DNA from: a virus | IMG/VR virus record: IMGVR_UViG_3300013735_000005 | Span: 1 to 32,906 of that record | Strand: one strand, 5' to 3' | DNA: 32,906 nt | Shown here: positions 1-32,906 of the stretch, piece after piece | How positions within the stretch are numbered: the first letter of the stretch is position 1 | How the letters are laid out: every line of letters starts with the position of its first letter | Made by a program: the position numbers and the translations under genes | The notes under the pieces: generated by a model | What the model was told of the DNA's origin: nothing | Seen by the model: only the letters and a program-made list of their open reading frames with translations | The model's database searches: none

Positions 1-107
1 AAAATGGCAGTAGGGGAAGCTAAAAACTACTTTATGGGAGTTGGTTCAGCTCTTAAAATTGAACACTCTGACGAATATAGATTTTTAGAGGATCAAAGAG
101 TGTATAT
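1..107. repeat. Terminal duplicate of 32800..32906: circular closure or assembly overlap
   Basis: Exact 107-nt identity between window start and end, checked base by base. The capsid ORF spans the junction. Confidence 0.95.
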
Positions 108-240
108 TGCTAAACAATATGCTAATGGTCAACCTAGAAAAGATGAAGATTTTATAGTATTTGATATATCAAAAACTGAACTTAAAAAGGCTCCTAAAAC
201 TACTGGAAAACCTGCAGCATCTGAAGTACCTGGAGCTTAA
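1..240 (+). CDS. Major capsid protein, HK97 family (C-terminal portion). Same reading frame continues from 31885..32906 across the circular junction.
   Basis: Frame is continuous with the ORF opened at 31885, since 32803 corresponds to window base 4 and (32803-31885) is divisible by 3. Translation is MAVGEAKNYFMGVGSALKIEHSDEYRFLEDQRVYIAKQYANGQPRKDEDF, typical of the HK97 MCP C-terminal region. The gene follows the prohead protease. Confidence 0.8.
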   Translation, partial: KMAVGEAKNYFMGVGSALKIEHSDEYRFLEDQRVYIAKQYANGQPRKDEDFIVFDISKTELKKAPKTTGKPAASEVPGA

Positions 241-242
241 TT

Positions 243-410
243 ATGAAAGTTAGAGTAATAAAAGGCCCTTTTGATGACTACAAAAATGATAAGAGAAGAA
301 ATGTAGGAGATGAGTTTATTTGCTCTAAGGATAGATTTCAAGAAATAAATAAAGTATTGAAGTCTAAGACTAAGAAAGGGCCTTGGATAGAAGAAGTTAA
401 GGAGAAGTAG
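243..410 (+). CDS. Small hypothetical protein (55 aa) between capsid and connector
   Basis: ATG at 243 with a weak GGAG upstream. MKVRVIKGPFDDYKNDKRRNVGDEFICSKDRFQEINKVLKSKTKKGPWIEEVKEK. Not in the ORF track because it is under 60 aa. Fills the gap exactly up to the next gene. Confidence 0.35.
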   Translation: MKVRVIKGPFDDYKNDKRRNVGDEFICSKDRFQEINKVLKSKTKKGPWIEEVKEK

Positions 411-412
411 CT

Positions 413-718
413 ATGGATGATAAAGTTTTATTAGATGAACTAAAAACAAAGCTATTGATTACCTTCGAAGATGAAGAACTTGATAAAAAGATTGAAGATA
501 GTCTGAAAAGTGCTGAAGCACATATAGATGCACTAGTAGGTACTGATGTAGACTATATTGATGATAGATTTGCAAGGAGCTTGCTCCTAGACTGTGCAAG
601 GTACTACTACAACAATGTTTCTGAGTTTTTTGAAGATAATTTTCATAAAGAGATACTAAGACTAGAACTCTTACAAGCAAGTGGTGGATATAATGAGAAT
701 ACAAAAACATATCACTAG
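413..718 (+). CDS. Head-tail connector (gp6-like, Phage_connect_1-type)
   Basis: About 100 aa. N-terminal LDELKTKLLITFEDEE pattern and size typical of gp6-like connectors. Sits directly after the capsid. Confidence 0.6.
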   Translation: MDDKVLLDELKTKLLITFEDEELDKKIEDSLKSAEAHIDALVGTDVDYIDDRFARSLLLDCARYYYNNVSEFFEDNFHKEILRLELLQASGGYNENTKTYH

Positions 719-1094
719 TGAGCTTAAAAGAAACTTAGATCAAAACAATAGGGTGTATAGGCACCCTATTTTAATCGAAAAGAAGACTCATCCTATACAA
801 TTAGAAGATGGCACATGGAGAAATAACGGTTGGAGTGAATTTAAAAAGGTATTTGCCAATATAAGCAAATTTAATGCTGGAGAAAGTTTTGAAGCAGGGC
901 AAACATCTGCAGATGAAAGAATTAGATTTTTTATAAGGTATATGCCAGATATAAAAAACGAGCTAAGGGAAGACTTTAGAATCCGTTTTAGAGATAGACT
1001 CTACAACATCGAAAATGTTGATAATATCAATTTTAGAAACGAAGAGATGGAAATAACCTGTGTAGAAAGGAGCTTGACAGATGCGAGCAGTTGA
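681..1094 (+). CDS. Head closure / head-tail joining protein (SPP1 gp16-like)
   Basis: RIRFFIRYMPDIK...RIRFRDRLYNIENVDNINFRNEEMEITCVE resembles the Phage_H_T_join family. Alternative start at ATG 693. Confidence 0.6.
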   Translation: MVDIMRIQKHITSELKRNLDQNNRVYRHPILIEKKTHPIQLEDGTWRNNGWSEFKKVFANISKFNAGESFEAGQTSADERIRFFIRYMPDIKNELREDFRIRFRDRLYNIENVDNINFRNEEMEITCVERSLTDASS

Positions 1095-1392
1095 GCTTAT
1101 GGATATACTTAAAAAGTTAAATATTCCAGTAACAAATACGGAGTTTCCGTCTAACATGAAGGTAAAACCTCCTTTTGTTGTCTTTATGAGAAGCAATATT
1201 GATACTTTTGATGCTGATGATGTGGTCTATATGCACAATAAAGACTATTTCATAGAGCTATACACTTGCAATAAGAGTGAATATATGGAAGATAAGCTAA
1301 TTGATTTGTTAAATGAACATGAAATCAATTGGGACTATATATCTGATACACGTATAGAAGAGGGTCTTTATATGGTGGTGCTTAGTATATGA
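1081..1392 (+). CDS. Hypothetical neck / tail-completion protein
   Basis: 103-aa ORF between the head closure protein and the gp10-like protein. Assigned by synteny only. Confidence 0.4.
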   Translation: MRAVELMDILKKLNIPVTNTEFPSNMKVKPPFVVFMRSNIDTFDADDVVYMHNKDYFIELYTCNKSEYMEDKLIDLLNEHEINWDYISDTRIEEGLYMVVLSI

Positions 1393-1781
1393 GTGCAAGT
1401 ATAGATCTAGCAGAGGAACTAAAAAAGATACTGGATGAATATAAGCTAGAAGTAATTGATGATGTGGATAAGGCGGCTCTTGCTACTGCAAAGCTTGGCG
1501 TAAAAGAACTTAAAGAAAAGAGCCCAAAGTCCAATAGAGCTAAGGGTGGAGCATATGCTAAAAGCTGGGGTTATACAAGGCAAAGAATGCCATTTGGTTA
1601 TACCTCCTATGTAATAAGAAACAGGAAGCACTACCAACTCACACACTTACTAGAAAATGGACATTTGGTTAAAAATCAATATGGATCATATGGAAGGACT
1701 AAAGCTATACCACATATTAAACCAGTGGAGTTAATTGTACAAGAAAATTTTATAGAAGATTTAACAAAAAGATTAAATTAA
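1389..1781 (+). CDS. Tail component, HK97 gp10-like (tail terminator/completion)
   Basis: 130 aa. Position immediately upstream of the major tail protein. Family assignment by size and synteny, not verified. Confidence 0.45.
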   Translation: MSASIDLAEELKKILDEYKLEVIDDVDKAALATAKLGVKELKEKSPKSNRAKGGAYAKSWGYTRQRMPFGYTSYVIRNRKHYQLTHLLENGHLVKNQYGSYGRTKAIPHIKPVELIVQENFIEDLTKRLN

Positions 1782-1791
1782 GGAGAATTAA

Positions 1792-2370
1792 ATGAGTAAA
1801 AATAAGGTTAAATTTGGTTTATCCAATGTACACATTTTCCCAATTAATGACGAGGAAAACGGGAAACCTATTTATGGAGAAGCGATAGTATTTAAGGGTG
1901 CTGTTAACCTATCATTAGATGTTGAAGGGGATAATAATGACTTTTATGCTGATGATATCCCTTATTACAATGTATTTGCTAACAATGGTTATTCTGGCGA
2001 TCTAGAAATGGCTATTGTTACGGATGAATTTAGAACTAAGATATTAGGATTTGAAGAAGATGCTAATGGGGCTATCATTGAAAATATTGATGCTCAACCA
2101 AAGAATTTTGCTATGGCCTTTGAGTTTAAGGGCGATAAGAACAAGGTTAGAAGATTATACTACAATGTCTCTGCGTCAAGACCATCTGACAATCACGGAA
2201 CAGTAACTGAAACTGTAGAACCAGAAACTGAAACTATTAATATTAAAGCTATCCCAAGGACTGATACTGGAGATATCAATGCAAAACTAGAAGAGGGACA
2301 GACTGGCTATGATGCTTTTTATGAAAAACCATACGAAAAGAAAGAAAAAGTGGCTAGAGGGGATCAATAA
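1792..2370 (+). CDS. Major tail protein (phi13 / TP901-1-like family)
   Basis: N-terminus KFGLSNVHIFPINDE...YGEAIVFKGAVNLSLD...FYADD is characteristic of phi13-family major tail proteins. Good RBS GGAGAA upstream. Confidence 0.75.
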   Translation: MSKNKVKFGLSNVHIFPINDEENGKPIYGEAIVFKGAVNLSLDVEGDNNDFYADDIPYYNVFANNGYSGDLEMAIVTDEFRTKILGFEEDANGAIIENIDAQPKNFAMAFEFKGDKNKVRRLYYNVSASRPSDNHGTVTETVEPETETINIKAIPRTDTGDINAKLEEGQTGYDAFYEKPYEKKEKVARGDQ

Positions 2371-2813
2371 TGATAAAGACAATAAAAATTGATGGTAAGG
2401 ACGTTAAGTTTTCTTTTAGCTTAGCGTCTTTTTACATTTATAAAAATCAGTTTGGACAGGATGCTATGACGGTCATATTGCCACTTATATCTGATGTGGT
2501 AAATGCGGTTGATCCTAGTATTTTTGCCCAAGAGGGTGAAATAGGATCTGAGAAGTTAGTTAAGGCGACAAGTGACGTCTTAGACCAAGTGATAACAACA
2601 GAAATAACTGAAATTGCAGATATCATATGGGCATTTGCTAAGGCAGCGGATGACTCTATCCCAGAACCAGCTAAATGGTATAGAGAATTTGAAGAATTCC
2701 CACTATTTGATGTAGGTAAAGAACTACTTCCTTGTCTATACGACTCTTTGATATCAAAAAAAAAGATATTGAAAAATACCCAGATAACAACAACGGAGAA
2801 AAAGTCGGAATAG
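2370..2813 (+). CDS. Tail assembly chaperone (gpG-like)
   Basis: Gene immediately upstream of the tape measure protein. Contains slippery run A9 at 2756-2764. Confidence 0.65.
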   Translation: MIKTIKIDGKDVKFSFSLASFYIYKNQFGQDAMTVILPLISDVVNAVDPSIFAQEGEIGSEKLVKATSDVLDQVITTEITEIADIIWAFAKAADDSIPEPAKWYREFEEFPLFDVGKELLPCLYDSLISKKKILKNTQITTTEKKSE

Positions 2814-2989
2814 ATGAAATCTATGTGGCGGCTACTACTTGTGGTCTTGATTCTGACATGGTTAAAACCATGACTATAGGTAATTTGGTGGACTATGTTA
2901 CTACTTATAATAAGTTGCATGGACTTGATAAGGAAGAAAATAAAGAAGGAACAAGAATGGCCACACAAGAAGATTTTGACATGTTTTAG
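2370..2989 (+). CDS. Tail assembly chaperone G-T fusion, made by -1 programmed ribosomal frameshift at A_AAA_AAG (2759-2765)
   Basis: The 0-frame reads ...LISKKKILKN*. A -1 shift on the heptamer a aaa aag gives ...KKKDIEKYPDNNNGEK..., which joins the 2732..2989 ORF exactly. Conserved G/GT arrangement upstream of the TMP. Confidence 0.55.
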
Positions 2990-3005
2990 AGTAAGGAGGT
3001 GATTT

Positions 3006-6000
3006 ATGGCCTATGGAAATATAAAGGGAATCACAATTGAAATCAACGGAGACACCTCCAAGCTTACTACTGCTTTAAAGAATGTAGACAAGCAGGCTAG
3101 AGATACTACTAGGAACTTAAGAGATATAAAGGACGCCCTAAAGTATGACAAATCTAAAGGGCCAGAGCTTGCAGCTCAAAAACAAAGAGAGCTTGCAAAT
3201 GCTATAAAAAATACTAAAGAAAGGCTTGATATACTCAAAAAAGGTCAAGCTGAAATGTCTGACGAGTTTAAAAAAACTGCAGAAGGTAGTGCTGCCTATG
3301 ACAATCTAACTAGAGAAATATGGAAGACTGAAAGACAGCTGAAAAGCTTTGAAGCACAAAGTGATAGATCATATCAAAAGCTTACCAAGGTTAGAGATGA
3401 AGCTACAAAATTTGGTAAAGCTGCCCAAGATATGGGGAAGGGTATGACTAAGAAAGTAACTGCACCAATAGTTGGTGTTGCTACTGCTGCGGGCAAAGTG
3501 ACAATGGAGTTTGACTCTAGTATGTCTAAGGTACAAGCTATATCTGGAGCAACTGGTTCTGAATTTGATGCCTTGAGGGAAAAGGCAAGAGAAATGGGAG
3601 CAAAGACTCAGTTTTCTGCGTCAGAAGCTGCTGACGCCATGGGATATATGGCTATGGCTGGTTGGAAAAGCAAGGATATGATCAGCGGTATTGATGGAGT
3701 TATGAACCTTGCTGCAGCAAGTGGTGAGGACTTAGCAACTACATCCGATATTGTTACTGATGCTTTAACTGCCTTTGGTCTAGAAGCAAAAGATTCGTCT
3801 CACTTCGCAGATATACTTGCAACGGCTTCTGCTAATTCTAATACAAATGTATCCATGATGGGAGAAACCTTTAAGTATGTAGCACCTATAGCTGGAACTT
3901 TAGGTTACTCAGCAGAGGATACAGCGGTAGCTATTGGTTTGATGGCCAATAATGGAATTAAAGGGGCTAAAGCAGGTACTTCCTTAAGAATGGGGCTTTC
4001 AAGATTGACATCACCAACTAAGCAGGTAAATAAAGGCTTGGATATGTTGGGTTTGTCAATTGAAGATGTACAAGGTAAGTCGCTAGATGAAACATTAAGG
4101 ATATTTAGAGAGTCATTTAAAAAATTAGATAAAACCCAGCAAGCACAAGCGGCATCTATGATCTTTGGTAAGGATGCTATGTCGGGTATGCTGTCTATCA
4201 TAAATACAAGTGAAGATGACTACAATAGTTTAAGCGATGCTATCTATAACTCTGATGGAGCGGCTGAAAAAATGGCCGACACCATGACGGATAATCTAGG
4301 TGGTCAAATTAAAATATTAAAATCTGCCTTAGAAGACTTAGCTATTTCCTTTGGTGATTTACTGATGCCTAAAATCAGAGATACAGTAAGTAAAATCACT
4401 GATTTTATAAATAAGTTAAACGAATTACCTGATCCTGTAAAAGAGACAATATTAGACATAGGTGGTATTGTAGCCGCTTTGGGACCTATATTATTTTTAG
4501 TAGGTAAATTATCAGATGTAATAGGTACTGTTGCTGGAGCAATTGCTGTTACAAAAGGTTCTATGGATGGTGCAAGCTCTACTATGATTGGTCTTAGTAA
4601 GGTTATAGATTTAGTTAAGGGTGCGTTTTCTAATCTCGGAGGATTGTTACTTGCTCATCCGGTTGCTGCGGTAGTAATAGGAGCACTTGCGATAGCTATC
4701 CCTCTTATAATTAAAAATTGGGATGAAATTAAAGAGGTATTAACTAACGCTTGGGATTCTATCCATGAGACAGCAAGCAATGTTTGGAACTCTATTAAAG
4801 ATTTCTTTGTAAATATATGGGACGGAGTCAAGGAAGCTTGGTCTGAATTTTGGGATCCTATCGGAGAATGGCTTGGTGAAAAGATCCAAGCTATGGTTGA
4901 TGCTATACAACCTGTAGTTGATACATTCGTAAATGTATTTAAAGTGGCTTGGATGCTTATAGAAGAGATATTTACGACTACATGGGAAGTTATCAGTGGT
5001 TTTTTTAGAGAAAACTGGGAAGCCTTTGTAGAGATAGCAAGGATTATCTTTACTAAGCTTAAAGACTTTTTTGCTAGCATATGGAATAGTATTAAAGATA
5101 CGGTTATAAGTATATGGAATCCTATTAGGGACTTTTTAAAGATGATTTGGCAAAGCATTTATGATGCAGCTAAACCTATATTTGATGCTATAAGAAACTT
5201 TTTATCTAGTGTATGGAACTCTATAAAGACTACTGCTATTAATGTATGGAATAGTATTAAAGATGTACTATCACGTATATGGAATGCTATATATGATGTA
5301 GCAAGGCCAATATTTGATAAGATAAAGAATGTTATATCCAATGTTTGGAATGCTATAAGGGATATTAGTTCTAATATATGGAATGGTATAAAATCTACTC
5401 TTTCTAGTATATGGAATAGTATTAGCAATATTGCATATAAGGCATGGAATAATATTAAATCAGCTATTACAGGGCCTATGGATGCGGCTAAGAATGCGGT
5501 GTCAGCTAAGGCTGATGCTATTGGTAATAGAGTATCTAGTAGTTGGGATTCGGTAAAATCTGCTACTTATAATAAATGGAATGGTATTAAAAACGCTATA
5601 GTGGGTCCTATTGAGACAGCTAGAGATATAGTTAGAAATGCAATCGACAATATAATCAGTTACTTTGATGTTCATTTACAATTCCCACATATAAAACTCC
5701 CACACTTTGGTATGTATGGTGGTTTTTCACTCGATCCTCCAGATGTACCTCACTTTACTGTTGATTGGTATAAAAAAGGTGCTATATTTACTAAACCTAC
5801 AATGTTTAATACTCCTTTTGGAATGAAAGGTGTAGGTGAAGCTGGTGCTGAGGCAGTATTACCTATTGAAAAGCTTGATAATATAGTTGCTAGTGCAATT
5901 TTAAAAGCTGGAGGTAGTGATACTGGAGTGACTGTAACTGGAAATACCTTTAATGTAAGGGAGGAATCGGATATAGATAAGATAGCTAGAGAGCTATATA

Positions 6001-6041
6001 GGCTTATAGAGAACAAGAAAAGAGGTGTTGGTCTTGGATAA
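3006..6041 (+). CDS. Tail tape measure protein
   Basis: 1011 aa, strong RBS AAGGAGGTGA. Central block of 11-residue Trp-periodic repeats (IWNSIKD...) spanning about 4775-5615. Sits between the chaperone and Dit. Confidence 0.85.
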   Translation: MAYGNIKGITIEINGDTSKLTTALKNVDKQARDTTRNLRDIKDALKYDKSKGPELAAQKQRELANAIKNTKERLDILKKGQAEMSDEFKKTAEGSAAYDNLTREIWKTERQLKSFEAQSDRSYQKLTKVRDEATKFGKAAQDMGKGMTKKVTAPIVGVATAAGKVTMEFDSSMSKVQAISGATGSEFDALREKAREMGAKTQFSASEAADAMGYMAMAGWKSKDMISGIDGVMNLAAASGEDLATTSDIVTDALTAFGLEAKDSSHFADILATASANSNTNVSMMGETFKYVAPIAGTLGYSAEDTAVAIGLMANNGIKGAKAGTSLRMGLSRLTSPTKQVNKGLDMLGLSIEDVQGKSLDETLRIFRESFKKLDKTQQAQAASMIFGKDAMSGMLSIINTSEDDYNSLSDAIYNSDGAAEKMADTMTDNLGGQIKILKSALEDLAISFGDLLMPKIRDTVSKITDFINKLNELPDPVKETILDIGGIVAALGPILFLVGKLSDVIGTVAGAIAVTKGSMDGASSTMIGLSKVIDLVKGAFSNLGGLLLAHPVAAVVIGALAIAIPLIIKNWDEIKEVLTNAWDSIHETASNVWNSIKDFFVNIWDGVKEAWSEFWDPIGEWLGEKIQAMVDAIQPVVDTFVNVFKVAWMLIEEIFTTTWEVISGFFRENWEAFVEIARIIFTKLKDFFASIWNSIKDTVISIWNPIRDFLKMIWQSIYDAAKPIFDAIRNFLSSVWNSIKTTAINVWNSIKDVLSRIWNAIYDVARPIFDKIKNVISNVWNAIRDISSNIWNGIKSTLSSIWNSISNIAYKAWNNIKSAITGPMDAAKNAVSAKADAIGNRVSSSWDSVKSATYNKWNGIKNAIVGPIETARDIVRNAIDNIISYFDVHLQFPHIKLPHFGMYGGFSLDPPDVPHFTVDWYKKGAIFTKPTMFNTPFGMKGVGEAGAEAVLPIEKLDNIVASAILKAGGSDTGVTVTGNTFNVREESDIDKIARELYRLIENKKRGVGLG

Positions 6042-6756
6042 TTTATGGAATAACTCGCTTATCTTTGCTGGTAGAGAATTAGGCAAATTAGGAGTGATTG
6101 AATATGTAGATAGACCTGCACTACCTCCTATGAAGATAAGTCAGAAAGAGATATTAGGAAGAGATGGAGTTTTATATAAGACAAAGAACTTTGAGCCTTT
6201 GTATATAACTGTAAAGATTAGACAATTTAATAGAATTACCAATAATATTGATGATATTATCTTTGATCTTATGGAGCTAGTACATACAAAAACGCTAGCT
6301 CCTTTAAATTACAAAAACAAAAGGACTTGGTATGATGCAGTATTGGTAGATATACAGAACTTTGAGAAGTTTAGAAATCGTATGGCATATCTAGAACTGG
6401 TATTTATGGCTCCTGATCCTATTGCAAGAAGTAAGAATAGATATAGAACAAAAAGTTTTATGAGTAAGCAAATAGAAATGGCTACAAGCTTGGCAACTAG
6501 GGGTATTTTTACTTTTACGGGTATGTCCAACAAGATAACTAATACGAGAACTGGCGAATTTATAGAGATTCGTTCTGATGCTGCTAATAAATTCGTTGTG
6601 GATTGTGAAAAAGAAGTGGTTACTATTGGATCTAATAGAGCTATGGATAAACTGAGCCTTTATTCTGATTTCTTTGATATAAGAAGCGGAGATGTTATAA
6701 AGGCGGACAAATATGTAAGTTTAGAGTACTATGAGAGATATTTATATGACAGATAG
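6025..6756 (+). CDS. Distal tail protein (Dit)
   Basis: GTG start overlapping the TMP 3' end. N-terminus LDNLWNNSLIFAGRELG...ILGRDGVLY resembles siphovirus Dit proteins. Position after the TMP. Confidence 0.65.
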   Translation: MLVLDNLWNNSLIFAGRELGKLGVIEYVDRPALPPMKISQKEILGRDGVLYKTKNFEPLYITVKIRQFNRITNNIDDIIFDLMELVHTKTLAPLNYKNKRTWYDAVLVDIQNFEKFRNRMAYLELVFMAPDPIARSKNRYRTKSFMSKQIEMATSLATRGIFTFTGMSNKITNTRTGEFIEIRSDAANKFVVDCEKEVVTIGSNRAMDKLSLYSDFFDIRSGDVIKADKYVSLEYYERYLYDR

Positions 6757-6767
6757 GAGGATGGTAT

Positions 6768-9191
6768 ATGCTTATGCTTTTTGATAGGGATGAGAGTCTT
6801 ATATCATCCTTAAAATATAATAATATACAAAGAAAAAGAGAAATCAACGGTTCTAACACTTTGGAATTTGAAACTGATAAGGAAGTTGAGTTTGGTCAAC
6901 GTCTACTTTTTAAGGATAGGCAGGGGATTTGGTATGAATATATCATAATAGACTATTTTAAGACTCATGATGAAAATGGGCTAACCTATGAAGTATACTG
7001 CGAGGACTCTACAAGTGAGCTGTATGGCTTTTTTATAGAGGATATGAAGCCTAGAAATGAAACTGCTAGTAATATCTTAGGAAGAATATTAGAAGGTACA
7101 AGGTTTGAAGTAGGCTACGTAGATGACTTTGGCAAAGCTTCTTTTAATATTTATAGAACTAATTGTAAGGCTGCCCTATGGCAAATAATTGATAAATATC
7201 AAGCGGAAATCAAAGTAAGGCTGATAGTAGGCAAGCAAGGTATAGAGCATAGGTATATAGACCTAAGACAATCAATTGGTAGGGATGTTGGCAAGAGATT
7301 CACTTATAAAAAAGATATTGGATCTATTAAAAAGACTACATCTACCAAAGACCTTGTAACTGCCTTATATGGTTTTGGGAAAGGTGAAGAAGTTGTCGGA
7401 GAAGATGGACAGCCTTCAGGGGGCTATGGTCGTAAGATTGACTTTGCAGAGATAAACGGTGGAAAGAAGTATGTAACGGATGAAGAAGCTAGGAAGAAGT
7501 ATGGATTAGGTAAAGAGAGAGTACATATCTTTGGAAGTGTTGATTTTGACGATTGCGAGGATAAAGAAGAGCTTTTAGAACTTACTAAGACAAAGCTTAA
7601 AGAGTTATCTAAGCCTAAGATAACTTATGAACTGAATGTTGAAGATATATCTAGGTATGAGGGATATATAGGAGAAGGTGTAGACCTAGGAGATATAGTC
7701 TTAGTTAAGGATGAGTTATTAGATACTCTGGTGCAAACTAGGGTGATCGCTATTAATGATAATCCTTTAGAAGAGCTGAATGATAGTGAGATAGTACTTG
7801 GCAACTTTGTCAAAGACTTATCTGATAATATGGTAGCCTATGACAAACTCAAATCGGTTTTTGAAAATGATAGGAATAGGTTTAATAATGAACTAGAAAA
7901 GTTGGCAAAGGGTGTAAAGTCATCGTATATACAAGGAGTATTAGAGAGATTTAATAAGGAACTAAATGAAACTGGTGGTTGGGTCTATGCTGAGGAAGGA
8001 GAAGGGTTATTGATACTCAATGCTCCTCGTGAGGGCAATCCTACTCAAGCTATTAACCTTAAGGGTGGAATGATAGCTATAGCCAATCATAAAAATGCTG
8101 ATGGATCTTTTGCTTATGAAACATTTGGTGATGGAGATGGTTTTACTGCTAACTTAATAAGGGCTGGAGTCCTAAGAGGCGGAAAGGTATTTTTTAACCT
8201 GGAAGATGGCACTTTTCTTATAGGCGAGTCTAGAACAAACTACTCTATGTACTGGGATGGAACTACCCTCCATCTAAGAGATGTAGATATAGACTTATCT
8301 AATAACTATGACATACAAAATATTAACAATGAAATTGGCGATGTAGATAAAAAGATAGATGTAGTTAGTCAAGACTTTAAGCTAGGTCAAGGCAAGCTAG
8401 AGTCCACTATAGCTAGTCAGATAAAAACTGTAAATGACAGGATAGATAGTAAGGACTCATCTTTAAGGACATATGTAAGCAATAACTACTCTACAAAGAC
8501 TCAAACATCAAGCCTCATTGAAAGTAAGGTTTCGTCTATAAATAGCGATGTATCTGGGCTGAGATCTAGAATGTCTAGTGCTGAGAGTAGTATAAGACAA
8601 ACGTCTAGTGAGATATCTACTAAGGTAGATAAGGATGGAGTTATATCTTCTATAAATCAATCATCTGAGTCTATTAAGATAAATGCTAGCAAAGTAGACT
8701 TGCAAGGGGATGTTAACTTAACTGGAAGATTTAAAACCTATAATGGTACAAAAAGAGCTTTGGATATGAATGGATCTTCTATATCAATGTATGATCCTAA
8801 TAACCAAAATCAATTTATGGGACGAATTTCTGCATCAAGCACTCTAACAGTTGAGGATAATTTAGCTTATAATAGGCCGGTAGTAGAAATAGCTCATGAT
8901 GATTCTGGCTTAATTATAATAAACAAAGGTCAAAACCTTAATAGCGAACGAGAACATTATATAGTTTTAGACAAAAATGAACATATAGCTTCTCACGATA
9001 ATTATCCTATCGTAATGTATCAAAACACTATGGTAAGGGGAAGCTTAACGGTGGGAGATTCATATGATTCTAATAGACAAAATGCTATAGGACGAGGAAC
9101 GATAGAAATTGGTTCGTGGAAATTGAAAGCTTATTATAACAATATGACTTTATATTATAAAGACCAATTAGTACATGAATGGATCAGCTAG
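6768..9191 (+). CDS. Tail-associated protein Tal (prophage tail endopeptidase-type minor structural protein) with Ser-rich coiled C-terminal region
   Basis: 807 aa following Dit. RBS TAGGAGGA. C-terminal Ser/Thr-rich heptad-like region typical of tail tip/fibre proteins. Confidence 0.7.
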   Translation: MLMLFDRDESLISSLKYNNIQRKREINGSNTLEFETDKEVEFGQRLLFKDRQGIWYEYIIIDYFKTHDENGLTYEVYCEDSTSELYGFFIEDMKPRNETASNILGRILEGTRFEVGYVDDFGKASFNIYRTNCKAALWQIIDKYQAEIKVRLIVGKQGIEHRYIDLRQSIGRDVGKRFTYKKDIGSIKKTTSTKDLVTALYGFGKGEEVVGEDGQPSGGYGRKIDFAEINGGKKYVTDEEARKKYGLGKERVHIFGSVDFDDCEDKEELLELTKTKLKELSKPKITYELNVEDISRYEGYIGEGVDLGDIVLVKDELLDTLVQTRVIAINDNPLEELNDSEIVLGNFVKDLSDNMVAYDKLKSVFENDRNRFNNELEKLAKGVKSSYIQGVLERFNKELNETGGWVYAEEGEGLLILNAPREGNPTQAINLKGGMIAIANHKNADGSFAYETFGDGDGFTANLIRAGVLRGGKVFFNLEDGTFLIGESRTNYSMYWDGTTLHLRDVDIDLSNNYDIQNINNEIGDVDKKIDVVSQDFKLGQGKLESTIASQIKTVNDRIDSKDSSLRTYVSNNYSTKTQTSSLIESKVSSINSDVSGLRSRMSSAESSIRQTSSEISTKVDKDGVISSINQSSESIKINASKVDLQGDVNLTGRFKTYNGTKRALDMNGSSISMYDPNNQNQFMGRISASSTLTVEDNLAYNRPVVEIAHDDSGLIIINKGQNLNSEREHYIVLDKNEHIASHDNYPIVMYQNTMVRGSLTVGDSYDSNRQNAIGRGTIEIGSWKLKAYYNNMTLYYKDQLVHEWIS

Positions 9192-9207
9192 TAAGGAGAG
9201 GGATCTA

Positions 9208-9372
9208 ATGATAGACAATAGTGATATTATAGAAATTTATAGTAACTACTTAGCTCAAGCAAATTATGATAAAATTGTTTTGGAGTTACAACTTAGAGAG
9301 CTACAACTGGAAAATGAAAAATTAAAAAAAGAAAATGAACAAATAGATATTAAGAATGTAGAAGATGAATAA
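9208..9372 (+). CDS. Small coiled-coil hypothetical protein
   Basis: ATG 9208 preceded by AAGGAGAG. MIDNSDIIEIYSNYLAQANYDKIVLELQLRELQLENEKLKKENEQIDIKNVEDE. Confidence 0.35.
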   Translation: MIDNSDIIEIYSNYLAQANYDKIVLELQLRELQLENEKLKKENEQIDIKNVEDE

Positions 9373-9449
9373 TTGTATTGAGTAAGAAGGCAAAGATATG
9401 TACGAATCAAATAGGAAGTATATAAACAAAAATAAAGTGAGGTGATAAA

Positions 9450-9992
9450 TTGACAATATCCAAAGTTATAGCTGATTATGGTGTAGCTATTGGTATCACT
9501 ATAATTGCTGTAGGTCTTGTAACTTCTTTTTTTTATAAGTATATACAAAGATTGGACAAGAAGTTTGATGATGACAGGGAAGAAAAGAGATACGAGAGAG
9601 ATCAAAAGGCTAAACATGATGAACTGGTGCTAGAAGCTGAAAAAGACAAGCTAGAGGCGGAGCAAGCTACTAGAAAAGCATACTTGAGTATGACCGAAGA
9701 GCTTAAAAATACTACACAAGCACAATCTAAGATACTAGAGAGTCAGTCGGTGCAACTACAAAGCTATAGTGATAGTATAGACGGCAATACAAAAGCCATC
9801 GAAGAACACAACAGGCTTTTTGAAGAACATATACAAAGGACAGGAGATAGGTTTGACTGTGTAGATAGACAGTTAGTGAGTATAGCTGGAATGCTTGATG
9901 AGATAAGGGAAAATACCAAAGATCTAGCTACAAAAGCAGATTTAGAAAAAGTGAAGAAGGGGCTTGATGAGTATATCAGGTCTAAACAGTAA
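9450..9992 (+). CDS. Putative holin-like membrane protein (single N-terminal TMD plus long charged coiled coil)
   Basis: TTG start after RBS GTGAGGTGA. Residues about 7-29, VIADYGVAIGITIIAVGLVTSFF, are a predicted TM helix. Gene lies immediately upstream of the endolysin. Confidence 0.4.
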   Translation: MTISKVIADYGVAIGITIIAVGLVTSFFYKYIQRLDKKFDDDREEKRYERDQKAKHDELVLEAEKDKLEAEQATRKAYLSMTEELKNTTQAQSKILESQSVQLQSYSDSIDGNTKAIEEHNRLFEEHIQRTGDRFDCVDRQLVSIAGMLDEIRENTKDLATKADLEKVKKGLDEYIRSKQ

Positions 9993-9995
9993 AAG

Positions 9996-10021
9996 GGATT
10001 AGCATAAGCTAGTCCTTTTTT
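9996..10021 (+). terminator. Intrinsic terminator-like hairpin between holin-like gene and endolysin
   Basis: GGATTAGC-ATAA-GCTAGTCC (8-bp stem with one G.T wobble) followed by TTTTTT. Confidence 0.5.
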
Positions 10022-10042
10022 AGTACCCCAAAGGAGGCAATT

Positions 10043-10786
10043 ATGGGAGTAAAAGAAGCATTAGATTGGATGGATAAGCACCACAGACATAAAGGCAACT
10101 ATCCATACAGTATGAAGCAAAGATATGGCAACCCAGGCTATGACTGTTCATCAGCGGTGTATTACGCACTAATAGCAGGTGGAGTACTACCTAAAAATAC
10201 ACCTATAGGTAACACAGAGACACTCTTTAAGCTTAAAGGTAAGTATTTAGATGAGATATATGACTACAAGGATGTAAGAGCAGGAGATATCTTTATAAGA
10301 GGAGGAGAGGGTACAAGTGCTGGAGCTGGTGGACACACTGGCATGTTTTATAAAAAAGACGGCATAATCCACTCTAACTACTCTAACAACGGGATATCTT
10401 ACAATGACAACACTAGTTATATAGGCTACTTTTTAGACCGTAGAAGGAGCAATAACGAACGTTACTTTAGACCTAGGTACGGTGGCTCTAGTAGTTTAGA
10501 TATAGCACCTGCAAAAACACCAACACCACAAAAAGCATCAGGTAAAAAACTTATTAAAAACGAAAAGTGGCATTGTATAACGCAAACAGCTTGTCATGTA
10601 AGAGCAGATGCAAGCACTAACTCAGCTATAGTAGCAACCTATCCTATGGGAGCTAGAATAAACTATGACAGTGTCTACGAAGCAGACGGTTATAGATGGA
10701 TATCCTATATAGGTAACTCTGGTAAGCGTAGATATGTAGCTTATAGACGTACAAGCGGCAATACTAGAGCCTGGGTAACTTTTTAG
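10043..10786 (+). CDS. Endolysin: N-terminal Cys-peptidase/amidase-type catalytic domain (Amidase_5/CHAP-like) plus C-terminal SH3b (SH3_5) cell-wall-binding domain
   Basis: GYDCSSAVYYALIAGG catalytic Cys motif. C-terminal GYRWISYIGNSGKRRYVAYR is SH3_5-like. RBS AAAGGAGG. Confidence 0.8.
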   Translation: MGVKEALDWMDKHHRHKGNYPYSMKQRYGNPGYDCSSAVYYALIAGGVLPKNTPIGNTETLFKLKGKYLDEIYDYKDVRAGDIFIRGGEGTSAGAGGHTGMFYKKDGIIHSNYSNNGISYNDNTSYIGYFLDRRRSNNERYFRPRYGGSSSLDIAPAKTPTPQKASGKKLIKNEKWHCITQTACHVRADASTNSAIVATYPMGARINYDSVYEADGYRWISYIGNSGKRRYVAYRRTSGNTRAWVTF

Positions 10787-10794
10787 GAGTAATT

Positions 10795-11121
10795 ATGTTA
10801 AATTGTAATAACAAATATATTTTTGAGACTACTAGGGGAGATAATTTTACCTTGTATGTAACTTTGACAGATGCACCTTTTTCAGGGCCAATTACACTTA
10901 AATCAACTATCAGAAGAGAAGAAGATGCTGATCAAAAGGTAGTGGCATCTACTTCCCTTTATGACGAAGGTATTTATAAGGTTAATTTTACGCCAACCCA
11001 GATGGAAGACTTAGACGGAACTTATGCTATAGATTTAGAAATATCAGATGGGACTATAAGTGGTAATCGTAGGACGTTGATCCTTGGAAGCTTGATAGTC
11101 TATAAAGATGTAACTTATTAG
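10795..11121 (+). CDS. Hypothetical small beta-rich protein, possibly fibre-associated
   Basis: 108 aa, translationally coupled to the downstream collagen-like fibre gene. No recognisable motif. Confidence 0.45.
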   Translation: MLNCNNKYIFETTRGDNFTLYVTLTDAPFSGPITLKSTIRREEDADQKVVASTSLYDEGIYKVNFTPTQMEDLDGTYAIDLEISDGTISGNRRTLILGSLIVYKDVTY

Positions 11122-11129
11122 GAGGTTTT

Positions 11130-12608
11130 ATGAGTGATTATAAAATAAAAGTAGATGTTGGCAGTGACTATAGCTTAGCCGTGGAAACTGCTAAGATTAA
11201 TGATAATTTAGATGATTTAAAGATAAAAATTACTTCTGTAAAAAAAGAAAATGATAAGAATATTATTACCTTTTCTGACGGTAAGCAAATGGTAGTAAGA
11301 GACGGTGCTACTCCTTATATAGGAGATGATGGTTATTGGTGTATAGATGGTAAGTCAACTAAGGTCAAGGCTAGAGCCGAGCATAGCTTAAAAGAGTTAA
11401 CTCCCGAAGAAAAGGAAGGACTCAAAGGTGAGCCTGGTAAACAAGGTGTACAAGGCAAACAAGGTAAACCTGGAGAAGATGGTTCGAGAATTTACACAAA
11501 AAAATCAGATGCTGTAGAAAATGCAAGACCAAATATAGATTATTATATTGATAGTTTAGGTAGAATTGGATTAATCACTTCCACAGATAATAACGAAATA
11601 TTGTGGAGTGGTAGTAGTGTTGTTAATTTAAGAGGAGATACTGGGGAATCAATTAAAATTACTGATACTCAAGTTGATAGTGATGGTAATATCAATGTAA
11701 CCTTTAGTGATAAAACAAAGATTAAAATCCCTAAGGGAAAACAAGGGGATAAAGGGGAAAGGGGTAAAGCGTTTGAAAGAAGCGATTTTACCAAAGAAGA
11801 TTTAGAATCCCTCAAGGGACCCAAGGGAGATTCAATAACTATAAAATCAACTAATTTACAAAGCGATGGTAGTACAGTTGTTAAGTTTAGTGATGGCACT
11901 ACTATTACTATCCCCAAAGGAGCTAAAGGTGACGCATTATCATTTAGTGATTTGTCAGAAGATGATAAAAAAGAATTATTAAAATTAGGGTTGGATTTAT
12001 CTGATTATGTAAAAAAAGAAGATTATCTAAGTGATGAAGATATTGAAAATTTAAAAATGGATTTGAGTCCTTGGAATTTACAATCTCTGCAAGATATTGA
12101 GGCTTTTGAATATATCTTTCCTGTAAAAGATATACCGTATACCTATACGATGATACCTAATGGTTATTATTATGTAAACCGAGATGAATTAGAAAACCAA
12201 CCAAGTAATTATGGTATTATGAAAGTACTGCATACTAATGGTTATTACTTTTTAGAATGGCAAAGTATAAATCCCAGCCAATTTTCGGACACCAAACAAA
12301 ACCCAACTTATGTACCAACTTATAAAAAGTTTGGAAGTAGGGGCCATGTAAATAATTGGACTGAAATAGATAGCATAGATGCAAATAAACCATGTTTACT
12401 TACAGTACTTGATTGGACGGAATATAAAAATGCACATAAGGATGAAGATGAAAGGCTTGCTTTAATTAATTTTAAAGATAAATACTCTGGAGCTTATTTT
12501 TTAAGTGATGACGGCTATTTGCTAAAACTTGCTGATGTAGAGAGTATGGATCCTACTAAAGTAGCTAATGCTGCACATTATTTTAAAATTGGTATAGAAA
12601 AACATTAA
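11130..12608 (+). CDS. Collagen-like repeat tail fibre / receptor-binding protein candidate
   Basis: Gly-X-Y runs (GEPGKQGVQGKQGKPGEDG, KGKQGDKGERGKA, KGPKGDS, KGAKGDA). Repeated xFSDGxxIxIPKG modules. Roughly 200-aa globular C-terminal domain. No signal peptide. Confidence 0.6.
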   Translation: MSDYKIKVDVGSDYSLAVETAKINDNLDDLKIKITSVKKENDKNIITFSDGKQMVVRDGATPYIGDDGYWCIDGKSTKVKARAEHSLKELTPEEKEGLKGEPGKQGVQGKQGKPGEDGSRIYTKKSDAVENARPNIDYYIDSLGRIGLITSTDNNEILWSGSSVVNLRGDTGESIKITDTQVDSDGNINVTFSDKTKIKIPKGKQGDKGERGKAFERSDFTKEDLESLKGPKGDSITIKSTNLQSDGSTVVKFSDGTTITIPKGAKGDALSFSDLSEDDKKELLKLGLDLSDYVKKEDYLSDEDIENLKMDLSPWNLQSLQDIEAFEYIFPVKDIPYTYTMIPNGYYYVNRDELENQPSNYGIMKVLHTNGYYFLEWQSINPSQFSDTKQNPTYVPTYKKFGSRGHVNNWTEIDSIDANKPCLLTVLDWTEYKNAHKDEDERLALINFKDKYSGAYFLSDDGYLLKLADVESMDPTKVANAAHYFKIGIEKH

Positions 12609-12623
12609 GGGAGAGTATGATAA

Positions 12624-12704
12624 ATGAGGGATAGTTTAATAATTTTTGTAATAGTACTTTTATCAGCTGCAGTTATATCTCTAGCTATACAAGGTATCAA
12701 ATAG
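12624..12704 (+). CDS. Possible 26-aa transmembrane micropeptide
   Basis: ATG 12624 about 9 nt after GGGAGAG. MRDSLIIFVIVLLSAAVISLAIQGIK is almost entirely one hydrophobic helix. Could be fortuitous. Confidence 0.2.
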   Translation: MRDSLIIFVIVLLSAAVISLAIQGIK

Positions 12705-12761
12705 GGCAAGGCAAAGGCTGAGCTTATAGATAATGAGTTACTACGTAACACAACTTTACAG

Positions 12762-13007
12762 GTGTTAGACTTAGCAGAGACCATAGTAGGCAGTCTTAAT
12801 CAAACTGTAGTAGATCCACTTAAAAACTCTCCAGAACTTAACTTTGATAAAAAAGCTCAGAGAGAAGTTTTGGATAAAGCAAAGGCAGAAATAAAAAGAA
12901 ACCTAGATGATGCAAGTAAAGATGTTTTATCAAAAACATATGATGATCTTGACTCCTACCTCACAGATGTAGTTGAGGCAGAAGTTAGAAAACAAAAAAA
13001 TAAGTAG
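12762..13007 (+). CDS. Hypothetical K/E-rich coiled-coil protein (start uncertain)
   Basis: 81-aa ORF starting at GTG 12762 with no upstream in-frame ATG. Followed directly by a strong terminator. Confidence 0.35.
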   Translation: MLDLAETIVGSLNQTVVDPLKNSPELNFDKKAQREVLDKAKAEIKRNLDDASKDVLSKTYDDLDSYLTDVVEAEVRKQKNK

Positions 13008-13032
13008 TAAGATATAGTAAATGTTTAACTCT

Positions 13033-13061
13033 GGGCTGGCAGTGTGCTGGCCCTCTTTTTT
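13033..13061 (+). terminator. Rho-independent terminator ending the late/fibre operon
   Basis: GGGCTGGC-AGTGT-GCTGGCCC (8-bp stem including two G.T wobbles) followed by TCTTTTTT. Confidence 0.6.
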
Positions 13062-13071
13062 GTGGTATAAT
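13061..13071 (+). promoter_or_regulatory. Extended -10 promoter module TGTGGTATAAT (copy A)
   Basis: TRTG-n-TATAAT Firmicutes extended -10 consensus. The identical 11-mer recurs at 13178 and 16943. Confidence 0.35.
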
Positions 13072-13177
13072 ATAAAAGACAATATAATACAAAAATAAAT
13101 CTAGATAGTGTTTATTTTTTATTTGATGATGTCGCGAGAGCGCATTGCAAAAGAGTGGTCTTTATGGCCGCTATTTT

Positions 13178-13188
13178 TGTGGTATAAT
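13178..13188 (+). promoter_or_regulatory. Extended -10 promoter module TGTGGTATAAT (copy B, part of a ~27-nt duplication of copy A)
   Basis: tttttgtggtataat[a/t]taaaagac duplicated at 13057-13080 and 13174-13197. Confidence 0.35.
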
Positions 13189-13265
13189 TTAAAAGACTAG
13201 TCAGAAAGCAGAAAAGTCCTTCTGTGAGTATAGAACGACAAATGAGATTGTCAGGGCAAGAATTG

Positions 13266-13296
13266 AGGTAACCTATATGGTTGCCTCTTTTTTTGT
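13266..13296 (+). terminator. Rho-independent terminator inside the non-coding island
   Basis: GAGGTAACC-TATAT-GGTTGCCTC (9-bp stem, one wobble) followed by TTTTTTTG. Confidence 0.55.
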
Positions 13297-13446
13297 ATTT
13301 TGATATAAATACTAGGCATATAAGCATATACCTAGCTTTTTTAAATCGCTTATAGCTCAAAATATTGATGAATGGCTTGGTTGCAATAGATGTATCTTAC
13401 TTTTATAAAAAAGTTAATATTTTCTTTAAAAACTTAAAAAAAAGAC

Positions 13447-13474
13447 TTGACATATAACCCCCGTGTGATATAAT
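13447..13474 (+). promoter_or_regulatory. Near-consensus sigma-A-type promoter (TTGACA-N16-TGTGaTATAAT) for the acidic-protein cassette
   Basis: TTGACA at 13447-52, TGTG at 13464-67, TATAAT at 13469-74. RBS AAAGGAGA before ATG 13516. Confidence 0.6.
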
Positions 13475-13515
13475 ATAAGTAACAAAGATAAAAATAAACA
13501 TTAAAGGAGATAAAA

Positions 13516-13773
13516 ATGACAAACACAAGAAAATATTTAAATGAAATTGAAAATTTATACCAAATTAAAGACCTTATTGAGGCAGATGAATATTTAGAAT
13601 ATGACGAAGAAGGTGACGCGTACTTTACAGATAACGAAGAGTTTTATTGGTGGGAAGAACTAGCTGATGCTATGCAATATCTTGATGATAAATGTGTAGA
13701 GCCTAAAGTTGGTCATATGGTTGATTTAGAAGATTATATAAGAATCGCTAAAGGTGTAGGTTTTAGAGCATAA
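13516..13773 (+). CDS. Strongly acidic small protein (85 aa), function unknown
   Basis: RBS AAAGGAGA. I count about 23 Asp/Glu among 85 residues. Aromatic-rich (YWW). Confidence 0.6.
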   Translation: MTNTRKYLNEIENLYQIKDLIEADEYLEYDEEGDAYFTDNEEFYWWEELADAMQYLDDKCVEPKVGHMVDLEDYIRIAKGVGFRA

Positions 13774-13783
13774 GGAGATAAAA

Positions 13784-14044
13784 ATGACAAAACAACTAGA
13801 AGTATTAAGAAGCAAAGAAGACAAAGAACTAGTAGTAGCTTATCAAGGCATAGACCTTGATAGCTATGAATACTTAACAGTAGATGAGTTTATAGAGGCA
13901 GTAGAAAGTGCTGATATGTGGAGTGATATAGACGCAGAAGTTTATGAAAAAGCTTTAGACGAGTATAACCTAGACTACTCAAGATATGATGATCCAGAAG
14001 CTATGTGGAGCGACTTTTTAAAAGCGGCAGAGGCTGATAGGTAA
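13784..14044 (+). CDS. Strongly acidic small protein (86 aa), function unknown
   Basis: RBS AAGGAGA. About 25 D/E of 86 residues. Tandem with the previous acidic ORF. Confidence 0.6.
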   Translation: MTKQLEVLRSKEDKELVVAYQGIDLDSYEYLTVDEFIEAVESADMWSDIDAEVYEKALDEYNLDYSRYDDPEAMWSDFLKAAEADR

Positions 14045-14235
14045 TGACTAATTTAAAAACTACAGAGGCTCAGCGTAGAGCCTCTAAAAAGTACAAAAAA
14101 AGAAATCCAGAGCAGACAAAAATCAATCGATATAGATCTAATGCTCGAACTTTTGCAAGGCATCATGCAACAAAAGATGATATTGATGAGTTGGTAAAAA
14201 TCTTTGAAAAGGAGAATCCTAATGGTCAAGAGTAG
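14044..14235 (+). CDS. Small basic protein (63 aa), possible DNA-binding protein
   Basis: ATGA overlap with the upstream stop. Lys/Arg-rich N-terminal half (RRASKKYKKRNPEQTKINRYRSNARTFARHH). Confidence 0.45.
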   Translation: MTNLKTTEAQRRASKKYKKRNPEQTKINRYRSNARTFARHHATKDDIDELVKIFEKENPNGQE

Positions 14236-14905
14236 TAAAGATTTACCCAGAGGAATCAGTTATACTAGCGATAGCAAGATATCCCCCTACAAAGCCACGT
14301 ACGCTAAAGACGGCAAGAAATTAAGTAAGTACTGCAAAAATCTAGAAGAAGCTATTAAAATCAGAAAAAATCGGGAAAAGATTTATGGGAAACCAAAAAA
14401 CAGAGCCTTAGATAAGGAGCATTTAGAGGGGCAAAAATTTGGTAAATTAACAGTAAAAAGAAGATTGAAGCAGAAAGATAAGTATGGGTCTTTTTTTTGG
14501 GAATGCCAATGTGATTGTGGAAATTTTATAAACGTTACAGCACAAAGCTTAAAAAACGGTGATGTCATTAGATGCAAACAATGCCGCATAAACGACCTGC
14601 AAAAAGCTGGTGTTAATGCTAAGGTATCAGATGTACAGATAAACGGAGTAGAAATATTAAGATTTAATGATAAAACTAATAAAAATAATAAATCTGGGTT
14701 TAAGGGCGTTATTTTAGAAAAAAGAACTAATAAATATTACGCTCAATTAACTGTTAAAGGTCAGGTTTATACCAAATCAGGATTTGATACAGCAGAAGAT
14801 GCTTACTACAACGGCAGACTGGTTTTAGAAGATGAGTATTTACCTCCAAAAGAGGAGAGGGAAAAGTTAAAAAAAGAAGTTAAGAGCAAGAAAAAAGAGG
14901 ACTGA
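14222..14905 (+). CDS. AP2-like / zinc-ribbon DNA-binding protein (two AP2-type modules flanking a CxCxC...CxxC ribbon)
   Basis: Preferred start is ATG 14222 after AAGGAGAA; the ORF track starts at 14204. C-terminal SGFKGVILEKRTNKYYAQLTVKGQVYTKSGFDTAEDAYYNG fits the AP2 pattern. N-terminal RGISYTS...YKATYAKDGKK...LEEAIKIR is a second AP2-like element. Ribbon is WECQCDCGN...RCKQC. No HNH, GIY-YIG or other nuclease motif found. Confidence 0.55.
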   Translation: MVKSSKDLPRGISYTSDSKISPYKATYAKDGKKLSKYCKNLEEAIKIRKNREKIYGKPKNRALDKEHLEGQKFGKLTVKRRLKQKDKYGSFFWECQCDCGNFINVTAQSLKNGDVIRCKQCRINDLQKAGVNAKVSDVQINGVEILRFNDKTNKNNKSGFKGVILEKRTNKYYAQLTVKGQVYTKSGFDTAEDAYYNGRLVLEDEYLPPKEEREKLKKEVKSKKKED

Positions 14906-14925
14906 GTGTCCTCTTTAATTTGCTT
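14895..14925 (+). terminator. Terminator-like hairpin after the AP2 gene
   Basis: AAGAGGAC-TGAGT-GTCCTCTT perfect 8-bp stem overlapping the stop codon, followed by a T-rich tract. Confidence 0.45.
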
Positions 14926-14953
14926 ATTGTACCAAGTATTTTTTATTTTTTTA

Positions 14954-14972
14954 TTGGGGACAGGTTGGGGAC
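14954..14972. repeat. attP-region direct repeat TTGGGGACAGGTTGGGGAC (copy 1). Candidate integrase arm-type site.
   Basis: Exact 19-nt repeat of 15116-15134. Contains a tandem GGTTGGGGAC sub-repeat. A partial inverted copy CCAACCTGT lies at 14998-15006. Confidence 0.5.
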
Positions 14973-15115
14973 AACGTATATTTTAAATGTTGCAATTCCA
15001 ACCTGTTCTCTTTTTTTATGGTGGAGATGATGGGCAATGAATGGGTGTTGGTATAACTGGGCTTGGCTTGATTTCAATATAGTTTGTTTTGTTATTTTAT
15101 GGTTTTACATATCGG

Positions 15116-15134
15116 TTGGGGACAGGTTGGGGAC
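15116..15134. repeat. attP-region direct repeat TTGGGGACAGGTTGGGGAC (copy 2), abutting the integrase 3' end
   Basis: Exact copy. Lies 5 nt from the integrase stop codon. Confidence 0.5.
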
Positions 15135-15139
15135 CATTA

Positions 15140-16228
15140 TTAGGACGATACATTAAATTTTTGTAATTCTTCGTACACAAAGTCACTTAGGTCTTGGATA
15201 TAAGATTGCTCAGTTATCTTAAAGTCTGTGTGACCCATTAATCTTTGAATTGCTACTTCAGATACTCCGCTTTGGTATGCTATGGTTGCGAAGGTGTATC
15301 TACAGGTGTATGGGGTCTTCCTTTTTACTCCAGCTTTCTTTAGGGCTAGATAATAAATCTTATCATAGAATTTTTTATCATATGTGGTTGCTTTGCCATC
15401 CACTTCTGCTAAAACCCCAGACTTTGATTCTATACATAAGTCCATAAGCATATTTTTAATTTGTGGGTGTATAAACATAGTTCTTGACTTACCTTCATCT
15501 GTCTTAATTCCAAAATTTGTAATTGTGTTGGTTTCAAAGTTTATACTGTCTCTTGTAAGGTTTCTGTATTCTGTAGTCCTCATACCTGTAAAGCACATAA
15601 CTAATATATGCCTAGCGTGTGGATTAGTTGGTATGCTATTAAATAATTTTGTTATTTCATCTTTGGTAAATATCTCTTTTTTATTTTTTTGTTTGATACC
15701 GCCTACTTTCATAAGAGATGCTATATTTTCTGTTACTAAACCATCTTGTAGGGCAATCTTGTATACTTTAGTTGCTACAAGTTTTACTTTTTCTAAGTGA
15801 TCTTTTGAGTATTCTTGATGCGTCATGACTCCATTTACTTTTTTATCGTATCCACGTATAACCATATCATCTAATACTTTTTGTAATTGCGTATATCTAA
15901 TATCTATCATATTTTTATTATGGATTGGCTTATACTCTTTAAATGCATTTTCATATCTTTGTTGAGAATTCTTGCTGATTTTGGTGTATTCATTTGTAGT
16001 CTTGTAGTACTCATATACATCGGCAAATGTTTTAATGTCTGTGAGTCCCATATACTTATCTAAGGCTTCTTCTGCTTCTTTATAGGTCTTGAAAAAGCCT
16101 ATATCTTGTCGCACCTCTTTTCCATTTATTGTGTACCCAGCTGGTAATCTTGCATACCGAGGTCTGGCTCTGCCTTTTTTATGGGATATAGATCCTGTTC
16201 CATTTGCTCTTTTTCTTCTTTTGGGCAC
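15140..16228 (-). CDS. int: Tyrosine-type site-specific integrase
   Basis: C-terminal TCRYTFATIAYQSGVSEVAIQRLMGHTDFKITEQSYI carries the R...H-x-x-R...Y catalytic signature. N-terminal KRANGTGSI...GRARPRYAR arm-binding motif. GTG start with AAGAAGG RBS. Confidence 0.9.
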   Translation of the reverse strand: MPKRRKRANGTGSISHKKGRARPRYARLPAGYTINGKEVRQDIGFFKTYKEAEEALDKYMGLTDIKTFADVYEYYKTTNEYTKISKNSQQRYENAFKEYKPIHNKNMIDIRYTQLQKVLDDMVIRGYDKKVNGVMTHQEYSKDHLEKVKLVATKVYKIALQDGLVTENIASLMKVGGIKQKNKKEIFTKDEITKLFNSIPTNPHARHILVMCFTGMRTTEYRNLTRDSINFETNTITNFGIKTDEGKSRTMFIHPQIKNMLMDLCIESKSGVLAEVDGKATTYDKKFYDKIYYLALKKAGVKRKTPYTCRYTFATIAYQSGVSEVAIQRLMGHTDFKITEQSYIQDLSDFVYEELQKFNVSS

Positions 16229-16297
16229 TTGTACCTTCTTTCTATTTTAGGGTACAATAAACAAAGATAGACGGACTTTGTCTATTGTAGATATTAA

Positions 16298-16337
16298 CCC
16301 TAGCTTATGGTTTGGCGACTTAAGGCTAGGGGTTTTT
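16298..16337. terminator. Hairpin plus T-run between int and the lipoprotein gene, possibly bidirectional
   Basis: CCCTAGCTTA...TAAGGCTAGGG stem of about 10 bp with a bulge. TTTTTGTTTATTT follows on the + side. The U/A-rich flank on the - side is weaker. Confidence 0.4.
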
Positions 16338-16339
16338 GT

Positions 16340-16930
16340 TTATTTAACTTCATAGGTTAGTAGCCTATAAAAATTCTGTTCTCCATCAATTTCTTGTATG
16401 ACTTCTACATTATGTGTTCCTGGTTTTAATTGTTCACCTTTTAGCGTTAGAGTACCTTGATGGCTAGAATCATTTGATAATTGCAAGATATTGTTTTCTT
16501 GTCCATCTACGTATACTTTTGTTGGTTCATTACCATCTACTTCAACATTTTCAGCTAATAAACCAATTGAACTTATAGTTGTTTTGGGATCAACTATTAA
16601 AGTTACTTGTGGACCTTCACCTCCAGGGGTGCTAAGGTTGATTGTACCTGCTCCTTTTTCTTCTCCATCTATCTTCTTTTGGCTTTCAGGTGCTGCTTGG
16701 TCTTCTTTTCCCCCATCTTCTGCAATTTCATCAACTACTTCTTCGTTGTTTTTTGGTTCTTCTGGTATGTCGTACTCCTCTCTTAACCTTTTGTTTTCTT
16801 CCTCTAACTCTCCTATACGTGCAAGCAATTGCTCCGCAGTCTTATCCTCTTGAGTTTGCTTTGCTTCTTTTTTGCCGCATCCTGCAAGTAGTAGGGTAGA
16901 TGCTAGTAAAATAGCAATTTTTCGTTTCAT
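16340..16930 (-). CDS. Prophage lipoprotein, superinfection-exclusion (Sie/Ltp-like) candidate
   Basis: Start at internal Met (MKRKIAILLASTLLLAGCGKKE) with RBS AAGGGAGAA. Lipobox LAGC. Located between int and cI. Confidence 0.7.
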   Translation of the reverse strand: MKRKIAILLASTLLLAGCGKKEAKQTQEDKTAEQLLARIGELEEENKRLREEYDIPEEPKNNEEVVDEIAEDGGKEDQAAPESQKKIDGEEKGAGTINLSTPGGEGPQVTLIVDPKTTISSIGLLAENVEVDGNEPTKVYVDGQENNILQLSNDSSHQGTLTLKGEQLKPGTHNVEVIQEIDGEQNFYRLLTYEVK

Positions 16931-16969
16931 ATTTTTCTCCCTTGTGGTATAATGATCTTGGTAGAGGCA

Positions 16970-17001
16970 GAGGAGCACCGTTTTGGTGTTCCTCTTTTTT
17001 T
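16970..17001 (+). terminator. Hairpin GAGGAGCACC-GTTTT-GGTGTTCCTC plus T7 in the cI-lipoprotein spacer. The T-run is on the + strand side.
   Basis: 10-bp stem with one mismatch. TTTTTTT follows only on the + strand and overlaps the cI stop. Confidence 0.4.
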
Positions 17002-17653
17002 ACCTAATATTCTGTTTGTATATACCTATGACTTGTCCTAGTATCTTGATGTTTTTTCCATCATCTTCTGTAATTATGATAGGACTATACGCACTATTTT
17101 CTGGCTGTAGTACTATCTTATCATCACTTTTATAAAATCTTTTTAGTGTTGTGTCATCATCGATTAGTACTGCTGCTATAGATCCATTTTCTACGTCTGG
17201 GGTCTGACTTATAAAAACATAGTCACCTTCGTGGATACCAGCGTCTATCATGCTATCGCCTTCAGCTCTTAGGATAAAGTCTCCCTTTATTATAGATGGA
17301 TCTGATAAAAAGTAACCGTCTAGGTTTTCTTGGGCTAGTATTGGGTCACCACAGGCTATTTCTCCTAAGATTGGTATCAATCTACCTTTTTGCATGGGGA
17401 TTGCTCCTGGGATGTCTTCGATATTTATTTTTTCTTCTATTAAATCTGATTTGTCTATCCCAAAATAATTAGCTAGCAACTCAATTTTATCTATTCTAGG
17501 ATATTTTTTTCCATTTACCCAATCACTAAGTGTAGAGTAGGGCGTGTCTAATATTTCTGCTAATTTCGTCCTAGATATATCTTTATCATCCATATACATT
17601 TTTAGATTTCTAGAAAATATATCTTTATTCCCCAAATCATTTCTTTTTGACAT
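17000..17653 (-). CDS. cI: CI-type lysogeny repressor (HTH_XRE plus S24 LexA-like autopeptidase)
   Basis: N-terminal HTH (RTKLAEILDTPYSTLSDWVNGKKYP). C-terminal GDSM...KRF Ser/Lys dyad region. Divergent from cro. RBS GAAAGGAGG. Confidence 0.85.
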   Translation of the reverse strand: MSKRNDLGNKDIFSRNLKMYMDDKDISRTKLAEILDTPYSTLSDWVNGKKYPRIDKIELLANYFGIDKSDLIEEKINIEDIPGAIPMQKGRLIPILGEIACGDPILAQENLDGYFLSDPSIIKGDFILRAEGDSMIDAGIHEGDYVFISQTPDVENGSIAAVLIDDDTTLKRFYKSDDKIVLQPENSAYSPIIITEDDGKNIKILGQVIGIYKQNIR

Positions 17654-17753
17654 ATTAACCTCCTTTCTATCCTTATAATAACATTTTAAGCGTAATAATG
17701 CAAGAAAATATAATACTAATTAAATAATTTTATGCAAAAAGCGAAAAAAATAC

Positions 17754-17787
17754 TTGACATAACGCTAAAAGCGTAGTATTGTATAAT
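17754..17787 (+). promoter_or_regulatory. Rightward early promoter / operator region
   Basis: TTGACA at 17754-59. Palindrome AACGCTAAAAGCGT at 17761-74. Extended -10 TGTATAAT at 17780-87. The spacing to the TTGACA is non-canonical (22 nt). Confidence 0.4.
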
Positions 17788-17812
17788 TAACAAATTCAAA
17801 GGAGGTGAGAAT

Positions 17813-18013
17813 GTGGAAAATATGAAACTAAGTTTAAAAGCATTAAGAGCTAATAAAGATATGACTCAAGCTGAGGCTTCTAAACGCTTAGGAGTTAATC
17901 CTGGCACACTTTCAAGATGGGAGTCAGGTAAATCTTATCCATCAATTACACAAATCAAAAAGATAGAAGAGTTATACGATGTTGAATATAAAGATATTTT
18001 TTTTAGCGTTTAA
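17813..18013 (+). CDS. cro: Cro-like HTH_XRE regulator
   Basis: QAEASKRLGVNPGTLSRWESGKSYPS helix-turn-helix. GTG start at 17813, or ATG 17822, after GGAGGTGA. Confidence 0.7.
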   Translation: MENMKLSLKALRANKDMTQAEASKRLGVNPGTLSRWESGKSYPSITQIKKIEELYDVEYKDIFFSV

Positions 18014-18044
18014 TAACGCTTTAAGCATAAAAAGGGGGGGATAA

Positions 18045-18821
18045 ATGAACAATTTAGAAATTTTTAAAAATAGTAATTTTGGAGAATTAAGAACTATTAC
18101 AGATGAGTATGGGCAACCATGGTTTATAGGTAAAGATGTAGCTAAAGCATTAGGTTTTACAAATACTAGAGACGCGATAAAAACTCATGTTTTCGAAGAA
18201 GATAAGGGGGTAGATTTGGTCGACACCCTTGGCGGAAGACAAAAAATGACAGTAGTAAACGAATCTGGCCTTTATGCATTAGTTTTTGGAAGCCAATTAG
18301 AAGACGCAAAAAAGTTTAAGCATTGGGTTACTCATGAAGTACTACCAGCTATTAGAAAAGATGGTGGATATATGGTAACCAAAGAGGGCGAGACTGAAGA
18401 AGAATTGATTGCTAGAGCTTTGATATTAGCACAAAAAAGTATTGACCGCCTAGAGTTAGAAAATAAACAGAAAGACCAAATCATTGGTGAGTTAAGACCT
18501 AAGGCTGATTATGTTGATAAAATCTTACAAAATACATCATTGATTAAGGTTAGCTCTATCGCTAAAGATTATGGGATGACTCCTCAAGAGATGAATAATC
18601 TGCTACATGAGTTAAGGATCCAATATAAACAAGGTAAGCAATGGTTACTATATGCAAATATCCAAGACAAGGGATATACAAGTTCTGAAACTCACGTTTA
18701 TAAGAAAAAAGATGGAACTACAGATGTCAATTTACTTACTAAATGGACACAAAAAGGAAGAATGTTTTTATATGAAGAACTTAAAAGAAATGGATATTTA
18801 CCAATGATTGAGAGGGTCTGA
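18045..18821 (+). CDS. ant: Phage antirepressor (BRO-N domain plus KilA-C/Ant C-terminal domain)
   Basis: N-terminus FGELRTITDEYGQPWFIGKDVAKALGFTNTRDAI is a typical BRO-N. C-terminal half is KilAC-like. Confidence 0.8.
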   Translation: MNNLEIFKNSNFGELRTITDEYGQPWFIGKDVAKALGFTNTRDAIKTHVFEEDKGVDLVDTLGGRQKMTVVNESGLYALVFGSQLEDAKKFKHWVTHEVLPAIRKDGGYMVTKEGETEEELIARALILAQKSIDRLELENKQKDQIIGELRPKADYVDKILQNTSLIKVSSIAKDYGMTPQEMNNLLHELRIQYKQGKQWLLYANIQDKGYTSSETHVYKKKDGTTDVNLLTKWTQKGRMFLYEELKRNGYLPMIERV

Positions 18822-18822
18822 A

Positions 18823-19047
18823 ATGAACAGATGCAAGAGTGATGATGATTTAGTAAAAAAGGCTGCCAAGCTTTTAGGAGTAAGTGAAACAGCTATTAGA
18901 GAGGGTTTAAAGATTGATAAATGGAACTTTGGTGTTAGTTTTCCACTAACAGGGGAGCAGCACAGTGTATTTATTGATGAATATAGCTTGAAATTAGTGG
19001 AAGAAGGAAAGATATCACCTTTTAAGGGTGGTTGGAGTTTACCATAA
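18823..19047 (+). CDS. Hypothetical small protein with HTH-like segment
   Basis: ATG 18823 after GAGAGGG. AAKLLGVSETAIREGLK. Confidence 0.4.
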   Translation: MNRCKSDDDLVKKAAKLLGVSETAIREGLKIDKWNFGVSFPLTGEQHSVFIDEYSLKLVEEGKISPFKGGWSLP

Positions 19048-19057
19048 GGAGATAAAA

Positions 19058-19231
19058 ATGACATTCAGGATTTTAAATTTTAACAAAACACAAAATGGGA
19101 GATTGGCAAGAAAGCAAGCTAAAAGAGAGGAATTTGTACAAAACCAAATTAGAAAAAATCGTGAAGAAGCTGAGAAAAAAGCTCGTATGAAACAAATTTG
19201 TGATGTTAGAAGATATTGCTTTGGAGAATAA
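19058..19231 (+). CDS. Hypothetical basic small protein
   Basis: ATG 19058 after TAAGGAGA. 57 aa, K/R-rich. Confidence 0.35.
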   Translation: MTFRILNFNKTQNGRLARKQAKREEFVQNQIRKNREEAEKKARMKQICDVRRYCFGE

Positions 19232-19319
19232 AAGCAAAAGAGCCCAATAGACTGCAATCTAAGGGGCTCAGCAATATTAAATACATGGTTATTATACCAC
19301 TACTAGAAAGGATTGAGAA

Positions 19320-19502
19320 GTGAATATATACCAAAGTGAAGAATTTAGGAAGAACCTTAAAGAGTTAAGCAAAGATGAGCTTAAGGAAGTAAAAAATTTA
19401 CATGAAAGCTTAAAGCCTAGACCAGAGGAAGAACTGTTTTTGATAGAAAGAGAATTTAGAAGAAGAGAGAAAGAGAGGAACTATGCGAGTTACCTTTACT
19501 AA
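19320..19502 (+). CDS. Hypothetical small protein
   Basis: GTG start. 60 aa, charged. Confidence 0.3.
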   Translation: MNIYQSEEFRKNLKELSKDELKEVKNLHESLKPRPEEELFLIEREFRRREKERNYASYLY

Positions 19503-19752
19503 GTGCATCTATGAAGACTATGAGGTTGATATACCAAAGCAAGCTATGGATGAAGTCTTTTTTGATGACTATGAGCAAGCGATTATCGAATTTATGGGCA
19601 AAGCAGAAAAGATCGGAGAAGATACTGATATTGATGATATTAAAGTTGGCAAGCTTGATAGTCGAGATGAAAAATATTTAGAAGATCTTGATAGGCAAGC
19701 GAGTGAAGATGAAAGGTTGCTTAACTCTCAGTACGAGGATGGTCTGCTATGA
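19483..19752 (+). CDS. Hypothetical acidic protein
   Basis: 89 aa. ATGA-coupled to the downstream exonuclease gene. Confidence 0.4.
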   Translation: MRVTFTKCIYEDYEVDIPKQAMDEVFFDDYEQAIIEFMGKAEKIGEDTDIDDIKVGKLDSRDEKYLEDLDRQASEDERLLNSQYEDGLL

Positions 19753-20687
19753 CTAATATCATAACTAATGTTAGTAAGCTATCCCGTGAAGAGTGGCTAG
19801 AGCTAAGGCAAGTAGGTATAGGTGGCTCTGATGCAGCAGCTGCTTGTGGCCTAAGCAAGTGGAAGAGTCCAGCACAACTATATCTGGAAAAGACTATGAA
19901 AGTGCCTAAGGAAAACAATGAGAGCGAACACTTAAGGCAAGGGCGTGACTTTGAAGACTATGTAGCCCAAAGATTTACAGAAGCCACTGGAAAAAAGGTT
20001 AGGAGAGATAACCACATGATGAGTGATGAAGAATATCCTTTCTTAATTGCGGACATTGACCGTCGTGTTGTGGGAGAAGATGCAATCCTGGAGTGTAAGA
20101 CTGCTAGTCCTTATGTAAAGGATAAGTGGGCAGATGGTGCTATACCTATAGAGTATGAGCTTCAGTGTTTGCACTATATGTCTGTTACTGGTGTCAAGAA
20201 GTGCTATATAGCCTGCCTTATCTTTGGTACTGACTTTATCATTCGTGAGGTTGACTGGGATGATGAGACTATACAGATGTTAAGACAAAAAGAAGTCGAG
20301 TTTTGGACTGAGTATGTGGAAAAAGGTGTGATGCCAGAGCCGGATGGGTCTAGTTTATATGATGAAGCACTCAAAAAACGCTTTAAAGGGGGTCTAGAGG
20401 ATAGTATTGACCTTGATACAGATAAACATGCCTATGACCTATATCTTTACAATAAGGAGCAGATTAAGACTCTAGAAACCTATAACAAGCAGTTTGAGCA
20501 GGAGATAAAGCTTGCTATGGGTGATAACAACTACGGAGAGAGCAAACACTTTACAGTGAGCTATAAGCCTAGTACTAGCGTAAGGCTTGATACTAAGAGG
20601 ATTAAGAAGGAAGCACCTGAGATATATGAGAAGTACGGAAAAGAGACTGAATCTAGAAGATTTTTGATTAAGGAGATTAAAGAATGA
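19749..20687 (+). CDS. YqaJ-type viral recombinase exonuclease (lambda Exo-like PD-(D/E)XK)
   Basis: LSREEWLELRQVGIGGSDAAAACGLSKWKSPAQLYLEKT is the YqaJ N-terminal signature. Paired with a downstream RecT. Confidence 0.8.
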   Translation: MTNIITNVSKLSREEWLELRQVGIGGSDAAAACGLSKWKSPAQLYLEKTMKVPKENNESEHLRQGRDFEDYVAQRFTEATGKKVRRDNHMMSDEEYPFLIADIDRRVVGEDAILECKTASPYVKDKWADGAIPIEYELQCLHYMSVTGVKKCYIACLIFGTDFIIREVDWDDETIQMLRQKEVEFWTEYVEKGVMPEPDGSSLYDEALKKRFKGGLEDSIDLDTDKHAYDLYLYNKEQIKTLETYNKQFEQEIKLAMGDNNYGESKHFTVSYKPSTSVRLDTKRIKKEAPEIYEKYGKETESRRFLIKEIKE

Positions 20688-21064
20688 GTGATAAGAAAAA
20701 ATTTGAAGAAATGTTAATTAAAGAATTTGTGAAACAAATGATTAATGAAGCAAAGCCAGAAATGGATTATCAGAAATCGAGAGAGAAAGATAAGAAAATC
20801 GAAGAAAAAGAGGATCTTAACAAATTTATGATTGATCTTGTTTATAAGAGCTCATGGGAGTCTGATAAAGGTTGGTTAAAAGGGAAACTGAAAGATGCTT
20901 GCCAAGATTTATATGGCAGAAGTAGTAGTGACGAGTTTCCATATACTGAGCTTTTCATAATTGGATTATATGGGGTTGTTGCAGAAGCTAGAGATGATTT
21001 AAGTGTAGATGAGTTTCAAGAGATTATAAACGATAATTGTGATCTTATAAATGACTTGTATTAA
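20684..21064 (+). CDS. Hypothetical protein between exo and recT
   Basis: 126 aa. ATGA overlap upstream. Confidence 0.5.
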   Translation: MSDKKKFEEMLIKEFVKQMINEAKPEMDYQKSREKDKKIEEKEDLNKFMIDLVYKSSWESDKGWLKGKLKDACQDLYGRSSSDEFPYTELFIIGLYGVVAEARDDLSVDEFQEIINDNCDLINDLY

Positions 21065-21078
21065 AAAGGAGATTTTAA

Positions 21079-21975
21079 ATGACTAACGCAAAACAAGCAT
21101 TAAGCAAGAAAACTAATAGTAAACCAGCACCACAGGATAATGTAAGGAATCTACTTATGAGTATGAAAGGGGAGATAAACAATGCCCTACCTCAATACTT
21201 GCCTACTGAGAAGTTTATAAGGACAGGCTTAACTGCTATTAATAGCAATCCTAAGTTACTGCAATGTAGTCCACAGTCTTTACTTGCTGCAGTGATGAAC
21301 TCAGCACAGTTAGGGCTTGAGTTTAATACTCCACTAGGTGAGTCTTATTTGATACCTTATGACAATAAGAGAAAAGGAATTGTAGAAGTTCAGTTCCAAA
21401 TTGGATACCAAGGACTCCTAAAATTAGCACACAACACAGGTCAATTCAGAAGAATAACTGCTAAGGAAGTACACGAGAACGATGACTTTGATATTGACTA
21501 TGGAACTGGAGAGATCAAACATAAACCAGTTCTAATCGGAGAATCTGGAGATGTGATTGGCTACTATGCTGTTTATGAAACCAAAGAAGGTGGTCGTGAT
21601 AGCTTCTACATGAGTAAAGAGGATGCAGAAGCCTACGGAAAGAAGTTTTCTAAAAGCTATTACAAAAAAGATGGCCCATGGCAACAAAATCCAGATGCTA
21701 TGGCTAAGAAGTCTTGCATCATTCAAGTGCTTAAATACGCCCCTAAGGCAATTGATAAGCCTGAGCTAGGCCAAGCTATGGCTTATGACAATCAAGTCTT
21801 TAAATCGTCAAATACTGATGCAGAAACAGGTGGTATTACTTATGATATTGACTATGAAGTTGTGGAAGATGAGCCAGAACAAAAGCAAGAGCCTAAGGTG
21901 GATAAGGAGACTGGGGAAGTTTTGGAAGATGACTTCTTTGAGGATGATTTTGAGCCTGTAAAAGATGACAAGTAA
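21079..21975 (+). CDS. recT: RecT-family single-strand annealing recombinase
   Basis: SPQSLLAAVMNSAQLGLEFNTPLGESYLIPY...VQFQIGYQGL is RecT-like. RBS AAAAGGAGA. Confidence 0.8.
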   Translation: MTNAKQALSKKTNSKPAPQDNVRNLLMSMKGEINNALPQYLPTEKFIRTGLTAINSNPKLLQCSPQSLLAAVMNSAQLGLEFNTPLGESYLIPYDNKRKGIVEVQFQIGYQGLLKLAHNTGQFRRITAKEVHENDDFDIDYGTGEIKHKPVLIGESGDVIGYYAVYETKEGGRDSFYMSKEDAEAYGKKFSKSYYKKDGPWQQNPDAMAKKSCIIQVLKYAPKAIDKPELGQAMAYDNQVFKSSNTDAETGGITYDIDYEVVEDEPEQKQEPKVDKETGEVLEDDFFEDDFEPVKDDK

Positions 21976-22711
21976 TTTAGTTAAAACTTTTAAAAAGTTT
22001 CAAAAATATAAGTGGGGTAGTTATACTCTTTGGTCTGATTTTATTGAGATGTCAGCTTTAAGTATTTCTATCCCAGTGGACATCAAGCAAAGAGCTAGAA
22101 GGTCAAAAAGATATTTGGAAATATCGAATAAATATACAAAAGAGGAACTAGGCATTTTTGCTGATATGCTTGGTAGCTTAGTACTTGATCTGGAAGAAGA
22201 TCCTAGAGATGTGCTGGGTGAGGCTTTTATGGAGCTAGAGCTAGGAAATAAGTGGAAGGGGCAGTTTTTTACGCCTTATAACTTGGCTTATTTACTAGCT
22301 GAGCAGACTATTAGCAAAGAGAGTGTCGAGGATGCTATTAAAGATAAGGGTTATTTTACTGTTATTGATGAGGCTTGTGGCGGTGGAGTCACTTTGATGG
22401 CTGCTTTTAGTCTAGTTCATAATATGGGTTTTAATCCTCAAAATGTCATGGTGATTGAGGGCAGGGATCTTGATGCTAGGTCTTGCCATATGTCTTATGT
22501 GCAGTTGTCTTTGTTGGGGGCTAATGCAGTGATAAGGCAAAGAGATGCTTTAGCAAGCCTTGACACTCCAGATGATGATATTTGGTTTACACCTTTTTAT
22601 CTTATGGGTGGCTGGAAATATAGGACTAGAGTTGGCAAGCTTGAGCGTGATGTAAAGACGGTTACTGATGATGATGGGCAGGTTAGTTTTTTAGTTAGTG
22701 AGGTGAGTTAG
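21965..22711 (+). CDS. HsdM/N6-adenine-methyltransferase-like protein with a degenerate motif IV (TPFY), ending ~35 aa after it; apparently truncated, predicted non-catalytic
   Basis: In order: DVLGEAFMELELGNKWKGQFFTP (HsdM_N / motif X), VIDEACGGG (motif I), IEGRDLDARSCHMSYVQLSLLGANA (motif II-III region), then IWFTPFYLMGGW where NPP[YF] is expected. ORF ends about 35 aa later. Confidence 0.6.
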   Translation: MTSNLVKTFKKFQKYKWGSYTLWSDFIEMSALSISIPVDIKQRARRSKRYLEISNKYTKEELGIFADMLGSLVLDLEEDPRDVLGEAFMELELGNKWKGQFFTPYNLAYLLAEQTISKESVEDAIKDKGYFTVIDEACGGGVTLMAAFSLVHNMGFNPQNVMVIEGRDLDARSCHMSYVQLSLLGANAVIRQRDALASLDTPDDDIWFTPFYLMGGWKYRTRVGKLERDVKTVTDDDGQVSFLVSEVS

Positions 22712-23610
22712 TGGCAGAAGAAAAGAGATACTATTGGCTGAAATTAGCTGAAGACTTTTATGAAGATGACACGATCCAATGGATTGAGGAACAAGAGAAT
22801 GGAGTGGCATATGTAAATTTTTATCTAAAACTACTCCTTAAGAGCCTTAAAGATGATGGCTATTTAATAAGGTTTGTAGGCACTAGACTTATACCTTATG
22901 ATGTAAAATCTTTATCTCGATTGACTAATACTGACCCCGATACTGTACGAGTGGCGATGGAGCTTTTTAGGCAAGTAGGATTAGTGGAAATGCTGGACTC
23001 GGGCGAGATTTACATGTCTCAGATAGATGAGATGATTGGGTCAGAAACTCAAGCCGCTAAGCGTATGAGGAAGTTAAGAGCAAAGGAAGCGTTGGAAGAT
23101 CAAGGTTTAGATGATAAAAAACAATTAGAAAGCAAGCGTAACAATGTTACGAACGAGCGTAACAAAGTTCAGAAATGTTACACAGAGTATAGAGATAGAG
23201 ATATAGAGTTAGAGAGTAGAGATAAGAGCAAGAAGGATGATGACTCATGGAAAACTCAAATTTTATCTGCATGGAATAGTTTAGATAAAAATATTCCTAA
23301 GATCAAGTCTCTAAATGCTGGCACTGATAGGCATAAACTGACTAAGGCTAGGATAAATGAGTATGGGATTGAGGCTGTGCTAAGTGCTATTAGGTCTATC
23401 GATGATAGTCAGTTTCTTAAGGGCTATAAGACTGACTTTGTTATTAACTATGATTGGTTTATAAGACCTAACAACTTTGTCAAGGTTAGGGACGGCAATT
23501 ATATAGACCGTAGTAATCCTAATAGTTATAGGAGTGATAGTAGATATAGCGAGGCTGATACTGATATATCAGACCTAGAGGCAAAGTTAGATAGGATTAG
23601 CAAGTTATGA
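22711..23610 (+). CDS. Phage replisome organiser / replication initiator (phage_rep_org_N-like N-terminus)
   Basis: GTG start after AGGTGA. YYWLKLAEDFYEDDTIQWIEEQENG matches the replisome-organiser N-terminal signature. Confidence 0.7.
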   Translation: MAEEKRYYWLKLAEDFYEDDTIQWIEEQENGVAYVNFYLKLLLKSLKDDGYLIRFVGTRLIPYDVKSLSRLTNTDPDTVRVAMELFRQVGLVEMLDSGEIYMSQIDEMIGSETQAAKRMRKLRAKEALEDQGLDDKKQLESKRNNVTNERNKVQKCYTEYRDRDIELESRDKSKKDDDSWKTQILSAWNSLDKNIPKIKSLNAGTDRHKLTKARINEYGIEAVLSAIRSIDDSQFLKGYKTDFVINYDWFIRPNNFVKVRDGNYIDRSNPNSYRSDSRYSEADTDISDLEAKLDRISKL

Positions 23611-23798
23611 CTAAATTTTTAAAGGGCAATGACCCTGTCGCTGATAAAAGAAAAATTAATAGGTGGATCAATCAGTTAAACGAGTGCAAAAAGGACCCTG
23701 AGCATTATGGTATGAGCAATGAGCAGTTATCTAGGTTTGAGACTAATATGCGTAGTATTGCAAAGCAGTATAGGCAGATTTATGGAGGTAGGTCATGA
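23607..23798 (+). CDS. Hypothetical small protein
   Basis: ATGA-coupled. 63 aa. Confidence 0.45.
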   Translation: MTKFLKGNDPVADKRKINRWINQLNECKKDPEHYGMSNEQLSRFETNMRSIAKQYRQIYGGRS

Positions 23799-24220
23799 GA
23801 CCTAAATTATCACTAGATATGACCTTTGATGAAGTATTTAGAAAATATGAGGAGAAGTATATAAAAGGCACCGTCTACTTTGAGGGGGTGCTTATAGATA
23901 AATATAAAAATATCGAAAAAAGACAAATCGTAAGATTTATAACTGGAGGAGTATATAAACCTGATTACAGCTATGACAGAGATAAAGACCATGTAACTAT
24001 GAGTTTTAGATATAAAGATCCTGCAAAGTTTATACCTATAGAGGATGTACTAAAAGACAAAGACTTAATCCTTAAGATTAAAAAGATGAATGACCAAGAT
24101 TACAGAGCTAGTAGGATTAGGGATAAATACAACGTGGATGAAAATATAGTAAGAGATATCAAGCATGGTACAGGACCATTTAAAAAGATTATGGAGGAGT
24201 TAGAGTGTCAGAGTATATAA
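23795..24220 (+). CDS. Hypothetical protein
   Basis: 141 aa. ATGA-coupled. Confidence 0.5.
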   Translation: MRPKLSLDMTFDEVFRKYEEKYIKGTVYFEGVLIDKYKNIEKRQIVRFITGGVYKPDYSYDRDKDHVTMSFRYKDPAKFIPIEDVLKDKDLILKIKKMNDQDYRASRIRDKYNVDENIVRDIKHGTGPFKKIMEELECQSI

Positions 24221-24492
24221 ACCACCCAGACCACTACAATCAAGGGGATATAGAGGTTATAGATGTCATAGAAGATTGGAACTTAGGGTTTCATCTGGGA
24301 AATGCCATTAAATATATAGCTAGGGCTGAGCATAAAGGTAACACTAAGCAGGATTTAGAGAAAGCTAAGTGGTATATACAGCGATATATAGAGGAGTGTG
24401 TAGATACTGGACCGGCTGGAGTATTTATTTATACTGGAGATGACGAATATTATTTTAGAGAGATTGAGTCTGAAGAGGAGGTGGAGGAATGA
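24205..24492 (+). CDS. DUF3310-family phage protein
   Basis: INHPDHYNQGDIEVIDVIEDWNLGFHLGNAIKYIARAEHKGN is the DUF3310 signature. GTG start after GGAGGAG. Confidence 0.6.
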   Translation: MSEYINHPDHYNQGDIEVIDVIEDWNLGFHLGNAIKYIARAEHKGNTKQDLEKAKWYIQRYIEECVDTGPAGVFIYTGDDEYYFREIESEEEVEE

Positions 24493-24972
24493 GTGAAAGG
24501 GGAGTTTATGAGGACTAAGGAATTTATTAAAAAGATTGAGGATTTAGGATTTAATATTGAGGAATATTCTGATACATATTGTCCTGAATATGATAGTTAT
24601 GAGATATTTTTAGATTGCAATTTAGTTGCGGTGGTATTTAAAAACGTCATATACTCATTTGATACTGCAAAAACATCGTTTGATGAATTAGAAAATAAGT
24701 TAAAAACACCTCTGTATTATCTAATACGTAGTTATGCAGAAACGCCTATTGATGAGCGTGAAGAACCTAGAAAATATTATTTAAGGTATAAATGGATAAA
24801 TGCCGATTATAATTATCTTAATTATGATTGCCGACTTGATGTTTATGGCCTAGATAGAATCTTAAGCTTTAATTGGATAAAGGGAAAATTTACCCTAGAA
24901 GAAATTGAAGATATTAAAGAAAAATACGATACAAAGTTAGAGGATTTTGAGATAGTAGAGGTGGAAGAGTGA
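24493..24972 (+). CDS. Hypothetical protein
   Basis: 159 aa. Start is GTG 24493 or ATG 24508. Confidence 0.5.
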   Translation: MKGEFMRTKEFIKKIEDLGFNIEEYSDTYCPEYDSYEIFLDCNLVAVVFKNVIYSFDTAKTSFDELENKLKTPLYYLIRSYAETPIDEREEPRKYYLRYKWINADYNYLNYDCRLDVYGLDRILSFNWIKGKFTLEEIEDIKEKYDTKLEDFEIVEVEE

Positions 24973-25499
24973 CAATACAAGAATTAATTAAAAAAATTGA
25001 ACAGTGGGCGATAGACAGAGAGCTAGATAAAAAAGGAACAGTAGAGGGGCAGTTGATAAAAACTGCTGAGGAGGTATCTGAGCTAGTAATAGCTATAAGC
25101 AAAGATGACCTAGAAGAGATTAAAGATGCGGTAGGAGATGTATTTGTTACGCTTGTGATTGGCAGCTTAATCCAAGGTGATAAAAATGACTTAGTGAAGA
25201 CTATCAATGACTTTTATAAATATCAAAAAAATGATTACTTTGAAGATAAATTTGAGTGTATACAAACGCTTATGTTAAACTTTAGCGACTTATTAACTGA
25301 TAAGGACTATAACAAAGCTATCCATGTTAAAGTCAATACGATAATCATGGCGGCAGAACTATTTGACCTAGACTTTATTGATTGTGTAGAAAGTGCCTAC
25401 AAGGAAATTGCCGATAGAAAAGGTGTGGTGAAAAATGGGTCATTTGTAAAAGCTAGCGATTTAGAAAAGCAAGAGCAAGAGAGTGATCTACATGAATAG
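24969..25499 (+). CDS. MazG-like nucleotide pyrophosphohydrolase
   Basis: TIQELIKKIEQWAIDRELD...TAEEVSELVIAISKDDLEEIKDAVGDVFVTLV fits the MazG all-alpha NTP-PPase EExxE...D pattern. Confidence 0.65.
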   Translation: MTIQELIKKIEQWAIDRELDKKGTVEGQLIKTAEEVSELVIAISKDDLEEIKDAVGDVFVTLVIGSLIQGDKNDLVKTINDFYKYQKNDYFEDKFECIQTLMLNFSDLLTDKDYNKAIHVKVNTIIMAAELFDLDFIDCVESAYKEIADRKGVVKNGSFVKASDLEKQEQESDLHE

Positions 25500-25848
25500 A
25501 CAACAAAAGCGTAAGTATGAACGCAAGCTAAACTTGTCTAGCAAAGAGATAGACAACCTAGCTGAGCATTTCAGGCGTGAGAATGAGGCTAAGAATCGTG
25601 AGGTTGTTGTACAGTTTTTGGCTTTAACTATTGAGGCTCTAAGGCTTGAGTTTGGCTTTGGGCAAAAGAGGATTGATCAGTATACAAAAAGAGTTAATGA
25701 TTTGCTTGATAGTGTAAATCTTGACTATGTAAGCTTTGAGGACTTGCTTGATGAGATAAATATTAAACCTATGCAGGTGGCTAAGATGAGCGAAGAGAAG
25801 AAAAAAGAGATTAAAAATTATATAGGAGAGCGAAATTATGCTAAATAA
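25483..25848 (+). CDS. Hypothetical protein
   Basis: 121 aa. Alternative ATG at 25492. Confidence 0.45.
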   Translation: MIYMNRQQKRKYERKLNLSSKEIDNLAEHFRRENEAKNREVVVQFLALTIEALRLEFGFGQKRIDQYTKRVNDLLDSVNLDYVSFEDLLDEINIKPMQVAKMSEEKKKEIKNYIGERNYAK

Positions 25849-26272
25849 ATTTATTTGTATCGGACGTTTAGTAAGAGAACCAGAGCTTAAATATACTCAA
25901 TCAAATAAGCCTGTATGTACTTTTACTTTGGCTATAGACAGAAAGATGAGCAGGGATAAAAAGCAGGAGGCAAGGACTAACGGATGGCCTACTGCTGACT
26001 TTCCTCGTGTAAAAGTATGGGGAGCAATGGCGGAAAACTGTAGCAAGTATCTAAGCAAAGGGAGTCAATGTGCCGTAGTTGGTAGTCTACAGACTGGGTC
26101 ATATAAGGACAAGGACGGTAAGACGGTCTATACCATGGATATATTAGCTAGTAGTGTTGAGTTTTTATCTAAGGCTAGTGATGGACAGGCTGATAATAAT
26201 CAAAATAGTGATGATGATTTCTTCGGTGATGATTTTACAGAAATGGAAGATAATGGATCAATACCTTTCTGA
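25838..26272 (+). CDS. ssb: Single-stranded DNA-binding protein
   Basis: MLNKFICIGRLVREPELKYT... OB-fold signature. Acidic tail ending DNGSIPF. Confidence 0.85.
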   Translation: MLNKFICIGRLVREPELKYTQSNKPVCTFTLAIDRKMSRDKKQEARTNGWPTADFPRVKVWGAMAENCSKYLSKGSQCAVVGSLQTGSYKDKDGKTVYTMDILASSVEFLSKASDGQADNNQNSDDDFFGDDFTEMEDNGSIPF

Positions 26273-26372
26273 TATAGGTCAAATCGTCAATATTTTATAG
26301 CTAGATTGGTTTTAAATGTAAAAGATATGTAATTGTATGTCTAAGGGGGTTAAAATCGTTAGAGAGCGAAAT

Positions 26373-26747
26373 ATGAAGATGGTTATATATGGCAATCCTG
26401 CTACGAAGAAAAACTCTATGCAGATTTACAAGAATAGCAGGACTGGTCGACCATTTTTGACACAATCCAAAAGATATAAGGATTATGCAAGGGATTGTGC
26501 AATGCAAATCACAGGTAAGTATAAGCAGGCTATAGATTATCCTATAAATTTAAAGTGTGTTTACTATAGGCAGACTAGACACCGAGTGGACTTAACTAAT
26601 CTATTAGCTGCAACTTGTGACATACTTACAGATTGTGGAGTGATTGCAGATGATAATTACAAGGTTGTTAGGTCTCATGATGGCTCTAGGGTGCTTTTTG
26701 ATAAGGACAACCCTAGGGTTGAGATTGAGATTAAAGAGTGTATTTAA
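26373..26747 (+). CDS. rusA: RusA-family Holliday junction resolvase
   Basis: MKMVIYGNPATKKNS... is a typical RusA N-terminus. Start is ambiguous (ORF opens at 26337). Confidence 0.75.
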   Translation: MKMVIYGNPATKKNSMQIYKNSRTGRPFLTQSKRYKDYARDCAMQITGKYKQAIDYPINLKCVYYRQTRHRVDLTNLLAATCDILTDCGVIADDNYKVVRSHDGSRVLFDKDNPRVEIEIKECI

Positions 26748-26757
26748 GGGGGTGTAG

Positions 26758-27243
26758 ATGGACGCGGATACAAAGAGAGAACTTAATAAGCAAAGGCGAG
26801 ATGCTAACATAATTAAACAACGTTTAAAGTGCTACGGTGAGGATTTGGAGTTGATAGAGTCTCTTAAAATACGTATCAGCATAAAAAGAGATAAGATGGG
26901 CTTAAAGAGTGGCTGGTCTGACTCTGAGGCTGTTCAAGGTGGTGGGACAACGCAAGAGGATAGATTTAACGCTCTACTGGATGACATAATTAAGGCTGAG
27001 CGTACTATGACTATGATCGAGCTGGAAAATAGAGCCATAAAATACTCAATAGACTGTCTTCAAGATGAAGATATGAGAGCTATTGTATATCATGTATGGG
27101 TAAAGCATGACAAAACTATGGAGCAAATGAGTAGAGAATTGCATTTATCTAAGACTAGTATATGGCGTAAGAGTGATAATGCTTTATTATATATATCCAA
27201 TAAAATGGATATAATTGATCCTTTTATCACTAAGATAGAGTAG
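26758..27243 (+). CDS. ArpU/RinA-like late transcriptional activator
   Basis: 161 aa positioned immediately upstream of the packaging module. RBS AAGGGGGTG. Confidence 0.6.
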   Translation: MDADTKRELNKQRRDANIIKQRLKCYGEDLELIESLKIRISIKRDKMGLKSGWSDSEAVQGGGTTQEDRFNALLDDIIKAERTMTMIELENRAIKYSIDCLQDEDMRAIVYHVWVKHDKTMEQMSRELHLSKTSIWRKSDNALLYISNKMDIIDPFITKIE

Positions 27244-27430
27244 AACAAAAGGAACAGAAACGGAACGGATATGGAATGAAAAGTGCCTGATAAAGGGCTA
27301 TAATGATAGTGTATAAAATTGCATAAAATTACAACTGCTTTTTTAAATGAGTACTGCGGTAATTGTTTTTAGAACTCCTTATAATTTTGTTTCAGCAGTT
27401 GTTTTTTATGCTTATTTTTAGGATTAAAAT

Positions 27431-27730
27431 ATGACTGTAAATAAAAATAAAAGAAGAAAATTTTATAAGTCTGCTGCATGGCTAAGAAAAAGAAAAGAGA
27501 TAGTAGACAGAGATAACAACGAATGTCAACTGTGCAAAGCTAATGGTTATGCAACTGTAGGACAAAATAATTATCTTGATGTTCATCACAAGGTTCATCT
27601 AGAGGATAGCTGGGAGCTTAGACTAGATGACGACAATCTAATAACTTTATGTAGACCATGTCACAACTCTCAGCATCCAGAAAAACTAAAGGAATTTAAC
27701 TCAGACGTGCATAAAGAAAAGTTTGAGTGA
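27431..27730 (+). CDS. HNH endonuclease (terminase-associated)
   Basis: CQLCKANGY...VHHKVHLEDSWELRLDDDNLITLCRPCHNSQH HNH/zinc motif. Adjacent to TerS. Confidence 0.8.
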   Translation: MTVNKNKRRKFYKSAAWLRKRKEIVDRDNNECQLCKANGYATVGQNNYLDVHHKVHLEDSWELRLDDDNLITLCRPCHNSQHPEKLKEFNSDVHKEKFE

Positions 27731-27734
27731 ACTG

Positions 27735-27845
27735 TGGAATCCCCCGCCTGAGAAAATTTAGATTTTTCTTGAACTACTGGGACCGGGGTGGGGCCTCGGG
27801 TGTGGAAAAATTTTGGTTTTTTACGTGTGATGGGGGTGTAGTGCT
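27735..27845. other. Candidate cos site (GC-rich island in an AT-rich genome)
   Basis: CCCCCGCC at 27741-48. GGGACCGGGGTGGGGCCTCGGGTGTGG at 27779-27807. GATGGGGGTGTAGTGC near 27830. Position between HNH and TerS. Confidence 0.4.
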
Positions 27846-27924
27846 AATTTTTGACAAATAATTACATATAAACCATAAAAAATATATGGAAAATGGAGTG
27901 CTTAGAATTTGGAAAGGAGGGGCA

Positions 27925-28245
27925 ATGGCTAAGATTAGCAAGAAAAAGATAAGAGAGGATCTAATAAATCAGCTTGAAGAACGTGGGCTAGAAAAAATGA
28001 GCCATTACGTATCTTTAGTTGATGATTATTGTAGACTATGGGAAGTTAAGGACATGCTTTTTGATGATATAACAAAAAGAGGAGTCAATGTCCCTTATAA
28101 CAATGGCGGTGGGCAGCAAGGATATAAGCGTAATGACTCTGTGAGCGAACTGACAAGAGTAAATGCTCAGATGCTTAAGATTTTATCTGAGTTAGGTCTA
28201 AGAGGCGCAGACATAGAAGCTAAAGAGGAAGAAGTTGAGTTGTAG
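27925..28245 (+). CDS. terS: Terminase small subunit (P27 family)
   Basis: Start ATG 27925 after AAAGGAGGGG; the ORF opens at 27886. Size and position match the P27 family. Confidence 0.7.
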   Translation: MAKISKKKIREDLINQLEERGLEKMSHYVSLVDDYCRLWEVKDMLFDDITKRGVNVPYNNGGGQQGYKRNDSVSELTRVNAQMLKILSELGLRGADIEAKEEEVEL

Positions 28246-28247
28246 AA

Positions 28248-29912
28248 GTGGCAAGAAGGAGAACTTATAACTATCATCCTTACATATCGGAGTGGATGAG
28301 AAAGGTAGAGCAAGGGCTTATACCATCTTGCAAGGAACAAAAACTTCTAATGGACTTTCTAAGACCTATCCTAGATGATAAAAATATTGAATTTAGGGCA
28401 AAGCATATAGAAGATGCTATAGCAATGCTTGAAAGGCATTTTCCATTCCACATGCATGATTATCAACGATTTAGATTTGCTATATTTTATGGTCTATATG
28501 AAAAAGGCACTGAGTTCCCAGTTTTTAATGAAAATTTTAATATGTGGGGGCGTGGTACTGGTAAAAATGGTACATCATCAATGGATGCTTTTTATTTAAC
28601 TAGTGATTATAACGGTATAAGAAACTATGATGTAAACTTTGTGGCCACCAGTGAAGACCAGGCTAAGACAAGTCCAGATGAAGTAAGGGATATCTTAGAA
28701 ACTAATAAAGAATTTTATAAAAAATTATTTTATTGGAACAAGGTAGATATAGAGTATAAAAAGACTGCATCTACTATAAAGTATCTAACCGCTAATCCTA
28801 AAACTAAAGATGGTGGTAGGCCAGGAGCTGTAATCTTTGATGAAGTCCATCAATATGAGAACTATGACATCATAACTGTATTGACTGGGGGTCTTGGTAA
28901 GGTTGATAAACCTAGGACCATATACCTAACTACAGATGGATATGTAAGAGATAGTGTCATAGATGATCTAAAAGAAAAATCAATAGCAGTACTAACGGGG
29001 GAAGAAGACCATAATGGCTTTTTCCCTTTTATTTTTAAAATGGATAATATCCAAGAATACGGCAAGCCTGAGCTTTTTACTAAGGCTATACCAAGACTGG
29101 ACTATAATCAGACCTTAAAAAGACAAGTTATGAAAGAGTACCAAGATACATTTAGGTTTGATGAGAAAAAAGAAGCTTTTATCCTAAAGAGGCTTAACCT
29201 AGCTTATGAGTCTAAGACTAAGACTGTTACTAGCTGGGAAAACCTGCTTGCAGCGTGCAATCAAAAAGAACCAGATCTAGAAGGATTGGAATGTATAGGA
29301 TCGGTGGACTTTGCAGAAATAGAAGACTTTTGCTCTGTGGGTCTTACCTTTAAAAAAGATGGCAAGCATATCTTTAAAGAACACACCTTTATCCATGAAG
29401 AGAGCATAAGGAGTAAGAAATATGAAAAGATAGATGTAGGGCTTTTGGAGAAAGAAGGAAGAGTAACTATAGTGAGGGGTTATCCAGTAATACCTACTGA
29501 TATGATAGCAGATTGGTTTATGAAGATGTCTAGTAAGTATTATATCAAGAAAGTATATGCAGATAGGTTTAAGTTTGTAGCCTTAAAAGATAGTTTTGAA
29601 AAAGTGGGTCTAGAGCTTAAAGGAGTGCCTAATGGGACTATAAGCCACAATCAATTGGCACCAGTGATATCAGATATGTTTGCTAATCAGACTGTAGTGC
29701 TAGATGACAATAAACTTATTAGATGGTATTTCTGGAATGTGAAAGTAGTTACAGATAAAAAAGGCAATAAGTCCTATGAAAAAATAGAACCTATAAAGAG
29801 AAAAACTGATGGATTCTTTGCTTTTTTACATGGATTGATAGCAACTGAACTACATGATGAACTAAGTGATGGTCAAGGTGATGTAATGGATCTTGATGTA
29901 ATCATGCTTTAA
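28248..29912 (+). CDS. terL: Terminase large subunit
   Basis: 554 aa, GTG start. Position between TerS and portal. WGRGTGKNG P-loop-like segment. Confidence 0.8.
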   Translation: MARRRTYNYHPYISEWMRKVEQGLIPSCKEQKLLMDFLRPILDDKNIEFRAKHIEDAIAMLERHFPFHMHDYQRFRFAIFYGLYEKGTEFPVFNENFNMWGRGTGKNGTSSMDAFYLTSDYNGIRNYDVNFVATSEDQAKTSPDEVRDILETNKEFYKKLFYWNKVDIEYKKTASTIKYLTANPKTKDGGRPGAVIFDEVHQYENYDIITVLTGGLGKVDKPRTIYLTTDGYVRDSVIDDLKEKSIAVLTGEEDHNGFFPFIFKMDNIQEYGKPELFTKAIPRLDYNQTLKRQVMKEYQDTFRFDEKKEAFILKRLNLAYESKTKTVTSWENLLAACNQKEPDLEGLECIGSVDFAEIEDFCSVGLTFKKDGKHIFKEHTFIHEESIRSKKYEKIDVGLLEKEGRVTIVRGYPVIPTDMIADWFMKMSSKYYIKKVYADRFKFVALKDSFEKVGLELKGVPNGTISHNQLAPVISDMFANQTVVLDDNKLIRWYFWNVKVVTDKKGNKSYEKIEPIKRKTDGFFAFLHGLIATELHDELSDGQGDVMDLDVIML

Positions 29913-29927
29913 GAAAGGAGGTAGTAT

Positions 29928-31073
29928 ATGGGATTTAGAGATTGGCTAGGAGATATATTTAAGAGACAAGAAAGTGGTAAACAGGATCCAGCGAGCTTTG
30001 AAACGCTATGTATAAATTTATCTGAACAAATATTAGTTAGAGATTTAGCTATAAACTCTGCTATTAATCTGATAGGCAATGCTATATCTTTGTCAGAATT
30101 TAATACATATAAAAAAGGCGAAGAAGATAAGTCGGACACGTATTATAGACTCAATGTACAGCCTAATCCTAACTACTCGGCAAGTAGATTTTGGAAAAAG
30201 TTTATTTATAGGCTTATATATGATGGAGAAGCCTTAATTATTAAGCAAAAAGATGATTATTACATAGCTGACAGCTTTGTAAAAGAGGTTAGAACTTTCT
30301 ATACATGTAAGTATAGAGATGTAGTGGTAGATAATTTTAGCCTTAGAAGAGACTATGATGAGTCTGATGTTCTTTATTTTAGATTATCGGAAAGAAATAT
30401 CAAAAATATAATAAGTGCTTTGTATGATGATTATGGAAAGCTTGTAGAGTATTCCAAAGCTAGCTATAAGAAAAACAATGCTAAACGTGGAATAGTAAAT
30501 ATACCTACGAACTACCCACAAACAGAAGCTGCCAAAGAGAAACTAAATAAGCTTTTAAATGATCAAATCCAGAAGTTCTATGGAGCTGAAAATGGTGCAG
30601 TATTGCCACTAACTAATGGTATTACCTATGAAGATATATCTAGTGACTCTTATAAGAACTCTACGGACTCTAGAGATATAAGAAACCTTATAGATGATAT
30701 ATTTGATTTTACAGCTATTGGCTTTAGCATACCTCCAGCATTGCTTAAAGGATCAGCAAATGATTTGGAGTCTACTGTTGATAGATTTATTAAGTTTGGG
30801 GTAGAGCCTTTTTGCGAGATGATAGAAGATGAAATCAATAGGAAGTTTTATTCTAAGAATGCTTATCTAAATAATACTTATATGGCTATTGATACATCCA
30901 AGCTTAAGACTATTAACCTATCACAACTAGCGGGAGTTATTGATATTCTAACTAGAAATGGAGTCAACAACATTGATGAAAATAGAAAGCTACTAGGAAT
31001 GGAACCACTTAGAACAGAGGAAAGTCAGAAGAGAAGAGTAACTAAAAACTATGAAGCAAGTGAAGAAATTTAA
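29928..31073 (+). CDS. Portal protein (HK97 family)
   Basis: 381 aa directly after TerL. RBS AGGAGG. Confidence 0.75.
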   Translation: MGFRDWLGDIFKRQESGKQDPASFETLCINLSEQILVRDLAINSAINLIGNAISLSEFNTYKKGEEDKSDTYYRLNVQPNPNYSASRFWKKFIYRLIYDGEALIIKQKDDYYIADSFVKEVRTFYTCKYRDVVVDNFSLRRDYDESDVLYFRLSERNIKNIISALYDDYGKLVEYSKASYKKNNAKRGIVNIPTNYPQTEAAKEKLNKLLNDQIQKFYGAENGAVLPLTNGITYEDISSDSYKNSTDSRDIRNLIDDIFDFTAIGFSIPPALLKGSANDLESTVDRFIKFGVEPFCEMIEDEINRKFYSKNAYLNNTYMAIDTSKLKTINLSQLAGVIDILTRNGVNNIDENRKLLGMEPLRTEESQKRRVTKNYEASEEI

Positions 31074-31138
31074 TATTGCCCTGGACACGGCATTAAAAGG
31101 TCTATTTTTTGTACCAATTTTTAAGGAAAGGAGGATGT

Positions 31139-31888
31139 ATGAAGAACTTTAGAGAAGCTTGTGCAAGTATTGACTTTAATCCTAAAGTGGAACTTGTAGA
31201 AGAAAATGGAAAAGAAAAGCTATATCTTTATGGGTCTATAGTTGAGGAAATACCTACAGACTGGTGGACTGGTGAAGAAATGTCTGGAGACTATATCACT
31301 ATGGACAAGGTAAAAGAAGCCTTTAACCAAATCAAGGGAAATGATGTAGAAATCCACCTAAACTCTAAGGGCGGAGATGTCTATGCATCTGTAGCTATAG
31401 GAAACTATATCAAAGACTCCAACAAGAATGTAACTATCATTATCGATGCTATCGCTGCAAGTGGGGGCTCTATCATAGCTATGGCAGCAGATGAGATAAA
31501 GATGTATCCGAACTCACTAATGATGATACATAGGGCTAGTGCCTTTGTATATGGCAATTGCGAAGGTCTTAGAAAGATAGCGAATGACCTAGAAAAGTTT
31601 GATAAAGCTGTTCTAGCTTCTTATTCTGAACACTTTAAGGGAGAAGAAAGTGAGCTAGAAAGACTTATAAAAGATGAAACATACTTAACTGCTGAAGAAT
31701 GTATCACTCTAGGTTTTGCAGATGCAATTATAGAAAAGCCTAAAGAAGATATAGTACAAGAAGAAGTTAGCGTAAAGAACTCTTTACTCGAAAAGTACAA
31801 AATTACTAATCAAGATAAGAAAAAAATTGAAGTAAAAAACGAAAGCCAAAATTTAATAGATAAATTTAAAAAAGGAGAAAATATATGA
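31139..31888 (+). CDS. ClpP-like prohead serine protease (S14)
   Basis: GGDVYASVAIGNYI...IIDAIAASGGSIIAMAADEIKMYPNSLMMIHRA contains ClpP Ser/His motifs. Start ATG 31139 after AAGGAAAGGAGG. Confidence 0.8.
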   Translation: MKNFREACASIDFNPKVELVEENGKEKLYLYGSIVEEIPTDWWTGEEMSGDYITMDKVKEAFNQIKGNDVEIHLNSKGGDVYASVAIGNYIKDSNKNVTIIIDAIAASGGSIIAMAADEIKMYPNSLMMIHRASAFVYGNCEGLRKIANDLEKFDKAVLASYSEHFKGEESELERLIKDETYLTAEECITLGFADAIIEKPKEDIVQEEVSVKNSLLEKYKITNQDKKKIEVKNESQNLIDKFKKGENI

Positions 31889-32906
31889 CTATGTTATTAG
31901 AACAAAACACAGTAGACCAAGCAGAGATCAAAGATGCTTTGGAATCGGGAGATTCTGAAAAGTTTTCCGAAACTATCGTAAAAAATATTGTTGCAAATAA
32001 TGAATCTATCCAAGAAAAGATCATTAATGAAGCGAAGACTTTTAGTGTTGAAAATGCTGATGCATCAGTACTTGCTCAAAGAGGGTTTAAGCCTTTAACT
32101 GCAGAAGAAAGAAAATACTACAATGAAGTTAAGGATAAACATTCTTTTGAGGGGTTAGAACTTCCTAGAACTGTATTTGAAAGAGTGTTTGAAGACCTTA
32201 CTAAAGATCACCCTATTTTATCAGAAATTGATTTTCAAAATACAACTGGCGTCACTGAATGGGTGATTAGAGTTGATGATGTTGAAGAAGCTTGGTGGGG
32301 TCCACTATGTGACGAAATTAAGAAAAAGCTTGATACTGGATTTAAAATTATTAAGACAGACTTATACAAGGTATCTGCATATGTACCAGTATGTAAGGCT
32401 ATGCTTGCCTTAGGACCTGAATGGCTTGATAGATATGTCAGAACTATACTAACTGAATCTATCGCACTAGCTATGGAAAAAGCAATAATTGCTGGGGATG
32501 GACAAGATGGGCCAGTTGGTATTATTAAAAAGCTTGCTGATGTATCTGATGGACAACACAAAGATAAGGATGCAGTAGCATTAGCTGATTTTAGTCCTGA
32601 ATCTATAGGTGGACAAATACTAGCTCCACTAGCCGAAGGAAAAAATGGTCTTGGCAGACTATTGATTGTGGTTAATCCAGCTGAATATTATAGCAAATTT
32701 TATCCATTATTTAACATACAAGATGAGTATGGGCTATATCATAATCAAAACCTACCTTTTGATGGCAAGATAATTGTATCTAACTATATGCCAGCAGGAA
32801 AAATGGCAGTAGGGGAAGCTAAAAACTACTTTATGGGAGTTGGTTCAGCTCTTAAAATTGAACACTCTGACGAATATAGATTTTTAGAGGATCAAAGAGT
32901 GTATAT
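31885..32906 (+). CDS. Major capsid protein, HK97 family (N-terminal 340 codons; continues into 1..240)
   Basis: ATGA overlap with the protease stop. Open frame to the window end with no stop. N-terminal coiled delta-like region, then HK97-like core. No separate scaffold gene is present. Confidence 0.85.
   Translation, partial: MTMLLEQNTVDQAEIKDALESGDSEKFSETIVKNIVANNESIQEKIINEAKTFSVENADASVLAQRGFKPLTAEERKYYNEVKDKHSFEGLELPRTVFERVFEDLTKDHPILSEIDFQNTTGVTEWVIRVDDVEEAWWGPLCDEIKKKLDTGFKIIKTDLYKVSAYVPVCKAMLALGPEWLDRYVRTILTESIALAMEKAIIAGDGQDGPVGIIKKLADVSDGQHKDKDAVALADFSPESIGGQILAPLAEGKNGLGRLLIVVNPAEYYSKFYPLFNIQDEYGLYHNQNLPFDGKIIVSNYMPAGKMAVGEAKNYFMGVGSALKIEHSDEYRFLEDQRVY
32800..32906. repeat. Terminal duplicate of 1..107
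   Basis: Exact identity to the window start. Confidence 0.95.

What the first reader, a model, noticed from the sequence alone, without database searches (positions are those of the whole stretch)
13008..13515. About 500-bp non-coding island with three terminator hairpins, a duplicated promoter module and room for short non-coding RNAs
No credible ORF lies between 13008 and 13515. The only ORF-track hit is a low-complexity reverse ORF running through the terminators. The region contains:
- a strong terminator at 13033-13061, immediately followed by TGTGGTATAAT at 13061-71;
- a second copy of the same module about 117 bp downstream, part of a 27-nt duplication tttttgtggtataat[a/t]taaaagac;
- another terminator at 13266-13296;
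- the consensus promoter at 13447.
Transcripts from the two extended -10 elements would end at the internal terminators. That gives RNAs of roughly 50-220 nt. One has an internal hairpin, CAGAAAAGTCCTTCTG, but no coding capacity beyond a 9-codon ORF. This looks like one or two prophage-encoded sRNA genes, or a transcriptional insulation block, at the late/moron boundary.
Basis: seen in the sequence. Interest (0 to 1): 0.55.

Follow-up and report, generated by a model that had tools for sequence, protein, structure and literature searches.

The report
Two small-RNA genes in prophage
The 500-bp gap after the lysis genes of this Anaerococcus phage holds two self-contained small-RNA genes, each with its own promoter and terminator. 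Related prophages carry them as swappable cassettes, so this is a credible but functionally unexplained case of phage-borne regulatory RNA.

Summary

- **Layout.** Window 13008-13515 holds no conserved ORF. It contains the late-operon terminator T1, then two tandem units of about 100 nt, a degenerate third joint, a conserved spacer and a consensus promoter. Each unit starts at TGTGGTATAAT, which overlaps the previous terminator's T-tract, and ends at an intrinsic terminator.
- **Host.** The phage infects Anaerococcus.
- **Unit 2 (13195-13294).** It recurs in at least 11 short variants and several long forms of 155-180 nt in related prophages. The -10 hexamer always lies 6 nt before the conserved GACTAGTC. 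Its three helices are 96% paired, 8 pairs show compensatory changes, and 0 of 500 shuffles match this.
- **Unit 1 (13078-13176).** It recurs in 5 variants, mostly about 58 nt, with a GAGA-loop hairpin.
- **Mobility.** The units occur alone, together or in reverse order, next to varying cargo. The same joint, TTTTGTGGTATAAT, is always used.
- **Identity.** No Rfam, phage-database, Pfam or PHROG match was found.
- **Function.** Unknown. The best guess is stand-alone RNAs expressed from the lysogen that act in trans ("RNA morons").
- **Verdict.** New members of a known kind. Moderate interest.

The parts
13033..13061 (+). T1, the intrinsic terminator of the late/lysis operon: stem 13033-13053 and T-tract 13054-13061.
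   Evidence: Found by the scan. Relatives keep it with compensatory or wobble changes: L001 has GGGCTAGC..GCTAGCCC, and L007 and L030 differ similarly.
13061..13071 (+). P1, an extended -10 promoter of the TRTGnTATAAT type (TGTGGTATAAT). It overlaps the T1 T-tract and has no -35 match.
   Evidence: The same joint, TTTTGTGGTATAAT, precedes 14 different terminator/cargo combinations in relatives.
13078..13176 (+). Unit 1, a predicted sRNA of about 99 nt. It has an AT-rich 5' leader of about 45 nt, a conserved hairpin and the T2 terminator.
   Evidence: The core is conserved in L007, L015, L020-22 and L063, where the RNA is mostly about 58 nt without the leader. Fold z-scores are -2.9 to -3.6.
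13127..13147 (+). Unit 1 hairpin: 8 bp with a bulged U and a GAGA (GNRA) tetraloop.
   Evidence: All cells are paired. Two pairs switch between A-U/G-C and G-C/A-U. Invariant G.U pairs indicate that the + strand RNA is the folded molecule.
13154..13178 (+). T2, the terminator of unit 1: stem 13154-13172 and a T-tract.
   Evidence: One stem pair is seen as C-G, U-G and U-A.
13178..13188 (+). P2, the second copy of the extended -10 promoter TGTGGTATAAT.
   Evidence: In every unit 2 variant the -10 hexamer ends exactly 6 nt before GACTAGTC.
13195..13294 (+). Unit 2, a predicted sRNA of about 100 nt. Order of elements: 5' GACUAGUC-AGAAAG, hairpin P1, GUGAGUA, hairpin P2, AGGGCAAGAAUUG, terminator T3.
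   Evidence: At least 8 short and 6 or more long variants exist. Covariance model R1 scores 96-118 bits in 24 loci and 58-66 bits in 3 long-form loci, always on the strand of the holin gene. Fold z-score is -3.3.
13208..13225 (+). Unit 2 hairpin P1, with a 6-bp stem and the conserved loop AAAGUCC.
   Evidence: 97.9% of cells are paired and 3 pairs change on both sides.
13237..13252 (+). Unit 2 hairpin P2. Its sequence is hypervariable but the pairing is conserved.
   Evidence: 93.8% of cells are paired and 3 pairs change on both sides.
13265..13294 (+). T3, the terminator of unit 2: stem 13265-13287 and seven T.
   Evidence: 97.2% of cells are paired and 2 pairs change on both sides.
13288..13313 (+). 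Degenerate third copy of the joint (TTTTTTTGTATTTTGATATAAATAC). It has no good -10 hexamer.
   Evidence: Third member of repeat family D1, 64% identical, spaced 116 nt from the second copy.
13312..13342 (.). Imperfect palindrome CTAGGCATAT..ATATACCTAG followed by TTTTTT. It could be a fourth weak or bidirectional terminator, or a protein-binding site.
   Evidence: The scan flags it on the - strand. It is conserved, with scattered mismatches, in most relatives.
13296..13446 (.). Conserved non-coding spacer of unknown role. It is kept even in relatives that lack both units.
   Evidence: Present in L017, L006, L007, L015 and L060.
13447..13474 (+). Consensus sigma-A/sigma-70 promoter (TTGACA-16-TG-TATAAT) for the downstream operon of small acidic proteins, which starts at 13516.
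   Evidence: One search gives a 12/12 match. It is identical or nearly identical in relatives.

Best explanation
The island contains two independent small-RNA genes, carried as "RNA morons" in the variable slot between the lysis cassette and the lysogeny and accessory genes of a temperate Anaerococcus siphophage.

**How it most likely works**
- T1 ends late transcription after the holin gene.
- A -35-independent extended -10 promoter, TGTGGTATAAT, overlaps the T1 T-tract.
- This promoter starts unit 1 at about 13078, and T2 ends it at about 13176.
- An identical promoter overlapping the T2 T-tract starts unit 2 at G13195, and T3 ends it at about 13294.
- Both RNAs fold into conserved hairpins.
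- They most likely act in trans in the lysogen, by base pairing or by binding a protein. They are unlikely to regulate the neighbouring genes in cis.
- The shared T-tract/promoter joint also serves as the homology at which such cassettes are exchanged between phages.

**Shown:** the sequence elements, their conservation, the RNA-level covariation, modular mobility and absence of coding.

**Inferred:** transcription, the exact RNA ends, action in trans and expression in the lysogen.

**Unknown:** the target and the biological role.
For: - **Promoter and terminator signals** are far above chance.
- **Host and family.** Holin homologues place the element in Anaerococcus chromosomes and MAGs.
- **Unit 2 conservation starts at the predicted start site.** It begins exactly 7 nt after the -10 hexamer in all variants. 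The 6-nt discriminator and everything upstream vary.
- **Unit 2 structure.** 21 pairs are 96.4% paired. 8 pairs show changes on both sides. 0 of 500 shuffles reach this, and slid controls give 39-53% pairing. The hairpins P1 and P2, which are not terminators, carry six of these pairs.
- **Strand.** G.U pairs are kept only on the + strand.
- **Unit 1 structure.** 15 pairs are 100% paired, with 3 pairs changed on both sides.
- **Folding energy.** z-scores are -2.9 to -3.6.
- **Independent mobility**:
  - L007 and L015 carry only unit 1.
  - L040, L011 and L006 carry only unit 2.
  - The window and L022 carry unit 1 then unit 2.
  - L063 carries unit 2 then unit 1.
  - L064 is a recombinant between the two terminators.
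  - L017 has neither unit.
- **Shared joint.** The same joint precedes 14 different combinations. These include a 27-aa hydrophobic peptide gene and a further RNA unit of about 100 nt.
- **No coding.** Unit lengths of 98-103 nt differ by 1-2 nt indels in loops. Reverse ORFs have no family hit. The only shared mini-ORF in unit 1 has a stop at codon 4 in L007.
- **Precedent.** EHEC lambdoid prophages carry short sRNAs at moron sites (PMC4104026).
Against: - There are no expression data of any kind.
- The sampled relatives are close. R1 has an effective sequence number of 1.14, so several compensatory changes may be single inherited events.
- Evidence for unit 1 rests on 5 variants and about 2 events.
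- No target was found. The only notable complementarity is a 15/16 match to recT at 21188-21203 (E about 0.15). It does not covary with the sRNA variant.
- In this window, unit 1 carries an AT-rich leader of about 45 nt that other versions lack. That could be a sign of decay.
- The phage's own holin carries a nonsense codon, so the element may be degenerating.
Confidence: 0.6

Rival explanations
1. The island is an insulation block or decayed moron scars. The terminator-promoter pairs only separate late transcription from the lysogen-expressed accessory genes, or they are what remains after cargo genes were deleted. The short transcripts have no function of their own.
For: - Three to four terminators stand in tandem directly after the late operon.
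- The third joint is degenerate.
- The joint also precedes protein cargo in relatives.
- Recombinants such as L064 show that deletions occur here.
- The holin is a pseudogene.
Against: - Hairpins that are not terminators are maintained by compensatory changes across variants. These are unit 2 P1 and P2 and the unit 1 GAGA hairpin.
- The unpaired blocks GACUAGUC.GAAAG, AAAGUCC and AGGGCAA stay conserved even in phages whose holin is only 45-50% identical.
- The units are carried into different contexts as intact promoter-to-terminator cassettes.
Confidence: 0.2
2. Unit 2 is a cis-acting leader, of the riboswitch or attenuator type. Its terminator T3 would control read-through into downstream genes in response to a ligand, protein or RNA.
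For: - The 5' domain looks aptamer-like: a possible P0 helix (ACUAGUC/GAGUAGU) encloses a conserved GGAAAG loop and P1.
- AGGGCAA can pair with the 3' arm of T3 (UUGCCU). This is an antiterminator-like alternative, and RNAalifold chose it on the mixed alignment.
Against: - Downstream context is not conserved. It can be the spacer with a strong promoter, a hicAB-operator unit, unit 1, or other units.
- In the window the next genes have their own consensus promoter 150 nt further on.
- The alternative pairing shows no covariation.
- Long forms replace the 3' part altogether yet still end in a terminator.
- No Rfam riboswitch matches.
Confidence: 0.08
3. The units are parts or relics of a type I toxin-antitoxin locus, or another RNA antitoxin or anti-defence RNA linked to the toxin modules that populate this slot. 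HicAB is the main example.
For: - Seven of eleven unit 2 contexts lie next to hicAB.
- In L030 the same joint drives a 27-aa hydrophobic, type I toxin-like ORF.
Against: - The window has no hicAB and no conserved small hydrophobic ORF in the island.
- Unit 2 lies upstream or downstream of hicAB, or without it.
- No antisense overlap or extended complementarity to a neighbouring gene was seen.
- No word longer than 9 nt is shared with published Anaerococcus CRISPR repeats.
Confidence: 0.07
4. The region is protein-coding. Candidates are the 82-aa reverse ORF 13112-13360 and small forward ORFs.
For: A stop-free reverse stretch of 94 codons exists in the window. A 146-aa reverse ORF is called in L019, L103 and L104.
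Against: - Neither reverse ORF has a Pfam or PHROG hit.
- The reverse frame is interrupted at different places in L022, L040 and L063.
- Indels of 1-2 nt between variants, G.U-containing helices and compensatory changes fit RNA, not codons.
- The forward mini-ORFs lack Shine-Dalgarno sites and are not conserved.
Confidence: 0.02

Closest known systems
Short sRNAs at the moron insertion site of EHEC lambdoid prophages: the anti-sRNAs AsxR and AgvB and the EcOnc01-03 group (Tree et al. 2014, PMC4104026)
   Same: - They are prophage-borne, free-standing sRNA genes of 50-100 nt.
- They sit in a slot that tolerates insertions next to the late or lysis genes.
- They form families of related but non-identical copies at the same position in different prophages.
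- The short form of unit 1, about 58 nt, is in the same size class.
   Different: - The host is an anaerobic Gram-positive coccus, not E. coli, and dependence on Hfq is unlikely.
- The units here are co-directional and tandem, not convergent pairs.
- There is no sequence or structural similarity.
- No target is known here, and expression has not been shown.
Morons of lambdoid and other temperate phages (Juhala et al. 2000, as cited in PMC4104026). These are autonomous units of promoter, cargo and terminator, present in some relatives and absent in others.
   Same: Each unit has its own promoter and terminator. Each is present or absent between otherwise collinear genes in relatives. The location is near the end of the late operon.
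   Different: - The cargo is a non-coding RNA rather than a protein gene.
- The units share one standardised terminator/promoter joint, TTTTGTGGTATAAT.
Type I toxin-antitoxin sRNAs in Firmicute prophages, such as bsrG/SR4 in SPbeta and txpA/RatA in skin (recalled from my own knowledge, not checked here)
   Same: They are small, structured RNAs of about 100 nt with their own promoter and terminator, in prophage accessory regions. A type I toxin-like peptide gene occupies the same slot in relative L030.
   Different: The window has no partner toxin ORF and no antisense overlap. Unit 1 and unit 2 are co-directional with everything around them.
Rfam release 15 families (4227 models)
   Same: Nothing reaches a gathering score. 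The best sub-threshold hits are driven by terminators (L20 leader 22.5 bits against a threshold of 58.7; SAM-V 22.6 against 41).
   Different: Neither the short nor the long form of unit 2, nor unit 1, matches any model. The apparent word matches to RNase P CR-I (GGAAAGUCC) and to 4.5S/SRP RNA (GGCAGAUGACGC in L019) are not backed by the covariance models.

Membership tests
Intrinsic (Rho-independent) terminator | G+C-rich hairpin immediately followed by a U-tract on the transcribed strand. | tested here: met
   T1, T2 and T3 were found by the scan, which gave 9 sites against 1.4 expected in the region. The T3 and T2 stems are maintained with compensatory and wobble changes.
Extended -10 (TRTGnTATAAT) sigma-A/sigma-70 promoter | TATAAT hexamer with TG one base upstream, at a fixed distance from the transcript start. 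Activity is independent of a -35 element. | tested here: inconclusive
   The sequence features are met: TGTGGTATAAT occurs twice, and there is a constant 6-nt gap to the conserved block in all unit 2 variants. Promoter activity cannot be tested with these tools.
Moron (autonomous insertion unit in a phage genome) | Own promoter and terminator, and present in some but absent from other otherwise collinear relatives. | tested here: met
   Presence, absence and order vary among L007, L015, L017, L022, L040, L063 and the window. The cargo is RNA, which departs from the classical protein-coding moron.
Structured non-coding RNA | Base pairs maintained by compensatory substitutions beyond what relatedness gives, on one strand only. 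| tested here: met
   Unit 2: 8 of 21 pairs changed on both sides, 96.4% paired, 0 of 500 shuffles, slid controls no higher than 53%. Unit 1: 3 of 15 pairs, 2 of 500 shuffles, which is weaker because there are only 5 sequences. No tree-aware test such as R-scape was available.
Trans-acting base-pairing sRNA | A conserved unpaired seed with a complementary target that covaries or is experimentally regulated. | tested here: inconclusive
   Conserved unpaired blocks exist. The only candidate target in the phage, recT 21188-21203 with a 15/16 match, does not covary. The host genome was not available for target search.
Riboswitch or transcription-attenuation leader | The conserved RNA is followed, with no intervening promoter, by a conserved regulated gene. 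| tested here: not met
   The downstream neighbour differs between variants, and each has its own promoter.
Type I toxin-antitoxin system | A small hydrophobic toxin ORF with a ribosome-binding site, plus an overlapping or complementary antisense RNA. | tested here: not met
   The window island has no conserved small ORF. L007 has a stop at codon 4 of the only shared mini-ORF. The minus-strand promoter-like site is not conserved.
RNA anti-CRISPR (solitary repeat mimic) | Sequence similarity to the host CRISPR repeat. | tested here: inconclusive
   The longest word shared with two published Anaerococcus repeats and two related type II repeats is 9 nt, which is at chance level. The repeats of the actual host are unknown.
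Any Rfam 15 family | Covariance-model score at or above the family's gathering threshold. | tested here: not met
   There were 0 matches at gathering score over the whole window. The island and the long forms gave nothing significant at permissive E-values.

The most novel reading that the evidence does not exclude
Unit 2 may be the minimal version of a previously undescribed structured RNA family, with short forms of about 100 nt and long forms of 155-180 nt.

- Its conserved 5' domain would be a P0 helix enclosing a GGAAAG loop and a hairpin that presents AAAGUCC.
- That domain would bind a protein or ligand rather than an mRNA. One possibility is a decoy or inhibitor of a host or competitor-phage nuclease or toxin such as HicA.
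- The T-tract/TGTGGTATAAT joint would be a standard linker. It would let Anaerococcus prophages shuffle RNA cassettes and toxin-antitoxin cassettes within a dedicated hot spot after the lysis genes.
Probability: 0.15. Interest if true: 0.7.

Novelty: new member of a known kind. Interest (0 to 1): 0.42.

Why it matters
Phage-borne regulatory RNAs are well documented in enterobacteria. They are almost unexplored in Gram-positive anaerobic cocci of the human skin, gut and vaginal microbiota.

This locus offers:
- two, and in relatives five or more, candidate sRNA families, none matching an existing Rfam model and with precise predicted ends;
- covariation support for their structures;
- a clear picture of how they move, as promoter-to-terminator cassettes exchanged at a shared joint.

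If the RNAs are expressed in lysogens, they are candidates for lysogenic conversion, superinfection exclusion or anti-defence functions in Anaerococcus. The covariance model for unit 2 can be used directly to annotate related prophages. The finding is solid but not surprising in kind, and it remains without a function.

Tried and rejected
- **Rfam.** The whole window at gathering score gave nothing. The island and the long forms at E up to 10 gave only terminator-driven, sub-threshold hits.
- **tRNA and tmRNA.** None found.
- **INPHARED phage records.** blastn at distant sensitivity with 1.2 kb, and megablast with 25 kb, gave no match.
- **Exact-pattern scans.**
  - The joint had 0 hits in IMG/VR.
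  - The unit patterns recovered only 2-3 IMG/VR contigs each.
  - The unit 2 pattern found 1 metagenome contig.
  - The unit 1 pattern had 0 hits in one genome per species.
  - The family is therefore narrow.
- **Target search inside the phage.** The only notable complementarity is unit 2 13255-13270 against recT 21188-21203, 15/16, E about 0.15. I rejected it because phage 3300008617_000016 carries a different unit 2 variant but the same recT site.
- **CRISPR-repeat mimicry.** No meaningful similarity to published Anaerococcus, Filifactor or Gemella repeats.
- **tracrRNA nexus resemblance (GACUAGUC against GGCUAGUCC).** This was recalled from memory only. No literature links Anaerococcus with tracrRNA, so I did not pursue it.
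- **RNase P CR-I and SRP RNA word matches.** The covariance models do not support them.
- **Coding.** The reverse ORFs and the forward mini-ORFs were rejected.
- **Minus-strand promoter-like site 13254-13227.** Its hexamers fall in positions that vary among unit 2 variants, so it is probably chance.
- **Pseudoknot between 5' GACU and the P1 loop AGUC.** L022 changes the loop to AGAC with no compensating change, so I did not adopt it.

Full report
**1. What is in the sequence**

The window is a temperate siphophage genome of about 33 kb.
- Tail genes run up to 12608.
- An Amidase_5/SH3_5 endolysin lies at 10043-10786.
- A holin lies at 12624-13007.
- Small acidic ORFs follow from 13516.
- An HNH/AP2-like gene lies at 14204-14905.
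- A tyrosine integrase lies at 15140-16228 on the minus strand.
- A CI-like repressor lies at 17000-17653 on the minus strand.
- RecE/RecT and terminase genes lie further on.

- T1: stem 13033-13053 with a T-tract.
- TGTGGTATAAT at 13061-13071.
- T2: stem 13154-13172 with a T-tract.
- A second TGTGGTATAAT at 13178-13188.
- T3: stem 13265-13287 followed by seven T.
- A perfect TTGACA-16-TG-TATAAT promoter at 13447-13474.

These signals exceed chance. The 3.5 kb around the island has 9 terminator-like sites against 1.4 +/- 1.1 in shuffles. The 15-mer TTTTTGTGGTATAAT occurs only at these two places in the window.

The repeat is larger than reported. It is 33 nt at 85% identity, with a third, degenerate copy at 13281-13313. 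Spacing is 117 and 116 nt.

A further imperfect palindrome with a T-run lies at 13312-13342.

**2. Where it comes from**

Nothing similar is in INPHARED. Holin homologues place the phage family in Anaerococcus. They occur in the chromosome of Anaerococcus sp. DFU013_CI05, in two Anaerococcus MAGs and in A. nagyae.

I collected about 100 related loci, using exact-protein look-ups of holin variants and IMG/VR scans.

**3. The island is made of cassettes**

*Unit 2 (window 13195-13294).* It recurs in 8 short variants of 98-103 nt and at least 6 long variants of 155-180 nt. In every one the -10 hexamer ends exactly 6 nt before the conserved GACTAGTC. The 6-nt discriminator and everything upstream differ. 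Conservation therefore begins at the predicted +1.

*Unit 1 (13078-13176).* It recurs in 5 variants. Outside the window type it is only about 58 nt, because the AT-rich leader of about 45 nt is missing.

*Independent movement*:
- unit 1 alone in L007 and L015;
- unit 2 alone in L006, L011 and L040;
- unit 1 then unit 2 in the window and L022;
- unit 2 then unit 1 in L063;
- a recombinant between the two terminators in L064;
- neither unit in L017.

*A shared joint.* TTTTGTGGTATAAT links 14 distinct terminator/cargo combinations. The cargo includes a 27-aa hydrophobic peptide gene with a Shine-Dalgarno site in L030 and another RNA-like unit of about 100 nt in L060.

*Other occupants of the slot.* HicAB modules, a duplicated hicAB-operator mini-unit and a short "AAGGCAATATC + terminator" unit occupy the same position in relatives. 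In L019 about 1 kb after the holin consists of five or more such units.

**4. RNA-level evidence**

*Unit 2.* I tested a three-helix model (P1, P2 and the terminator) on 8 distinct sequences.
- It is 96.4% paired.
- 8 of 21 pairs change on both sides.
- 0 of 500 column shuffles reach the observed values.
- Sliding the 3' partners by 1-3 columns drops pairing to 39-53%.

P2 is hypervariable in sequence yet always pairs (GACAA/UUGUC, GGCAGA/UCUGCC, GAUAGA/UCUAUC and others). P1 varies in its stem (CAGAA/UUCUG, CAAAA/UUUUG, CGGUA/UACCG) but keeps its loop, AAAGUCC.

*Unit 1.* The hairpin has a GAGA tetraloop and a bulged U. It is 100% paired, with two pairs swapped (A-U to G-C and G-C to A-U), and the terminator adds one more. 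This rests on only five sequences.

*Strand.* G.U pairs are invariant in several helices of both units, which points to the + strand RNA.

*Folding energy.* z-scores are -2.9 to -3.6.

*Model search.* Covariance model R1 finds unit 2 in 27 of 74 sources, always on the holin strand, and finds no more distant copies.

*Long forms.* These keep the 5' domain and replace the simple terminator. They add a G.U-rich long hairpin and a longer terminator domain. On them RNAalifold also proposes a P0 helix between the 5' end (ACUAGUC) and GAGUAGU. That would explain why these two blocks are conserved. Both strands are nearly invariant, however, so P0 is untested.

**5. Not coding**

- The 82-aa reverse ORF of the window and a 146-aa reverse ORF called in L019-like loci have no Pfam or PHROG hit.
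- The reverse frame breaks at different places in relatives.
- Unit 2 variants differ by 1-2 nt indels that lie in loops.
- The 9-codon forward ORF is not conserved.
- The only mini-ORF shared by unit 1 variants has TGA at codon 4 in L007.

**6. What it is not**

- No Rfam family matches the short or the long forms.
- There are no tRNA or tmRNA genes.
- There is no similarity to published Anaerococcus CRISPR repeats.
- Word-level resemblances to RNase P CR-I and to SRP RNA are not supported by the covariance models.
- A cis-regulatory leader is unlikely. The downstream neighbour changes from phage to phage, and here it has its own consensus promoter.
- A type I toxin-antitoxin reading fails for lack of a toxin ORF in the window.

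**7. Mechanism and its limits**

The best-supported account is two autonomous sRNA genes. Each is transcribed from a -35-independent extended -10 promoter that overlaps the preceding terminator's T-tract. Each ends at its own terminator. Both sit in the accessory slot, which is typically expressed from the prophage.

The closest documented analogue is the family of 51-60-nt anti-sRNAs and other short sRNAs at the moron site of EHEC lambdoid prophages (PMC4104026).

The target or partner is unknown. The one candidate site in the phage, in recT with a 15/16 match, does not covary with the sRNA and is treated as chance.

Transcription, RNA ends, expression in the lysogen and action in trans are inferences.

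**8. Verdict**

- The sRNA interpretation is supported by comparative genomics.
- The kind is known (prophage moron-encoded sRNAs).
- The two RNA families match no Rfam model, and my literature searches found no description of them.
- Interest is moderate, at 0.42.

Noticed in passing
window 12624-13007 (TAG at 12702-12704): The holin gene has an in-frame TAG where relatives read GAG (..AIQGIKEGKAKAEL..). L002 shares the stop, and the L008 holin looks frameshifted. The phage may be lysis-defective, or a cryptic prophage lineage.
   Followed up: partly
window 13296-13446: A non-coding spacer of about 150 nt is conserved in nearly every relative, including those without unit 1 or unit 2. It contains the imperfect palindrome CTAGGCATAT..ATATACCTAG with a T-run, then AAATCGCTTATAGCTCAAAATATTGATGA. 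Its role is unknown. It could be an operator, a bidirectional terminator or a tiny transcript.
   Followed up: partly
L030 3484-3567 (also L031-L039, L050): Directly after the same T1/TGTGGTATAAT joint, relatives carry a 27-aa hydrophobic ORF with a Shine-Dalgarno site (MNILDILNIVLLILTIIDKILEIKKHK). It resembles a type I toxin.
   Followed up: no
L001 4900-5030; L006 4545-4690; L011 2800-2950; L030 4015-4160: Upstream of hicAB there is a duplicated copy of the hicAB promoter/operator (TTGACA..GTATCATATATAGTA..). It is followed by a conserved transcript of about 55 nt and its own terminator, and only then by the real hicAB promoter.
   Followed up: no
L019 4391-5369 (also L102-L104, L010, L085-L088): About 1 kb after the holin consists of five or more consecutive units of promoter, short RNA and terminator, and it has no credible ORF. 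It includes a long form of unit 2 of about 180 nt and a recurrent unit, 'AAGGCAATATC + terminator', also seen in L001, L009, L015 and L023.
   Followed up: partly
L064 3684-3790 compared with L063 3684-3880: L064 is a natural recombinant or deletion. It joins the body of unit 2 to the terminator of unit 1 at the shared GACCTTTATGG segment. This shows that the terminators act as crossover points.
   Followed up: no
window 21188-21203 (recT): The recT mRNA is complementary to unit 2 13255-13270 at 15 of 16 positions. The site is identical in a phage with a different unit 2 variant, so this is probably chance.
   Followed up: yes
window 14894-15139; L017 5625-5700; L006 5585-5790: A bidirectional terminator lies at 14894-16. 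In relatives, repeated TGTGGGCAA motifs (likely integrase arm sites of attP or attR) lie next to the integrase. The window carries the integrase contiguous with the accessory genes, so it represents the phage (attP) form or a circularly permuted assembly.
   Followed up: no
L095-L098 (about 240 nt after the holin): In more distant relatives the slot after the holin carries a Fic-domain protein gene followed by the long unit 2 and a HicB-like gene. An IS110-family transposase lies nearby.
   Followed up: no
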